Source: Vicinamibacteraceae bacterium | Lineage (GTDB): Bacteria; Acidobacteriota; Vicinamibacteria; Vicinamibacterales; UBA8438 | Assembly (NCBI GenBank): GCA_012271165.1 | Contig: JAAXGX010000001.1 | Span: 1 to 58,396, forward strand | DNA: 58,396 bases | Reading direction: 5' to 3' | Shown: positions 1-58,396 of the stretch, piece by piece | Layout of the letters: each line of letters opens with the position of its first letter | Numbering within the stretch: position 1 is the first letter of the stretch | Notes under the pieces: generated by a model | The model's input: only the letters and a program-made list of their open reading frames with translations | Told to the model about the DNA's origin: nothing | Database searches by the model: none | Position numbers and translations under genes: made by a program

Positions 1-852
1 TACACCTGCGCCTACACGAACACCATCTGCTGGCGCAGCGCGACGACGCCGCTGCCGATGGAGACCAACCCGCGCGCGGTCTTCGAGCGGCTGCTGGGCG
101 ACGCCGGCGGCACCGACCCCGCCGCTCGGCTGGCCCGCATCGAGCAGAACCGCAGCCTGCTCGACGCCGTGAACGACAAGCTCGCGCGGCTCCGCCGCGA
201 TCTCGGGGTGGGCGACCGCCGCAAGCTCGGCGAGTACCTCGAGGCCGTCCGGGACGTCGAGCGCCGCATCCAGAGGGCCGAGGCGCAGGTGGACCGGCCG
301 CTCCCCGAGATGGCGCCGCCGCTGGGCGTCCCGGCCACGTTCGAGGAGCACGCGAAGCTGATGTTCGATCTGCAGGTGCTGGCGTACCGCACCGACCTGA
401 CGCGGGTCGTCACGTTCATGGTGAGCCGCGAGTTCAGCAGCCGGACCTATCCGGAAATCGGGGTGCCCGAGGCGCACCACCCGACGTCGCACCACCGCTA
501 CGACCCGGCCAAGCTCGCGAAGCTGGCGAAGATCAACGCCTACCACACCACGCTGCTGGCGTACTACCTGGACCGGCTGCAGAGCACTTCGGACGGGGAC
601 GGCTCGCTGCTGGACCAGATGACGCTGCTGTACGGCGGCGGCCTGAGCGACGGACACCGCCATTCCTCGGACAACCTGCCGATCCTGCTCGTCGGCCGGG
701 CCGGCGGCCGCCTGCGGGGAGGACGCCACGTGCGGTGCCCCGAGGCGACCCCCATGTCCAACCTGCATCTCACGCTCATGGACACGCTCGGGCTGCCCGC
801 CGAGCGCTTCGGCACGAGCACCGGCGCGCTCGACGCGGTGCTGGCCCTCTGA
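1..852 (+). CDS. DUF1552 domain protein (5' truncated by window edge)
   Basis: Motifs METNPRAVFERL, SLLDAV, DLTRVVTFM, SLLDQMTLLYGGGLSDG..H..NLP typical of DUF1552; frame is open to the window start. Confidence 0.8.
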   Translation, partial: YTCAYTNTICWRSATTPLPMETNPRAVFERLLGDAGGTDPAARLARIEQNRSLLDAVNDKLARLRRDLGVGDRRKLGEYLEAVRDVERRIQRAEAQVDRPLPEMAPPLGVPATFEEHAKLMFDLQVLAYRTDLTRVVTFMVSREFSSRTYPEIGVPEAHHPTSHHRYDPAKLAKLAKINAYHTTLLAYYLDRLQSTSDGDGSLLDQMTLLYGGGLSDGHRHSSDNLPILLVGRAGGRLRGGRHVRCPEATPMSNLHLTLMDTLGLPAERFGTSTGALDAVLAL

Positions 853-875
853 CCGACCACCACCAGGAAGCCCGC

Positions 876-2393
876 ATGCGTGCGAGCGCCTTGCGCCGCG
901 TGGCGGCAGGCTTCGTCCTGCTGCTGTCCGTGCCGGCCGGGGCGCAGCGCGCCGACCTGCGGCTGGTGGACGCCGTGCGGCACGGCGACCGGCAGGCGGT
1001 GAGCACGCTGCTGCGGGCCGGGATCGACGTGAACGCGCGGCAGCCCGACGGGGCCACGGCGCTGCACTGGGCAGCCTACCGGGACGCTCTCGACACCGCG
1101 GACCTGCTGCTCGGAGCCGGCGCCCGCCCGGACGCGGCGAACGAGCTCGGGGTCACGCCCCTCTATCTGGCCTGCGAGAACGGCAGCGCGGCCCTGGTGC
1201 GGCGCCTGCTGGCCGCGGGCGCGGCGCCGAACGCGACGCTGCGCGGCGGCGAGACGGCCCTGATGACCGCCGCGCGCACGGGGAGCGTCGGCGCGGTGAC
1301 CGCGCTCCTGGACCACGGCGCCGACGTGCATGCCCGGGAGACGAAGGAGGGGCAGACCGCCTTGATGTGGGCCGTGTCGCAGCGGCATCCCGCAGTCGTG
1401 CGGGCGCTGCTCGAGGCCGGGGCGGACGTCCGCGCCCGCTCGCGCGTACGTCCCGTGGCGACGGCGAGCTCGCCCCGCACCGGTGCGGCCGAAGGCGTGA
1501 CCGTCATCGACGAGGGCGGGTTCACGCCGCTCCTGTTCGCGGCCCGGCAGGGGGACCTCGCGTCGGCGCGCCTGCTGCTGGCGGCGGGGGCCGACCCGAA
1601 CGATACGGCCCCGTCCGGCACGAGCGCGCTCGTCGTGGCGGCCCACAGCGGGCACGGCGAGCTCGCCGCCCGGCTCCTCGACCAGGGCGCCGACCCGAAC
1701 GCCGCCGGGGCGGGCTACGCGGCGCTGCACGCGGCGGTCCTGCGCGGCGACGCCGACCTCGTCGGCGCCCTGCTGGCTCACGGCGCCGACCCGCACGCCC
1801 GCCTGCAGAACGGCAGCCCGCATGCCCGCTACGGCAAGTTCTTCGCGCTGGAGATGCGCTTGACCGGCGCCACGCCGCTCTTCCTGGCCGCCAAGTACGC
1901 CCGGGCCGACATCATGCGCCGGCTGGCCGCGGCCGGCGCCGACCCGCGCGCGCGTCTCGCCGGCGGCGTGACCCCCCTGATGGCCGCCGCGGGCATGCTC
2001 ACGCCGGGGTTCGTGCAGGCCGGGAACGATCGTCGCGGGCGGGCCATCGACACCGCCGAGATGGAGCTCGCCCTCAGCCAGGACCCGGATCGGCGCCGGC
2101 TCATGAACAGCGGCATCGACGCCGTGCAGGCGGCCGTGGCGCTGGGCGCCGACGTCGACGCCGCGAACGACGACGGCGACACCGCCCTGCACCTCGCGGC
2201 GCATCACGGCTTCAACAGCGTGGTCCGCTACCTGGTCGGCCAGGGCGCCGACCTGCACATGCGGAACGCGCGCGGGCAGACGCCGCTCGACCGGGCGCTG
2301 GGACTCACCGGCCGCGTGCCGGCCAGGAATCCCCTCACCGACACGGACATCGGCACGGCAGACCTGCTCAGGGCATTGGGCGCCAGCGAGTAG
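876..2393 (+). CDS. Secreted ankyrin-repeat protein
   Basis: Signal peptide followed by many G-x-T-[AP]-L ankyrin repeats (GATALHWAA, GVTPLYLA, GETALMTAA, GFTPLLFAA, GDTALHLAA); ATG at 876 after AGGA. Confidence 0.9.
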   Translation: MRASALRRVAAGFVLLLSVPAGAQRADLRLVDAVRHGDRQAVSTLLRAGIDVNARQPDGATALHWAAYRDALDTADLLLGAGARPDAANELGVTPLYLACENGSAALVRRLLAAGAAPNATLRGGETALMTAARTGSVGAVTALLDHGADVHARETKEGQTALMWAVSQRHPAVVRALLEAGADVRARSRVRPVATASSPRTGAAEGVTVIDEGGFTPLLFAARQGDLASARLLLAAGADPNDTAPSGTSALVVAAHSGHGELAARLLDQGADPNAAGAGYAALHAAVLRGDADLVGALLAHGADPHARLQNGSPHARYGKFFALEMRLTGATPLFLAAKYARADIMRRLAAAGADPRARLAGGVTPLMAAAGMLTPGFVQAGNDRRGRAIDTAEMELALSQDPDRRRLMNSGIDAVQAAVALGADVDAANDDGDTALHLAAHHGFNSVVRYLVGQGADLHMRNARGQTPLDRALGLTGRVPARNPLTDTDIGTADLLRALGASE

Positions 2394-2438
2394 CCGGCGG
2401 CCGGCCCGGGAGCCGCCGCGGCATCCCTGCCCGACGCC

Positions 2439-2996
2439 TCAGGCCGGACGCAGGGGCCGGAAGAACGTTCTCAGGTCCTGAACCAGCAGCGCGGGCTCCT
2501 CTATCGCGGGAAAGTGGCCGCCGGTCTCGTGGTGCGACCAGAGCGTCACGTGCTCCGGCACCGCTTCGACCAGCGACCGGGGCGGCCGGGCCCGCGACGT
2601 GATGCCGTAGAAGTCGAAGTACCCCTCCGGCACGCGGCGGCCGCCCGCCGGCCGGTCCTGCTGCCCGCGCGCCGCCGCCAGCGCGGCGCGCATGTTGTCC
2701 AGCGTGAGCCCCACGCTGCGCGGCGCCGGGGGCGTTCTGAACATGCCGGCCGAATAGTAGATGCGCACCGCCGTGCCGATCGAGCCCGTGTGCCAGTAGA
2801 TCGACACCAGCGTCAGAATCTCGTCCCGGGTGAACTTGTTCTCCGGATGCCCCTGGCAGTCGCTCCAGGCGCGCAGCTTCTCGACGACCCAGGCCGCGAG
2901 GCCCGCCGGCGAGTCGGTCAGCCCGTACGCCAGCGATTGCGGCTTCGTGCCCTGGATGAGCTGATACGCCGTCTCCTCGGCCGCGTAGCGATCCAT
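2439..2996 (-). pseudogene. Epoxide hydrolase, C-terminal half (gene split by integrative element)
   Basis: TKPQSLAYGLTDSPAGLAAWVVEK and GGHFPAIEEP (catalytic His) motifs of microsomal-type epoxide hydrolases; begins at the ATG inside the 8-bp direct repeat. Confidence 0.9.
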
Positions 2997-3089
2997 GCTA
3001 CGCTACACAGTCGGCCAGCGTCGTCCAGAGCAGTCCGAGTTAGCCCGTAAATAACGCAGTAGTAGTCATTTATGATTCTCACCCGGGTC

Positions 3090-3118
3090 TTGACTCGAGC
3101 CGGACCGGCCAGTAGAAT
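3090..3118 (+). promoter_or_regulatory. Sigma70-type promoter for the integrase
   Basis: TTGACT-N17-TAGAAT, ending 44 bp upstream of ATG 3163. Confidence 0.7.
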
Positions 3119-3162
3119 CCATCCGACTCCGCCGCATAACGGTGGGCGGACTGGTAGGTATC

Positions 3163-4428
3163 ATGCTCCCGACACGACCCCCGAAGACCAAGCCCCGAGG
3201 CCGGCAGCCCGAACACGCCCTCACCAACGCCTTCGTCCGAAACGTCGGCCGAGCCGGACGCTACTGTGACGGGCACGGCTTGTACCTCGACGTACGGCCC
3301 ACCGGCAGCCGCAGCTGGGTACAGCGGCTCGCCATCCGCGGCCGGCGCCGCGAACTCGGACTCGGCGGCTTCCCGCTCGTCTCGCTCAAGGAGGCCCGCG
3401 AGATCGCCTTCGCCAACCGCAAGCTCGCCCGCTCCGGTGGCGATCCGCTCGCCGAGAAGCGCCGCGCCAGCGGCATGCCCACCTTCGCCGAGGCCGCCGA
3501 GCGGGTCTGGAACGACCTGCGCCCCGGCTGGCGCAACCCGAGGCACGCCCACAACTGGAAGTCGAGCCTCACCCGGTTCGCGTTCCCGCACATCGGCAGG
3601 ATGCCCGTCTGTGACGTGACCAGCGCCGACGTCATCGACACCCTGCGGCGGATCTGGCACGAGCACCCCACCACGGCCCGGCGCGTCCGCCACCGGATCC
3701 GCGCTGTGCTGGAGTGGGCGGTTGCGATGGAGCTTCGCAACGACAACCCTTGTGACCGCATCGGCCCGGCGCTCGGCCCGCAGAACGACATCGTGACGCA
3801 CCGGCAGGCGCTTCCGCATCGCGACGTGGCGGCGGCGCTCGCGGCGGTGAGAGCGTCGGACGCGGCTCCCCTCGTCAAGCTGGCGCTGGAGTTCCTCGCG
3901 TTGACCGCCGTGCGGTCCGGCGACGTGCGCGGGGCGCTGTGGGCTGAGATCGACAGTGCGGACCGCGTGTGGACCATTCCGGCCACGCGCATCAAGATGA
4001 AGCGCGAGCACCGGGTGCCGCTGTGCGGGCGCGCCATCGAGATCCTCGACGCTGCCCGGGCGCTCGGCGACGGCAATCCCCTCGTGTTCCCGACCCCCCG
4101 CGGCAAGCAGTTCACCGGCATGGCCCTGTCGGGTCTGCTCAAGCGCCTGGAGATCGCCGCGGTCCCGCACGGGTTCAGATCGTCGTTCCGGGACTGGGTG
4201 GCCGAGGAGACGGATCACCCGCGCGAGGTCGCCGAGGCGGCGCTGGCCCACCTGGTCCGGAACCCGGTCGAGGCGGCCTACGCGAGATCGGATCTGTTCG
4301 AGCGGCGGCGGCGGCTCATGAACGACTGGGCCGCGTACATCGCGAACACCACCTCCGAGCAATCTACCGACGCCGAACCAGAGCCAGCACAACAGGGAGT
4401 CGGACCGCGGCACCCTGACCCGCGATGA
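3163..4428 (+). CDS. P4-like (IntA family) tyrosine integrase with arm-DNA-binding domain
   Basis: DGHGLYLDV..GSRSW arm domain, LGLGGFPLVSLKEAR; catalytic residues VRSGD, KMKREH, HGFR, LAH, AY all present. Confidence 0.95.
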   Translation: MLPTRPPKTKPRGRQPEHALTNAFVRNVGRAGRYCDGHGLYLDVRPTGSRSWVQRLAIRGRRRELGLGGFPLVSLKEAREIAFANRKLARSGGDPLAEKRRASGMPTFAEAAERVWNDLRPGWRNPRHAHNWKSSLTRFAFPHIGRMPVCDVTSADVIDTLRRIWHEHPTTARRVRHRIRAVLEWAVAMELRNDNPCDRIGPALGPQNDIVTHRQALPHRDVAAALAAVRASDAAPLVKLALEFLALTAVRSGDVRGALWAEIDSADRVWTIPATRIKMKREHRVPLCGRAIEILDAARALGDGNPLVFPTPRGKQFTGMALSGLLKRLEIAAVPHGFRSSFRDWVAEETDHPREVAEAALAHLVRNPVEAAYARSDLFERRRRLMNDWAAYIANTTSEQSTDAEPEPAQQGVGPRHPDPR

Positions 4429-4631
4429 ACCGATCCGATCCCCTCGCTTGAACCACGGCCCGCCCAACGAGTCGAGCGCGGTGGAGATCACGGGCCGACA
4501 TCAGATGAAGTACGGATCGAGCGGCGAGGACATCGAGCGGGACCGGCGAACAGGATCAAGATCCCGGAGAGCGACGAAGGCGATCCAGGTGGAGAGAGAG
4601 GCCGGCGCACGACGATCAGAGGAACACGAAC

Positions 4632-4672
4632 ATGCTGGCTCTCCACAACCGTTGGTAGTGGAGAGCCAGCAT
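4632..4672. repeat. Perfect 15-bp inverted repeat (hairpin) within the element
   Basis: ATGCTGGCTCTCCAC (4632-4646) and GTGGAGAGCCAGCAT (4658-4672). Confidence 0.85.
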
Positions 4673-5347
4673 ACCCCATGTGCTACATGGGACTGGCGGG
4701 GGGCGCCGCCCCCTCGACCCCCGACGAGTAAGATGCGGCGCGTCGCCGCGCCGGTTCGGAGCCCGCTCTCCATGCGGCCGTGGCCGGGCCGTTCGACCAG
4801 CGGAAGGGTGAGCGCCGGGCGGTCCGCGGCGTCCGGCAGCGCACGGTCGCCCACCGCTGTCAACCCGCTGCCGCGGGTCCTCCGCGTGCGCTTCGGCCCT
4901 TACAGGGTGACAGCGGCGACCGACCGTGCGGGAATGGCTGTTGCGGGCCAGCCGGAAGGCTGACCCGCGATCCACTGCCCGTCAGACGCGACGCCTGCGG
5001 CCCGCTCCGTTGTCGCGGAGCATCGGAGCCGAAACCGCATCTACCAGCACGATCTCGCTGATTCGTCCAGTCCGTCTTGAACCGGGATTGGTCATGCGCT
5101 GATCAGCGCCGGCCGGCAGCCCCATGCGTTGCGCGGCAGGTTGTCGAGATCCACGCCGAAGTGGGAGGCGTGCTGGTCGAGGAGGTCTCGCCCGGCCGGA
5201 TGAAGTCCAACCACGTGCGCGATCTCAGACGCCGTCGCAACGTACAGTCCACCGGCGACACGGCACCACGTCGCTGTTTTGCGGCGCTCGGACGTCAAGG
5301 GGCTTCGCCGTCCACTCTCCTACCTACCCGGATAGACGCCGGAAACT

Positions 5348-5794
5348 TCAATTCCCTCGCTCTTCAGATAGGGCAGCAAGCAAGACAACATTCACGATTG
5401 CCGCTGCCGCGTACCCATACCAAGACGAGCTAACCCGCCTGCCCTTCGCAGTCCTCGTGTAGCCAGCCCGGAAGCAGTCAATCTGCTCGTCGGGAATCCC
5501 TGTCATCGCACTCGCCGGAGCCTGCGGGTTGGACGAATGCGCAATAATAGGCATTATCGGAACAAAGAACACGTTGGTGAAGAATCCACCTGTGAACCAT
5601 CCGCCTCTGCCTTGTCTCTCCATGCCCGCAGTCTCACCCAAGGCAGTAGCAGATTGGCAATCGGTCGGTTGGCGTTCGAGAGTCCAACTCCGCGCCATGC
5701 GGATGGCAGACTCCCGGAGTGGTCCTGCATCGACTGGAGCCGTCAAGGAGGTAAGCAACGCGGTAGTCACGACGACCGACTTGACTTTTCTCAT
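5348..5794 (-). CDS. Hypothetical exported/membrane protein (element cargo)
   Basis: GAGGA SD before ATG, signal peptide MRKVKSVVVTTALLTSLTAPVDA, two further hydrophobic segments; visibly more AT-rich than host genes. Confidence 0.65.
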   Translation of the reverse strand: MRKVKSVVVTTALLTSLTAPVDAGPLRESAIRMARSWTLERQPTDCQSATALGETAGMERQGRGGWFTGGFFTNVFFVPIMPIIAHSSNPQAPASAMTGIPDEQIDCFRAGYTRTAKGRRVSSSWYGYAAAAIVNVVLLAALSEERGN

Positions 5795-6023
5795 CACCGT
5801 TCCTCTTCCAAATAAGCACCATATGTGCTCCGGCGATCCAGCGAAATCCCGGACGACCTGCAATTCCCGCATCGCGCCGAGAAACGCGCGGTCCCGACCC
5901 CGCAGTGCAGTGGCGAGTTGGCCGGCTCGTTGCGTGGCGCCCAGAGCGCTCCAGGCAGCGCCCCACTGGCAGAGGCAACCTGAGCAGAGACATGCGCCGC
6001 GGCCCGATCGGCAGGAGACTGCC

Positions 6024-6146
6024 TCACACGACTTCCTCAGCGGCCTGCCGAATGGAGTCCGTCGGGCGCCCGTGATGGGCGTCGGCCTGTTCGGACGTGA
6101 GCTTGGCGGCCGTCAATGCGCACGCGATGGCATGGGTGTCGAACAC
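6024..6146 (-). pseudogene. DUF1640/CCDC90-like N-terminal fragment
   Basis: VFDTHAIACALTAAKLTSEQADA..DSIRQAAE resembles the FDTH..L..A....QA.A N-terminus of DUF1640 proteins; stops early. Confidence 0.5.
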
Positions 6147-6251
6147 AGACCCATGGTACAACGGGTCGTCCCCATCCCCATGCGGCGGAACGGCTGCCTC
6201 GCGCGATTCGTCAACTGTACGAGGAGCCAAGCGGAGCCCCGAGGCCCGATC

Positions 6252-6682
6252 CGTCCGCAGGTCCGCAGCCGATGACGGGCCCGCCGCAGTCCGGCACGAT
6301 GCACAGGCCGGCGGTCCGGTCGCGCCGGTCCGCCGTCACGGTCCGCAGTCCACGCAGTCCGCACTGGGGCGAGGCTCACTGGCTCATCTGGGGCCGGATA
6401 GGGGCTCGCAGGGCAATATGCTGAAGCGCGACGAGCGCAAGGAGCGACGGGTCGTTGCTGCCTACCTTGTGGGGCTGATCGTCATCGTCTGGCTGATTGA
6501 CCAGACGATGATGCAGGGGCACTACACTTGGTTGGCGGTTCGTGTCCCGCTCGCTCTGACTCGCGAGTTGCTCGGTGTGCCGCACGTGTGGTAGGTGCCA
6601 ACCGGCGACGAGTTGGAAGGGCTTCTTGCATGGATGCTACCGCTTGGTCAGTCGGAGGTCCGCGTCCGCAGGTCCGCAGCCG
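6252..6682 (+). repeat. GTCCGCAG repeat cluster including a 20-bp exact direct repeat
   Basis: CGTCCGCAGGTCCGCAGCCG at 6252-6271 and 6663-6682; a further GTCCGCAG at 6341. Confidence 0.8.
6418..6594 (+). CDS. Small hypothetical membrane protein (58 aa)
   Basis: Basic N-terminus followed by hydrophobic helix VVAAYLVGLIVIVWLI. Confidence 0.4.
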   Translation: MLKRDERKERRVVAAYLVGLIVIVWLIDQTMMQGHYTWLAVRVPLALTRELLGVPHVW

Positions 6683-6766
6683 GTGTTCGCTGTCCGCTGG
6701 AATCCGATGGGCAACGATGGACGCAACGAGGGGAACATGCGCCTGTGAAGTGAGTAAGCTATTTAT

Positions 6767-6779
6767 TATCAGTGTGTTA
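6767..6779 (+). promoter_or_regulatory. IHF-consensus site near the right att core
   Basis: TATCAGTGTGTTA matches WATCARNNNNTTR, preceded by an AT tract, 20 bp from the 8-bp core. Confidence 0.6.
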
Positions 6780-6799
6780 CATGGTTTGCGTGCCAGAGT

Positions 6800-7566
6800 T
6801 CCATGCTCTCCCAGTACGCGCGCTCCTCGGCGGTGCGCGGCTCCACGCGCGTGCGCGGCGGCTGACCGGGGGTCGTGACGCCGATGACCCGTTCGGGGGC
6901 GCGCGCGGCGATCCGGCTGCCCACCTGGCTGCCCCAGTCACTGCCGTACGTGCCGAACCGGTCGTAGCCCAGCCTGTCCATCAACCCGATCCACAGCTCG
7001 GGAATGCTGTCCGGCGTGAAGTCCGCGAGCGGCTCGCCGGAGAAGCCGTACCCGGGCAGCGACGGCACGATGACATGGAACGCCTCGGACGCGTCGGCGC
7101 CGTGCCCCTCGGGGTCGACGAGGGCCGGCACCGACGGCAGCATCTCCCAGAACGTCCCCGGATAGCCGTGGGTCATGATCAGCGGCACCGCGGAGGCGTT
7201 GCGCGATCGGGCATGGATGAAGTGAATCCTGTGCCCGTCGACCACCGCCGTGTAGTGCTCGAAACGGTTCAGCGCCGCCTCGTGCGTGCGCCAGTCGTAC
7301 TCGTCCCGCCAGTAGGCGATCAGCTCCTGGAGGTAGGCGCGATCGGTGCCCATCGACCACGGCTCTCCGGTCGCGGCGGGCGGCCAGCGCGTGGCGGCGA
7401 GGCGGCGGCGGAGATCGGCCAGCTCTTCATCGCTGACGCTGATCCTGAATGGCCGCACGCCGGACGGGTCCTGTGCTGCGCCGGGCGCGGGGGCCGCCGC
7501 GGGCCAGGCGCCAGCGGCGCCGATGAGCTTGAGCACGGTCCGCCGGCCTATCGTCGTCTGCTGCAT
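6800..7566 (-). pseudogene. Epoxide hydrolase, N-terminal half with Tat-like signal (gene split by integrative element)
   Basis: GRRTVLK Tat-like motif, EHN domain (VRPFRISV..L.DLRRRLAATRWP, YDWR), HGYPG, PSLPGYGFS, GSDWG nucleophile elbow; reads 10 foreign codons into the element and stops at 6769. Confidence 0.9.
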
Positions 7567-7790
7567 GTCATCGACCCCTTCCCCTGCGCCGCAGCCTCAC
7601 GCGCCGCGGCGTCTGGCCCAATCGGTTGCCAGAGGATACAGGCATGCCGTCGACGGGTCGGCGGGCGGCGGCGAGCCGTTCGTGCCGGCACACGCCGGGA
7701 TGCGCCCGCCGCGTTTCGGCCGCATGCACGTTCGGCCGCATACAATGGAGCCGTGCGATTTCCCATTCCCGATGATCAGGAGGAGCGTCG

Positions 7791-9536
7791 ATGAGGCTGG
7801 CATCCGGGCGTTCGGCGAATCGGCAGGTCGGCGCGGCGGCCGGACTCTTCGTGGCGGGGCTGGCGCTCGCCGCCGGCGGGCCCGCGGGCCAGGCGCAGCA
7901 GCAGGCGCAGGGCCACGGCTACAGCCGGCCGGCCCGCAGCCCGCACGGCAGCCGGTCCGAGGTGATCGCGCCGCACGGGATGGTGGCGGCCAGCCAGCCG
8001 CTCGCCGCCCAGGTCGGCCTCGACATCCTCAAGGCCGGCGGGAACGCGGTCGACGCGGCGGTCGCCGTCAACGCCGTGCTGGGCCTGGTGGAGCCGCACA
8101 TGAACGGCGTCGGCGGCGACCTGTTCGCCTTGGTGTGGCACGCCGAGACCGAGCAGCTCTACGCCCTGAACGCGACCGGCCGCGCGCCGCACGCCATCAG
8201 CCGTGAGACGCTCGTCCGCCAGGGCTACGAGCGGATGCCGGGCGACGGTCCGCTCACCTGGACCGTGCCCGGCGCGGTCGACGGCTGGCAGGAGCTCCTG
8301 GACCGCTTCGGCACGCTGCCGCTGGCCGACGTGCTGGCCCCGGCCATCGCCTACGCCCGCAACGGCTTCCCGGTCAGCGAGATCATCGCCGGCCAGTGGA
8401 ACGCCGCGGCGACGGCGCTGGCCGAGTGGCCCGACTCGGCCGCCACCTACCTGCCCGGCGGGCGGGCGCCCCTCCCCGGCGACGTGTTCCGCAACCCGCG
8501 CCTCGCCGCCACCTACGAGGCCGTGGCGGAGGGCGGCCGCGACGCGTTCTACCGCGGCGACATCGCCCGCCGCATCGTGGCGTTCAGCGAAGGCAACGGC
8601 GGCTACTTCACGCTGGCCGACTTCGAGGACCACACGTCCGTCTGGGTCGAGCCGGTCACCACGAACTACCGCGGCTACGACGTGTGGGAGGTTCCTCCCA
8701 ACAGCTCCGGCATCCTCGCGCTGATGATCCTGAACCTGATGGAGGGCTACGACATCGCCGCGCTCGGCCACAACAGCGCCGACGCCCTGCACCTGTTCGC
8801 CGAGGCGAAGAAGCTGGTCTGGGCCGACCGCGACACCTACGTGGCCGACGCCGACGCCAACCCGCTGCCGACGCGCCAGCTCATCTCGAAGCCGTACGCG
8901 GAGGCGCGGCGCAAGCTGATCGATCCCGAGCGGGCCGCGACCACGGTCACGCCCGGCCGGCCGTTCGAGCAGAGCGAGACCGTCTACCTCACGGTGGTCG
9001 ACAAGGACCGCAACGCCGTCTCGTTGATAGAGAGCATCTTCGGCAGCTTCGGCTCCAAGGTCGTGCCCGGCGACGTCGGCTTCGCCCTGCAGAACCGCGG
9101 CAGCGGCTTCTCGCTGGAGGAGGGCCACCTCAACGCGCTCGCGCCGCACAAGCGCTCGCTGCACACCAACATGCCCGGCTTCGTGACCCGCAACGGCGAG
9201 CCGTTCCTGTCGTTCGGCGTCATGGGCGGCCCGATGCAGCCGCAGGGGCACTGGCAGGTGCTGTCGAACATCATCGACTTCGGGATGAACCTGCAGGAGG
9301 CCGGCGACGCGGCGCGGCTGCGCCACCTCCCGAGCTACCGCCCGGGCGGCACCCTGGCCGTCGAGCCGGGCATCTCGGACGCGGCCGTCGCCGAGCTGCG
9401 GCGCCGCGGCCACCACGTCGTGCGGGCCGGCGGCGGCGGCATGGGCGGCTACCAGGCGATCATGATCAACCCCGAGACCGGCATGCTGCACGGCGGGACC
9501 GACCCGCGCAAGGACGGCCAGGTGGTGGGGTACTGA
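7791..9536 (+). CDS. ggt: Gamma-glutamyltransferase
   Basis: GGNAVDAAVA, TVPGAVDGW, catalytic Thr in ETVYLTVVD, GVMGG, DPRKDG; signal peptide; AGGAG SD. Confidence 0.93.
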   Translation: MRLASGRSANRQVGAAAGLFVAGLALAAGGPAGQAQQQAQGHGYSRPARSPHGSRSEVIAPHGMVAASQPLAAQVGLDILKAGGNAVDAAVAVNAVLGLVEPHMNGVGGDLFALVWHAETEQLYALNATGRAPHAISRETLVRQGYERMPGDGPLTWTVPGAVDGWQELLDRFGTLPLADVLAPAIAYARNGFPVSEIIAGQWNAAATALAEWPDSAATYLPGGRAPLPGDVFRNPRLAATYEAVAEGGRDAFYRGDIARRIVAFSEGNGGYFTLADFEDHTSVWVEPVTTNYRGYDVWEVPPNSSGILALMILNLMEGYDIAALGHNSADALHLFAEAKKLVWADRDTYVADADANPLPTRQLISKPYAEARRKLIDPERAATTVTPGRPFEQSETVYLTVVDKDRNAVSLIESIFGSFGSKVVPGDVGFALQNRGSGFSLEEGHLNALAPHKRSLHTNMPGFVTRNGEPFLSFGVMGGPMQPQGHWQVLSNIIDFGMNLQEAGDAARLRHLPSYRPGGTLAVEPGISDAAVAELRRRGHHVVRAGGGGMGGYQAIMINPETGMLHGGTDPRKDGQVVGY

Positions 9537-9548
9537 CGAGCGAGCCTT

Positions 9549-9710
9549 CTACTCGACGTCGATCCGGACCCGTTCCGCGAGCTGCAGTTCGTCGAGGATC
9601 TGGCGCAGGTCCGCCAGGAGCCCGTCGGTTCCCGTGCCGTCGGCCGTGAGATTGAAGGTGACACCCACCTTCAGATCGCGGCCCATGCGGAGCCTGGGCA
9701 GCAACCTCGA
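9549..9710 (-). pseudogene. C-terminal fragment resembling DUF499-family ATPases
   Basis: Manual translation RLLPRLRMGRDLKVGVTFNLTADG..LADLRQILDELQLAERVRIDVE-stop; family assignment is from recall only. Confidence 0.4.
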
Positions 9711-9866
9711 TGATCTCGTCGAGATCGAGCACGTCGACGAGCAGTGGCGACTGCTTGGCCACGATGATCTGCCGGTCGACCGCGAGCGCCTTGATCATGC
9801 TGCCAACCAGCGCGATGGCGGCCGGGTGCAACCCAAGCTCGGGCTCGTCCAGCAGCAGATCAGCTC
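9706..9866 (-). pseudogene. AAA_21/ABC-type ATPase internal fragment (Walker B region)
   Basis: LLLDEPELGLHP and QIIVAKQSPLLVD present; no Walker A. Confidence 0.7.
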
Positions 9867-9894
9867 GACCGCTGAACATCTTCCTGCCCGCGGC

Positions 9895-10420
9895 TGAGAT
9901 CCCGACTCCCGAGGGCCAGCGCGAACCGACCGACGGCGACACCGGCGACGCTGACCCGTTCGCGGCGCTCAAGGCGGATCTCGCGAAGCTCCGCGGCGGC
10001 GTGGCTCTCGTTGAAACGATGGCGGGCGGCTACTCGGACAAGGGCGGCCGGCCGGATTTGGACTGGAAGCCGCGGCGGATCGGCGCTGACCCGCCGGCGG
10101 CCCTGAATGAGATCCGGACCGCGGCGGCGCTGACCGTGTTCGGCGCGTGCGGCGTACCGCCTTCGCTGTTCACGCTCCCGGCCGATGGCACGGGCCAGCG
10201 CGAAGCCTGGCGGCGGTTCCTGCACGGCTCGGTGTCGCCCGTGGCGCGGCTGGTCGAGGCCGAGCTGCGGGACAAGCTCGATGTGCCGGACCTGGCGCTG
10301 AGCTTCGATGGGTTGTAGGCGGCAGACCTGCAGGGCAGGGCGCGGGCCTGGCGCTCGCTGGTGGGTCCCGAGGCCAAGATCGACGCGACTGAGGCGAGAC
10401 GGCTCGCGGGGCTATCGTGA
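9895..10420 (+). pseudogene. Probable phage portal protein C-terminal fragment with in-frame stop
   Basis: VFGACGVPPSLF, VSPVARLVEAELRDKL, then TAG 10316-10318 and in-frame continuation AADLQGRARA..EARRLAGL to TGA 10420. Confidence 0.6.
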
Positions 10421-10494
10421 ATGAGTTGCAAGCGGCTGCCACCTGGCGACTGCGCGGCGGGCGACGTGCGCGGCGCTGCTGGCGGGGCTAAGCA

Positions 10495-10773
10495 TCAACC
10501 ATCGCCACTGTCGTGGCTATCGGCGTGGTCACCGTCGTCGTGGTCATCATCGGCGTGGTCATCATCGGCGTGGTCACCGCCACCGTCGGTCTCATCAACG
10601 AAGCGGGTGACGGTGTCGGACGCCTTGAGGCTGGCCGCTAGGGCACTGGCTGCCGCGAGTGTTGGAACCGTCCAGACCATCTCGCCGATCAGAGCTGCCG
10701 CCGTGTACGAGGGAACGAGGATGATCGCGACACGTACACATGCAAGGCGGTCAATGGTGAACGGGAACCGCAT
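10495..10773 (-). CDS. Small hypothetical protein with Asp/His-rich tail
   Basis: Hydrophobic N-half and a DHADD-type repeat tail encoded by 15-bp tandem repeats. Confidence 0.35.
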   Translation of the reverse strand: MRFPFTIDRLACVRVAIILVPSYTAAALIGEMVWTVPTLAAASALAASLKASDTVTRFVDETDGGGDHADDDHADDDHDDGDHADSHDSGDG

Positions 10774-10788
10774 CGATGCCAGGCGGGC

Positions 10789-11013
10789 CTAGTGATGCAT
10801 CCAGGCGGGGCTCAGGAAGTGCTGCGAGCAGTACGGACGGCCAGTGTGCCTGTGACGTTCGCCAGTCCTCCGGTCAACGTGCGTGCAATCGCTCCTCCGC
10901 ACGTTGCCGGGGTGTGCGTCCAGGCGAACGTCGGGCGTGCCCATCAGGCCGATGACGAAGGTTGCTGCAAGTGCCCACGCGATCCGCTTGATGGTTCTCC
11001 TCTTCGGTTGCAT
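10789..11013 (-). CDS. Small secreted YHYH-like protein
   Basis: Signal peptide then AHPG...DCTHVDRRTGERHRH, resembling the AHxG..C.H...TG.YHxH pattern. Confidence 0.5.
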   Translation of the reverse strand: MQPKRRTIKRIAWALAATFVIGLMGTPDVRLDAHPGNVRRSDCTHVDRRTGERHRHTGRPYCSQHFLSPAWMHH

Positions 11014-11015
11014 CG

Positions 11016-11078
11016 GTGCTGACATAGTGCTGACACGCAACGGACGGCCGAGATTCTAATCCCCGTAAATCATTGATT
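11016..11078. promoter_or_regulatory. Residual att arm: 9-bp direct repeats and IHF site next to the tRNA-Pro 3' end
   Basis: GTGCTGACA at 11016 and 11027 (11-bp period); AATCAATGATTTA on the minus strand at 11066-11078 matches WATCAANNNNTTR. Confidence 0.6.
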
Positions 11079-11082
11079 TTAT

Positions 11083-11159
11083 TGGTCGGGATGACTGGAT
11101 TTGAACCAGCGACCCCCTGACCCCCAGTCAGGTGCGCTACCAGACTGCGCCACATCCCG
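11083..11159 (-). tRNA. tRNA-Pro(GGG)
   Basis: CGGGATG/CATCCCG acceptor stem, CCTGA-CTGGGGG-TCAGG anticodon arm, GGTTCAAATCC T arm, encoded CCA. Confidence 0.97.
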
Positions 11160-11168
11160 ACGTCCGTC

Positions 11169-11696
11169 CTACGCCGTCCGACGCTTGCGTTTGGCTGTCG
11201 TCTTCGCCGCGGCCGCCTTGCCCCGCGCCGACTTGCCGCGCGGCTTCTTGCCGGCGGCGGGCGCCTTGCTCCGGCGTGCCGGCTCCGCCGCTGCGGCAAC
11301 CGGGACCGGGACCGGCTCGCTCGCGCCGTTGCCCGCCAGCATCTCCAGGACCGCCTGCAACCCTTGCTTGACCGCCGCCAGCTTCTGCCGGACGTCGGCG
11401 CCCAGCGTGTCCTCGAGCGGCAGCTCGGGCCGGGGCAGGTCCTCGTCCCGCCCCCCTTCCAGCTTCTTCCGCGCGGCGCCGAGGGTCAAGCCCTCGCCGA
11501 AGACGAGCTCCTTGATCTGTACGACGAGCTCGACGTCGGACCGGCCGTAGACGCGGGCGCCCTTCGCGTTCTTCTTGCCGCAGAGCGCCGGAAACTCGGC
11601 TTCCCACGACCTCAGCACGTACGGCGGCACCCCGGCGATTGCACAGACCTCCGCGGGCCTGAACGACGTGCGCTTCGGAATCTCCGCGGGGGCCAT
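11169..11696 (-). CDS. MerR-family HTH regulator
   Basis: FRPAEVCAIAGVPPYVLRSWEAEFP, GARVY, EGLTLGAARKKL; familiar MerR / tRNA-Pro(GGG) linkage. Confidence 0.88.
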   Translation of the reverse strand: MAPAEIPKRTSFRPAEVCAIAGVPPYVLRSWEAEFPALCGKKNAKGARVYGRSDVELVVQIKELVFGEGLTLGAARKKLEGGRDEDLPRPELPLEDTLGADVRQKLAAVKQGLQAVLEMLAGNGASEPVPVPVAAAAEPARRSKAPAAGKKPRGKSARGKAAAAKTTAKRKRRTA

Positions 11697-11762
11697 CGTC
11701 CCAGGAAAACCCGCCGATTATACCACTGCCCTTGCTCCCGCTCCGGACCCGTCCGCACCGTT

Positions 11763-13157
11763 CTACCGCGCAGGTGGCTGTCTGCGCGGCGGCCGCCGGG
11801 CCCGCACCTGCAGGCGGATGGGCGTGCCGAGGAAGCCGAACGCCTCGCGGAAGCGGTTCTTCAGGAAGCGCTCGTACGAGAAGTGCAGCCGCGAGGTGGT
11901 GTTCGTGAAGATGAGGAATCGCGGCGGGCCCGCGGCCACCTGCGTGCCGTAGTAGATCTTCACGTCGTGCTTGCCGGGGCTGCGGGGCGGGTTGCGCCGC
12001 GTGGCGCGTTCCAGCACGCGGTTGACGTCGGGCGTCGAGACGTGCGCGGCCCGCGCCCGGGCGACCTCCCGTACCATCTCGACCAGCTTCGGCGCACGGG
12101 CGCCCGTGAGGGCCGAGACGCGCACGATGGGCGCGAACTCCGCGAACTTCAGCGCGTCGCGCAGCTCCGCGTCGAACTGCTTGGCGAAGTCGTCGCGCTG
12201 CTTGACGAGGTCCCACTTGTTGGCGGCGATGACGATGCCGCAGCCGGCGCGCTCGGCTTCCCCGGCAATGACCGCATCCTGGCGCGCAACCGGACCGGAT
12301 GCGTCGACCACCAGCACGACGACGTCGGCCCTCGCGATGGCCCGCCGGGCGACCGTCACGCTCACCTGCTCGACCTGCCCGCTGCTCGCCACGCGGCCCG
12401 GACGACGGATGCCCGCCGTGTCGACCAGACGCAGCGGCTGGCCGTGCCACGTGATCAGGGTATCGACGGCGTCCCGCGTGGTGCCGGCCGTGTCGCTGAC
12501 GAGCACGCGCTCCGCGCGCGCCAGCAGGTTGACGAGCGACGACTTGCCCACGTTCGGACGGCCGATGATCGCGACCCGGATCTCGTCGGGCCGATCCGGC
12601 CGATCCGGCCGCACCGCCGCCGCGTCCGCGCGCTGCCCGCCGGGCAGCCGGCTCACGGCTGCATCCAGCAGGTCACCGACCCCCAGGCCATGCTCGGCGG
12701 CGATGGATACGAGCGGCGTGATGCCCAGGGCATGGAACTCGTCCACGCGTCCGGCCGCCTGCCGGTCGTCCACCTTGTTCACCGCCAGCACCACCGGTCC
12801 GCCGGCGCACCGCGCGCGCTCGGCCACCTCGCGATCGGCGGGCACGAGGCCGTCGCGGCCGTCGACCAGCAGCACGACGAGATCGGCGGCCTCGAGCGCG
12901 CGGAGCCCCTGCTCCGACACCGACTGCTGCAGCGGGTCGGTGCTGGCCCCGAACAGCCCGCCGGTGTCGATCAGCTCGAACGTCGTGCCGAGCCAGTCGG
13001 CCTGCGCCGTGATGACGTCGCGCGTCGTGCCGGCAACCGGCGTCACGATCGCGCGCCGGGCCCCGCAGATCCGGTTGAACAGCGTCGATTTTCCGACGTT
13101 GGGACGTCCGACGAGCACGACCGATCGGTCACGGCGCGTTCTGGCGGCTGGCGGCAT
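11763..13157 (-). CDS. der: Ribosome biogenesis GTPase Der (EngA)
   Basis: Two G domains (GRPNVGKS twice, DTGG/DTAG, NKVD/NKWD) and KH-like C-terminus. Confidence 0.97.
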   Translation of the reverse strand: MPPAARTRRDRSVVLVGRPNVGKSTLFNRICGARRAIVTPVAGTTRDVITAQADWLGTTFELIDTGGLFGASTDPLQQSVSEQGLRALEAADLVVLLVDGRDGLVPADREVAERARCAGGPVVLAVNKVDDRQAAGRVDEFHALGITPLVSIAAEHGLGVGDLLDAAVSRLPGGQRADAAAVRPDRPDRPDEIRVAIIGRPNVGKSSLVNLLARAERVLVSDTAGTTRDAVDTLITWHGQPLRLVDTAGIRRPGRVASSGQVEQVSVTVARRAIARADVVVLVVDASGPVARQDAVIAGEAERAGCGIVIAANKWDLVKQRDDFAKQFDAELRDALKFAEFAPIVRVSALTGARAPKLVEMVREVARARAAHVSTPDVNRVLERATRRNPPRSPGKHDVKIYYGTQVAAGPPRFLIFTNTTSRLHFSYERFLKNRFREAFGFLGTPIRLQVRARRPPRRQPPAR

Positions 13158-13187
13158 GGCGGCGGCTGGACGCGGCTGGCGCGTCGC

Positions 13188-13217
13188 TTGACACCTGTAA
13201 ATTATAGTACCTATGAT
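13188..13217 (+). promoter_or_regulatory. Promoter of the HU/IHF gene, overlapping a divergent -10 box for der
   Basis: TTGACA-N18-TATGAT; TATAAT on the minus strand at 13201-13206. Confidence 0.65.
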
Positions 13218-13246
13218 GCTTAGGTAGCGTCAGGAGCACATGCGTC

Positions 13247-13519
13247 ATGATCAAGGTCGACATCGTCAACGAGGTATCGACGGCCGCCGACATCACGAAG
13301 GTCAAGGCCGAGGTTGCGGTGGACGCCGTGTTCGATGCCATGCGGATGTCGATGCAACGAGGAGATCGGATCGAGCTCCGGGGCTTCGGCGTCTTCCAGG
13401 TGAAGCCGCGCAAGCGGGGCATCGGCCGCAATCCGCGCACCGGCAAGGAAGTCCGCATTCCGCCCGGCCGCACGATCCGCTTCAAGCCGGGCAAGGAGCT
13501 CCAGGCCATCGGAGGCTGA
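13247..13519 (+). CDS. HU/IHF family DNA-binding protein
   Basis: IELRGFGVF, GRNPRTG, FKPGKEL. Confidence 0.95.
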   Translation: MIKVDIVNEVSTAADITKVKAEVAVDAVFDAMRMSMQRGDRIELRGFGVFQVKPRKRGIGRNPRTGKEVRIPPGRTIRFKPGKELQAIGG

Positions 13520-13535
13520 CCCGGAGACCCGCCAT

Positions 13536-14519
13536 TTGTCCTTCGACAGCCCCGACCGGCCGCTTCCCACACCCGCCGGCTGGCCGGTTCCGGAGTCCGC
13601 CGCACAGTCGCCGCAGCCTGTCGCGCAGCCGCGCCGGCGCACGCGCCCCCTGATCCACCTGCTGCTCTTCCTGGGCACGCTGGTGACCACGATGGCGGCG
13701 GGCATCGGCCACTACGCCGGGTTCGCCGGCGACTTCAACGAGATTCCGGACCTCTCGCTCGCGCTGATCCCCTACGGCGCCTGGTACAGCCTGACCATCC
13801 TGGCCATTCTGGGCACGCACGAATTCGGGCACTACTTCGCCTGCCGCTACTACGGCATCGACGCGTCGCTGCCCTATTTCCTGCCGGCGCCGCTGCCCCT
13901 GACCGGTACCGTGGGGGCCGTCATCCGCATCCGCCAGCCGATCCCGACCAAGCGCATGCTGTTCGACGTCGGCGCCGCCGGCCCGATTGCGGGCTTCGTC
14001 GTTGCCGTGCCGGCGCTCTTCCTGGGACTGCGGCTGTCGCGGGTGGTGCCGCTGCCGGAGGACTTCGTCGGCATGGAGCTCGGCGAGCCGCTGCTCTTCC
14101 AGCTGGCCGCGTGGATGGTGTGGGGCGAGGCGCCGACCGGCCATTCGATCAACCTGCATCCGATGGGCCTCGCCGCCTGGCTGGGGCTGCTCATCACCGC
14201 GCTCAACCTGTTCCCGGTCGGGCAGCTCGACGGTGGACACATCGCGTACGCCGCGCTCGGACGCCGGTCCACGGCCGTCAGCCTGGGCACGGCCGCGGCC
14301 GTCGTCGGCCTCGCCTTCTTCTCGATGAGCTGGGTGATCTGGGCGGCGCTCGTCATCGCCATGATCGTGTTCCTGGGTCCCCGCCATCCGCGCACCGCCG
14401 ACGAGGACGTGCCGCTCGACCGCAACCGCCAGTGGGTCGCCCTCGCGACGGCCGCCATCTTCGTCCTCTGCTTCACGCCCGCGCCGATCGAGGTGCTCGA
14501 CCTGGTGCCGGAACCCTGA
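13536..14519 (+). CDS. Site-2 protease (M50) family membrane metalloprotease
   Basis: HEFGH, AGPIAG, NLFPVGQLDGGH, several TM helices. Confidence 0.92.
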   Translation: MSFDSPDRPLPTPAGWPVPESAAQSPQPVAQPRRRTRPLIHLLLFLGTLVTTMAAGIGHYAGFAGDFNEIPDLSLALIPYGAWYSLTILAILGTHEFGHYFACRYYGIDASLPYFLPAPLPLTGTVGAVIRIRQPIPTKRMLFDVGAAGPIAGFVVAVPALFLGLRLSRVVPLPEDFVGMELGEPLLFQLAAWMVWGEAPTGHSINLHPMGLAAWLGLLITALNLFPVGQLDGGHIAYAALGRRSTAVSLGTAAAVVGLAFFSMSWVIWAALVIAMIVFLGPRHPRTADEDVPLDRNRQWVALATAAIFVLCFTPAPIEVLDLVPEP

Positions 14520-14529
14520 AGGGCCGACC

Positions 14530-14949
14530 TCAGGGCAGCCGCAGGCCTTCGAGCTCGGCTGCCAGCGACAGCCGCGAGTCCAGGCAGACGAACGTCAGCG
14601 GCCCGGCGAGCTGCTCCTGCACCACGAGCGCCGCGCCGAGCTGCCCCGCATCGGCGGCGCGCAGGGGATGCCGGGCGAGCAGGGCGTTGGCCCGGGACCG
14701 GACGGCAAGCACGTCGGCCACCTCGTCCCAGCTACCGGCCAGGGCGTCGAACCGCGCGAGCACGTTGCGGCGCTGAGGCCGCGACAGCAGCCCGTCGCGC
14801 GCGCGCCGCTCGATCGCACTCGTGATCTCGGTCCGCGTCCACACCCAGGTAATGATCCGGTCGTCCTCCGACAGCCACCCGCGAACGCGCTGGCTGTCTG
14901 GTTCCGCGACGATCAACGGAACGAGCGCGGAGGCATCCCAGTACCTCAC
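14530..14949 (-). CDS. vapC: PIN-domain toxin (VapC-like)
   Basis: YWDASALV, E, LRAADA, FVCLD..L..AA..EG. Confidence 0.88.
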   Translation of the reverse strand: MRYWDASALVPLIVAEPDSQRVRGWLSEDDRIITWVWTRTEITSAIERRARDGLLSRPQRRNVLARFDALAGSWDEVADVLAVRSRANALLARHPLRAADAGQLGAALVVQEQLAGPLTFVCLDSRLSLAAELEGLRLP

Positions 14950-15227
14950 AGCCTGTCCGCCCGGTCGTCGGCCAGAGACTCCGAGAGACGTACCGGCAGC
15001 GCCAGCGGCTCCGCGTCGAGCAGCGCCGCCGCGCCGCCCTTGCCCGGCCGGAGCAGCCCCGCGCCGATCAACCGCGTCCGCACTCCCTCATCGTCGCCGG
15101 CCGCGGGAGGCACCAGCCTGGCCACGGGTGCACCCCGGTCGAGAACCTCCACCTCATTGCCCCGGCGCACCTCGCGGAGATAACGGGACAGGTTCGCCTT
15201 CAGCTCCGATATCGATGCGGTCGTCAT
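14946..15227 (-). CDS. Phd/YefM family antitoxin
   Basis: SISELKANLSRYLREVRRG.EV.V.DRG.PVARLVP; 4-bp overlap with the toxin gene. Confidence 0.9.
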   Translation of the reverse strand: MTTASISELKANLSRYLREVRRGNEVEVLDRGAPVARLVPPAAGDDEGVRTRLIGAGLLRPGKGGAAALLDAEPLALPVRLSESLADDRADRL

Positions 15228-15234
15228 CGTGGCC

Positions 15235-15263
15235 AGTATGGTCTTCAGCTAGAGATCAATCAA
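15235..15263 (-). promoter_or_regulatory. Probable leaderless promoter of the TA operon
   Basis: TTGATT-N17-CATACT, 7 nt before the ATG. Confidence 0.65.
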
Positions 15264-15264
15264 G

Positions 15265-17493
15265 TCACAAGACCGTCAGGGGGTCGACGTCGACCGTGAC
15301 GCGCCGCCGCAGCGCCGGGTGGCGGTCGAGCGCGGCGCGCACCGCCTCGCGCAGGGCCCGGCGGCGGGTCCCCTTCAGGAAGATCTGCGCGCGGTGCTCG
15401 CCGCGCAGCCGCGTGAGGGGAGCCGGAGCCGGACCAAGCACCCGGCAGCCGCCGCCGACGGCCCGCAGCTCGGCCGCCAGCCCGGCCGCGGCCCGCCGCG
15501 CCGCCGGCAACGTGCGCGCCCGCACGACGACGTTGATCATCGCCACGACGGGCGGATAGCGCATCGCGCGCCGATAGCGCATCTCCGCCTGGAAGAACGG
15601 CTCGTACTCCTGCCGGCAGGCATGACCGATGCTGTAGTGGTCGGGGTGAAAGGTCTGCACGATGGCCTCGCCCGGGAGGTCGCCGCGGCCGGCGCGCCCC
15701 GCCACCTGGGTCAGCAGCTGGAAGGTCCGCTCCGCCGCCCGGAAGTCGGCCAGGCCGAGCCCCACGTCGGCCGAGATCACGCCCACGAGCGTCACGGCCG
15801 GAAAGTCGTGCCCCTTGGCCACCATCTGCGTGCCGACGAGCACGTCGATCTCACGGCGGGCGAAGCGGCCCAGTAGCTCCTGGGCGGCGCCGCGGCGCCG
15901 TACGGTGTCGCGATCGAGGCGCGCGAGCCGAGCCCGCGGCAACAGACCGGCCAGCTCTGCCTCGATCCGTTCCGTCCCGAGCCCGACGCGCTCGAGGAAC
16001 GGACCGGCGCAGTGACGGCAGACCGCCGGCCGCGCGGCCGAGTAGCTGCAGTAGTGACAGCGCACGCGGCCCGCGGCGCGATGCAGCGTCAGCGACACGC
16101 TGCAGTTCGGGCACTCCAGCGTGCTGCCGCACTGCCGGCAGAGGATCGCGGCCGCGTACCCGCGTCGGTTCAGCAGCACGAGCGCCTGCTCGCCACGGCG
16201 CAGGCGGTCCGCCAGCGCCTCCTGCAGCGCCGTGCTGAACACGACATCCGGCCCCTGCTCGGCCACCTCCTGCCGCATGTCGACGATCGTGACGGCGGCC
16301 AGCGGGCGGTCCAGCACGCGCCTGCTGAGAACGAGCCGTTCGTAGCGTCCGCGCGCCGCGTTGTGGTAGGTCTCCAGCGACGGGGTGGCCGAGCCGAGCA
16401 CGACGAGCGCGCCGGCCTGCCGGCCGCGAACGATCGCAACGTCGCGGCCATGATAGCGCGGGCTCTCCTCCTGCTTGTACGACGCGTCCTGCTCCTCGTC
16501 GACCACGATCAGCCCCAGGTCGTCGAGCGGGGCGAAAACGGCCGACCGCGTCCCCACCACGACGTCGATCTCGCCGCGGCGGATGCGATGCCACTGATCG
16601 TGCCGCTCGCCGTCGGACAGGCCGCTGTGCTGCACGGCTACACGACCGCCGGCCGCGGCCCGGAACGCGGCCGTCACGGCGGGCGTCAGCGCGATCTCGG
16701 GCACCAGCACCAGCACGCGCCGGCCCTGCCGCAGCACCCCGGCGGCCAGCTCCCGGTAGACCGCTGTCTTGCCGCTGCCCGTCACCCCCTGCAGCAGCGC
16801 GACGCGGAACGTCCTGGCGGCGGCCCAGTCGCTCAGGCTGGCCAGCGCCGCCTGCTGTTCCTTCGTGAACACGATCCGCGCGTCGGCGCCCTGCCCCGCC
16901 GACCAGCAGGCATCCGGGGCCGGATCGCGGTCGACCACCCGCCGCTCGATCGCGATCAGGCCCCGCGCCGTCAGCCGGCGCAGCGCGTCGGCGGCAATGC
17001 CCCGGCCGGCGAGCTCCGCCGTGGGCAGACCCGCGGGCGCCGCCGCGAGGAGCGCCAGCGTAGCCCGCTGCTTCGCGCCCAGCCTGGCCGGCGCGGCATG
17101 CGCCCGGCGTCCCGCGTCCGTGATACGGGCCGCGCGGCGGGTCTTGAACGACGCGGTCCGCTGGCCGGCCGCGGACTGCGTCCAGGCGAACGGGGGCATG
17201 GCGGCGCCCACGGCGTCGCCCGGACCGCACCCGTAGTACTCGGCGACCCACACGGCCAGATCCAGCACCGGTCGCGGCAGGAAGGGCTCTGCATCCAGAC
17301 AGTCGAGCAGATTCCTGACGTCCTCCTGCTCCGCGGGTAGGGCGGGTCCGAGCACGCAGCCGGTGACCTGCCGCCCCCCCAGCGGCACGCGCACGCGCAC
17401 GCCCGGCGCAGGGACGGCGGCCGCGTCCGGAACGCCGTAGGTCAGGGCGGCCAGGAAGGGCACGGGGACCGCGACCGAGACGAGCCGGGGCAT
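15265..17493 (-). CDS. priA: Primosomal protein N'
   Basis: GVTGSGKT, DEEQD, GSATPS, four CxxC, GTQMVAKGHDF, QVAGRAGR. Confidence 0.96.
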   Translation of the reverse strand: MPRLVSVAVPVPFLAALTYGVPDAAAVPAPGVRVRVPLGGRQVTGCVLGPALPAEQEDVRNLLDCLDAEPFLPRPVLDLAVWVAEYYGCGPGDAVGAAMPPFAWTQSAAGQRTASFKTRRAARITDAGRRAHAAPARLGAKQRATLALLAAAPAGLPTAELAGRGIAADALRRLTARGLIAIERRVVDRDPAPDACWSAGQGADARIVFTKEQQAALASLSDWAAARTFRVALLQGVTGSGKTAVYRELAAGVLRQGRRVLVLVPEIALTPAVTAAFRAAAGGRVAVQHSGLSDGERHDQWHRIRRGEIDVVVGTRSAVFAPLDDLGLIVVDEEQDASYKQEESPRYHGRDVAIVRGRQAGALVVLGSATPSLETYHNAARGRYERLVLSRRVLDRPLAAVTIVDMRQEVAEQGPDVVFSTALQEALADRLRRGEQALVLLNRRGYAAAILCRQCGSTLECPNCSVSLTLHRAAGRVRCHYCSYSAARPAVCRHCAGPFLERVGLGTERIEAELAGLLPRARLARLDRDTVRRRGAAQELLGRFARREIDVLVGTQMVAKGHDFPAVTLVGVISADVGLGLADFRAAERTFQLLTQVAGRAGRGDLPGEAIVQTFHPDHYSIGHACRQEYEPFFQAEMRYRRAMRYPPVVAMINVVVRARTLPAARRAAAGLAAELRAVGGGCRVLGPAPAPLTRLRGEHRAQIFLKGTRRRALREAVRAALDRHPALRRRVTVDVDPLTVL

Positions 17494-17499
17494 GCCCCC

Positions 17500-18297
17500 C
17501 TACCCGGCTCGGAGCATCGCCCGAATCTTCTTCATGTCCTCCCACACGTCGCGCTTGCGATCGGGGCTCCGCAACAGGAAGGCCGGGTGAAAGGTGGGGA
17601 CGAGCTGCGCCCCGCGGTAATCGAAGACGCGGCCGCGCAGCCTCGAGATGGGATCGTCGGTCCGCAGCAGGGTGCGGGCCGCGAACGTGCCGAGGGCCAC
17701 GATGACGCGCGGCCGAATCGCGTCGACCTGCGCGAACAGGAACGGCTCGCACGTGCGGACCTCTTCCGGCGTCGGGTTCCGGTTGCCGGGAGGCCGGCAC
17801 TTGATCACGTTGGCGATGTACACGTCCTCGCGGCGGAGATCGATCGATTCGATGATGCGGGTCAGCAACTGGCCCGCCCGGCCGACGAACGGGATGCCCT
17901 GCAGATCCTCGTCGCGGCCCGGCGCCTCGCCCACGAACATGAGCTGCGCGTCGGGGCTGCCCACGCCGTAGACCAGCGTCTTCCGGCCTGCATGCAGCCC
18001 GCAGCGCGTGCAGTCGCCCAGCTCCTCGCGAATCAGGCGCAGACGATCCGCGGCCGTCGCCGCCTCGGGCACGGCCACCTGATCGAACATCGAAATCTCG
18101 AGGGGTTGCCCGGCGACAGCCGGCGCGGGCGTGCGGGCCGGTGCAGGCTCCGGATCGCCCGCGGGCGACGGCTTGGCGGCGGCTTCGGCGTACGCGTCGG
18201 CCGGCCGCACGCGCCAGGCGCGGTCCCGGCTCACGCCGGCGACGCCCAGTTCCGAGAAGTACGCGAGGTGCCCGGCCAGCTCTTCGGCGCGCTTCAT
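17500..18297 (-). CDS. Uracil-DNA glycosylase family 4
   Basis: [24 protein letters not shown]. Confidence 0.93.
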
Positions 18298-19517
18298 CGC
18301 ACCTGCTTCTGGCGGGTGTCCGCCGCCGCCGCGATCAAGGCTTCGACACGGTCCAGGAGCGCCGCCGCGAGCACGCGCTTCGGGCCCAGCGGCACGTCCT
18401 GGGTCCCGGCGGCGCTGACCAGCGTCGCCGCGTTCGTCTCGACCGCGAACCCGCGATCCGGTCGCGACACGTCATTGGCCACGACGAGGTCGAGCCGCTT
18501 GGCCTCCAGCTTCCGCCGGGCGCGCGCGACGAGGTCCGATGTCTCGGCCGCGAATCCTATCAGGACCGGGACGGCCGCCCCCGCACGCCGCTCGCCGAGC
18601 TCGGCCAGGATGTCGGGCGTGCGGCTCAGGCTGAGCGTCAGGTCCGCACCCTTGGGCATCTTCGCCGGATGCGCACCTCCGGCCGGCGCGTAGTCAGCCA
18701 CGGCCGCCGCCATCACCACGGCATCGACCCCGGCGACCCGCGCCATGACCGCTCCGTGCATCTCGCGGGCGCTTCGGACCCGGGTCACCTCGGCGCCCGC
18801 CGGCGGCTCCAGCTCGGTCGGCCCGGCCACGAGCCGCACGGACGCCCCCCGAGCGAGCGCCTCGGCAGCGACCGCGAAGCCCATGCGCCCCGTCGAGCGG
18901 TTGCCCAGATAGCGTACCGGATCGACATCCTCGTACGTCGGACCCGCCGTCACCAGCAGCGATCGCCCGGCCAGGCTGCCCGCGGGATGCAGCAGCTCCT
19001 CGGCGGCCGCCACGATCTCGGCGGGCTCGGCCAGGCGTCCCTTGCCGATCCAGCCGCAGGCCAGATAGCCTTCGCCCGGCTCGACCAGGTGCACCCCCCG
19101 CCGGGTCAGCGTCGCCAGATTCCGCTGGACCGCCTCGTGCGCGAGCATGTTGCTGTTCATGGCCGGCGCGACGAGCACCGGGGCGCGGGTCGCGAGATAC
19201 AGCGACGACAGGAAATCGTCCGCGATGCCGTTCGCGAGCTTGCCGATCATGTTGGCCGTCGCCGGCGCCACGACGAGCAGATCGGTGCCGGACGCCAGCG
19301 CGACGTGCTCGATGTCGGCGTTGGCGCCCGGCGCGAACTGGTCGGTGACGACCGGCCGCCGCGTGATGGCCTCGAAGGTCAGCGGCCCGACGAAGCGGCA
19401 GGCCGACTCCGTCATGACCGCGGTCACCTGATGACCGGCCTGCTGCAGGCGGCGGGCCACCTCCACCGACTTGTAGGCGCCGATGCCGCCGGTGATGCCC
19501 AGTGCGACCGCTGCCAT
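18294..19517 (-). CDS. coaBC: Phosphopantothenoylcysteine decarboxylase/ligase
   Basis: GITGGIGAYK, PAMN, LACG, TAGPT.E.VDPVRY, AAAVAD. Confidence 0.96.
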   Translation of the reverse strand: MAAVALGITGGIGAYKSVEVARRLQQAGHQVTAVMTESACRFVGPLTFEAITRRPVVTDQFAPGANADIEHVALASGTDLLVVAPATANMIGKLANGIADDFLSSLYLATRAPVLVAPAMNSNMLAHEAVQRNLATLTRRGVHLVEPGEGYLACGWIGKGRLAEPAEIVAAAEELLHPAGSLAGRSLLVTAGPTYEDVDPVRYLGNRSTGRMGFAVAAEALARGASVRLVAGPTELEPPAGAEVTRVRSAREMHGAVMARVAGVDAVVMAAAVADYAPAGGAHPAKMPKGADLTLSLSRTPDILAELGERRAGAAVPVLIGFAAETSDLVARARRKLEAKRLDLVVANDVSRPDRGFAVETNAATLVSAAGTQDVPLGPKRVLAAALLDRVEALIAAAADTRQKQVR

Positions 19518-19523
19518 GGCCCG

Positions 19524-20159
19524 CTAACCCTGCTCGTCCTGCGCGCGGAAGGCCGCCACGATTCCGGTGACGGCGTCGTCGACGACCGGCGTCCGGGCGC
19601 GCTCGGCCATGACGATGCTGCGAAGCTGAGCCACGCAGCGGTCGACGTGGTCGTTCACGACGAGGTAGGCGTAGTCCTCCGCCGCGGCCACCTCGCGGCG
19701 CGCCGTGTCGAGGCGTCGCCTGATCTGCGGCTCGCCGACGTCGCCGCCGCTGCGCCGCCTGAGGCGCTGCTCGAGCACGTGAAACGACGGCGGCAGCACG
19801 AAGATCGCGATGGCGTCCGGGCAGTGCTCGCGCACCTGCCGGGCGCCCTCCACGTCGATGACGAGCACCACGTCGCGCCCCGCGCGGCGATGACGTTCGG
19901 TTTCCTCCCGGCCCGTGCCGTAGCGGCAGCCGAACACCGTCGCCCACTCGAGGAGGCCGCCCGCGTCGACCAGCGCCATGAACCGGTCGTCGTCGACGAA
20001 ATTATAGTCGACGCCGTCCGCCTCCCCCGACCGGGGCGGGCGCGACGTGTACGACCTCGACACCACGAGCTCCGGCACCGTCTTCACCAACTGCGCAACG
20101 AGCGTCGTCTTGCCCGTCCCGGACGGCGCCGACACGATGAACAGCAGCCCCCGCCGCAT
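19524..20159 (-). CDS. gmk: Guanylate kinase
   Basis: SAPSGTGKT, SYTSRPPR.GE.DGVDY. Confidence 0.96.
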   Translation of the reverse strand: MRRGLLFIVSAPSGTGKTTLVAQLVKTVPELVVSRSYTSRPPRSGEADGVDYNFVDDDRFMALVDAGGLLEWATVFGCRYGTGREETERHRRAGRDVVLVIDVEGARQVREHCPDAIAIFVLPPSFHVLEQRLRRRSGGDVGEPQIRRRLDTARREVAAAEDYAYLVVNDHVDRCVAQLRSIVMAERARTPVVDDAVTGIVAAFRAQDEQG

Positions 20160-20171
20160 GCCCGTACTTCA

Positions 20172-21059
20172 CTACTCCACGTTCTGGATCTGCTCGCGGA
20201 GCCTCTCGACCTCCGCCTTCGCGGCCACCACGAGCGCCCCGGTCTCGCGGCCCTCCGCCTTCGATCCAATCGTGTTGATCTCGCGGTTCATCTCCTGCAC
20301 GAGAAAATCGAGCTTCCGCCCGCACGGCGCCGACCCCTCCGCCAGCTCGGCCAGGTGCTCGAGGTGGCCCCGCAGCCGCGCCACCTCCTCGTGAATGTCC
20401 GATCTGGCGGCCCACTTGACGATCTCCTGCGCCACGAGCTCCGGCTCGGCCTGGACCGTGCCGCCCAGGTCCTCGATCCTGGCCGCCAGCCGTTCGCGCA
20501 GCGCGTCGGCGCCGGTCGCGGCGTCCGCCACGATCCGGTCCACCAGCGCTCCAACCGCGGCTGCGCGCTCAGCCAGATCGGTGTGCAGGAACTCCCCCTC
20601 GCGGCGGCGCATGCGGTCGAGATCGCCGAGCGCCTCGCCGACGGTGTCGGAGACGCGTGTGCAGACGGCCTGCCACGCTTCCCGGTCGGCCGGCAGCTCC
20701 CGAACGGTCACCGCCTGGGGGAACCGCAGGAGCTCCCCCGCGGTCAGCCCCGACTCGATCCAGCCGCGCAGGCGCGCCTGCTCCGCCGCGTTGACCAGCG
20801 CCTCCGCCAGTCGTTCGTTCAGATCGAGCTCGACGGGCGCGTCGATCTTGAGCTGCGCGGTCACCGTCAGCTCCACCCGGCCGCGCGCCACGTGCTCCTG
20901 CACGAGCCCGCGCAGACCCTGCTCGAGCTCGGCGAAGGCCGCCGGCACGCGCACGTGCGCATCCAGATAGCGATGGTTGACGCTGCGCACCGTGACGGTC
21001 AGGTTGACCTGCTCGTCGTCGTGCGTTAGCGAGGCGAAACCGGTCATCGATTTGAGCAT
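20172..21059 (-). CDS. yicC: YicC/YloC family endoribonuclease
   Basis: SMTGF, RSVNHRYLD, GRKLDFLVQEMNREINT, REQIQNVE. Confidence 0.95.
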   Translation of the reverse strand: MLKSMTGFASLTHDDEQVNLTVTVRSVNHRYLDAHVRVPAAFAELEQGLRGLVQEHVARGRVELTVTAQLKIDAPVELDLNERLAEALVNAAEQARLRGWIESGLTAGELLRFPQAVTVRELPADREAWQAVCTRVSDTVGEALGDLDRMRRREGEFLHTDLAERAAAVGALVDRIVADAATGADALRERLAARIEDLGGTVQAEPELVAQEIVKWAARSDIHEEVARLRGHLEHLAELAEGSAPCGRKLDFLVQEMNREINTIGSKAEGRETGALVVAAKAEVERLREQIQNVE

Positions 21060-21065
21060 TATTTT

Positions 21066-21263
21066 GACGGGGCTGCGCCCCGAACCCCCGGCGTCCGTTT
21101 GCGGGGACCCCATAGCCCCGCGCCACTCCCGCCGAGCCGCGCTGTGCGCGGCTTGCGCCGGCTGCGCCGTGCGCGGCTCCTTCCCGATGGGCGGCGCGCC
21201 GAACCGCCGGCGTTCGCTTGCGGAACCCAATGGCCCCGCGCCGCTGCCGCCGAGGCGCGCTTG
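21066..21263 (+). repeat. Structured intergenic repeat, copy 1 (21066-21155) plus degenerate tandem copy (21186-21263)
   Basis: GACGGGGCTGCGCCCCGAACCCCCGGCG...GCGGGGACCCCA..GCCCCGCGCC shared with 29994 and 52937. Confidence 0.85.
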
Positions 21264-21264
21264 G

Positions 21265-23031
21265 TCAGCCGGGCACCTCCTGCGTCGCGGTGCGGCGCGG
21301 GGTTTCACCGCGGACGCCCAGCAACTGCAGCGAGTAGAGCTTGGCGTACAGGCTGTCGGGGGCGGCCAGCAGCTCCTCGTGACGGCCGGTCTCGCGCACC
21401 CGTCCCCGGTCGAGCACGACGATCCGGTCGGCGCGGCGCACGGTCGACAGGCGATGCGCAATCACGAAGGCGGTCCGGTTCAGCATCAGCCGCGCCAGCG
21501 CGTCCTGCACGAGGTGCTCCGACTCGGCGTCGAGCGCCGAGGTGGCCTCGTCCAGGATGAGGATGGGCGAGTTCCGCAGCAACGCGCGGGCGATGGCCAC
21601 GCGCTGGCGCTGCCCGCCCGACAGCCGCTGGCCACGGTCGCCGATCAACGTGTCGTAGCCTTCCGGCAGCATCTCGACGAACTCGTGCGCATGGGCCGCG
21701 CGCGCGGCTGCCTCCACCATCTCGCGCGACGCCGTCGGCAACGCGTACGCGATGTTGTTGCCGATCGTATCGTCGAACAGCACGGTGTCCTGCGTGACGA
21801 TGCCGATCTGCGACCGGAGCGACTCGAGCGTCGCGTTCCGGATGTCGACGCCGTCGATGGCGATCGTCCCGCCGGTGACCTCGTAGAAGCGCGGCACGAG
21901 ATTGACCAGCGTCGTCTTGCCGGCGCCGCTCAGGCCCACGAGGGCCACGACCTCGCCGGCCCGCACCTCGAACGAGACCCGGTCGAGCACCTTCCCACCG
22001 TCGCCGTAGCTGAAGCTGACCTCCCGGAACTCGATCGACCGCTGCAGCGGCGGCAGCGGCCGCGCGGTCGCCCGGTCGGCCGCCTCGCTGCGCGTGTCGA
22101 GCGTCTCGAACACCCGCTCGGCCGCCGCAATCGCCTGCTGGATGCCGGCGCTCACGCGGCTGAGCTTCCGGATCGGCCCGTACATCGACAGCACGGCCCC
22201 GATGAACAACCCGAAGTCTCCCGATGTGAGATCGCCGGCGGCGATCTCCCGGCTGCCGTACCACAGGACCCCGACGATGCCGAAGGCCCCCAGCCACTCC
22301 ATGAGCGGCGGGAGCGCCGACACCGAGCTGGTGACCTTCATGTTCGTCCGGTACAACCGCCCGGAAGCCCGATCGAACCGTTGCCGCTCGTAGGGCTCGC
22401 CGGCGAACGCCTTGACGATGCGGTGGCCCGCGAACGCCTCCGCGGTGATGTGGGACAGATGCTCCAGCTCCTCCTGGCCGCGCCGCGTCGTGCGCCGGAC
22501 GCGCTGTCCCAGGCGCGCCAGCGGGTAGACCACGAGCGGCGCGCCCGTCATGCAGACGAGGGCCAGTCCGGTGTCGAGATACAGCAGGATGCCGGCGTAC
22601 ACGAGCAGGGTCACCGACTCGCGCAGCAGATCGCCCAGCGTCTGCGCCACCGCGTGCTGGATGCGGCCGACGTCGTGCGTGATCCGCGACATCAGCGCAC
22701 CCGTGCTGGTGCGCGCGAAGAACCCCGCGGACTGGGCCAGGATGTGGCCGAACAGACGGCTCCGCAGGTCGCGGACCAGCCGCTCGCCGACGTCGGTCAT
22801 CAGGTAGACGGAGAAGTACGCCGCGAGCCCCTTGCAGACGCTGAGACCGATGATGGCCGACGTGACCCAGGCGAGCCCGGTGCGGGCGGGCAGCACGTCG
22901 TCGATGATCGGCTTGAACAGGTACAGCAAGCCGCCGGAGGCCGCCGCGTAGGCCAGCATCGCCATTGCGGCGCCCCAGAAACGGCCGCGATGCGGGTAGC
23001 CGTAGCGATACAGCCGGCGGAGCTGGCTCAC
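21265..23031 (-). CDS. MsbA-like ABC exporter (TMD + NBD)
   Basis: TM domain, GLSGAGKT, LSGGQRQR, ILDEATS, IAHRL. Confidence 0.9.
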   Translation of the reverse strand: MSQLRRLYRYGYPHRGRFWGAAMAMLAYAAASGGLLYLFKPIIDDVLPARTGLAWVTSAIIGLSVCKGLAAYFSVYLMTDVGERLVRDLRSRLFGHILAQSAGFFARTSTGALMSRITHDVGRIQHAVAQTLGDLLRESVTLLVYAGILLYLDTGLALVCMTGAPLVVYPLARLGQRVRRTTRRGQEELEHLSHITAEAFAGHRIVKAFAGEPYERQRFDRASGRLYRTNMKVTSSVSALPPLMEWLGAFGIVGVLWYGSREIAAGDLTSGDFGLFIGAVLSMYGPIRKLSRVSAGIQQAIAAAERVFETLDTRSEAADRATARPLPPLQRSIEFREVSFSYGDGGKVLDRVSFEVRAGEVVALVGLSGAGKTTLVNLVPRFYEVTGGTIAIDGVDIRNATLESLRSQIGIVTQDTVLFDDTIGNNIAYALPTASREMVEAAARAAHAHEFVEMLPEGYDTLIGDRGQRLSGGQRQRVAIARALLRNSPILILDEATSALDAESEHLVQDALARLMLNRTAFVIAHRLSTVRRADRIVVLDRGRVRETGRHEELLAAPDSLYAKLYSLQLLGVRGETPRRTATQEVPG

Positions 23032-24014
23032 GATGCGTACCCGCGCGGATGCGAGCGATGCCAGCGCCAGGCCGTCTCGACGATCACGTCGAGCTCCTCG
23101 TAGATCGGCTCCCAGCCCAGCTCCGACCGCGCGCGCTCGCTCGAGGCCAGCAGCACCGCCGGGTCACCCGGCCGCCGGGGCCCCAGCTCGTGGCGCACGC
23201 GTCTGCCCGCAATGCGCTCGACGGCCGCGACGACGTCGCGCACCGAGAAGGCGCGTCCGTTCCCCAGGTTGTAGACGCCGGACGGCTTGCCCGCCTCGAG
23301 CGCCGCGAGCGCGAGGACGTGCGCTGCCGCCAGGTCGGAGACGTGCACGTAGTCGCGGCGGCAGGTGCCGTCCGCGGTGGCGTAGTCGTCGCCGAAGACG
23401 ACCAGCGGCGGCCCGTCGCCCGCCGCTGCCAGCGCGCGCGGAATCAGATGCTCCTCGGGGCGGTGGTCCTCGCCGATCCGACCGTGCGGGTCGGCGCCGG
23501 CCGCGTTGAAGTACCGCAGGCGCACGGAGCGCAGGCCGTACGCCCGCTCGTAGTGCGGCAGCGCCTGCTCGACGGCCAGCTTGGTCTCGCCGTATGGGTT
23601 GATCGGCCGCGTGGCGTGGTCCTCGGCAATCGGCGTCCGGAGCGGCTCGCCGTAGACCGCCGCGGTCGACGAGAACACCAGCAGCCCGACCGACTCGCGG
23701 ACCAGCGCATCGAGCAGCGCCAGCGTCCCGCAGACGTTGTTCTCGTAGTAGCGGGCGGGCGCGGCCACCGAGTCGCCCACCGAGAGCAGCGCCGCGAAGT
23801 GCATCGCGGCAGTCACGCGATAGCGGCGGATCGTCTCGCGGACCGCGGCCGTATCCGCGATGTCGGCCGTCACCAGCGGCAGGCCGCGCACCGCCTCGCG
23901 ATGCCCGGCCTGCAGGCTGTCCAGCACGACCACGTCGCGGCCCGCCGCGCGCAGCGCGTGCGCCGCGTGGCTCCCGATGTACCCCGCCCCGCCGGTCACC
24001 AGGACGGCGCCCAT
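23028..24014 (-). CDS. galE: UDP-glucose 4-epimerase
   Basis: TGGAGYIGSH, SSTAAVYG, YGETK, LRYFNAAGA, RDYVH. Confidence 0.93.
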   Translation of the reverse strand: MGAVLVTGGAGYIGSHAAHALRAAGRDVVVLDSLQAGHREAVRGLPLVTADIADTAAVRETIRRYRVTAAMHFAALLSVGDSVAAPARYYENNVCGTLALLDALVRESVGLLVFSSTAAVYGEPLRTPIAEDHATRPINPYGETKLAVEQALPHYERAYGLRSVRLRYFNAAGADPHGRIGEDHRPEEHLIPRALAAAGDGPPLVVFGDDYATADGTCRRDYVHVSDLAAAHVLALAALEAGKPSGVYNLGNGRAFSVRDVVAAVERIAGRRVRHELGPRRPGDPAVLLASSERARSELGWEPIYEELDVIVETAWRWHRSHPRGYAS

Positions 24015-25309
24015 TACCTCCCTATCGAGACGTAGGTGAAGCCCGCGGCGCGCATCCGCTCCGGCGTGAACAGATTGCGGCCGTCGAAGACGGTCGGCGA
24101 CCGCATGAGGGCGCGCATGCGTGCGAAGTCGGGCTCCCGAAACTCGTTCCACTCGGTCACGATGGCCAGCGCGTCGGCGCCCTCGAGCGCGTCGTAGGCG
24201 GTCGCCGCGTAGGCGACGCGCTCGTCCAGCACGCGGCGGGCCGTGCGCCCGGCCTGGGGGTCGTAGGCCACCACGCGGCCGCCCCGCTCCAGCACGGCCG
24301 CGGCGATGGCGATCGACGGGGCCTCGCGCATGTCGTCGGTCTTCGGCTTGAACGCCAGCCCCCAGAGCGCGATCGTGCGGCCCTCGAGCGATGTGAAGTG
24401 CGCCGCCATCTTGTCGACCAGCCGCAGCTTCTGGGCTGCGTTGACCGCCTGCACCGCCTCGAGGATCCGGCACTGACAGCCCCTCTCGCGGGCGAGCGTG
24501 GCGAGGGCCCGGACATCCTTCGGGAAGCAGCTTCCGCCGTAGCCTACGCCGGCGAAGAGGAACGCCGGCCCGATGCGGCGATCGGCCGCGACCGCACGGC
24601 GGACCTGGTCGATGTCGCCCGCGAGCTGCTCGCAGACGTTGGCCATCTCGTTCATGAACGACACGCGCGTGGCCAGCATCGCGTTTGCGGCGTACTTGCT
24701 CAGCTCGGCGCTGGCGCAGTCCATGACGAGAATGGGGGCGCCGGTGCGCGTGAACGGGGCATACAGCGACCGCATGATCTCCGCCGCACGCGGGTCGTCG
24801 GCGCCGATCACGACGCGGTCGGGCCGCATGAAGTCCTCGATGGCCGCGCCCTGCTTGAGAAACTCCGGATTGCTGACGACGCTGAACGGGTGCGTGGTCT
24901 CACGGCCGACGACCTCGCGCAGGCGGGCAGCCGTGCCGGGGGGCACGGTGCTCTTCGCCACGATCAGCGTGTAGCCGCGCATGGCCCGGGCGATGTCCCG
25001 GGCCACGCCCAGCACGTGGCGCAGGTCGGCCGAGCCGTCCTCCTCCGCCGGGGTCCCGACCGCGATGAACACGATCTCCGAGCCCGCGACCGTGCGGGCC
25101 AGCAGCCGGGTGAACGCGAGCCGCCCCGTGCGCCGGTTGCGCAGCACGAGCTCGTCGAGCCCGGGCTCGTAGATCGGGATCCGGCCCTCCTCGAGCGCCC
25201 GGATCCTGGCCTCGTCGCTGTCGACGCAGACGACCTCGTTGCCGTTCTCCGCGAGGCATGCCCCGACGACCAGCCCGACATAGCCGGTACCTACCACGGC
25301 GATCTTCAT
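24014..25309 (-). CDS. ugd: UDP-glucose 6-dehydrogenase
   Basis: GTGYVG, NPEFL, GYGGSCFPKD, FKPKTDD.RE. Confidence 0.94.
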   Translation of the reverse strand: MKIAVVGTGYVGLVVGACLAENGNEVVCVDSDEARIRALEEGRIPIYEPGLDELVLRNRRTGRLAFTRLLARTVAGSEIVFIAVGTPAEEDGSADLRHVLGVARDIARAMRGYTLIVAKSTVPPGTAARLREVVGRETTHPFSVVSNPEFLKQGAAIEDFMRPDRVVIGADDPRAAEIMRSLYAPFTRTGAPILVMDCASAELSKYAANAMLATRVSFMNEMANVCEQLAGDIDQVRRAVAADRRIGPAFLFAGVGYGGSCFPKDVRALATLARERGCQCRILEAVQAVNAAQKLRLVDKMAAHFTSLEGRTIALWGLAFKPKTDDMREAPSIAIAAAVLERGGRVVAYDPQAGRTARRVLDERVAYAATAYDALEGADALAIVTEWNEFREPDFARMRALMRSPTVFDGRNLFTPERMRAAGFTYVSIGR

Positions 25310-25405
25310 CGACCCCGCCCCCGCACGAAACCCTCAACGATAGCATGCGCCACCCTGTGCTACCATGCCCCCGCAACCGCGCGTGCACCCCTCGCCTGGC
25401 CGTCC

Positions 25406-26233
25406 GTGCCCGATCTGGTCATCATCATCGTCAGCTACAACACGCGGGACTGCCTGGACGCGTGCCTGCGCTCGCTCCACGCGCCGGCCCCGGGCTGCAG
25501 CCACACGATCGTGGTGGTCGACAACGGCTCGCGGGACGGCAGCGTCGCCCGCGTCCGCGCTGCCTGGCCGGCCGTGCGCGTCATCGATGCGGGCCGCAAC
25601 CTCGGCTACGCCGCGGCGAACAACGCTGCCATACGGGCCACCGACAGCGAGCTCCTCCTGCTGCTCAACAGCGATACCCTCGTGCCGCCCGGGGCCGTGG
25701 ACCGGCTGGTCACGCAGCTTCGCGTGCGCCCGGACGTGGCCGCCGTGGGACCGCGCCTGATGGACGCGGACGGCAACGTCGAGCTCTCCTGGGGACCGCC
25801 CGTCACGCCCTGGAGCGAAGCGTGGCGCAAGCTGCAGGGAGCGCTGCTGGCCCGCCGCGTGCCCGGGCTGTCGGCCTGGATCGCGGGTGCCGCGCACCGC
25901 GCGCGGCACCCGGCCTGGCTGAGCGGCGCCTGCCTGCTCGTGCGCCGCGCGGACGCGCACGCCGTGGGTCTGCTCGACGAGCGCTTCTTCCTCTACTTCG
26001 AGGACGTGGACTTCTGCCTCGCGCTGCGGCGGCGGGGCCGCCGGATGCGTTTCGTCCCCGAGGTCACGATCATCCACCACCGCGGCGGCTCGGGAGCCGG
26101 CGAGCCTGCCGGCACACGGACCGCCTACCGCCGCAGCCAGCTCGCCTTCTACCGGAAGCACCATCCGGCGTGGGTCCCGCTGCTGCGCCTCTATCTGCGC
26201 GCCCGGCGGGCCCTGCCATCCCCGCTGCTATAG
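25406..26233 (+). CDS. Glycosyltransferase family 2
   Basis: IIVSYN, VVDNGS.DGS, LLLNSD, FFLYFEDVD. Confidence 0.9.
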   Translation: MPDLVIIIVSYNTRDCLDACLRSLHAPAPGCSHTIVVVDNGSRDGSVARVRAAWPAVRVIDAGRNLGYAAANNAAIRATDSELLLLLNSDTLVPPGAVDRLVTQLRVRPDVAAVGPRLMDADGNVELSWGPPVTPWSEAWRKLQGALLARRVPGLSAWIAGAAHRARHPAWLSGACLLVRRADAHAVGLLDERFFLYFEDVDFCLALRRRGRRMRFVPEVTIIHHRGGSGAGEPAGTRTAYRRSQLAFYRKHHPAWVPLLRLYLRARRALPSPLL

Positions 26234-26243
26234 TCATTCAAGG

Positions 26244-27356
26244 GTGCGAATCGCGATAGACGTGCGCAAGCTGCACGACTTCGGCGTCGGCACGTACGTG
26301 CGCAACCTGCTGCGCCAGCTTGCCCGGCTGGACCGCGACACCGAGTACGTGCTGCTCACCCGGCCGGATGACGGCGATCTCGCCGGCGAACTCGGCGCCA
26401 ACTTTCGCGTGGTCCCGGAGGCCGCCGGCCAGTACTCGCTGCGCGAGCAACTCTCGGTCCCGATCCGCCTCGGGCGCGCGGCGCCCAACCTGTTTCACAC
26501 GCCCCACTACGTCCTGCCCGTGCTGACGCCGTGCCGCTCGCTCGTCACGATTCACGACTGCATCCACCTGATCTTTCCGCAGTACCTGCCCAGCCGCCTG
26601 TCGTACGCCTATGCGCGGGCGATGTTCGCGACCGCCGTGCGCCGGGCCAGCCGCATCCTGACCGTCTCGGAGGCCTCGAAGAGGGACATCCTCCGCTTCT
26701 TCGACGTGCCGGGCTCGAAGGTCACGGTCATCCACAACGCGATCGACGAGCGCTTCCACCGGCAGCCCCCCGAGGAAGAGATCGTGCGCGTGCGCGAACG
26801 CTACCAGTTGCACGATCGATTCCTGATGTACGCCGGCAACGTGAAGCCGCACAAGAACCTGGAGCGCCTCATCGGCGCCTTCGTGCTGCTCCGGCAGGAG
26901 GGGCTCGACGACCTCAAGCTCCTCATCACGGGCAGCGAGGTCTCCCGCTACTCCACGCTGCGGCGTGCCGTGCATCGGTACAACCTGCACAAGCACGTGC
27001 GGTTCCTGGGCTACCAGTCGGAGACCACGCTCGCGGCGCTCTACCGGCTGGCCGACGTCTTCGTCTTCCCGTCCCTGTACGAAGGATTCGGCCTGCCCCC
27101 GCTCGAGGCGATGGCCAGCGGCACCCCGGTGGTCGTCTCCAACGTCTCGTCGCTCCCCGAGGTGGTCGGCGACGCGGGGATCCTGGTCAACCCCTACGAC
27201 CCTCGGGCGATCGCCGACGGCATCCGGCAGGTGCTGACCGACCGCAACCTCCGCGACAACCTCAGGTCGCGCGGCCTGGTGCGGGCACGGTCGTTCTCGT
27301 GGCCGGAATCGGTGCGGCAGATTCGACGGATCTACCAGGAGCTGGCCGCCGCCTGA
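26244..27356 (+). CDS. Glycosyltransferase family 4
   Basis: [25 protein letters not shown]. Confidence 0.93.
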
Positions 27357-27366
27357 CCGGGAGCCT

Positions 27367-28548
27367 GTGGTGGGCGACGTTCTCCCCCTCGGCACGGAGT
27401 GGCAGGAACGACCGGTGCGGCCGGCCGACCTCGGCGGCGCCCGCGTCGCGCTCGTGCACGACTGGCTCACCGGGATGCGCGGCGGCGAGAAGGTGCTCGA
27501 GGCATTGACGCAGCTCCTGCCCAACGCCGAGGTATTCACGCTGCTGCACGTCCCCGGCTCCGTCTCGGCGCGACTCGACGCGACGCGGCCGCGCCGCTCC
27601 TTCGTCCAGTTCCTGCCGTGGGCGCGGCGTCACTACCGGCGCTACGTCGGCCTGTTTCCGATGGCGATCGAGCAGTTCGACCTCGACGACTTCGACCTCG
27701 TCATCAGCACCAGCCACTGCGTCGCGAAGTCGGCCGTTGCGCCCGGACGCACCCACCACCTGTGCTACTGCTTCACCCCCATGCGGTACGCCTGGGACCA
27801 GTTCGACGCCTATTTCGGGCGCCAGCGCGTCGGCTGGCTGCGCAACCGCCTGTACCGGCTGGCCTTCGGCCGCCTGGCCCGCTGGGACGCGGCGACGGCC
27901 GGGCGGGTGGATCAGTACATCGCCATCTCGCGGCACGTCGCCGCCAGAATCCGCGAGTACTACGGCCGCCGCGCGGCGGTCGTCTATCCGCCCGTCGATA
28001 CCACCTTCTACCATCCGAACGGCTCGGCGCCCGGCTCCTACTTCTTGATCGTCTCCGCGCTCGTGCCGTACAAACAGGTGGACGTGGCGATAGAAGCCTG
28101 CCGCCTGGCCGGCGTGCCGCTCCGGATTGCCGGTGACGGTCCGGAGCGCGAGCGGCTGCGATCGCTGGCCGGCCCGCACGTCGAGTTCCTCGGTCCCTGC
28201 TCGGACGCCGACATCCGCGAGCTGTACCGGGGGTCCCGTGCAATGCTGCTGCCGGGCGAGGAGGACTTCGGCATCGCCCCGGTGGAGGCGCTCGCCTGCG
28301 GCCGGCCGGTCGTGGGTCTGGCGCGCGGGGGCGCGGCGGAGACCGTGTCGGACGGCACCACCGGCATCCTGGTGGAGAACGCGGGCGCCGAGGCATTCGC
28401 CGCCGGAATTGCGCGCGCCGCCGCCCTCGAGTTCGACGCGGCCCACATCCGCAAGCAGGCGTTGCGGTTCTCCCTCGAGCGGTTCTACGAGGAGATGCGC
28501 GGCCGGATCGAGGCGGCGCTCGCCCCCCCGGGAGGGGCCGACGCGTGA
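27367..28548 (+). CDS. Glycosyltransferase family 4
   Basis: HDWLTGMRGGEKVL, EDFGIAPVEA. Confidence 0.92.
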   Translation: MVGDVLPLGTEWQERPVRPADLGGARVALVHDWLTGMRGGEKVLEALTQLLPNAEVFTLLHVPGSVSARLDATRPRRSFVQFLPWARRHYRRYVGLFPMAIEQFDLDDFDLVISTSHCVAKSAVAPGRTHHLCYCFTPMRYAWDQFDAYFGRQRVGWLRNRLYRLAFGRLARWDAATAGRVDQYIAISRHVAARIREYYGRRAAVVYPPVDTTFYHPNGSAPGSYFLIVSALVPYKQVDVAIEACRLAGVPLRIAGDGPERERLRSLAGPHVEFLGPCSDADIRELYRGSRAMLLPGEEDFGIAPVEALACGRPVVGLARGGAAETVSDGTTGILVENAGAEAFAAGIARAAALEFDAAHIRKQALRFSLERFYEEMRGRIEAALAPPGGADA

Positions 28549-29984
28549 AGGCGCGGCTGACCCGGCGGCTGGCCGCCTGCCACGCGGTATCGGACGCGCT
28601 GCTCGGCATGGCCGCCTTCGGGCTGGCGTACGCCATCCGTTTCGAGGCGGGGCTCATCGCCGCGCCCAAGGGCCAGCCGCCCTTCGGCCAGTATCTCGTC
28701 CTGATCCCGTTCATCGGGCTGCTCGTCCCGCTGGCGTTCCACCTCCAGGGCGCGTACCGGCTGCTGCGGATCCGGACGCGCGTCGACGACTTCTTCGCCG
28801 TGCTCGTCGGCAACATCGTCGTCGTCGTCGTCGGCCTGCTCGGCACGCTGTACTTCCAGGTCTACGTCGCGAGCCCGGCGGATCGGGCGGCGGGCACCTA
28901 CGAGGTATCGCGGATCGTGTGGATGCTGTACCTGCTGCTCGGCGTCGGGTTGACGTTCGCCGCCCGCGAGGCCGCGCGGCGGGTCATCCAGCGGCGCTTC
29001 CGGGCCGGTCTCGGCCTCAAGCGGGTACTCATTGCGGGGGCCGGGGAGCTGGCCCGACACGTCGCCGACAAGATCCTCCAGCACGGCGAGTTCGGCTACC
29101 AGGTCATCGGACTCGTCGACGACAGGGCGGGCGGCGACACCACCGGTTACCGCGGACTCCCGCTGCTCGGACAGGTCGCCGACGCCGGCGAGATCATCCG
29201 GCGGGAGCGGATCGATCAGCTCTACATCGCGCTGCCCCTGGAAGAGCACGCCAGGATGATCGACCTGATCGAGACGGCCGACCGGGAATGCATCGACGTC
29301 AAGGTCGCACCCGACCTGCTGCATGCCATCACGCTGCGCGCCCGCCTCGAGGATCTCGACGGCGTCCCGATCATCAACATCAACGACGTGCCGCTCCAGG
29401 GACTCAGCAGCCTCGTCAAGCGCGCCATCGACGTCGCGGTCGCCGCGGCGGCCCTGGCCGTCCTGCTGGTCCCGTTCGCCGCGATCGCGGCGCTCGTCCG
29501 CTGGACGTCGCCGGGACCGGTGCTCTATCGGCAGGAGCGGATGGGGCTCGACCGGCGGCCGTTCCTCGTGCTCAAGTTCCGCTCGATGTACGACGACGCG
29601 GAGCGCGAGACCGGACCGGTGTGGGCGCGTGCGAACGACCCGCGCCGCACGCCTGTCGGGCGGATTCTGCGCCGCTTCAGCCTGGACGAGCTGCCGCAGC
29701 TCTGGAACGTGCTGCGCGGCGACATGTCGCTGGTCGGCCCCCGGCCGGAGCGCCCGTTCTTCGTCGAGCAGTTCCGGGACCGCGTGCCGAAGTACATGCT
29801 GCGGCACAAGGTCAAGTCCGGACTCACCGGTTGGGCCCAGGTCAACGGCTGGCGGGGCGACACCTCGATCGAGAAGCGCATCGAGCACGACCTGTACTAC
29901 ATCGAGCACTGGTCGGTGTCGCTCGACTTCAAGATCCTCTGGCTGACGCTCGTGCGCGTGCTCTTCCACCGGCACGCGTATTGA
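28545..29984 (+). CDS. Undecaprenyl-phosphate glucose phosphotransferase (WcaJ-like)
   Basis: TM region, KFRSM, DPR.T..G..LR..SLDELPQ, MSLVGPRPE, GLTGWAQV. Confidence 0.93.
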   Translation: MKARLTRRLAACHAVSDALLGMAAFGLAYAIRFEAGLIAAPKGQPPFGQYLVLIPFIGLLVPLAFHLQGAYRLLRIRTRVDDFFAVLVGNIVVVVVGLLGTLYFQVYVASPADRAAGTYEVSRIVWMLYLLLGVGLTFAAREAARRVIQRRFRAGLGLKRVLIAGAGELARHVADKILQHGEFGYQVIGLVDDRAGGDTTGYRGLPLLGQVADAGEIIRRERIDQLYIALPLEEHARMIDLIETADRECIDVKVAPDLLHAITLRARLEDLDGVPIININDVPLQGLSSLVKRAIDVAVAAAALAVLLVPFAAIAALVRWTSPGPVLYRQERMGLDRRPFLVLKFRSMYDDAERETGPVWARANDPRRTPVGRILRRFSLDELPQLWNVLRGDMSLVGPRPERPFFVEQFRDRVPKYMLRHKVKSGLTGWAQVNGWRGDTSIEKRIEHDLYYIEHWSVSLDFKILWLTLVRVLFHRHAY

Positions 29985-29993
29985 TTCGATTCA

Positions 29994-30083
29994 GACGGGG
30001 CTGCGCCCCGAACCCCCGGCGTTCGCTTGCGGGGACCCCAATGCCCCGCGCCGCTCCTGCCGAGGCGCGCTGTGCGCGCCTTG
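29994..30083 (+). repeat. Structured intergenic repeat, copy 2
   Basis: Closely similar to 21066-21155; lies between convergent genes. Confidence 0.85.
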
Positions 30084-30103
30084 CGGCCGGGCGGCAGCGG
30101 CAG

Positions 30104-31516
30104 TTATTCCACCGCCCAGCCGCGGACGACGTCGGACATCACCTGCACGCCGCGGCGGATGTTCTCGATCGACAGCCGCTCGTCGTTGCCGTGGACCCCG
30201 GCACGATCCGCCAGCGGAATGGCGAACGGGCTGTAGCCGTAGGCGATGATGCCCAGGTCGCGGAGGAAGTGGCTGTCGGTGAAGCCGGTCGTCACGGACG
30301 GCACGACGGTTGCGTCCGGGAAGTGCGTCCGCGTCACCTCCTCGAGCAGGCGGAACAGACCGGTCTCCGAGGAGGAGACGGCCGGCGTGAAGCCCATCTG
30401 CGTCTCGACGGCCACGTCGCGGCCCAGGATGCGACCCAGCTCCGCGAGAAACGCCACGGGATCCTGATCGGGCAACAGGCGGCAGTCGAGCTCCGCCCAC
30501 GCCTCGGTCGGCACCACGTTGATCTTGTCGCTCGCACCCAGTCGCGTGATGTTGCAGGTGTTGCGCGTCAGCCCGTAGTGGCCCGGAAACTCGCGCAGCA
30601 GCGCCTCCGCCACCCCGGGCTCGCGCAGCGCCGCGTCCATGGCGGCGTACCGACTGCGCCACGCCGCCGGCATGCTCGGGGCCAGCCCCCGGAAGTAGAC
30701 GTCCACCGCCGGCACGATCCGCGCCTCGAACTCGTACGCCCGCAGCCGCTCGAGGGCCGCCACCAGCCGCGTCACCGCCGTCGTCCGCCGCGGCCGCGAG
30801 CCGTGGCCGGGCCGCCCGACCGAGGTGAGCCGCAGCCAGTACGGCACCTTCTGCGTCACCTCGACCGCCACCTGCACCCCGCCGTCCACGACCGCGCTCA
30901 CGCCGCCCTCGTTGAGCACCCAGCCCACGTCGGCGAACAGCTCGGGCCGCTGCTCCACGAGCCAGCCGACGCCGAAGAAACCGCCCGCCTCCTCGTCGGC
31001 CGTCGCCATGAAGATGACGTCGCGATCCAGCGGCGCCCCGGATCGATGCAGGTCGAGGAAGGCCGCGAGGTGGGCGATGCCGAGCCCCTTGGTGTCGATT
31101 GCCCCGCGGCCGTACAGCACGCCGTCGCGGACCTCGCCCGACAGGGGACCCACGGTCCAGTACGCGGGATCCGCCGGCACGACGTCGATGTGGTGCAACA
31201 GCACGAGATCCGGCGCGTCGCCCCCACCGAGGCGCGCCCAGAGGTTGCCTCGCCCGGGAGCCGACTCCACCATCTCGTACGGGATGCCCTCCGCCTCGAG
31301 GATCGCGGCGAGGAACCTGGCTCCGGCGATCTCGTTGCCGGGCGGGTTGACCGTGTCGATCCGGATGTACTCCTGGAGCCATTCGACGGCTCGATCCTGG
31401 AGATCGACCAGCCCCACCTGCCCGGCGGCGGGCGCCGCGCCCAGCAGGACCGCCGCAAGCGCGCCCAGCCACCTCGCCGCCTCCCGGGGTCTACCTGTCC
31501 GCGGTGCCTGCACCAT
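30104..31516 (-). CDS. M20/M25/M40 metallopeptidase, secreted
   Basis: HHIDVVP, GRGAIDTKG, DEE, NEGG, HGNDE; start codon uncertain. Confidence 0.9.
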   Translation of the reverse strand: MVQAPRTGRPREAARWLGALAAVLLGAAPAAGQVGLVDLQDRAVEWLQEYIRIDTVNPPGNEIAGARFLAAILEAEGIPYEMVESAPGRGNLWARLGGGDAPDLVLLHHIDVVPADPAYWTVGPLSGEVRDGVLYGRGAIDTKGLGIAHLAAFLDLHRSGAPLDRDVIFMATADEEAGGFFGVGWLVEQRPELFADVGWVLNEGGVSAVVDGGVQVAVEVTQKVPYWLRLTSVGRPGHGSRPRRTTAVTRLVAALERLRAYEFEARIVPAVDVYFRGLAPSMPAAWRSRYAAMDAALREPGVAEALLREFPGHYGLTRNTCNITRLGASDKINVVPTEAWAELDCRLLPDQDPVAFLAELGRILGRDVAVETQMGFTPAVSSSETGLFRLLEEVTRTHFPDATVVPSVTTGFTDSHFLRDLGIIAYGYSPFAIPLADRAGVHGNDERLSIENIRRGVQVMSDVVRGWAVE

Positions 31517-31699
31517 TCGCTCCACTCCCAGTATCCGGACGACCCGGACCATAGCACATGCACTTGGACACGCGGGCCCGCAGGGCGTAGACTGTGACGG
31601 CTACCGAAGGCTTCGCCCGGCTTCAAGTAACTGGCAGCAGGACCCTTACGCTCCCACGACCAGTTGCGGCGGGGCCGCTTGCCACGAGTTGCCAGCGCC

Positions 31700-32659
31700 G
31701 TGAAGCGAACCGTCGTCATCACCGGCGCTGCCGGCTTCATCGGGTCGCATCTGAGCGAGGCGCTGATCGCGCGCGGCTACGCGGTGGTCGGCATCGACAA
31801 CCTGCTGACGGGCGACGCGGCGAACGTCGACCACCTGACGGCACGCGGCTTCCGGTTCGTCGAGCAGGACGTTACCAACCACATCCGCGTCGACGAGCCG
31901 GTCGACTTCGTCCTGCACTGGGCCAGTCCGGCCAGCCCGGCCGACTACCTCAACTTCCCGATCCCGACGCTCAAGGTGGGCGCCCTGGGCACGCACAACG
32001 CGTTGGGGCTGGCCCTCGCCAAGCAGGCGACGTTCGTGCTGGCGTCGACTTCCGAGGTGTACGGCGATCCGCTCGAGCACCCGCAGTCCGAGGCGTACTG
32101 GGGCAACGTCAACCCGATCGGACCCCGGGGCGTCTACGACGAGGCCAAGCGCTTCGCCGAGGCCATGACCACGGCCTACCACCGCTACCACGGTCTCGAC
32201 ATCCGGATCGCGCGGATCTTCAACACGTACGGCCCGCGCATGCGGATCGACGACGGCCGGGCCGTCCCGAACTTCATCGCCCAGGCGCTGCGCGGGCAGG
32301 ACGTGACCGTGTACGGCGACGGCGAGCAGACGCGCAGCCTCTGCTACGTCAGCGACCTGGTCGACGGGGTCATCCGGCTGATGCACGCGCAGACGACCGA
32401 GCCTGTCAATCTCGGCAACCCGCTCGAGCTCTCCGTCGCCGCGCTCGCCCGGCGGATCATCGCGGCGACGGGTTCGCGGTCCACGATCGTGCACAAGCCG
32501 CTGCCCGTGGACGATCCCAGGGTGCGCCAGCCCGACATCGCCCGCGCGCGCGAGCTGCTCGCCTGGGAGCCGCGCGTCCCGCTGGCCGAGGGTCTCGCCG
32601 CTACGATCGAGTATTTTCGCGCGAAGCTGGGCCGGATCCCGGCATCGGCCGCCGATTGA
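31700..32659 (+). CDS. UDP-glucuronate decarboxylase-like SDR
   Basis: [48 protein letters not shown]. Confidence 0.9.
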
Positions 32660-33200
32660 CTGCGTGCGCGGCGTGCGCGATGTAGTGGAAGCCGGAGGCG
32701 AGCGTCACCGCGAGCGCCCCCCAGATGAACGCGTCGACCAGGATGGAGGTGCGCTCGAGGTAGTTGAACAGCAGCAGGATGCTCCCGGTGAGGATGTACA
32801 CGAAGGTCGTGACCTTGCCCAGCACCGAGGGCCGGAACGTGAACCGGTCCACCGCCAGGTTCACCACCGCCACCGTCAGCACGATGATGACGTCGCGGCT
32901 GATGACCAGCACGGTCAGCCAGATGGGCAGCCGGTTCGTCAGGGCCAGCCCCGGCATCGTCAGCACCACGAAAGTCGAGACGAGGAGCAGCTTGTCCGCC
33001 ATCGGATCGAGCAGGGCTCCGAGGCTGGTCCGCTGGCCGGAACGGCGGGCGATGAGCCCGTCGAGCCCGTCGGTGACCCCCGCGACGACGAACGTGATCA
33101 GCGCCCAGCCGTTGTACCCGTAGATCACGAGGATGACGAGCACGGGCACGAGCAGCAGCCGGCCCAGCGTCAGCTGGTTGGCGAGCGTGAGGATGGCCAT
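32601..33200 (-). CDS. CDP-alcohol phosphatidyltransferase
   Basis: [14 protein letters not shown]...G..LDPMADK. Confidence 0.92.
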
Positions 33201-33207
33201 TGCGCCG

Positions 33208-34545
33208 CTACCGGAGCTCCCGCGCCAGGGCGGCCAGACGGTCCACCGCCCGCAGCGCCTCTCCGCCGGCCACCGGCCGGGTGGGCTGAAAGGTGCCGCC
33301 GTCGAGGACATCGAGCACACCGGCCGCCACCGCCCGTGCGGCGGACGCATGGCTCAAGTGGCCGGGACGCATGTCGCTGAAGTCCTGCCGGGGGCCGTCC
33401 CAGCTCGCCGCCGACCCCGGACTGACGGCGGCGAACAGGTCGAGCAGGGCGTCCACCACCTCCGCCAGCTCGCCGCGGCGCACGATGCGCGCCGGCTCGA
33501 AACGATATCCCGCGTCGACCTGCATCACGCCGGCCCGCGTCACGTCCAGAATCCAGGCCTGGCCCCAATGGTCCCGCGTGTCGGTGATGATCACCGTGCG
33601 TCCGGGGGCCGCCAGCCGCAGCAGGTCCGCGAACCGCGAGCCGATCAGCGCCGCCAGCTCCCCGCGCGCCACCTCCGGCTGCGAGCCGATGGCGACGATG
33701 GCCGGCGGCAGGGCGACCTGCTGCTGCCGGTCCCTTATGCGCTCGAGGCGTCGGGCAGTGTCCTCGTTCGGGTCGAGGCGATAAGCGTGGCCGAACGCCG
33801 CCGCCGCCTCCGCCAGATTCCCGGCCGCCAGATACAGCTCGCCATCGAGGATGAACGGCGCCGGATCCGATGGATCCAGCGCCATCGCCTCCTGGGCGAG
33901 CTCGCGCGCGCGGGCCGGATCGCCCCGGCCGAGCTCGACCCGGCCGAGCTCGACCCGCAGGAACGCGCTGTCGGGCGAGGTTGCGATGACACGCTCGTAC
34001 AGGCCGCGCGCCTCGTCGAACCGTCCGGCCGCCGCGCTGTCACGGGCCTGCGCCAGCTGCTCGCTGACGAGCCTGAACCGGAGCTCGCCGACGACGCGAT
34101 CGACCCGCGCCAGACCGGCGTCGACGCTCAGCGCCGCCTCGAACGATCGCAGCGCTTCGGCGGTGTCGTCGAGCGCGAGCATCGATTCGCCGCGCCCGAT
34201 CCACGCCGGCACGTAGGTCGCGGCGGCGGTGACGGCGCGATCGAAGTGCGCGGCGGCTTGCCGCGCGTCGCCGCGCGCGAGGCTCAGCCAGCCGAGACCC
34301 GTCTCGGCCGGATAGAAGGCCGGGGTCGACGCCAGCAGCGCCTGGTACCGGCTCTCGGCGCCCGCCAGCTCGCCGGCCTGCAGGAAGGTCCACGCCTCCT
34401 CGTGACGCCGCGCATCGTCCGAACCGATCCAGGCGGCGGGCACGGTCGGGAAGAGGTAGTCGGGATACGCGGGGCTCGTTACCACCGGCACCCGCGCCGC
34501 GCAGCCGACTGCCAGCAGGACGAGAACGAGCGCGATCCGCTTCAC
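33208..34545 (-). CDS. TPR lipoprotein with C-terminal SLH-like repeats
   Basis: Lipobox LAVGC, TPR helices, FEPARIVRRGELA and FQPTRPV. Confidence 0.75.
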   Translation of the reverse strand: MKRIALVLVLLAVGCAARVPVVTSPAYPDYLFPTVPAAWIGSDDARRHEEAWTFLQAGELAGAESRYQALLASTPAFYPAETGLGWLSLARGDARQAAAHFDRAVTAAATYVPAWIGRGESMLALDDTAEALRSFEAALSVDAGLARVDRVVGELRFRLVSEQLAQARDSAAAGRFDEARGLYERVIATSPDSAFLRVELGRVELGRGDPARARELAQEAMALDPSDPAPFILDGELYLAAGNLAEAAAAFGHAYRLDPNEDTARRLERIRDRQQQVALPPAIVAIGSQPEVARGELAALIGSRFADLLRLAAPGRTVIITDTRDHWGQAWILDVTRAGVMQVDAGYRFEPARIVRRGELAEVVDALLDLFAAVSPGSAASWDGPRQDFSDMRPGHLSHASAARAVAAGVLDVLDGGTFQPTRPVAGGEALRAVDRLAALARELR

Positions 34546-35867
34546 GGCGAGCCGGCCTCCTCGCCGGGCGTCGCACGCCGGCCGGCCGCCTGCGCGCGCC
34601 ACTGGGCGATGAGGCGCCGGGGCACCTCGGCCTCGACGGACACGTGCCCGTCGCCGGCGACCTGCCGCAGGACCCGGCCGTGGCGGTAGAGCGCGGCGAG
34701 ACGCTGCCGGTCGTCCGGCGCCGTCTGATCGAAGTCGAGGGTCACCCGGCTGTTCTGCATCTCGACGGCGCGGGTGATCAGCGACACGAGCGCGTCCGTC
34801 CCGAGGCCGGTGCGGGCAGAGACGCACGCCGCGTCGCCCTCCGTTCGCCGCAGGCGCGTCCGATCGGCCTCGTCGACCTGATCGCACTTGTTGAAGACGA
34901 GCACCTGCGGCAGCGAAGCGGCCTCGACCTCGCCGAGCACGCGCTGCACCGCGGCGATCCGGTCGGCCCGCGCCGGGTGGGCGGCATCCACCACGTGCAG
35001 GAGCAGATCCGCCTCGGCAACGGCCTCGAGCGTGGCCCGGAAAGCCGCCACCAGGGTGTGCGGCAGCCGGTCGATGAAGCCGACGGTGTCCGAGAGGAGC
35101 ACGGCGCGCCGATCCGGCAACCGGACCGGCCGCACCAGGGGATCCAGCGTGGCGAAGAGCGCGCTGGACGCCGCCGCGTGGCTGCGGGTCAGCCGGTTGA
35201 ACAGCGAGGTCTTGCCCGCGTTGGTGTACCCCACGAGCGCCACGGTCGGCACCGCGTCCTTGCGGCGCCGGTCGCGCGAACGGGCCCGGCGCTGGCGGAC
35301 CGTGTCGAGCTCGCGCCGCAGGCGGGCGATGCGCTGGCGAATGCGCCGTCGATCGCTCTCCAGCTTCGTCTCGCCTGGCCCCCGCGTGCCGATCCCCGCC
35401 CCGAGCCGCGACATGGCGGTCCCCATCCCCGCGAGGCGCGGCAGCAGGTACTGCAGCTGGGCCAGCTCGACCTGCAGCTGGCCTTCCCGGGTCCGGGCCC
35501 GCGCCGCGAAGATGTCCAGGATGAGCTGCGTGCGGTCGAACACGCGGCGGCCGAGCGCATCCTCCAGATTCCGGAGCTGCACCGGCGTCAGCTCGTCGTC
35601 GAAGACGACGAGCTCGACCCCGGCTTCGTCGCAGGCGGCCGCCAGCGTCCGCGTCTTGCCGCGGCCCAGGAACAGCGCCGGCGACGGCCGCGGACGCTCC
35701 TGCACCGAGCGCAGCACGACCTCCGCCCCGGCCGTGACCGCCAGCCCCGTCAGCTCGTCGAGGGATGCTTCTACGGTGTGACGGCGGCGCGTGCCGAATG
35801 CCAGCCCTGCTATCGCGGCGCGTTCCAAGGGGCGGGAGTGCCGCTCTGCAGCCAGACTGCGCGTCAC
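34542..35867 (-). CDS. hflX: GTPase HflX
   Basis: GPGETKLE.DRR, GYTNAGKT, LFATLD, DTVGFI. Confidence 0.96.
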   Translation of the reverse strand: MTRSLAAERHSRPLERAAIAGLAFGTRRRHTVEASLDELTGLAVTAGAEVVLRSVQERPRPSPALFLGRGKTRTLAAACDEAGVELVVFDDELTPVQLRNLEDALGRRVFDRTQLILDIFAARARTREGQLQVELAQLQYLLPRLAGMGTAMSRLGAGIGTRGPGETKLESDRRRIRQRIARLRRELDTVRQRRARSRDRRRKDAVPTVALVGYTNAGKTSLFNRLTRSHAAASSALFATLDPLVRPVRLPDRRAVLLSDTVGFIDRLPHTLVAAFRATLEAVAEADLLLHVVDAAHPARADRIAAVQRVLGEVEAASLPQVLVFNKCDQVDEADRTRLRRTEGDAACVSARTGLGTDALVSLITRAVEMQNSRVTLDFDQTAPDDRQRLAALYRHGRVLRQVAGDGHVSVEAEVPRRLIAQWRAQAAGRRATPGEEAGSP

Positions 35868-36508
35868 CTCAGCGATTCTAGCACGCGGTCCCAGGCGACC
35901 ACGCCGGGCCGGAGCAGCACGGGAGACGCCCCGCGCGCGTCGACGATCGTGGACGGCTCGGCCGCCGTCGCGGGACCGCCGTCGAGGACGAGCGCCACGC
36001 TCGACCCGAGCGCGGTCACGGCCGCCGCGGCGGTCGTCGGCGGCGTCGCGCCGGACCGGTTGGCGCTGGTCGCCGTGAGCGGCGCTTCCAGCGCCTGCGC
36101 CAGCGCGCGTGCAAGCGGCAGGTCGGGAACGCGCACCGCGACGGTATCGCCCTGCGCCAGGAGTCGGCCGTCGAGCGTGGCCGCCGCCATGATTACCAGG
36201 GTGAGCGGACCGGGCCAGAACCGGCGTGCCAGCCGTCGGGCGAGCGGCGTCAGCACGCCGACCTGCTGCTCCACCTGTTGCAGATCGGCAGCAACGAGCG
36301 GCACCGCCTTTTCGGCGGCCCGTCCCTTGGCCCGAAACAACCGCTCGACGGCCTCCGCCCGGCGCGGGTCCGCGCCGAGTCCATACAGCGTGTCGGTGGG
36401 ATACGCGACCAGCCCGCCCCGCCGCAGCACGCGCACCGCCTCCTCGACGGCCGCCGCGGCGGGCGCCAACGGGTCGATGGGGATTCGGATCGGCGTAGGA
36501 TCAGACAT
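35864..36508 (-). CDS. tsaC: L-threonylcarbamoyladenylate synthase (Sua5/YrdC)
   Basis: PTDTLYGL, KGR, WPGPLT, TSANRSG, STIVD. Confidence 0.92.
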   Translation of the reverse strand: MSDPTPIRIPIDPLAPAAAAVEEAVRVLRRGGLVAYPTDTLYGLGADPRRAEAVERLFRAKGRAAEKAVPLVAADLQQVEQQVGVLTPLARRLARRFWPGPLTLVIMAAATLDGRLLAQGDTVAVRVPDLPLARALAQALEAPLTATSANRSGATPPTTAAAAVTALGSSVALVLDGGPATAAEPSTIVDARGASPVLLRPGVVAWDRVLESLR

Positions 36509-36647
36509 GGAGACAACGGCGCGGACCAAGGCACCGCCAAAGCCCCGCCGCCCGCGCGTCCCCCTGCCCCGCCAGCAGGGCGGCCCGCACGAGGACAAGA
36601 CGAAGCGACCGTTCCGGCGCCGCAAGCACCGCAAGAACGACCGCAAT

Positions 36648-37634
36648 CTAGAAGCGCAGTCCCCGCCGGCCTGCCTGCTCCTTGACGTGGATCGTGTCGA
36701 TGAACTGGACGCGGTGCGGACTGGTCTGCATGACGACCGAGCTCGTCCGGCAGCCCTCGCCGAAGAACCGCACGCCCTTCATCAGGGCCCCCTCGGTGAC
36801 GCCGGTCGCGGCGAACGTGATCTGTTGGCCCGAGGCCAGCTCGGCCGACGTGTACACCTTCCTGATGTCCTCGATGCCCATCGACCGCGCGCGCGCTTCC
36901 TTCTCCGGCGTGTCGAGAATCAACCGCCCGAAGATCTCGCCGCCCAGGCAGCGCATGGCCGCGGCCGCGATCACGCCCTCCGGCGCGCCGCCGCTGCCCA
37001 TGACGGCGTGGATGCCGCTGCCGACCACGGCCGCGCCGATGGCCGCCGTGAGGTCGCCGTCGCCAATGAGCCGTATGCGCGCGCCGGCCGCCCGAATCTC
37101 GCCGATCAGGCCCGCGTGCCGCTCCCGCTCGAGGACGACGACGACGAGGTCCGACACCTCGCGGTCGAGGCACTTGGCGATCTGCTGCAAGTTGTGCGCG
37201 ACCGGCGCGTCGAGATCGACCGACCGCTTCGACTGGGCCCCGACGACGAGCTTCTGCATGTACACGTCGGGCGCATGCAGCAGGCCGCCCCGCTCGGACG
37301 CCGCCAGCACCGCGATGGCGCGCGGCGCGCCCGTCGCGCAGAGGTTGGTCCCCTCCAGGGGATCGACCGCGATGTCGATCTCCGGCAGTCCCTCGGCGCC
37401 CGCGGCGCCGCGACCGACGCGCTCGCCGATGTAGAGCATCGGCGCCTGGTCGCGCTCCCCTTCGCCGATCACCACCCGGCCATCGATGGCCACGTGGTCG
37501 AGCCGCGCGCGCATCGCCTCGACCGCGACCCGGTCGGACCGGTGGCGGTCACCCTGCCCCATCGTGTGGGCGCAGGCGATGGCCGCCTGCTCGACGACGT
37601 CGAGAAACGCCTGTGACAGTTCCTCAGCCCGCAT
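36648..37634 (-). CDS. glpX: Class II fructose-1,6-bisphosphatase
   Basis: IGEGERD.APML, DPLEGT, GGAPEG, ATGVT. Confidence 0.95.
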
Positions 37635-38874
37635 CGTCCTCCCCCGGCGCAGATGCCCGCCCGGCCGGCGCCGGCTCGCGGTACGGCGGCAGCGTGCACC
37701 GCGCTTCCCTGTCGATGCGGTACCCCAGCGCGTAGTCGGCCTGCATCAGCTTGTGAATCTCGCGGGTGCCCTCGTAGATGACCGCGCCCTTGCAGTTGCG
37801 GTAGAAGCGCCCGACCGGGTATTCGTCGGAGTAGCCGTTCGCGCCGTGAATCTGGACGGCGTCCCCGGCCGCGCGCTCGGAGGCCACGGTCGCGAACCAC
37901 TTGGCCAGGCCGGTCTCGCGCGTGTCGCGCCGGCCCCGGTTCTTGAGCCAGCCGCTGCGCAGCCACAGCAAACGGGCGGCCTGATAGTCGGACTCCATCT
38001 GCGCGATCATCTCCTTCACGAGCTGGTGCTGGCTGATCGGCACGCCGAAGGTCCGGCGCTCGGTCGCGTAGCGCACGCTGGCGTCCCGGCACGCCCGGAT
38101 GAGGCCGGTGGCGCCGGCCGCCACCGTGTAGCGCCCCTGGTCGAGCGCGAACATCGCGATCTTGAACCCCTCGCCTTCCCGGCCCAGCAGGTTGGCCTCG
38201 GGCACCTCCACCTCGTCCAGCTTGAAGAATCCGGTGTTCCCGGCCAGAATGCCCCACTTCTCCTCGAGCGGCCCGCTGGAGAAGCCGGCGTACGCCCGCT
38301 CGACGATGAACGCGCTGATGCCCGAGATGTCGCGCCGCTGCTTCTTCTCGCGGTCGCTCCAGGCGAAGACGAGGAAGTGATCCGCCACGTCGGCCAGCGA
38401 GATCCAGGTCTTCTCCCCGGTCAGCACCCAGTAGCCGTCGCGCTTCACGGCAACCGACTGGATCGCCCGCACATCGCTGCCCGCCCCCGGCTCGGTCAGG
38501 CCGTAGCCGCCGATTTTCTCGCCGCGCGCCTGGGGGACGAGATACTGCCGGCGCTGCTCCTCCGTGCCCCAGCTCAGCAGGCTGAGCGAGTTGAGCCCCG
38601 CGTGCACCGACATGATGACGCGCAGCGACGTGTCGATGTACTCGAGCTCCTCGCAGGCCAGCCCGAGGCTGACGTAGTCCATGCCGGCGCCGCCGTACTC
38701 GGCGGGGATGCTGATGCCCAGCAGGCCGAGCGACGCCATCCGCGGCAGGATGCCCGCGTCGAACCGATGCTGGCGATCGAGGTCGTGGATGCGGGGAGCA
38801 ATCTCGCGGGCGCCCCATTCCCGGACGGATTGCTGCAGCAGGCGCTGTTCTTCCGTGAGCTCGAGGTCGATCAT
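37624..38874 (-). CDS. Acyl-CoA dehydrogenase
   Basis: [28 protein letters not shown]. Confidence 0.92.
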
Positions 38875-38891
38875 CCGAAACGCTTTCCCTG

Positions 38892-39686
38892 CTACTGGTC
38901 CTGTCGCACGACGACGGCGTCGCCCCGCTCGACGCCCAGCCGCTCGACGGCGCGGGTCGAGTTCGCGGCAAACTCGAGATGTTCCGTGCTTCCGAACAGG
39001 GCGCAGACCTCGTCCTCGCCGATGTCCGCGTAGGTCTCCACCAGACGGTCGATGCCGTGCGGGCCGACCTCTATCTGGATGCTCCCCTGTTGCGCCAGCC
39101 GATCGAAGGTCTTGCGGTCGATGTTCGACACGAGGTTGCCGAACCGATCGACGCGCAGCACACACCCCACGATGCGGTCGGTCGCCAGCTCGGGCACCGG
39201 CAGGTCGAGGGTGCGGTAGTCGGTCACGGGCCGGCCGAGCGCCGAGAGCTGCACGCCCTTCGCGACCCAGGCCGCGGCCGGCGCGAAGCGGTCGCGGCCC
39301 TCGAACGTCCTGCTCACCGTCGGCCGGGCGTAGCGGCGCTCGGTCAGCTCCACGACGCGCCGCGGCGGCGACTCGTTGAGAACCGCGGTGAGCACGCCGT
39401 TGTCGGGCGCCACGAAGCGGTAGTCGCCCGTGTCGGCCGCGACGCCCCGGCGCTCGGAGCCAACGCCGGGATCGATGACGACGAGGAACACGCTTCCCGC
39501 GGGAAAGTAGCGGTAGGTGGCCGCGAGCTCGAGGCCCGCGGTCAGGACGTCATGGGCCGGGATGTCGTGCGAGATGTCGACCAGCGTGGCATCGGGGCAG
39601 ATGCCGAGAATGACGCCCTTCATGGCGCCCACGTAGTGGTCCCGGGTTCCAAAGTCGCTCAACAAGGCGACGACGGGTCGCGCCAT
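38892..39686 (-). CDS. SAM hydrolase/halogenase (DUF62) family protein
   Basis: LSDFG..D.YVGAMKG, VIDPGVGSERR, PDNG, TFEGRD, DRFGN. Confidence 0.92.
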   Translation of the reverse strand: MARPVVALLSDFGTRDHYVGAMKGVILGICPDATLVDISHDIPAHDVLTAGLELAATYRYFPAGSVFLVVIDPGVGSERRGVAADTGDYRFVAPDNGVLTAVLNESPPRRVVELTERRYARPTVSRTFEGRDRFAPAAAWVAKGVQLSALGRPVTDYRTLDLPVPELATDRIVGCVLRVDRFGNLVSNIDRKTFDRLAQQGSIQIEVGPHGIDRLVETYADIGEDEVCALFGSTEHLEFAANSTRAVERLGVERGDAVVVRQDQ

Positions 39687-39721
39687 TCACCCCACACCCC
39701 TGCGCCCGGCGGCAGACTCCA

Positions 39722-40372
39722 TCACGTCAACCTGCTCTGGCCCGCCATGGACGACTTCCGGAACAGCACCTCGCGCATCTGGCTCTTCAGCCGGATGGCG
39801 CCGGCGATGTTCAGCGAGCGGAACATCCTCGCGACCTCGCGGCTCTGGAGCACCCGGGACGGCCGCGACAGGGCATCGTTGCAGATTCGCCAGCGGAGGC
39901 TCTCCTCGTCGACGATCTCGTACTTGACCCGGCGCCGGTCCGACAGGCTCTCGGTGCGGTGGTACAGCAGCAAGGCGCCGCCCGGGCGCAGGACGCGGGC
40001 CAGATCGTCCGCCAGATCCTGACCCGCGCTCGGACTCAGATAGTCGAATATGTCCCAGCACAGGATGCCGTCGACGCTCTCGTCCGCGTACCCGAGCGGT
40101 GGCAGCACCGCGTCTTGGTCCGCGTCGTCCTGCGGCAGCTTCTCCAGCAGATCCTCGACGAAGATCCTGCACGCCATGTGCTCACCCAGAAACGCGACGT
40201 TGCCTTCGGTGGCGGGGCCCAGCTCGACCACGATCGGCTCGGGCCGCTTGCCCAACGCCTTGACGAAGTTGGCCAGCAGGCACGCGGACCGCACCTTGGC
40301 CGGATTGAGCGGCACCGCACCGATAGGATCCCGCTGGCGCGGCCCCAACCTGGACATGAGGGCGCCGATCAT
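39722..40372 (-). CDS. Class I SAM-methyltransferase-fold protein
   Basis: VVELGP motif-I-like, DGILCWDIFDYL, RVLRPGG. Confidence 0.7.
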   Translation of the reverse strand: MIGALMSRLGPRQRDPIGAVPLNPAKVRSACLLANFVKALGKRPEPIVVELGPATEGNVAFLGEHMACRIFVEDLLEKLPQDDADQDAVLPPLGYADESVDGILCWDIFDYLSPSAGQDLADDLARVLRPGGALLLYHRTESLSDRRRVKYEIVDEESLRWRICNDALSRPSRVLQSREVARMFRSLNIAGAIRLKSQMREVLFRKSSMAGQSRLT

Positions 40373-40429
40373 TGGTCCTCCCCCGGGCGTTGCTCTGATT
40401 CCCGGAACCAGACGGGTCGGGGAACGGGG

Positions 40430-40945
40430 CTATGACTTGGGGGCACCGCCCGGCGGCCCCGGCTCGGCCGGTCGCTGCTGCCCACCGCCCGCCTTGCCGC
40501 CCTGACTACGCCGCATGTCGATGCTGCCGCGAAACGTGGCGCCCTCGGCAATTGCCACCCGCGGTGCGGCGATATCTCCCTCGACCGAACCTTCCTCGCG
40601 AATGCTGATCCGCTCGGAAGCGGCGATGTTGCCGGTAACCTCGCCGATCACGACGATGGACTTTGCAGACACCTGCGCCTTGAGCTTCGCGTTGGAGCCG
40701 ATCGTCAGCACGTGCTCGCTCAGATCGACCTTCCCCTCGACCCGACCCTCGATTGTCAGGTCTTCCTTTCCGCTCAGCTCGCCCTTGACGACGATCGACT
40801 TGCCAATAGTCACAACAGCAGGCCCGGATGATGTCACTCTGTTCTCCCTACGCCGTTTCTCAACCTCGCTCGACAAAGGCTTCGCACCCGACTGCAGGTC
40901 GATCTTCAACTCGGAAGAGCCAGTGCCCTCCTCGCGCTTCCACAT
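40430..40945 (-). CDS. Bactofilin (polymer-forming cytoskeletal protein)
   Basis: IGKSIVVKGELSGKEDLTIEGRVEG beta-helix repeats, GATFRGSIDM. Confidence 0.92.
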   Translation of the reverse strand: MWKREEGTGSSELKIDLQSGAKPLSSEVEKRRRENRVTSSGPAVVTIGKSIVVKGELSGKEDLTIEGRVEGKVDLSEHVLTIGSNAKLKAQVSAKSIVVIGEVTGNIAASERISIREEGSVEGDIAAPRVAIAEGATFRGSIDMRRSQGGKAGGGQQRPAEPGPPGGAPKS

Positions 40946-41075
40946 CGCGGCCATCAGAGCTCCTATTCTGCGCCACCGCGGCCATCCGGGCGCAGAGCCT
41001 GCAGTATACGGGGAGGCGCCCGATCCTGTCTAGCAGCCCGCCGGCCGCGAAATCCCCGATGGTAAGATTGGCAAA

Positions 41076-42239
41076 ATGCACGTGTACCTCGACCACAATG
41101 CGACGACGCCGCTCGATCCGGCGGTGATCGAAACCACCGTCGCCGTCCTGCGCGGCGAGTTCGGCAACGCGTCGAGCGTGCACACGTTCGGACAGACAGC
41201 CAAGTCCCGGCTCGACGTGGCGCGCGCCGCGGTTGCCGACCTGATCGGCGGCCGCCCGCAGGAGGTCATCTTCACCAGCGGCGGCACCGAGGCGGACAAT
41301 CTGGCGCTCCGCGGCGTCGCCGAAGCCGCCGGGGCGCGGCGGCAACTCGTCGCGAGCGCCATCGAGCACGAGGCGGTTCTCAACACGCTGAAGGCGCTCG
41401 CCCGGCGGGGTTGGACCACGACGCTGCTCCCGGTGGACGGCCGCGGCATCGTGCCGCCGGAGACGCTCGAGGCGGCGCTGAGCCCCGAGACCGCCCTCGT
41501 ATCGATCATGCATGCCAACAACGAGATCGGCACGATCCAGCCGATTGCGGAGCTCGCGGCGATCGCGCATGCGCAGGGCGCCCTGTTCCACACCGACGCC
41601 GTGCAGTCGATCGGCAAGATTCCGGTCGACGTGGAGCGTCTCGGCGTCGATCTGCTGTCGCTGTCGGCCCACAAGTTCAACGGCCCGCAGGGCGCGGGCG
41701 CACTCTGGGTGCGGCGCGGCCGGCGGCTGGTCGCGGCCACCACGGGCGGCGGGCAGGAGCGGCGGCGCCGGGCGGGCACCGAGAACGTGTCGGCCATCGC
41801 GGGACTGGGCGCCGCCGCCCGCATCGCCAGGGCGAAGCTGGAGGCCGGCCCGGGCGACATCGCCGGCCTGCGGGACCGCCTCGAAGCCGGGATCCTGGCC
41901 GGCGTGCCGGGCACCGTCGTCAACGGCGACCCGGCCCGGCGGGTGCCCAACACGACGAACATCAGCTTCGACCGCGTCGAGGCCGAGTCCCTGCTCATCG
42001 CGCTCGACCTCGAAGGAGTGGCCGTCTCCACGGGATCGGCGTGCTCCTCCGGCACGCTCGAGCCGTCGCACGTGCTGCGCGCCATGGGCTTCCCTCCCCA
42101 TCGCACCCAGAACTCGATCCGCTTCAGCCTCGGTCTCGGCAACACGACCGAGCAGGTCGACCACGTGGTCGGCGTCATGCCGCGGGTCGTCGAGCGCCTG
42201 CGGGCGCTGTCGCGAACCGGCCAGCACGTCAACGCGTGA
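41076..42239 (+). CDS. iscS: Cysteine desulfurase (IscS/NifS type)
   Basis: YLDHNATTP, NNEIG, SAHK, STGSACSS. Confidence 0.93.
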   Translation: MHVYLDHNATTPLDPAVIETTVAVLRGEFGNASSVHTFGQTAKSRLDVARAAVADLIGGRPQEVIFTSGGTEADNLALRGVAEAAGARRQLVASAIEHEAVLNTLKALARRGWTTTLLPVDGRGIVPPETLEAALSPETALVSIMHANNEIGTIQPIAELAAIAHAQGALFHTDAVQSIGKIPVDVERLGVDLLSLSAHKFNGPQGAGALWVRRGRRLVAATTGGGQERRRRAGTENVSAIAGLGAAARIARAKLEAGPGDIAGLRDRLEAGILAGVPGTVVNGDPARRVPNTTNISFDRVEAESLLIALDLEGVAVSTGSACSSGTLEPSHVLRAMGFPPHRTQNSIRFSLGLGNTTEQVDHVVGVMPRVVERLRALSRTGQHVNA

Positions 42240-42243
42240 AGCC

Positions 42244-43308
42244 ATGCGCATCGTGGCCGCCATGTCCGGCGGCGTCGACTCGTCCGTCGCCGCCGCGCTC
42301 CTGGCCGAGGAAGGCCACGACGTCGTCGGCCTGTCGATGCAGCTGTACGATCAGCGCGAAGGCGGGCAGCAGTTCGGCAGCTGCTGCACCCTCGACGACC
42401 TCCACGACGCCCGCCGGGTGGCCGCCAGGCTGGGCATTCCGCACTACATCGTCAACTTCGAGCGGCAGTTCGACCAGCAGGTGGTGTCGCGCTTCGTGGG
42501 CGAGTACACGGCCGCGCGCACCCCGATCCCGTGCGTCCGCTGCAACAGCGACCTGAAGTTCACCGCCCTGCTGGAGCGGGCGCACGGCCTGGATGCCCCG
42601 GCGGTCGCAACCGGGCACTACGCGCGGGTGGAGCGGTCGGCGGACGGGACGTATCTGCTCAAGCGCGGCGTGGACGCCGCCAAGGACCAGTCGTACTTCC
42701 TGTTCGGCCTGACGCAGGCCCAGCTCGCCTGCGCGAGGTTCCCGCTGGGCGCACGGCGCAAGCCGGAGGTCCGCGCCTATGCCGAGGCCCGGTCGCTGCC
42801 GGTGGCGCGCAAGCCCGACAGCCACGAGATCTGCTTCGTCCCGGACGGCGACTACGCGGCGTTCGTGGCGCGCCGCGCGCCGGACGCCGTGCGGCCGGGC
42901 CGCATCGTGGACGGGGCGGGCCGGACGCTCGGACGGCATGCCGGCGTCCACCGCTTCACGGTCGGCCAGCGCCGGGGCCTCGGCATCTCGGGGCCGGCGC
43001 CCCTCTACGTGACCGAGCTGGATGCCGCGTCGGGACGCGTGACGGTCGGGCCGCGCGCCGCGCTCGAGCGGTCCACGCTGCGTGCGGGCGCGGTCAACTG
43101 GATTGCCGGACGCGCCCCGTCCGGCCCGCTGCGCGCGGCCGCGCAAATCCGGCACCGGCACGCCGCCGCTCCGGCGCGGGTCAGCGTCCTGGAGGACGGC
43201 GCCGCGCACGTCGAGTTCGAAGAGGCCCAGCCGGCCATCACGCCCGGGCAGGCGGTGGTCTTCTACGACGGCGCGACGGTTCTCGGCGGAGGCTGGATCG
43301 AAAAGTGA
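42244..43308 (+). CDS. mnmA: tRNA 2-thiouridylase
   Basis: SGGVDS, PCVRCN..KF, ATGHY, KDQSY, TPGQ. Confidence 0.96.
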   Translation: MRIVAAMSGGVDSSVAAALLAEEGHDVVGLSMQLYDQREGGQQFGSCCTLDDLHDARRVAARLGIPHYIVNFERQFDQQVVSRFVGEYTAARTPIPCVRCNSDLKFTALLERAHGLDAPAVATGHYARVERSADGTYLLKRGVDAAKDQSYFLFGLTQAQLACARFPLGARRKPEVRAYAEARSLPVARKPDSHEICFVPDGDYAAFVARRAPDAVRPGRIVDGAGRTLGRHAGVHRFTVGQRRGLGISGPAPLYVTELDAASGRVTVGPRAALERSTLRAGAVNWIAGRAPSGPLRAAAQIRHRHAAAPARVSVLEDGAAHVEFEEAQPAITPGQAVVFYDGATVLGGGWIEK

Positions 43309-43341
43309 CGGGCGGCGGGAGCCGGCGCCGGGGCCCGGCGG

Positions 43342-44271
43342 TCAGGACGCGGCGGGCAGACTCTCGAGGTAGCGCTCCGCGTCGATCGCGGCCATGCAGC
43401 CCGACCCGGCGGCGGTGACCGCCTGCCGGTAGACGTGGTCCTGCACGTCGCCGGCCGCGAACACGCCGGCAACGCTCGTCCGCGCGCCGCCCCGCGGCAC
43501 GATGTAGCCCGCGGCATCGAGCTCGAGCTGGCCCTTGAACAGGTGGGTATTGGGCGTATGCCCGATCGCCACGAACACGCCCTCGACGGGCAGGGTCTTC
43601 CACTCGCCCGTGCTCACGTCGCGCAGGACGATCCCGGTCACCACGCCCTTCTCCGTGTCGGTGACCTCCTCGACGACCGTGTTCCACTCGAACGAGATCT
43701 TGGAATTGCCGAGCGCCTTGTCCTGCATGATCTTCGACGCCCGCAGCGTGTCGCGGCGATGCACCACCGTCACGTGCGAGGCGAACTTCGTCAGGAACGT
43801 GGCCTCCTCCATCGCGGAGTCGCCGCCCCCGACGACGGCAATCGGCTTGTCGCGGAAGAAATAGCCGTCGCAGGTCGCGCAGGTCGATACGCCATGGCCC
43901 ATCAGCGCACGCTCGGAAGGCAGCCCGAGCAACCGGGCCGACGCGCCCGTGGCGATGATGAGCGCGCGCGCGCGGTACGTATCGTCGCCGGTCGCCACGG
44001 CGAAGCTGGGGGCCGTCAGGTCCACGTTCACGACGTCACCGCGCATGAACTCGGTGCCGAAGCGCTCGGCCTGCGCGCGCATCTCCGCCATCAGGTCCGG
44101 CCCCATGACCCCGTCGCGGAACCCTGGATAGTTGTCGACGGCGGTCGTGAGCATCAACTGGCCGCCCGACTCCAGCCCCTCGATCAGCAGCGGCTTCAGA
44201 CTGGCGCGCGCGGCATAGAGGGCGGCCGTCAGCCCGGCCGGACCCGATCCGATGATGATGACGTCGCGCAT
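43342..44271 (-). CDS. trxB: Thioredoxin reductase
   Basis: [27 protein letters not shown]. Confidence 0.96.
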
Positions 44272-44279
44272 GGCGGGGC

Positions 44280-45239
44280 TCAATCGGCCGGCCCGACTCC
44301 CGAGGCGGCGAGCGCCGCGCCGTTCCGCGACACCCAGGTGGCGAGCCGCCGCACTTCGGAAAACCGCCGCTCCCCCGAGCCGGCGCCGAGCACCACGAGC
44401 GACAGCGGGTCGTGATCGGGCAGCTTCACCACCGTGGCCAGGCAGTAGCCCGACGCGTCGATGTAGCCGGTCTTGCCGCCGTGGACGGCCAACCGGCCGC
44501 GCAGGAGCCGGTTCGTGTTGCGTACGGTGAGCCGGCGCCGGCTGGTGCGCAACCGGTGCGCCTGCTTGCGCATGATGCTGGAGACGACGGGCCGCTTCGT
44601 GGCGTGCGCGATGAGCCGGGAGATGTCGTAGGCCGTCGAGACGTTGCCGCTGTCGAGCCCGGACGGATCGGTGAAGGAGGTATCACGCAGGCCGAGCGCG
44701 GCCGCCATCGCGTTCATCTGCTCGACGAACCCGGCGGTGCCCCACGGCGAGACGCGGGCGAGCGCGCGCGCGGCGACGTTGTCCGACGCCACCAGCGCCA
44801 GATGCAGGAGGTTGTAGAGCGACACCACCTCGCCGCGGCGGAGATACGTGGTCGACGCGCGCCGGACGTCGCGCCGGGAGATCACGACGTCGCCATCCAG
44901 GTCCGGACGCGGCTCGAGGAACACAAGCGCCGTCATCACCTTGGTGATGCTGGCGATGGAGCGCTGCTCGAATCCGTTCGACTCCCACAGGATCTCGTGG
45001 GTCGTCGGGTTGTAGATCATCGCGGCGCGGGCGCGGATGCGCGGCTGCCGCAGGTCGGTGACATCGAGCCGCCGGGGCGGATCGATGGTTGGATCCAGGG
45101 CGGGCGGCGACGCGGGAACGGCGGCAGCCGGCCCGGCGTGCGGCGCCTGGCCGACCGCCCCGAAGCACAAGACGAACGCGGCGACACCGGCGAGCAGGAC
45201 GATGCGGTGCGCGGAAACGAGCCGCCCGATCAGGGACAT
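44280..45239 (-). CDS. D-alanyl-D-alanine peptidase (S11, PBP7-like)
   Basis: SITK, SDN and KTG motifs; GGAGG SD before ATG 45239. Confidence 0.88.
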
Positions 45240-45288
45240 CCCCCTCCGCGCCTCATGCGCCCGCACGTCAGGCATTCCGCAACGACGC

Positions 45289-46653
45289 TCAGCCTCCCGC
45301 GCTCGTGAGGACCGGCTGCTCCGGCTGCCGCGGGAACGAGTAGTGGGTGCGGTGCCGCACTTCCGCGCCATCCCGGTTGATCTCCACGCGCAGGCGGCGC
45401 GTGCGGAACGTGGGATCCGGGTTGCTCGAGTAGAAGCCGAGCACGTAGTAGTCGCTCGTCTCCGCGTCGATCTCCTCCAGCGCGTCGTCGAAATCGTTGC
45501 GGTTCACGACGGCCATGCCGCCGGTCAGCTCCGCCAGCAGTCGCAGCGAGTTCTGGGTCTGGAAGACGTGGTCGCGCCACTCCCGCAGCGGCACGTCGTA
45601 GCCGATGTCCGGCCCGGCCACCAGCCCCCGCGGATCGATGGTATAGAACGAGGCGTTCGCGCGGTTGGCCGCGAGCGTGAGCTGCTTGAGCTCGAGTGCC
45701 AGGTCGCTGTCCGCGAAGACCGTGCCCTGCCGCTCGTTCACGTTGAACATGTCGATGTCGCGGTCGGTGATGCCGTTGTAGAAGGAATCGTTGGAGTTGG
45801 CCGCCTGCTGGATGCCGCCGAGCGCGCGGCCGATGGGGCTCTGCCGGAACCGCTCGTACTCGTACGGGTTGAAGTCGTAGCCGCTGCTCAGGTAGACGAA
45901 CACCTTGCGGCGGTTCTCGACGTCCTCGAGGTTGCGCACGATGTCGCGCGCGAGCTTGAAGGCCTTGTGCGCGCGCCAGCGCAGCTCGCCCGGGCCGCCC
46001 GGGCCGCCCGACAACTGCTCGATCATCTCCTGATTGGAGAAGCCGTCGCCCGTGATGCGCCCCATCGCCGAGTACAGCAGCGCCCGGTCGTAGGTCATCT
46101 GGACGTTGATGGCGGACGGGCCGCTCGAGACGATGCCGAACAGGTCGCCCTCGTGGATCAGCGTGTCGGCGATGGTCTCGAACACCTGCCGGATCTTCGG
46201 CGTCAGGCTCGTGTTCAGATGGAGATCGTCGACGAAGAGGATGAAGATGCGCCCCGCGGTGTCGTTCACCGGCCTGGACGGCGGCAGCACGATGCCTTCC
46301 TGCACGGGCGCCGGCGGCAGCAGCTGGTTGTAGACGCGCCCGCCGTGCACCAGCACCAGGGACGCAATCTCCTGCGGGTGCCCGTCCTCCAGGACGGTGA
46401 TCTCGTCCCTGGTCAGGTCCGGTATGAATACGCCGTTCTCATCCCGGGCGATGACGTCCGTCGTCACGAGGGTGACGCCGGACCGGAAGATGGGCGCCTG
46501 GCTGCCCGTGAGGATGCGGCCGACATCCTCCGGGCCGAGCCGCTCCTGGCCCGGCGGCTGTGCGCCGGCGATGGCGCCTAGCGCGACGACCGCGACCGCC
46601 GCGCACGCCCAACGTCCCGCCGCGCGTGTATACGAGCGTCTGGAAGTACGCAT
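45289..46653 (-). CDS. VWA domain protein (acidobacterial type)
   Basis: FRSGVTLV..DV, EDG.PQ, RRKVFVYLSSG, LAELTGG, YYVLGFYS. Confidence 0.85.
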   Translation of the reverse strand: MRTSRRSYTRAAGRWACAAVAVVALGAIAGAQPPGQERLGPEDVGRILTGSQAPIFRSGVTLVTTDVIARDENGVFIPDLTRDEITVLEDGHPQEIASLVLVHGGRVYNQLLPPAPVQEGIVLPPSRPVNDTAGRIFILFVDDLHLNTSLTPKIRQVFETIADTLIHEGDLFGIVSSGPSAINVQMTYDRALLYSAMGRITGDGFSNQEMIEQLSGGPGGPGELRWRAHKAFKLARDIVRNLEDVENRRKVFVYLSSGYDFNPYEYERFRQSPIGRALGGIQQAANSNDSFYNGITDRDIDMFNVNERQGTVFADSDLALELKQLTLAANRANASFYTIDPRGLVAGPDIGYDVPLREWRDHVFQTQNSLRLLAELTGGMAVVNRNDFDDALEEIDAETSDYYVLGFYSSNPDPTFRTRRLRVEINRDGAEVRHRTHYSFPRQPEQPVLTSAGG

Positions 46654-46687
46654 AATGGCTCGCATTATAGCAAAGCCCCGGGCGGCG

Positions 46688-47428
46688 TTACGACGGCGAA
46701 TCGTCGCCCGTGCCGGCGGCGCGGCGCGTGCGCGGCCGGCGCCGGCCGAGGCTGCCGCGGATGGCCTCGGCCTCGGTCTCGAACCGCTCGATGCCCCGCA
46801 CGGCGTCCTCCGTGGTCGCCCAGCCGTCGGGGTTGAGCGTCTCGGCCCGCGTCTGCAGCGCCTCGCGCGCATCCGGATCGATCCGCTTCTCGGCAATCCG
46901 AACCTTGATCTCCGCGTAGCGCGCCCGCAGCCGCTCGAGCATCTCGTCGCCCATCAGCGCCACCACCGGATGCTGCCACGCCGGAACCGGCTCGTCCGCC
47001 TCGAACCCGGGCATCGGATCCGGCTCCTCGGCCATGGGCTCCGGCTCGGGCGGAGGCGGCTCGGCCTGCCGCCCGCGGCGCGAACGCGGTTCGCCGCCGC
47101 CCGCGGCCGACGCATGGGCAGCCCGCCCCGAACCGGCGCCGCGGCCCGGCCGCGCCGTCCGCTGCGCCTTCCCGCGGCGCTCGGCATCCGGCTCGGGCGG
47201 AGGCTGCACCTTGAGCATGCGGCCCCAATCGAACGCGAGGCTCGGGTTGTTCTCCTCAATCGCGCGGATGGCCTGCTCGTCGAGCGGATGGCGGCCGACC
47301 CTGACGCCGGGCGGCGTCCGGAACCAGTAGAGCAGGCGCGGCTTGGACTCCCCCTCGCGGCGGAAGGTATGGAGGACGTAGGTGTGCTCGTAGCCGCGCC
47401 GGTTGCGCGAGAACCGCAAGTATGGCAT
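46688..47428 (-). CDS. Hypothetical protein
   Basis: Protein-like N- and C-terminal domains (YLRFSRNRRGYEHTY, LYWFRTPP; ETLNPDGW) joined by a Pro-rich linker. Confidence 0.7.
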   Translation of the reverse strand: MPYLRFSRNRRGYEHTYVLHTFRREGESKPRLLYWFRTPPGVRVGRHPLDEQAIRAIEENNPSLAFDWGRMLKVQPPPEPDAERRGKAQRTARPGRGAGSGRAAHASAAGGGEPRSRRGRQAEPPPPEPEPMAEEPDPMPGFEADEPVPAWQHPVVALMGDEMLERLRARYAEIKVRIAEKRIDPDAREALQTRAETLNPDGWATTEDAVRGIERFETEAEAIRGSLGRRRPRTRRAAGTGDDSPS

Positions 47429-47454
47429 CGGGACAGAGTAGTACCATACCAAGC

Positions 47455-48480
47455 GTGAACGACAACTTCCTGCGGGCCTGCCGCCGGGAGCCGGTCGATG
47501 TCACGCCGGTCTGGTTCATGCGGCAGGCCGGCCGCTACATGGCGGAGTACCGGGCCATCAGGGCCCGCCACACCCTGCTGGACATCTGCCGGCGCCCGGA
47601 TCTGGCCGCCGAGGTGACGCTGCAGCCGGTCGAGCGGCTCGAGGTCGACGCGGCCATCCTCTTCTCGGACCTGCTGCTGCCGCTCGAGCCGATGGGCATC
47701 CCGTTCGATTTCGTCAAGAACGAGGGCCCGGTCATCGAGCGCCCCGTTCGTGCGGCCGAAGACGTGAGCCGGCTCCGCCGCTGCGACCCGCGGGAGGCGC
47801 TGCCGCACGTGCTGGCCACGATCCGCCTCGTGCGGCACGAGCTGGACGGACGCGTGCCGCTCATCGGCTTTGCCGGGGCGCCCTTCACCCTGGCCTCCTA
47901 CGCGGTGGAAGGCGGCGCGTCGCGCAGCTACGCCCGCACGAAGGCGCTGATGTACGGCGAGCCGGCCGTCTGGCACGACTTGTGCGACACCCTGGCCGCG
48001 GTCGTCAGCGAGTACCTGCTGGCCCAGGTCGAAGCCGGAGTGCAGGCCGTCCAGTTGTTCGACTCGTGGGTGGGCGCCCTGTGCGTGCGCGACTACCACG
48101 AGTTCGCTCTGCCCCACACCACGCGCATCCTGCGCGCGGTGCAGGCAAGCGGCGTGCCGGTCATCCACTTCGGGACCGGCACCGCCACCCTGCTCGAAGC
48201 GATGGCCGCGGCCGGCGGCGACGTGGTGGGCGTGGACTGGCGCATTCCGCTCGACGAGGCGTGGGAACGGATCGGGGCGGACAAGGCGGTGCAGGGCAAC
48301 CTCGACCCGACGCTGCTGCTGGGGCCGATCGACCGCCTGCTGGCGGGCGCCGACCGGGTCCTCCGGCAGGCGGCGGGCCGTCCGGGGCACATCTTCAACC
48401 TCGGGCACGGCATCCTGCCGGAGACACCGGTCGAGCACGTCCAGGCGCTGGCGCAGTTCGTCCACGCCCGCAGTGCCTAG
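47455..48480 (+). CDS. hemE: Uroporphyrinogen decarboxylase
   Basis: WFMRQAGRY, AAILFSD, IFNLGHG. Confidence 0.97.
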   Translation: MNDNFLRACRREPVDVTPVWFMRQAGRYMAEYRAIRARHTLLDICRRPDLAAEVTLQPVERLEVDAAILFSDLLLPLEPMGIPFDFVKNEGPVIERPVRAAEDVSRLRRCDPREALPHVLATIRLVRHELDGRVPLIGFAGAPFTLASYAVEGGASRSYARTKALMYGEPAVWHDLCDTLAAVVSEYLLAQVEAGVQAVQLFDSWVGALCVRDYHEFALPHTTRILRAVQASGVPVIHFGTGTATLLEAMAAAGGDVVGVDWRIPLDEAWERIGADKAVQGNLDPTLLLGPIDRLLAGADRVLRQAAGRPGHIFNLGHGILPETPVEHVQALAQFVHARSA

Positions 48481-48640
48481 GAGCCCGTGGTGAAACCCCG
48501 CGTCGCACCGAGAGCGGCCAGGCGCCCGGACGGCAAGGCGCGACGAGGGAGCATATTGGGCATATTTGACCGAGGAGCAACGCAGCCAGCCGGGATGCAT
48601 GGCCGCTCGAATGCAGCGGGGCCTTTTGCCACGGGCTCCT
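48479..48640. mobile_element. 162-bp MITE-like element
   Basis: Terminal inverted repeat AGGAGCCCGTGG / CCACGGGCTCCT extending imperfectly for about 55 bp; no transposase. Confidence 0.8.
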
Positions 48641-50014
48641 GACACCGACGTCGACGTAGCGGTCGTGGGAGGCGGCATCAGCGGCCTGGCCGCGGCCTAC
48701 GAGCTGCAGGCGCGCCGCGTGCCGCACGTGCTGATCGAGCGATCTTCCCGGCTCGGCGGCGTCATCCGCACGGAGCAGGTCGACGGCTTCACGATCGACG
48801 GAGGCCCGGATGCGCTCCTGGTGCAGAAGCCCGCCGCGATCGGGCTGTGCGGCGAGCTGGGGCTGGCCGGGCGTCTCGTCCCGACCCGGGAGCCCCGCAC
48901 CGCCTTCGTGCTGCGCGCCGGCCGGCTCCACGCGTTGCCGGACTACTCGGTGCTGGGCATCCCCACCCGGCTGCTGCCCCTGGTGACGAGCGGGCTGCTC
49001 TCGGCGCGCGGCCGGCTGCGCATGGCCCTGGAGCGCGTGGTTCCCGGCCGGCCGGCGGGCGACGGGGACGACGAGTCGATCGCGTCGTTCTTCGGCCGCC
49101 GCTTCGGCCGCGAGGTGGTCGACTACATCGCCGAGCCCCTGCTGGCAGGCATCCACGCCGGCGACGTGGAGCGCCTGTCCGTGCGCGCGCTGTTCCCGCG
49201 GCTGCTCGAGGCGGAAGCGCGGCACGGCAGCATCATCCGGGGCCTCGGCTCGCTGCGGGCCGGGCGGTCGGCGCACGGCCTGTTCCGGTCGCTGCCGGGC
49301 GGCATCGGCGAGCTGGTGGCAGCCCTGGCCCGCACGCTGGACCCCGCCGCGGTCCGGACCGGCGTCGGCGTGACGCGGCTCGCCGGCCGGGGCCCGTACC
49401 GGCTCGAGCTGACCGGCGGCGGGCCGGTCTGCGCGCGCCAGGTCGTCCTGGCCGTGCCGGCGCACGCGGCGGCCCGGCTCGTGCGCCCCCTCGACGCCGA
49501 CCTGGCGGCGCTCTGCGGCGGCATTCCCTACACGTCGACCGCCACCGTGGCGCTGGGCTACGCCCGCCCCGACGTCGGCCACGCGCTCCGCGGCACGGGG
49601 TTCGTCGTGCCGCGCGTCGAGCGCCGGGTGTCGCTGATGGCGGCCACGTGGGTTTCCTCGAAGTGGCCGCACCGCGCGCCGCCCGGCCACGTGCTGCTGC
49701 GGGGCTTCCTGGGCGGCGCCCGCGACGGCGCCGTGCTGGCGCGCGCGGATGCCGACCTGATCGACTGCGTCCATCGCGACTTCGGCAAGCTGCTGGGCGT
49801 GCGGGGGGCGCCCGTCGTCGCGCGCGTCTACCGCTGGCCGCGGCTCAACCCGCAGCACGAGGTAGGTCATCTGGCGCGCCTGACCGCCATCGAGGCCCGG
49901 CTCGACCGCCTGCCGGGGCTGCGGCTGATCGGGGCCGCGTTCGGCGGCGTGGGCCTGCCGGACTGCATCGCGCAGGGCCGTGCCGCGGCCGCGGGCGCCG
50001 CGCGGACACGGTAG
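48599..50014 (+). CDS. hemG: Protoporphyrinogen oxidase (HemY/HemG type); start codon uncertain, inside the MITE
   Basis: VVGGGISGLAAA, GGVIRT, GPDALL, EPLLAGIHAGD, GVGLPDCI. Confidence 0.92.
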   Translation: MAARMQRGLLPRAPDTDVDVAVVGGGISGLAAAYELQARRVPHVLIERSSRLGGVIRTEQVDGFTIDGGPDALLVQKPAAIGLCGELGLAGRLVPTREPRTAFVLRAGRLHALPDYSVLGIPTRLLPLVTSGLLSARGRLRMALERVVPGRPAGDGDDESIASFFGRRFGREVVDYIAEPLLAGIHAGDVERLSVRALFPRLLEAEARHGSIIRGLGSLRAGRSAHGLFRSLPGGIGELVAALARTLDPAAVRTGVGVTRLAGRGPYRLELTGGGPVCARQVVLAVPAHAAARLVRPLDADLAALCGGIPYTSTATVALGYARPDVGHALRGTGFVVPRVERRVSLMAATWVSSKWPHRAPPGHVLLRGFLGGARDGAVLARADADLIDCVHRDFGKLLGVRGAPVVARVYRWPRLNPQHEVGHLARLTAIEARLDRLPGLRLIGAAFGGVGLPDCIAQGRAAAAGAARTR

Positions 50015-50091
50015 CTTGTGCCGCGCCGCGTGCTATATTCATCTGGATAGTGCAGGACACGACGCGGTCCTTACAAGCCAGGAGTCTCCCA

Positions 50092-50724
50092 ATGACCCGC
50101 AAGTTTCTCTTCTTCGTGACGCTCGCAGTGTGCGCGTTCGCCGCAGCGTGCGCCGCCGACATGGCCGAGGAACCCGCCCCCGAGCCGATGCCCGAGCAGG
50201 AGGCCGAAGCGGCCGCCGAGCCGGCGACCTCAACGCCCGAGATGCTGGGCGGCGGCAAGGCGATGGAGGTCCACCCCGGCCAGGCCGGCAGCCCGCACGT
50301 CCAGGTCGACTGGATGATCGACGACGCCAACATCTCCATCAGCTACGGCCGGCCGTACCTGAGGGAGCGGGTGGTCGGCGAGAGCGTGGAGCCGATGGCC
50401 AGCATGGTGTGGCGGCTGGGCGCAGACGAGGCGACCACGCTCGTCACCGACAAGGACCTGATGATTCGCGACGCCCACGTTCCGGCCGGCGAGTACACGC
50501 TCTGGGCCGCGCACATGAACGACGAGTTCCATCTCATCGTCAACAGCCAGACCGGCCAGTGGGGCACGCAGTACGACGCGAGCCACGACGTGGCGCACAT
50601 CGCGATGGACGTGGAGGACCTCGACCCGCCCGCCGACCAGCTGACGCTGTCGGTGACGAGCGACATGTTCGGGTTCGAGTGGGGCCAGATGGCCGCGTCG
50701 GTCCCGATCACCATCCACGACTGA
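50092..50724 (+). CDS. DUF2911 domain lipoprotein
   Basis: Lipobox AAAC, ISYGRP, WRLGADEAT, PAGEYTL, GQWG. Confidence 0.85.
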   Translation: MTRKFLFFVTLAVCAFAAACAADMAEEPAPEPMPEQEAEAAAEPATSTPEMLGGGKAMEVHPGQAGSPHVQVDWMIDDANISISYGRPYLRERVVGESVEPMASMVWRLGADEATTLVTDKDLMIRDAHVPAGEYTLWAAHMNDEFHLIVNSQTGQWGTQYDASHDVAHIAMDVEDLDPPADQLTLSVTSDMFGFEWGQMAASVPITIHD

Positions 50725-50823
50725 CGCGCAATCGTTGCCCGCGGCGCCGCTTGCCGCTCGACCAACGGGGTCGGGGTCCGCACCCGTTCCGGGTGCCGGC
50801 CCGACCCGGTCCGGAGGTGAGGC

Positions 50824-52923
50824 ATGGTAGCCACGCGACGCACGGCCGGCTTCGGCGCCGGGCTGGCCCTGGCGGCGCTCGCGTCGGTCCCGTCCGCCCA
50901 GCAGGCTGCTCCGCCCGTGGTGGACGACGCCGCGCTCGCGGCCGAGACCCCAGGCAACGACTGGCTCGCGTTCGGCCGCACCTACAGCGAGCAGCGCTTC
51001 AGCCCGCTCACGCAGATTGACACTGGCACGGTCGGCCGCCTCGGGGTGGACTGGTACGTCGACCTGGCTGGCGACCGCGGCCTCGTGTCGACCCCGCTGG
51101 TCGTGGACGGCGTCATGTACTTCGTCCGCAGCATGAACGTCGTGCGCGCCGTGGACGCGGCGACCGGCGCCCTGCGCTGGGAGTACGACCCCGACGTCGC
51201 CGGGCACGCCGACCGCCGCCTGCGGGTGGGCTGGGACCACAGCCGGGGCATCGCGTTCTGGAAGGGCAAGGTGTACGTCGCCACGTGGGACGGGCGGCTG
51301 AACGCGATCGACGCCGGGACGGGACGCGAGCTGTGGAGCACCCGGACCATCGATCCGGGCGCCCCGTTCTACATCACCGGCGCCCCAAAGGTGTTCAGGG
51401 GCAAGGTGCTCATCGGCAACGGCGGCACCGAGAACGGCGCAGCGCGCGGCTACGTCACGGCGTACGACGCCGAGACCGGCGAGCAGGCGTGGCGCTTCCA
51501 CATCGTGCCGGGCAATCCCGCGGACGGGTTCGAGAACGAGGCGATGGCCATGGCGGCCGACACCTGGACGGGCGAGTGGTGGGAGTTCGGCGGCGGCGGG
51601 AACGCCTGGCACGGCTTCACCTACGATTCCGAGTTCGACGCCGTCTACATCGGCACCGGCAACGGGTCGCCGTGGAACCGGAAGATCCGCAGCCCGGGCG
51701 GCGGCGACAACCTGTTCCTGTGCTCCGTCGTGGCGCTCGACGCGGACACCGGCGAGTACCGCTGGCACTACCAGACGACGCCGGGCGAGACCTGGGACTA
51801 CAACTCGAACATGGACATCGTGCTGGCCGATCTCACGATCGACGAGCGGCCGGTGAAGGCGCTGATGCATGCGCCCAAGAACGGCTTCTTCTACGTGATC
51901 GACCGCTCCGACGGGCGCCTGATCTCGGCCGAGCCGTTCACCGAGGTCACCTGGGCGAGCGCCGTCGACACGGCCACCGGCCGGCCCGTCGAGGTGCCCG
52001 GCGCGCGCTACGAGACCGGCGCCGCCCTGATCTCGCCGGGACCGATCGGCGGCCACAGCTGGCACGCGATGTCGTACAACCCGGAGACCGGCCTCGCATA
52101 CATCCCGACCATCCATCTCTCGTACCAGTTCACGGACGAGGGCGTCGACATCGACGGCTGGCGCTCGCCGGTCGGCAGGTCGGACACGGGGGTCTCCACG
52201 CGCCGCCTCGGCTCCTCGCGCCAGGACGACGTGATCGGGTCGCTGCAGGCCTGGGACCCCGTGCGCCAGGAGCAGGTGTGGGAGGTCCCGCTGGAGGGCA
52301 TGTGGAACGCCGGGACTCTCACGACGGCGGGCAACCTGGTGTTCCAGGGCCGGGCCGACGGCAACCTCGTCGCCTACGACGCGGCGAGCGGCGCCGAGCT
52401 GTGGCGCTTCCACGTCGGCTCGGGCATCTCCGCGCCGCCGATCACCTACGCGGTCGACGGCCGGCAGTACGTGGCCCTGCTGGTCGGCTGGGGCGGCGCC
52501 ATGGCCGGCGTCGGCGGTCCGAGCGAAGCCGCGCACGGCTGGTCGTACGGCGTGCACCCGCGGCGCCTGATCGCCTTCGCGCTGGACGGCGGCACCGAGC
52601 TGCCCGCGTCTCCCCCGCCCCGCGTCCCGGCGCCGGTCGAGGCCCCCTTCTTCGAGGTGGATGCCGGCCTGGCCCAGCAGGGCGCCCGCGAGTACGGCGG
52701 CGTCTGCAGCTCGTGCCACGGTCGCGACGCCATGTCGTCCGGCATGGCGCCCGACCTGCGCGCATCGGGCGCCGTGCTGTCGGCGGCGGCGTTCGCCCGC
52801 GTCCTCCGCGACGGCCGCAACGCGCAAGGCATGCCCGCCTACCCCGAGCTGAGCGACCAGCAGCTCACCGCGCTGCGCCACTACATCCGCGAGCAGGCCG
52901 AGCGCGACCTGGCCGGCCGCTAG
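50824..52923 (+). CDS. PQQ-dependent quinohemoprotein dehydrogenase with C-terminal cytochrome c
   Basis: PQQ propeller W-motifs, GTGNGSPWN, WHYQTTP.ETWDY, KNGFFY, CSSCH. Confidence 0.92.
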   Translation: MVATRRTAGFGAGLALAALASVPSAQQAAPPVVDDAALAAETPGNDWLAFGRTYSEQRFSPLTQIDTGTVGRLGVDWYVDLAGDRGLVSTPLVVDGVMYFVRSMNVVRAVDAATGALRWEYDPDVAGHADRRLRVGWDHSRGIAFWKGKVYVATWDGRLNAIDAGTGRELWSTRTIDPGAPFYITGAPKVFRGKVLIGNGGTENGAARGYVTAYDAETGEQAWRFHIVPGNPADGFENEAMAMAADTWTGEWWEFGGGGNAWHGFTYDSEFDAVYIGTGNGSPWNRKIRSPGGGDNLFLCSVVALDADTGEYRWHYQTTPGETWDYNSNMDIVLADLTIDERPVKALMHAPKNGFFYVIDRSDGRLISAEPFTEVTWASAVDTATGRPVEVPGARYETGAALISPGPIGGHSWHAMSYNPETGLAYIPTIHLSYQFTDEGVDIDGWRSPVGRSDTGVSTRRLGSSRQDDVIGSLQAWDPVRQEQVWEVPLEGMWNAGTLTTAGNLVFQGRADGNLVAYDAASGAELWRFHVGSGISAPPITYAVDGRQYVALLVGWGGAMAGVGGPSEAAHGWSYGVHPRRLIAFALDGGTELPASPPPRVPAPVEAPFFEVDAGLAQQGAREYGGVCSSCHGRDAMSSGMAPDLRASGAVLSAAAFARVLRDGRNAQGMPAYPELSDQQLTALRHYIREQAERDLAGR

Positions 52924-52936
52924 CCGGCGTCAATCG

Positions 52937-53003
52937 GACGGGGCTGCACCCCGAACCCCCGGCGCCCGCTTGCGGGAACCCCCTGCGCCCCGCGCCGCGG
53001 GCG
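52937..53003 (+). repeat. Structured intergenic repeat, copy 3 (divergent 3' part)
   Basis: GACGGGGCTGCACCCCGAACCCCCGGCG..GCTTGCGGG. Confidence 0.8.
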
Positions 53004-53049
53004 AAACCGGCCGCCTGCGGGCCGCCGATCCCGCCCACCCGATTCGCTC

Positions 53050-53982
53050 TCAGTCGACCGTCGTCTTCATCATCGACTTGCCGGCGACGTGCTGCGCGAG
53101 AAACGCGCGGATGGCCTCGTGGCTGCGCCGCATCTCGTCCGGCGGGAAACCGCCATGCCCGCCGCCCGGGATGGTCACCAGCTGGTTCGGTACGCCGACC
53201 TGGTCCAGGCCCTCGTGCAGGCGCACCGCCTGGGTGTGCGGAATGCGGGGATCCTGGTCACCATGGATGGTGATGATAGGCGGCAGCCCCTCGCGCACGT
53301 AGCGAATGGGCGAGAGGAACTGCGCCAGCTCCTGCCGGTTCGGGTTGCTCCCGAACCAGCGGACCGTCCCCGGCCTCGAGTGCGGTCCCTCGAGCCGCTC
53401 GAGCACGTCGGTGATGCCGTACCAGTTCACCACCGCGGCGACCTCGATGGGTGCGCCCGGACACTGCCGGTCGAGGCCGGTGGACGCGGGCAGCATGCCG
53501 GACGTCAGCGCCAGATGGCTCCCCGCCGAGGCGCCCGTCAGCACCAGCCGGCTCGCGTCCAGATTGTGGTCGTCCGCGTGCTCGATGACCCAGCGCACCG
53601 CGCACAGGCAGTCCTCCACCGCAGCCGGCGCGTGGGCCGCCCCCGCCAGGCGGTACTCGACGTTCACCACCGCCCAGCCCATCTCCAGGTAGGGCAACAG
53701 CGTGAGGAAGCTCGCCTCCTTGCTGCCGAACACGTGCGCCCCGCCGTGGAAGTAGATGAACGTCGGATGCGGCCCCGCCGAGCCGTCGCGAGGCACGTAG
53801 ATGTCCAGCTTCCCCTCCCACTGGTTGGCGGTCAGGTAGGTCACGTCGGGAATCGACCGGAACTTCTGACCCACGTCGATGGCCCACCCGGCGGTTTCCG
53901 ACAACTGCCCGTAGGCGATTCCGGGCGCGAGCACCAGAACGGCGAACGCCGTGACGAGACGACGGACGTGCTTCGAAGCCAT
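53050..53982 (-). CDS. Secreted alpha/beta hydrolase (esterase)
   Basis: HGGA, GASAG, HGDQD, GGH; signal peptide. Confidence 0.9.
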   Translation of the reverse strand: MASKHVRRLVTAFAVLVLAPGIAYGQLSETAGWAIDVGQKFRSIPDVTYLTANQWEGKLDIYVPRDGSAGPHPTFIYFHGGAHVFGSKEASFLTLLPYLEMGWAVVNVEYRLAGAAHAPAAVEDCLCAVRWVIEHADDHNLDASRLVLTGASAGSHLALTSGMLPASTGLDRQCPGAPIEVAAVVNWYGITDVLERLEGPHSRPGTVRWFGSNPNRQELAQFLSPIRYVREGLPPIITIHGDQDPRIPHTQAVRLHEGLDQVGVPNQLVTIPGGGHGGFPPDEMRRSHEAIRAFLAQHVAGKSMMKTTVD

Positions 53983-54118
53983 GGGGTGTCCTCTCCTTCC
54001 CTCCACCGCGGCACCGCCCGAGGCGGCGCACGGGATTCGGCCGATTGTACTCCCGGCCGGGAGCCCCGGCGCAAGCCGGATGCACGACCAGGCGTGCGGT
54101 AGAATCGAAAGCCGGTCC

Positions 54119-54190
54119 GGGCCGCTAGCTCAGTGGTAGAGCACCTGACTTTTAATCAGGGTGTCGCTGGTTCGATCCCAGCGCGGCCCA
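54119..54190 (+). tRNA. tRNA-Lys(UUU), CCA not encoded
   Basis: GGGCCGC/GCGGCCC acceptor stem, CCTGA-CTTTTAA-TCAGG anticodon arm, GGTTCGATCCC; TAGAAT -10 box at 54100. Confidence 0.96.
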
Positions 54191-54398
54191 CCTTTGGACC
54201 GGCCCGAGGGAACGGTTGCCGTGATGCGCCTCTGACGACCACGGCGTGGGACGACTCGCGCCGGCCGGCGGGTCTGGCGTCTTCCTCCCGGGTCTCGTAG
54301 ACTGGTTGGACTTGCAGCGCCAGTGGAGCGTGGGGCTTCGCGGCCGAGGGCCGGCACCTGGAGAAGCCGCAACGCCTGCAGCGACCGCACTACATCAG

Positions 54399-56807
54399 AT
54401 GAGCATGCGCCGCGTCCGCGGCTTGAGGCGCCTGACCTGCGGTCTCGTCCTCGCGGTGCTCGCGACGATCCCGGTCGCGCCGGCCGCGGGCCAGTCCTCC
54501 CGGGGGTCTTCCGCTGCGTCGGAGGACGAGCAGGCGTCGTTCGGGCCGCCGGCCGCCGAGCCGACAGACGACGGCCAATCGTCGACCCCGCCGCGCGCGG
54601 CCGGTCTAGGCCTCGGCGCTGCGCTCGCGATCAAGCAAGTCACCGCCAGCGCCGTCGAGGACGCCCCCGCCCTCGACGGCGACGTGCTGGGCGACGCCGC
54701 GTGGCGCGCAGCGACTCCGGCAACCGGCTTTCGCCAGACCGCGCCCGACGAGGGCGAGCCGGCGTCCGAGCAGACCGAGGTCCGCATCGTCTACACCCGC
54801 GACGCCATCTATATCGGTGTCGTCTGCTACGACAGCGACCCGTCGTCGATCATCGTCAACGACAGCCGGCGCGACTCGGCGCTCACCGACAGCGACAGCT
54901 TCATGGTGATCCTCGATACGTTCAGCGACCGGCAGAACGGATTCGTCTTCGGAACCAGTCCGGCAGGTCAGGAGTACGACGGGCAGGTGATCAACGAGGG
55001 CGGCCGCCGGGGCGGGTTCGGAATGAGCGGCAGGGGCGAATTCTCGCGCGGCGACGCGGGCGGGTTCAATCTCAACTGGGACGGGGCGTGGCAGGTCCGG
55101 ACCCGGGTCTCCCGTGTCGGATGGAGCGCCGAGTTCGCCATTCCGCTGCGGACCATCCGCTACCCGGCGCGGGAGCGCCAGTCGTGGGGGGTGAACTTCC
55201 AGCGCAACATCCGGCGGCGGAACGAAACAGCCTACTGGTCGCCGTTGCCGCGCCAGTACAACCTCTACCGCGTCTCGCTGGCCGGGCAGCTCGGCGGTCT
55301 GCGGGTGCCGGCCAACCGCCCCAGCAACCTGCAGCTCACGCCCTACCTGGTCGGCGAAATGGTCACGCGCGACGCCGCCCCCGGCCGGGCGCCGCTGGCG
55401 CTCGGCGACGCGGGGGGGGATCTCAAGTACAGCGTCACGTCGGGCCTCACGCTCGACGCCACCTACAACACCGACTTCGCGCAGGTCGAGGTGGACGACC
55501 AGCAGATCAACCTGGACCGCTTCAACCTGTTCTTTCCCGAGAAACGGCCGTTCTTCCTGGAGAACGCCGGGGCGTTCACCGTGAACGCGGCTTCGGCCAG
55601 CGGACGCGGCCTGGGGCAGACGGAGCTCTTCTTCAGTCGCCGGATCGGGATCAGCGAGGCCGGCGCCCCGATCCCCATCCGCGCCGGCGCCCGCCTCTCC
55701 GGGAAGGTCTCCGACACCCTCACGGTCGGCTTTCTCAACATGCAGACCGAGGCAACGAACGCGGGCGGGGCGGCCAACAACTTCACGGTCAGCCGCCTGC
55801 GCCGGGACCTCCCGAACCGATCGAGCATCGGCGGGCTCTTCATCAACCGGCAGGCCACCGGTCCGCAAGCCCTGGCGAACGACTACAACCGCACCTACGC
55901 CCTCGACGGCCGGTGGGGCATCGGCCAGGCGGGTCTCGTGCAGGGGTTCGTCGGCCGCACCGAGACACCGGGCCGCGACGGTCACGATCACGCCGTGAGC
56001 CTCTCGGGAACCTACGAATCCGAGATGTGGCGCATCAGCTCCGGCTATCAGGACAACGGCGAGGACTTCAATCCCGAGGTCGGCTACCTGCACCGGCCCG
56101 GCGGGTTCCGGAAGTACGACCTCGCCATCAACAACAGGTCACGGCCGGAAGGCTTTCTCAAGTTTCAGGAGCTGCGGCCGCACGTGACCTTCACCCGGTT
56201 CTGGAACCGCAACGGGGTCATGGAGACGACCCTCGTCCACAACCACTTCATGGGGGAATTCGAGGACAGCTCGTCGATCGGCCTCGCCTACGACATGCGC
56301 AGCGAGACGGTCTTCGACGCGTTCTCGGTGTCCGGCCTGGCAATTCCTCCCGGACGCTACGACTGGAGCGAGATCATCCCCTCCTTCTTCTACAACCGCT
56401 CGGCACCGGTCAGCGCCGGCGTGCGGGCGACGTTCGGCGGGTTCTTCGGCGGCCGGATCGTGACCCTCCGCCCGACGATTCGCGCCCGCCACGGCGACGC
56501 GCTCAACCTGGAGCTGAGCTACAGCCGGAACGACATCGACCTGCCGTCGGGCAAGACGACCACCAACCTGACCGGCGTGCGCGCCGGCTACAACTTCTCG
56601 CCGCGGCTGTTCATCCAGACGCTGCTGCAGCACAACGACAGCGCCGAGCTCTGGTCCGTGAACTTCCGGTTCGGCTGGCTCCAGGACGCCAACACCGGGC
56701 TGTTTCTCGTCTACAACGAGACGGAGGGCATCCTCGACTACGTGCCGGTCGGCGCCGGGCGCAGCCTGATCCTGAAGTACAGCTACCTCTTCGATGTCCT
56801 CGACTAG
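54399..56807 (+). CDS. CBM9-like / DUF5916 outer-membrane-type protein
   Basis: F.Q..PDEGEPASEQTEVR, LDTF.DRQNG, NTDFAQVE.D, FFPEKRPFFLE, LFFSRRIG, terminal LKYSYLF. Confidence 0.85.
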   Translation: MSMRRVRGLRRLTCGLVLAVLATIPVAPAAGQSSRGSSAASEDEQASFGPPAAEPTDDGQSSTPPRAAGLGLGAALAIKQVTASAVEDAPALDGDVLGDAAWRAATPATGFRQTAPDEGEPASEQTEVRIVYTRDAIYIGVVCYDSDPSSIIVNDSRRDSALTDSDSFMVILDTFSDRQNGFVFGTSPAGQEYDGQVINEGGRRGGFGMSGRGEFSRGDAGGFNLNWDGAWQVRTRVSRVGWSAEFAIPLRTIRYPARERQSWGVNFQRNIRRRNETAYWSPLPRQYNLYRVSLAGQLGGLRVPANRPSNLQLTPYLVGEMVTRDAAPGRAPLALGDAGGDLKYSVTSGLTLDATYNTDFAQVEVDDQQINLDRFNLFFPEKRPFFLENAGAFTVNAASASGRGLGQTELFFSRRIGISEAGAPIPIRAGARLSGKVSDTLTVGFLNMQTEATNAGGAANNFTVSRLRRDLPNRSSIGGLFINRQATGPQALANDYNRTYALDGRWGIGQAGLVQGFVGRTETPGRDGHDHAVSLSGTYESEMWRISSGYQDNGEDFNPEVGYLHRPGGFRKYDLAINNRSRPEGFLKFQELRPHVTFTRFWNRNGVMETTLVHNHFMGEFEDSSSIGLAYDMRSETVFDAFSVSGLAIPPGRYDWSEIIPSFFYNRSAPVSAGVRATFGGFFGGRIVTLRPTIRARHGDALNLELSYSRNDIDLPSGKTTTNLTGVRAGYNFSPRLFIQTLLQHNDSAELWSVNFRFGWLQDANTGLFLVYNETEGILDYVPVGAGRSLILKYSYLFDVLD

Positions 56808-56825
56808 CGTGCCGAGACCGAATCC

Positions 56826-57737
56826 ATGATGTCCAACCATCTCGACACTGTCGCGATTCTGGCAATAGGAATCCTGGCCATGGGGTCGCCCGGCCTCGCC
56901 CAGCCCCGGGATGCGGAGGCGCGGGACGCGGCCGCGGAGACGGCCGCGCGCCTGGCGCTGGAAACGTTCATCACGCAGTGGAATAGCGCCGACGACGCGA
57001 ACCTGCGCCGGGCGATGCACTTTCCCTTCGCGACGGTGCCCGGCGGCGGGGCGTTGATCGTCGACGCCCGGCCGGAGGACTTCTCGGCCGGCTTCGACGA
57101 GATGCGGGCACGCGAGGGGTGGAGTCGCAGCTCGTTCGACTTCGACTCGTTCGCAGTGGTCAGGTCCTCAGCCGCCAAGGTGCATGCGTCGATCGGCTTC
57201 AGCCGCCATGGCGCCGACGGCACCGCCTACCGCGCCTCGCGGGTGTTCTACATCGTCACCCGGCAGGACGACCGCTGGGCCATCCAGCTTCGGACCCCGG
57301 CCGCCGAGCCCGAGGATCTGGGCGGCGACGAGCGGGCGGAGATCGTCGCGGCGGCCCGCCGGGCGGTGCTGGACTTCTTCACCGCCTTCAATGCCGGCGA
57401 CGTCGACGGCACCGTCGCGATGCTCAACCACCCGCACCTGTTCATGACCCCCGGCGGCGGCTTCGCCGTGGCCGAGTCGCCCGCCGACGGCCCGCGTCCG
57501 AACTTCGACCGGATGCGCGCCGACGAAGGCTGGCACATGAGCACCATCGACGCCCTGGAGGCGAGCATCGTCACGCGCAACAAGGTGCACTTCGAGCTGA
57601 CCTTCACCCGTTGGCGCCCCGACGGCACCCGCTACTGGACCGTCCCTGCGCTGTGGATCGTGACCCGCACGGGAGACCACTGGGGCGTCCAGGTCCGCTC
57701 GCTCATGCCGGCCACCTTCGACGCGCGCGCCCGGTAG
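56826..57737 (+). CDS. Secreted protein with two tandem NTF2/SnoaL-like domains
   Basis: Signal peptide and internal duplication (FD.MRA.EGW, KVH, DGT.Y, IVTR..D.W..Q.R). Confidence 0.7.
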   Translation: MMSNHLDTVAILAIGILAMGSPGLAQPRDAEARDAAAETAARLALETFITQWNSADDANLRRAMHFPFATVPGGGALIVDARPEDFSAGFDEMRAREGWSRSSFDFDSFAVVRSSAAKVHASIGFSRHGADGTAYRASRVFYIVTRQDDRWAIQLRTPAAEPEDLGGDERAEIVAAARRAVLDFFTAFNAGDVDGTVAMLNHPHLFMTPGGGFAVAESPADGPRPNFDRMRADEGWHMSTIDALEASIVTRNKVHFELTFTRWRPDGTRYWTVPALWIVTRTGDHWGVQVRSLMPATFDARAR

Positions 57738-57803
57738 GCGTCGCCTTCCCGATAGATCCGCGACACGAAGGCCCACGCCCATGCCCGTAGCCCACGTCAG
57801 CCG

Positions 57804-58396
57804 TTGAAGTCGTTGGGACGTCCTGCAGGATTCACACTCGTTCGGACGCCGCTGGCGGCATTGATGGCGCCGGCTCTGGTCCTGTGGGCCCAGGCTTCCG
57901 CGCCGGCGCAGGACCAGCAGCCTGAACCGCTGCCGTCCACCACGCAGACCGGCCAGGACGCAACCGACCCGGGCGCCGCCACGGAAGCGCCCGCCGGGCG
58001 CCCCGGGCCGGACGGTTCGGCGCCGCCGCAATTCGACGACGAGGTCGTCGTCGTCGGCAGCCGGGCGCGGCCGCGGTCGGTCACCGACTCGACCGTGCCG
58101 ATCGACGTCATCCCGGCCACCGATCTCGTTCGCGGCGACTTCAATCTGGCCGATCAGTTGCGAGTCCTCCTGCCGTCCTTCCACGTCAACCCGCAGGAGG
58201 ACGGCGATCTGGGCGCGGTCGTCCGCCCGGCGAGCCTGCGGGGCCTGGCGCCCGACCATACGCTGGTGCTCGTCAACGGCAAGCGGCGCCACCGCGGGGC
58301 GGTCATCAACTGGCAGGGCAGCGGCGTGGCCGACGGGGCGCAGGGCCCTGACATCTCCACCATTCCCGCGATCGCGCTGCGGCAGGTCGAGGTGCT
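57804..58396 (+). CDS. TonB-dependent receptor (3' truncated by window edge)
   Basis: Manual translation: DEVVVVGSRARPRSVTDSTVPIDVI, RPASLRGLAPDHTLVLVNGKRRH, PDISTIPAIALRQVEV; start codon uncertain. Confidence 0.9.
   Translation, partial: MKSLGRPAGFTLVRTPLAALMAPALVLWAQASAPAQDQQPEPLPSTTQTGQDATDPGAATEAPAGRPGPDGSAPPQFDDEVVVVGSRARPRSVTDSTVPIDVIPATDLVRGDFNLADQLRVLLPSFHVNPQEDGDLGAVVRPASLRGLAPDHTLVLVNGKRRHRGAVINWQGSGVADGAQGPDISTIPAIALRQVEV

Follow-up and report, generated by a model that had tools for sequence, protein, structure and literature searches.

Epoxide hydrolase gene split by an integrase-bearing element

Two halves of a single gene lie on the minus strand of the 58,396-bp stretch of DNA analysed here (hereafter, the window), with 3,800 bp of foreign DNA between them. 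The N-terminal half (6769–7566) is a 265-aa open reading frame (ORF), in which residues 1–255, ending in ...AYWESM, are host-derived and the ten-residue tail ELWHANHVTH, closed by a stop codon at 6769–6771, is encoded by the inserted element. It matches the Pfam families EHN (PF06441, E = 3.7e-39) and Abhydrolase_1 (PF00561, E = 1.7e-12). The C-terminal half (2439–2996; 185 aa) starts at a Met codon located inside the 8-bp core sequence described below. Searched alone against Pfam it gave no match; it is colinear over its full length with the C-terminal part of 12 uninterrupted homologues, to which both halves were aligned, and is 83–86% identical to those from the same genus. The alignment is consistent with a microsomal-type epoxide hydrolase (EH), with the EHN domain in the N-terminal half and the alpha/beta-hydrolase core extending across both halves; this class was assigned by domains and motifs, and the naming of the homologues varies, several sources using, for example, 'pimeloyl-ACP methyl ester carboxylesterase'. 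The motifs HGYP and GSDWG of the N-terminal half and GGHF of the C-terminal half are kept in all 12 homologues, and we take them to be the HGXP motif, the Asp nucleophile motif and the catalytic His, respectively. As stated in the first-pass annotation of this DNA, the halves are free of other lesions: both ORFs are open and align with the homologues without a frameshift. The N-terminal half carries a Tat signal. The source genome, a fragmented metagenome-assembled genome (MAG; 217 contigs, 72% complete), encodes further full-length EH paralogues.

The octamer TCCATGCT is found at both breakpoints of the gene, at positions 2992–2999 (integrase-proximal copy) and 6800–6807 (integrase-distal copy, AGCATGGA on the gene strand), and these are its sole copies on either strand of the window. 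Two copies of such an octamer are not rare by chance (this number is reached in 21 of 100 shuffles); that both are positioned exactly at the gene breakpoints is not chance. The uninterrupted homologues, as well as an uninterrupted allele (P0121, ∼98% identical) from another assembly, continue across the site as ...AYWESMDRYAAEE..., the protein of the homologues reading ...EERAYWESMDRYAAEETAYQ... and the DNA TGGGAG-AGCATGGA-(C)CGCTAC. Since the homologues carry a single AGCATGGA across the site, exactly one copy of the octamer belongs to the EH gene. In silico removal of one repeat unit (3,808 bp) yielded, as had been claimed, an in-frame product of 439 aa, which is colinear with the homologues, equal in length to two of them (P0002 and P0004) and equipped with both GSDWG and GGHF.

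Gene content and organization of the element

The one recognisable gene of the insert (3142–4428, plus strand) encodes a 428-aa protein with the three domains of a tyrosine integrase: Arm-DNA-bind_3 (PF13356, E = 7.5e-19), Phage_int_M (PF22022, E = 2.4e-25) and Phage_integrase (PF00589, E = 3.6e-11). The protein also matches the integrase family phrog_1 in PHROGs (E = 4e-52) and NF007246 in NCBIfam, and its N-terminal and central domains match solved structures of CP4-like integrases. Residues R258, K285, H343-x-x-R346, H370 and Y380 are invariant in an alignment of nine integrase sequences (38–91% identity), in agreement with the first-pass annotation, and presumably correspond to the catalytic R, K, H-x-x-R, H/W and Y nucleophile. 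Judged by these matches, the protein belongs with the P4/CP4-57-like tyrosine integrases and has retained every catalytic residue; its identity to the nearest phage integrases is below 40%. The family is multi-copy in the source genome, with 16 matches on 11 contigs.

P4/CP4-57-like integrases typically, though not obligatorily, direct their elements to the 3' ends of tRNA or tmRNA genes. Distant paralogues of the element's integrase (45–46% identity) are located beside tRNA-Glu and tRNA-Arg in the same genome. No tRNA gene is present at the EH insertion site, the nearest one within the window being at 11083–11159. The protein-gene target was initially regarded as unusual; a non-tRNA target turned out to be nothing of the kind in this clade, a tRNA gene lying within 700 bp upstream in just 4 of 70 related integrase loci.

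The integrase gene is preceded by an AT-richer integrase-proximal arm (3000–3141, plus strand) with repeated (G/A)TCC(A/G)-type motifs, and comparable AT-rich stretches are found upstream of eight paralogous integrase genes. Arm-type sites and the promoter of the integrase gene probably lie in this arm. Past the integrase gene, on its downstream side, a conserved block extending to about 4790–4960 opens with two conserved hairpins (4635–4669 and 4674–4692, plus strand), which coincide with an inverted repeat (I18) and were aligned with the corresponding sequences of C114 and of the related elements L028, L029 and L058. RNAalifold identified seven base pairs with changes on both sides, and no Rfam family matched. 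The hairpins could be a candidate oriT-like site. No relaxase family was found among the ORFs of the element; on contig C60, a paralogous element of larger size matched a relaxase weakly (E = 2.9e-4, below the cutoff). The variable cargo region (4800–6671) is lower in G+C content (0.56–0.63 around 5250–5850), is unlike that of L028, L029 and L058 and contains a 174-aa ORF on the minus strand (5348–5872), possibly encoding a membrane or secreted protein, as well as a small ORF for a hydrophobic product, which ends at 6594. The 37 distinct cargo ORFs scanned matched no family in Pfam, PHROGs or NCBIfam at accepted thresholds, and the Atlas returned hypothetical clusters only. Among them these family searches, which a novel small factor could escape, recognised no excisionase, directionality factor or regulator. 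The integrase-distal arm (6672–6799, plus strand), with a motif at 6713–6736, is conserved, being 70–78% identical to the ends of L028, L029 and L058. The insert is thus a minimal site-specific integrative element.

Related elements reside in integrase genes

This core is shared by four further known elements, all distinct (L028, L029, L058, which is also listed as L134, and L133), and their integrases, where measured, are ∼90% identical to that of the EH element. The closest is L028, with 90% amino acid identity in the integrase and 87.6% nucleotide identity over positions 2983–4827; it measures 3,781 bp from core to core, is bounded at each end by the same core and interrupts an integrase paralogue at about residue 139–143. 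In L029, L058 (=L134) and L133 the sequence after the same core reads ...HAHNWWRSM and belongs to an integrase gene. In L133 and L134 the core is situated 87 nt past the conserved motif of the arm; L028, L029 and L058 have it at their ends. All four relatives are therefore located in an integrase paralogue, at ...NWWRSM|ERYAFP..., and the EH gene accounts for one of the five instances. This sub-family is known from five instances in related genomes, with L029, L058 and L133 seen at one junction each.

The site in the EH gene and that in the integrase genes are equal at 15 of 17 bases (AGCATGGATCGCTACGC and AGCATGGAACGGTACGC, respectively), and in the host-side flank past the core seven of nine bases are alike between the EH gene and the relatives. 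The 17-nt site pattern matched 28 times in 104 genomes of the family, compared with a single match for the reversed control; the matches comprised 25 uninterrupted integrase genes, two intact EH homologues and one junction in the window. A search of related integrase loci for EH genes, which the first-pass annotation had proposed, recovered no EH half in the fetched flanks of any of the 70 loci. The regular attB of the same-core sub-family is accordingly an integrase gene (four of five instances) rather than the EH gene, and the EH insertion is best read, from these comparisons, as a hit at a look-alike, secondary site.

Split and uninterrupted alleles in other strains

In the uninterrupted allele P0121, 251 of the 255 residues of the N-terminal part match the window, and the C-terminal part shows no mismatch and 24 gap columns. 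This allele lacks 23 conserved residues, which hints that the EH paralogue is dispensable. Another sequence, P0123, differs from the C-terminal half by three substitutions and one deletion. A related strain, represented in sequencing run X9, is ∼97% identical over the C-terminal half (20 differences and three gaps across 2282–3004) and harbours a diverged element in the same EH site, with both junctions seen. Its element differs from that of the window at 13 of 168 nt in the 5' region of the integrase gene, and the 100-nt arm and, in part, the cargo are replaced. Of the 11 differences listed within the EH halves, ten fall at third codon positions and are synonymous (binomial, 1.3e-4). With a diverged element in place there too, the EH site is either a recurrent target or occupied by an old, retained insertion. 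The X9 element is more diverged than the host gene, which fits two separate insertions; the synonymous differences would then be older than both. If instead the insertion were shared by descent, the split gene would have stayed under purifying selection, unlike a dead gene.

Origin of the insertion

We consider it likely that the 3.8-kb integrase element entered the EH gene by site-specific recombination at a look-alike secondary attB, and there is no sign that excision is regulated or that the host makes use of it. The normal target of the sub-family is a conserved site in the integrase paralogues of other elements, within the stretch that encodes the central domain (...NW[W/I][R/K]SM|ERYAFPRIG). 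The EH codons for S-M-D-R-Y appear to mimic this target by chance, so that the EH gene could be taken as a secondary attB. Integration into the Tat-signal-bearing gene would have proceeded by conservative recombination across the 8-bp overlap AGCATGGA (gene strand), which would account for the single copy of the overlap at each junction. The enzyme is thereby truncated past residue 255, with its Asp nucleophile and the triad His left on separate halves, and this EH paralogue is presumably off. Excision by the integrase would rebuild the gene exactly. Several observations argue in the other direction, namely the related element at the same EH site in the X9 strain, with both of its junctions, the mostly synonymous differences in the halves, the closeness of P0123 to the C-terminal half, and the small set of five instances from related genomes, three of them with a single junction.

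Alternative explanations

The first-pass annotation had left two inferences side by side, a secondary-site insertion and a regulated switch. The former has gained ground from the location of the four other elements and the look-alike sequence, whereas the latter has found no positive support. It would hold that the insertion is reversible, as in active lysogeny, and that excision turns on a periplasmic detoxification enzyme in some cells or under some conditions. The lesion-free halves and the intact integrase would fit such a switch, as would the splitting of the EH gene at the same site in two diverged strains with nearly all differences synonymous and the uninterrupted third haplotype P0121, in which the site is as precise excision would leave it; the comK, hlb, spsM and mutS elements, as they are described, offer precedents. 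However, the usual target of the sub-family is elsewhere, the cargo contains no recognised directionality factor or regulator, the divergence of the X9 element fits two separate insertions, P0121 is short of conserved residues, and the source genome has other EH paralogues. Exact restoration of the frame is the result of any conservative site-specific recombination and is therefore no evidence of a switch. Neither the empty site (a skip from 2999 to 6807) nor the joint of a circle was detected in the Logan contigs of four runs, such contigs dropping rare variants. A regulated switch is not supported, and we regard it as improbable.

It is considerably less probable that a transposon-like tyrosine recombinase of low specificity inserted the element at an essentially random site, with the 8-bp repeat being a target duplication. 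The multi-copy nature of the integrase family would suit such a recombinase, as would one MAG in which five ∼97% identical integrase modules occupy five places. Yet the same core is present at all five instances of the sub-family, the host flanks are alike, and the five modules also adjoin similar flanks, which together point to site-specific choice.

Fainter still is the prospect that each half is produced on its own and both come together again as an active enzyme of two pieces, the insertion being neutral. The C-terminal half does open with an ATG inside the core, and the X9 differences display a pattern of purifying selection; against this, no ribosome-binding motif was seen by eye upstream of that ATG, the C-terminal half would be devoid of the Tat signal that the N-terminal half has, and no other EH split in this way was found among the 120 relatives listed.

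Finally, a chimeric assembly, in which an integrase contig was wrongly fused to the EH gene, is conceivable for a fragmented MAG in which numerous integrase paralogues might misguide the assembly, but the junctions are base-exact against the homologues and Logan contigs from three runs of two studies span them with 0–2 differences (X1 and X7 both junctions, X5 the integrase-proximal one), so that the misassembly envisaged in the first-pass annotation can practically be dismissed, independent assemblies from two studies bridging both junctions.

Implications and comparison with other integrative elements

For the EH gene, the secondary-site insertion amounts to ordinary insertional inactivation by a site-specific element. 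The value of the case is that a tempting switch reading is removed and that the odd target would be explained by the resemblance to the regular site. The more novel part is the habit of targeting integrase genes. We tentatively suggest that the TCCATGCT-core elements might constitute an undescribed guild of minimal, integrase-only elements homing into a conserved motif in the integrase genes of other, rival integrative elements; the EH gene would then be collateral damage by mimicry, and two or more diverged strains would nevertheless have retained the insertion as a reversible null allele, open to selection, of a detoxification enzyme. If so, a rival integrase would be knocked out and each genome would offer many landing sites. 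On a broader scale, this integrase clade of sponge- and reef-associated high-G+C bacteria may for the most part have given up tRNA targets in favour of conserved coding motifs in multi-copy gene families; integrase genes in sister elements are one such target, and a permease motif is probably another. Such targeting, if it holds, would explain the high copy numbers and nested arrays, and would provide natural attP/attB-like site pairs, both occupied and empty, for studying specificity change in tyrosine integrases.

The EH element resembles the P4/CP4-57 (IntA/IntS-like) islands in the arm-binding, central and catalytic domains and the catalytic residues of its integrase, in the placement of the integrase gene near one end, in its AT-rich arm and in the short identical core at both junctions. 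It differs from them in not being at a tRNA gene, in its tiny size and in having no recognised excisionase, replication, mobilisation or phage genes; since site identity amounts to only 8 bp, the end of the target gene is not rebuilt. The skin element in sigK and the nifD element are gene-interrupting developmental elements, and gene interruption is likewise described for the comK prophage of Listeria, Sa3int in hlb, SPbeta in spsM and a mutS element of Vibrio. Like the EH element, these reside within an ORF that is rebuilt by precise excision. They are described as having a fixed regular attB, condition-linked excision and known directionality control, whereas the site of the EH element is atypical for the element and no excision or control gene was seen.

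A clade of integrases with one fixed site in a protein-coding gene instead of a tRNA gene has a parallel in the dusA-specific islands, which are reported at the 5' end of dusA in more than 200 bacteria (Farrugia et al. 2015, PMC4482086). In contrast to the islands described there, the EH element has another element's integrase gene as its regular target, and its insertion in the EH gene is mid-gene and destructive. In the 'suicidal' archaeal integrases of the SSV type the recombination site is also located in an integrase ORF, which is split by integration; their attP, according to PMC7253208, is in their own integrase gene. In the EH-element sub-family, the attB-like site belongs to the integrase gene of a different, resident element and the element's own integrase remains whole.

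Integrative mobilizable elements nest in genes of integrative and conjugative elements (ICEs). As portrayed in PMC5704250 and PMC5357655, nested elements of this kind are, like the EH element, small, integrase-bearing and site-specific in their entry into other mobile elements; the EH element differs in having no relaxase or known oriT, and the target of its sub-family is the integrase gene itself.

Structure of the split epoxide hydrolase locus

The N half of the epoxide hydrolase (EH) gene is an open reading frame of 265 aa on the minus strand (6769–7566) that matches the Pfam families EHN (E 3.7e-39) and Abhydrolase_1. The C half (2439–2996, minus strand; open reading frame of 185 aa) has no Pfam match when searched alone, and it aligns over its full length to the C-terminal part of uninterrupted homologues from four same-genus genomes with 83–86% identity. 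Across the junction, the homologues in an alignment of 14 rows show ...EERAYWESMDRYAAEETAYQ...; the match of the N half ends after ...WESM and that of the C half starts at MDRY. At the DNA level the uninterrupted homologues have TGGGAG-AGCATGGA-CCGCTAC, and the window has TGGGAG-AGCATGGA followed by the element at one junction and the element followed by AGCATGGA-TCGCTAC at the other. Just two copies of the plus-strand 8-mer TCCATGCT, here termed the core, are present in the 58,396-bp window (2992–2999 and 6800–6807, proximal and distal to the integrase gene, respectively). Two copies anywhere would be unremarkable, being reached in 21 of 100 shuffles; that both coincide exactly with the breakpoints of a single gene is not due to chance. 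Removal of one repeat unit (3,808 bp) yields a protein of 439 aa, the length of the homologues P0002 and P0004. The first-pass annotation, which had reported two EH halves free of further lesions, the 8-mer at both breakpoints and a frame restored by excision, is thereby confirmed.

The neighbours of the split gene encode an ankyrin-repeat protein and a gamma-glutamyltranspeptidase, neither of which was found in the 1.5-kb flanks of the same-genus EH genes of 73–79% identity; for this reason, we refer to the latter as homologues rather than proven orthologues. The decisive comparison for the junction is instead P0121, an EH protein of 415 aa from another assembly that shares a 90% cluster with the N half and runs through the junction without interruption. 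Of the 255 residues of the N part it matches 251, and in the C part it has no mismatch but 24 gap columns, of which 23 form an internal deletion and one is an Ala. P0121 is the sole uninterrupted near-identical allele and comes from a contig of 2,345 nt. The deleted residues form the conserved stretch IYWHTGSIGTAVRIYYSAGMFRT, and their absence reflects either a true loss from a dispensable paralogue or a faulty assembly. The allele could stem from a precise excision or from a lineage that was never hit. Together with the other full-length EH paralogues in the window's genome, the loss of a conserved stretch suggests that this EH copy is dispensable.

The junctions were also compared with Logan contigs of independent metagenome runs. 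Contigs from X1, probably the source sample (covering 2250–3381 and 5931–7222), and from X5 (2483–3362) and X7 (2757–3192 and 6575–6992), coral-reef metagenomes of a different study, bridge the junctions with 0–2 differences. The split EH locus is not an assembly artefact. Neither a 3,808-bp skip nor a back-joint of the circle was seen in the contigs of four runs, although contigs could not be expected to reveal either.

The element-encoded tail of the N half, ELWHANHVTH, is similar to ..ELWSV.. found in more distantly related EH paralogues. Its origin as a captured EH fragment was rejected: only three residues are alike and DNA similarity ends at the core.

Anatomy of the element

The tyrosine integrase gene (3142–4428, plus strand) encodes Arm-DNA-bind_3, Phage_int_M and Phage_integrase domains and matches phrog_1 and NF007246. 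The integrase is intact: R258, K285, H343-x-x-R346, H370 and Y380, the R-K-HxxR-H-Y set recognised in the first-pass annotation, do not vary in an alignment that includes sequences of as little as 38% identity, and phage integrases share no more than about 40% identity with it. The other 2.4 kb contain no Pfam, PHROGs or NCBIfam family at accepted thresholds, and no excisionase-like protein was seen with these three collections; the best cargo matches (YnaL, E 0.039; one PHROG, E 0.081) were taken as noise, and one cargo query against the Atlas retrieved 'hypothetical protein' clusters only. Judged by codon-position G+C, most of the cargo has little coding signal, the clearest coming from a small hydrophobic ORF (6419–6594, plus strand; 58 aa from the ATG at 6419), for which no family was found. 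The G+C content of the cargo falls to 0.56–0.63 around 5250–5850.

Among the closest elements, the integrase-proximal arm, the integrase gene, a block at about 4612–4960 and about 130 bp of the integrase-distal end (6672–6799) are kept, and the middle is variable. A 23-nt direct repeat (6252–6274 and 6663–6685; 22 of 23 positions identical) contains tandem GTCCGCAG units, with further units at 6320–6350. The GTCCGCAG repeats may be protein-binding sites, and the 23-nt repeat itself is not conserved in the three closest related loci (L028, L029 and L058). The conserved block at 4612–4960, located about 200 nt past the integrase stop codon, starts with two hairpins (4635–4669 and 4674–4692), the stems of which vary between copies yet stay paired, with seven pairs changed on both sides among five sequences. 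A search of 2400–7600 against Rfam retrieved no family, only two sub-threshold miRNA-model matches to the hairpin. The block could serve as an oriT-like site or an origin, or encode an RNA. Contig depth at 4612–4960 was 6–16x that of the flanks in four metagenome runs, and therefore many elements share it.

Related elements and their integration sites

By every feature tested, the element belongs to the P4/CP4-57-like integrase elements. These usually target tRNA genes, whereas the EH element has no such target. The window's genome, a 3.7-Mb, 72%-complete MAG, has 16 integrase matches on 11 contigs (C33, C60, C176, C22, C97, C37, C8, C114, C190, C126 and C68, that of the window). Many of these are fragments at contig ends, and the integrase family behaves as a multi-copy repeat that probably breaks the assembly. 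Two distant paralogues (45–46% identity) adjoin tRNA-Glu and tRNA-Arg genes; the contigs of the closer ones (58–67%) carry no tRNA gene. We further collected 70 related loci, 59 from species-representative genomes and 11 from metagenome contigs. A tRNA gene lies within 700 bp upstream of the integrase match in four of them. An EH half, looked for as the first-pass annotation had proposed, was absent from the retrieved flanks of all 70 loci.

Three of the loci (L028, L029 and L058) encode integrases about 90% identical to that of the window. In L028, TCCATGCT is found at both ends of a 3,781-bp element, and the flanks are those of a paralogous integrase gene (60–70% identical) split at about residue 139–143; across the empty site the gene reads ...NWWRS-M-ERYAFPRIG.... 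L029 and L058 have the integrase-distal arm, core and integrase-gene flank as in L028, and their integrase-proximal ends are disturbed by further insertions. The integrase-distal arm motif has seven matches in 401 genomes of the order, all within the window's family. In two genomes (loci L133 and L134 of G011 and G020) the core follows 87 nt past the motif and is succeeded by ...HAHNWWRSM of an integrase gene; L134 equals L058 in sequence over the 190 nt shown, and the two were counted once. Accordingly counted, five distinct elements have the TCCATGCT core, four in integrase genes and one in the EH gene. Three sister integrase-distal arms (L135, L136 and L138 in G061, G099 and G105) share the motif and have a different junction, ..GGAAGCCCTGGAAG, each with a flank different from the others, suggestive of a diversification of core specificity in the family. 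A further arm match, L137, is also without the TCCATGCT core. The integrase-proximal junction of the window forms an inverted repeat, GTAGCG-N10-CGCTAC, which is shifted and weaker in L028 and gives only a hint of a core-binding site.

Several other sites were observed among related elements. Five arm-plus-integrase modules of 1,393 bp (L059–L063; about 97% identical) occupy five different places in one or two Acidobacteriota MAGs. At least three of their flanks (about 7760–7880 of each locus) encode a permease-like ...LTLALG(I/L) motif, and the remainder of the permease was not found within 9 kb at the far ends; this suggests another sub-family aimed at a coding motif conserved across a multi-copy gene family. 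On C60 (L129, about 8168–8542) and C37 (upstream of the integrase) of the window's genome, two different integrase paralogues abut almost the same host sequence, encoding an HNH-like protein tail ...RRHHRAVHEEGF...; either the same gene was hit in two strain variants or two paralogues were hit. A 990-aa ORF of the C60 element weakly matches a relaxase, below cutoff (E 2.9e-4). On C97 (L130, 663–846), a gene for a PQQ-dependent dehydrogenase (Pfam PQQ, E 6e-187) has its stop codon immediately before the arm of an integrase paralogue, a site at the 3'-end of a protein gene.

Resemblance of the EH site to the integrase-gene site

The integrase-gene site (AGCATGGA-A-CG-G-TACGC) and the EH site (AGCATGGA-T-CG-C-TACGC) are alike at 15 of 17 bases and encode S-M-E-R-Y and S-M-D-R-Y, respectively. 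The pattern AGCATGGANCGNTACGC has 28 matches in 104 genomes of the family, compared with one for the reversed control. Uninterrupted integrase genes account for 25 of the 28, at exactly that motif, five of which have a stop or frameshift close by; the others are two uninterrupted EH homologues and one junction of the window. The element's own integrase reads ...HNWKSSLTRF... at the site position, without the core. On the simplest reading, mimicry of the regular integrase-gene site made the EH gene a target. Of the two possibilities put forward in the first-pass annotation, a regulated switch and a secondary-site insertion, the latter is the better supported, and we consider insertion at a look-alike site likely.

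From what is established for tyrosine recombinases, strands would be exchanged across the 8-bp overlap, with the arms acting as accessory-site regions, and recombination of the two junction sites would excise the element and regenerate the EH gene. Excision probably requires a directionality factor, which might be encoded by an unrecognised small ORF or come in trans from one of the numerous sister elements. Both the truncated N half and the C half, which has no promoter, would be inactive, because the Asp nucleophile is present, the His is absent and 10 foreign residues are added.

Some integrase clades are known to target protein genes, for instance dusA (PMC4482086), and elements that rebuild a gene on excision are known as well; the EH insertion is accordingly of a known type. 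Among open-access full texts, no paper was found that connects attB, integrase and excision to a bacterial epoxide hydrolase, nor one describing a bacterial element family with its regular site in the integrase gene of another element. The nearest analogue in the sources sampled is the archaeal SSV type, in which attP lies within the element's own integrase gene (PMC7253208), whereas here the regular site is in that of another element. On sequence comparison, the five instances from related genomes may, as a tentative proposal, represent a family with its regular site in integrase genes of other elements, and such an element would gain by integrating into the integrase genes of rivals.

A different element at the same EH site

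A 1,356-nt contig from X9, a sponge metagenome of a third study, covers 2282–3004 with 20 differences and three gaps, has 101 unrelated letters in place of 3004–3105 and then covers 3105–3272 with 13 differences. A second X9 contig bridges the other junction (6713–7309), and a third replaces 5247–5826 by 1,314 letters. Therefore, the EH site is also occupied in a strain diverged by about 3%, by an element that is related to that of the window yet clearly distinct. Its C half, P0123, differs from that of the window by D2E, A31T, the deletion of one Ala and A145E. Among the best-supported differences listed in the two halves, 10 of 11 are third-position and synonymous (binomial 1.3e-4).

We lean towards separate insertions in the two strains, both at this look-alike site, since the element is more diverged between X9 and the window than the host gene and the base past the core differs at the integrase-proximal junction (Asp or Glu); the synonymous differences would in that case be older than the insertions. 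One old insertion shared by both strains also fits, in which case the split gene would have stayed under purifying selection, pointing to a retained function. A regulated on/off switch at the EH gene, in favour of which the related but different element at the same site in the X9 strain and the nearly all synonymous differences listed in the halves could be cited, is improbable and unsupported.

Elsewhere in the window, two gene fragments lie at 9466–10318, between the gamma-glutamyltranspeptidase gene and a tRNA-Pro gene (11083–11159). They comprise the C-terminal end of an AAA_21 ATPase and a piece with a below-cutoff phage-portal match, and look like debris of another integrated element.
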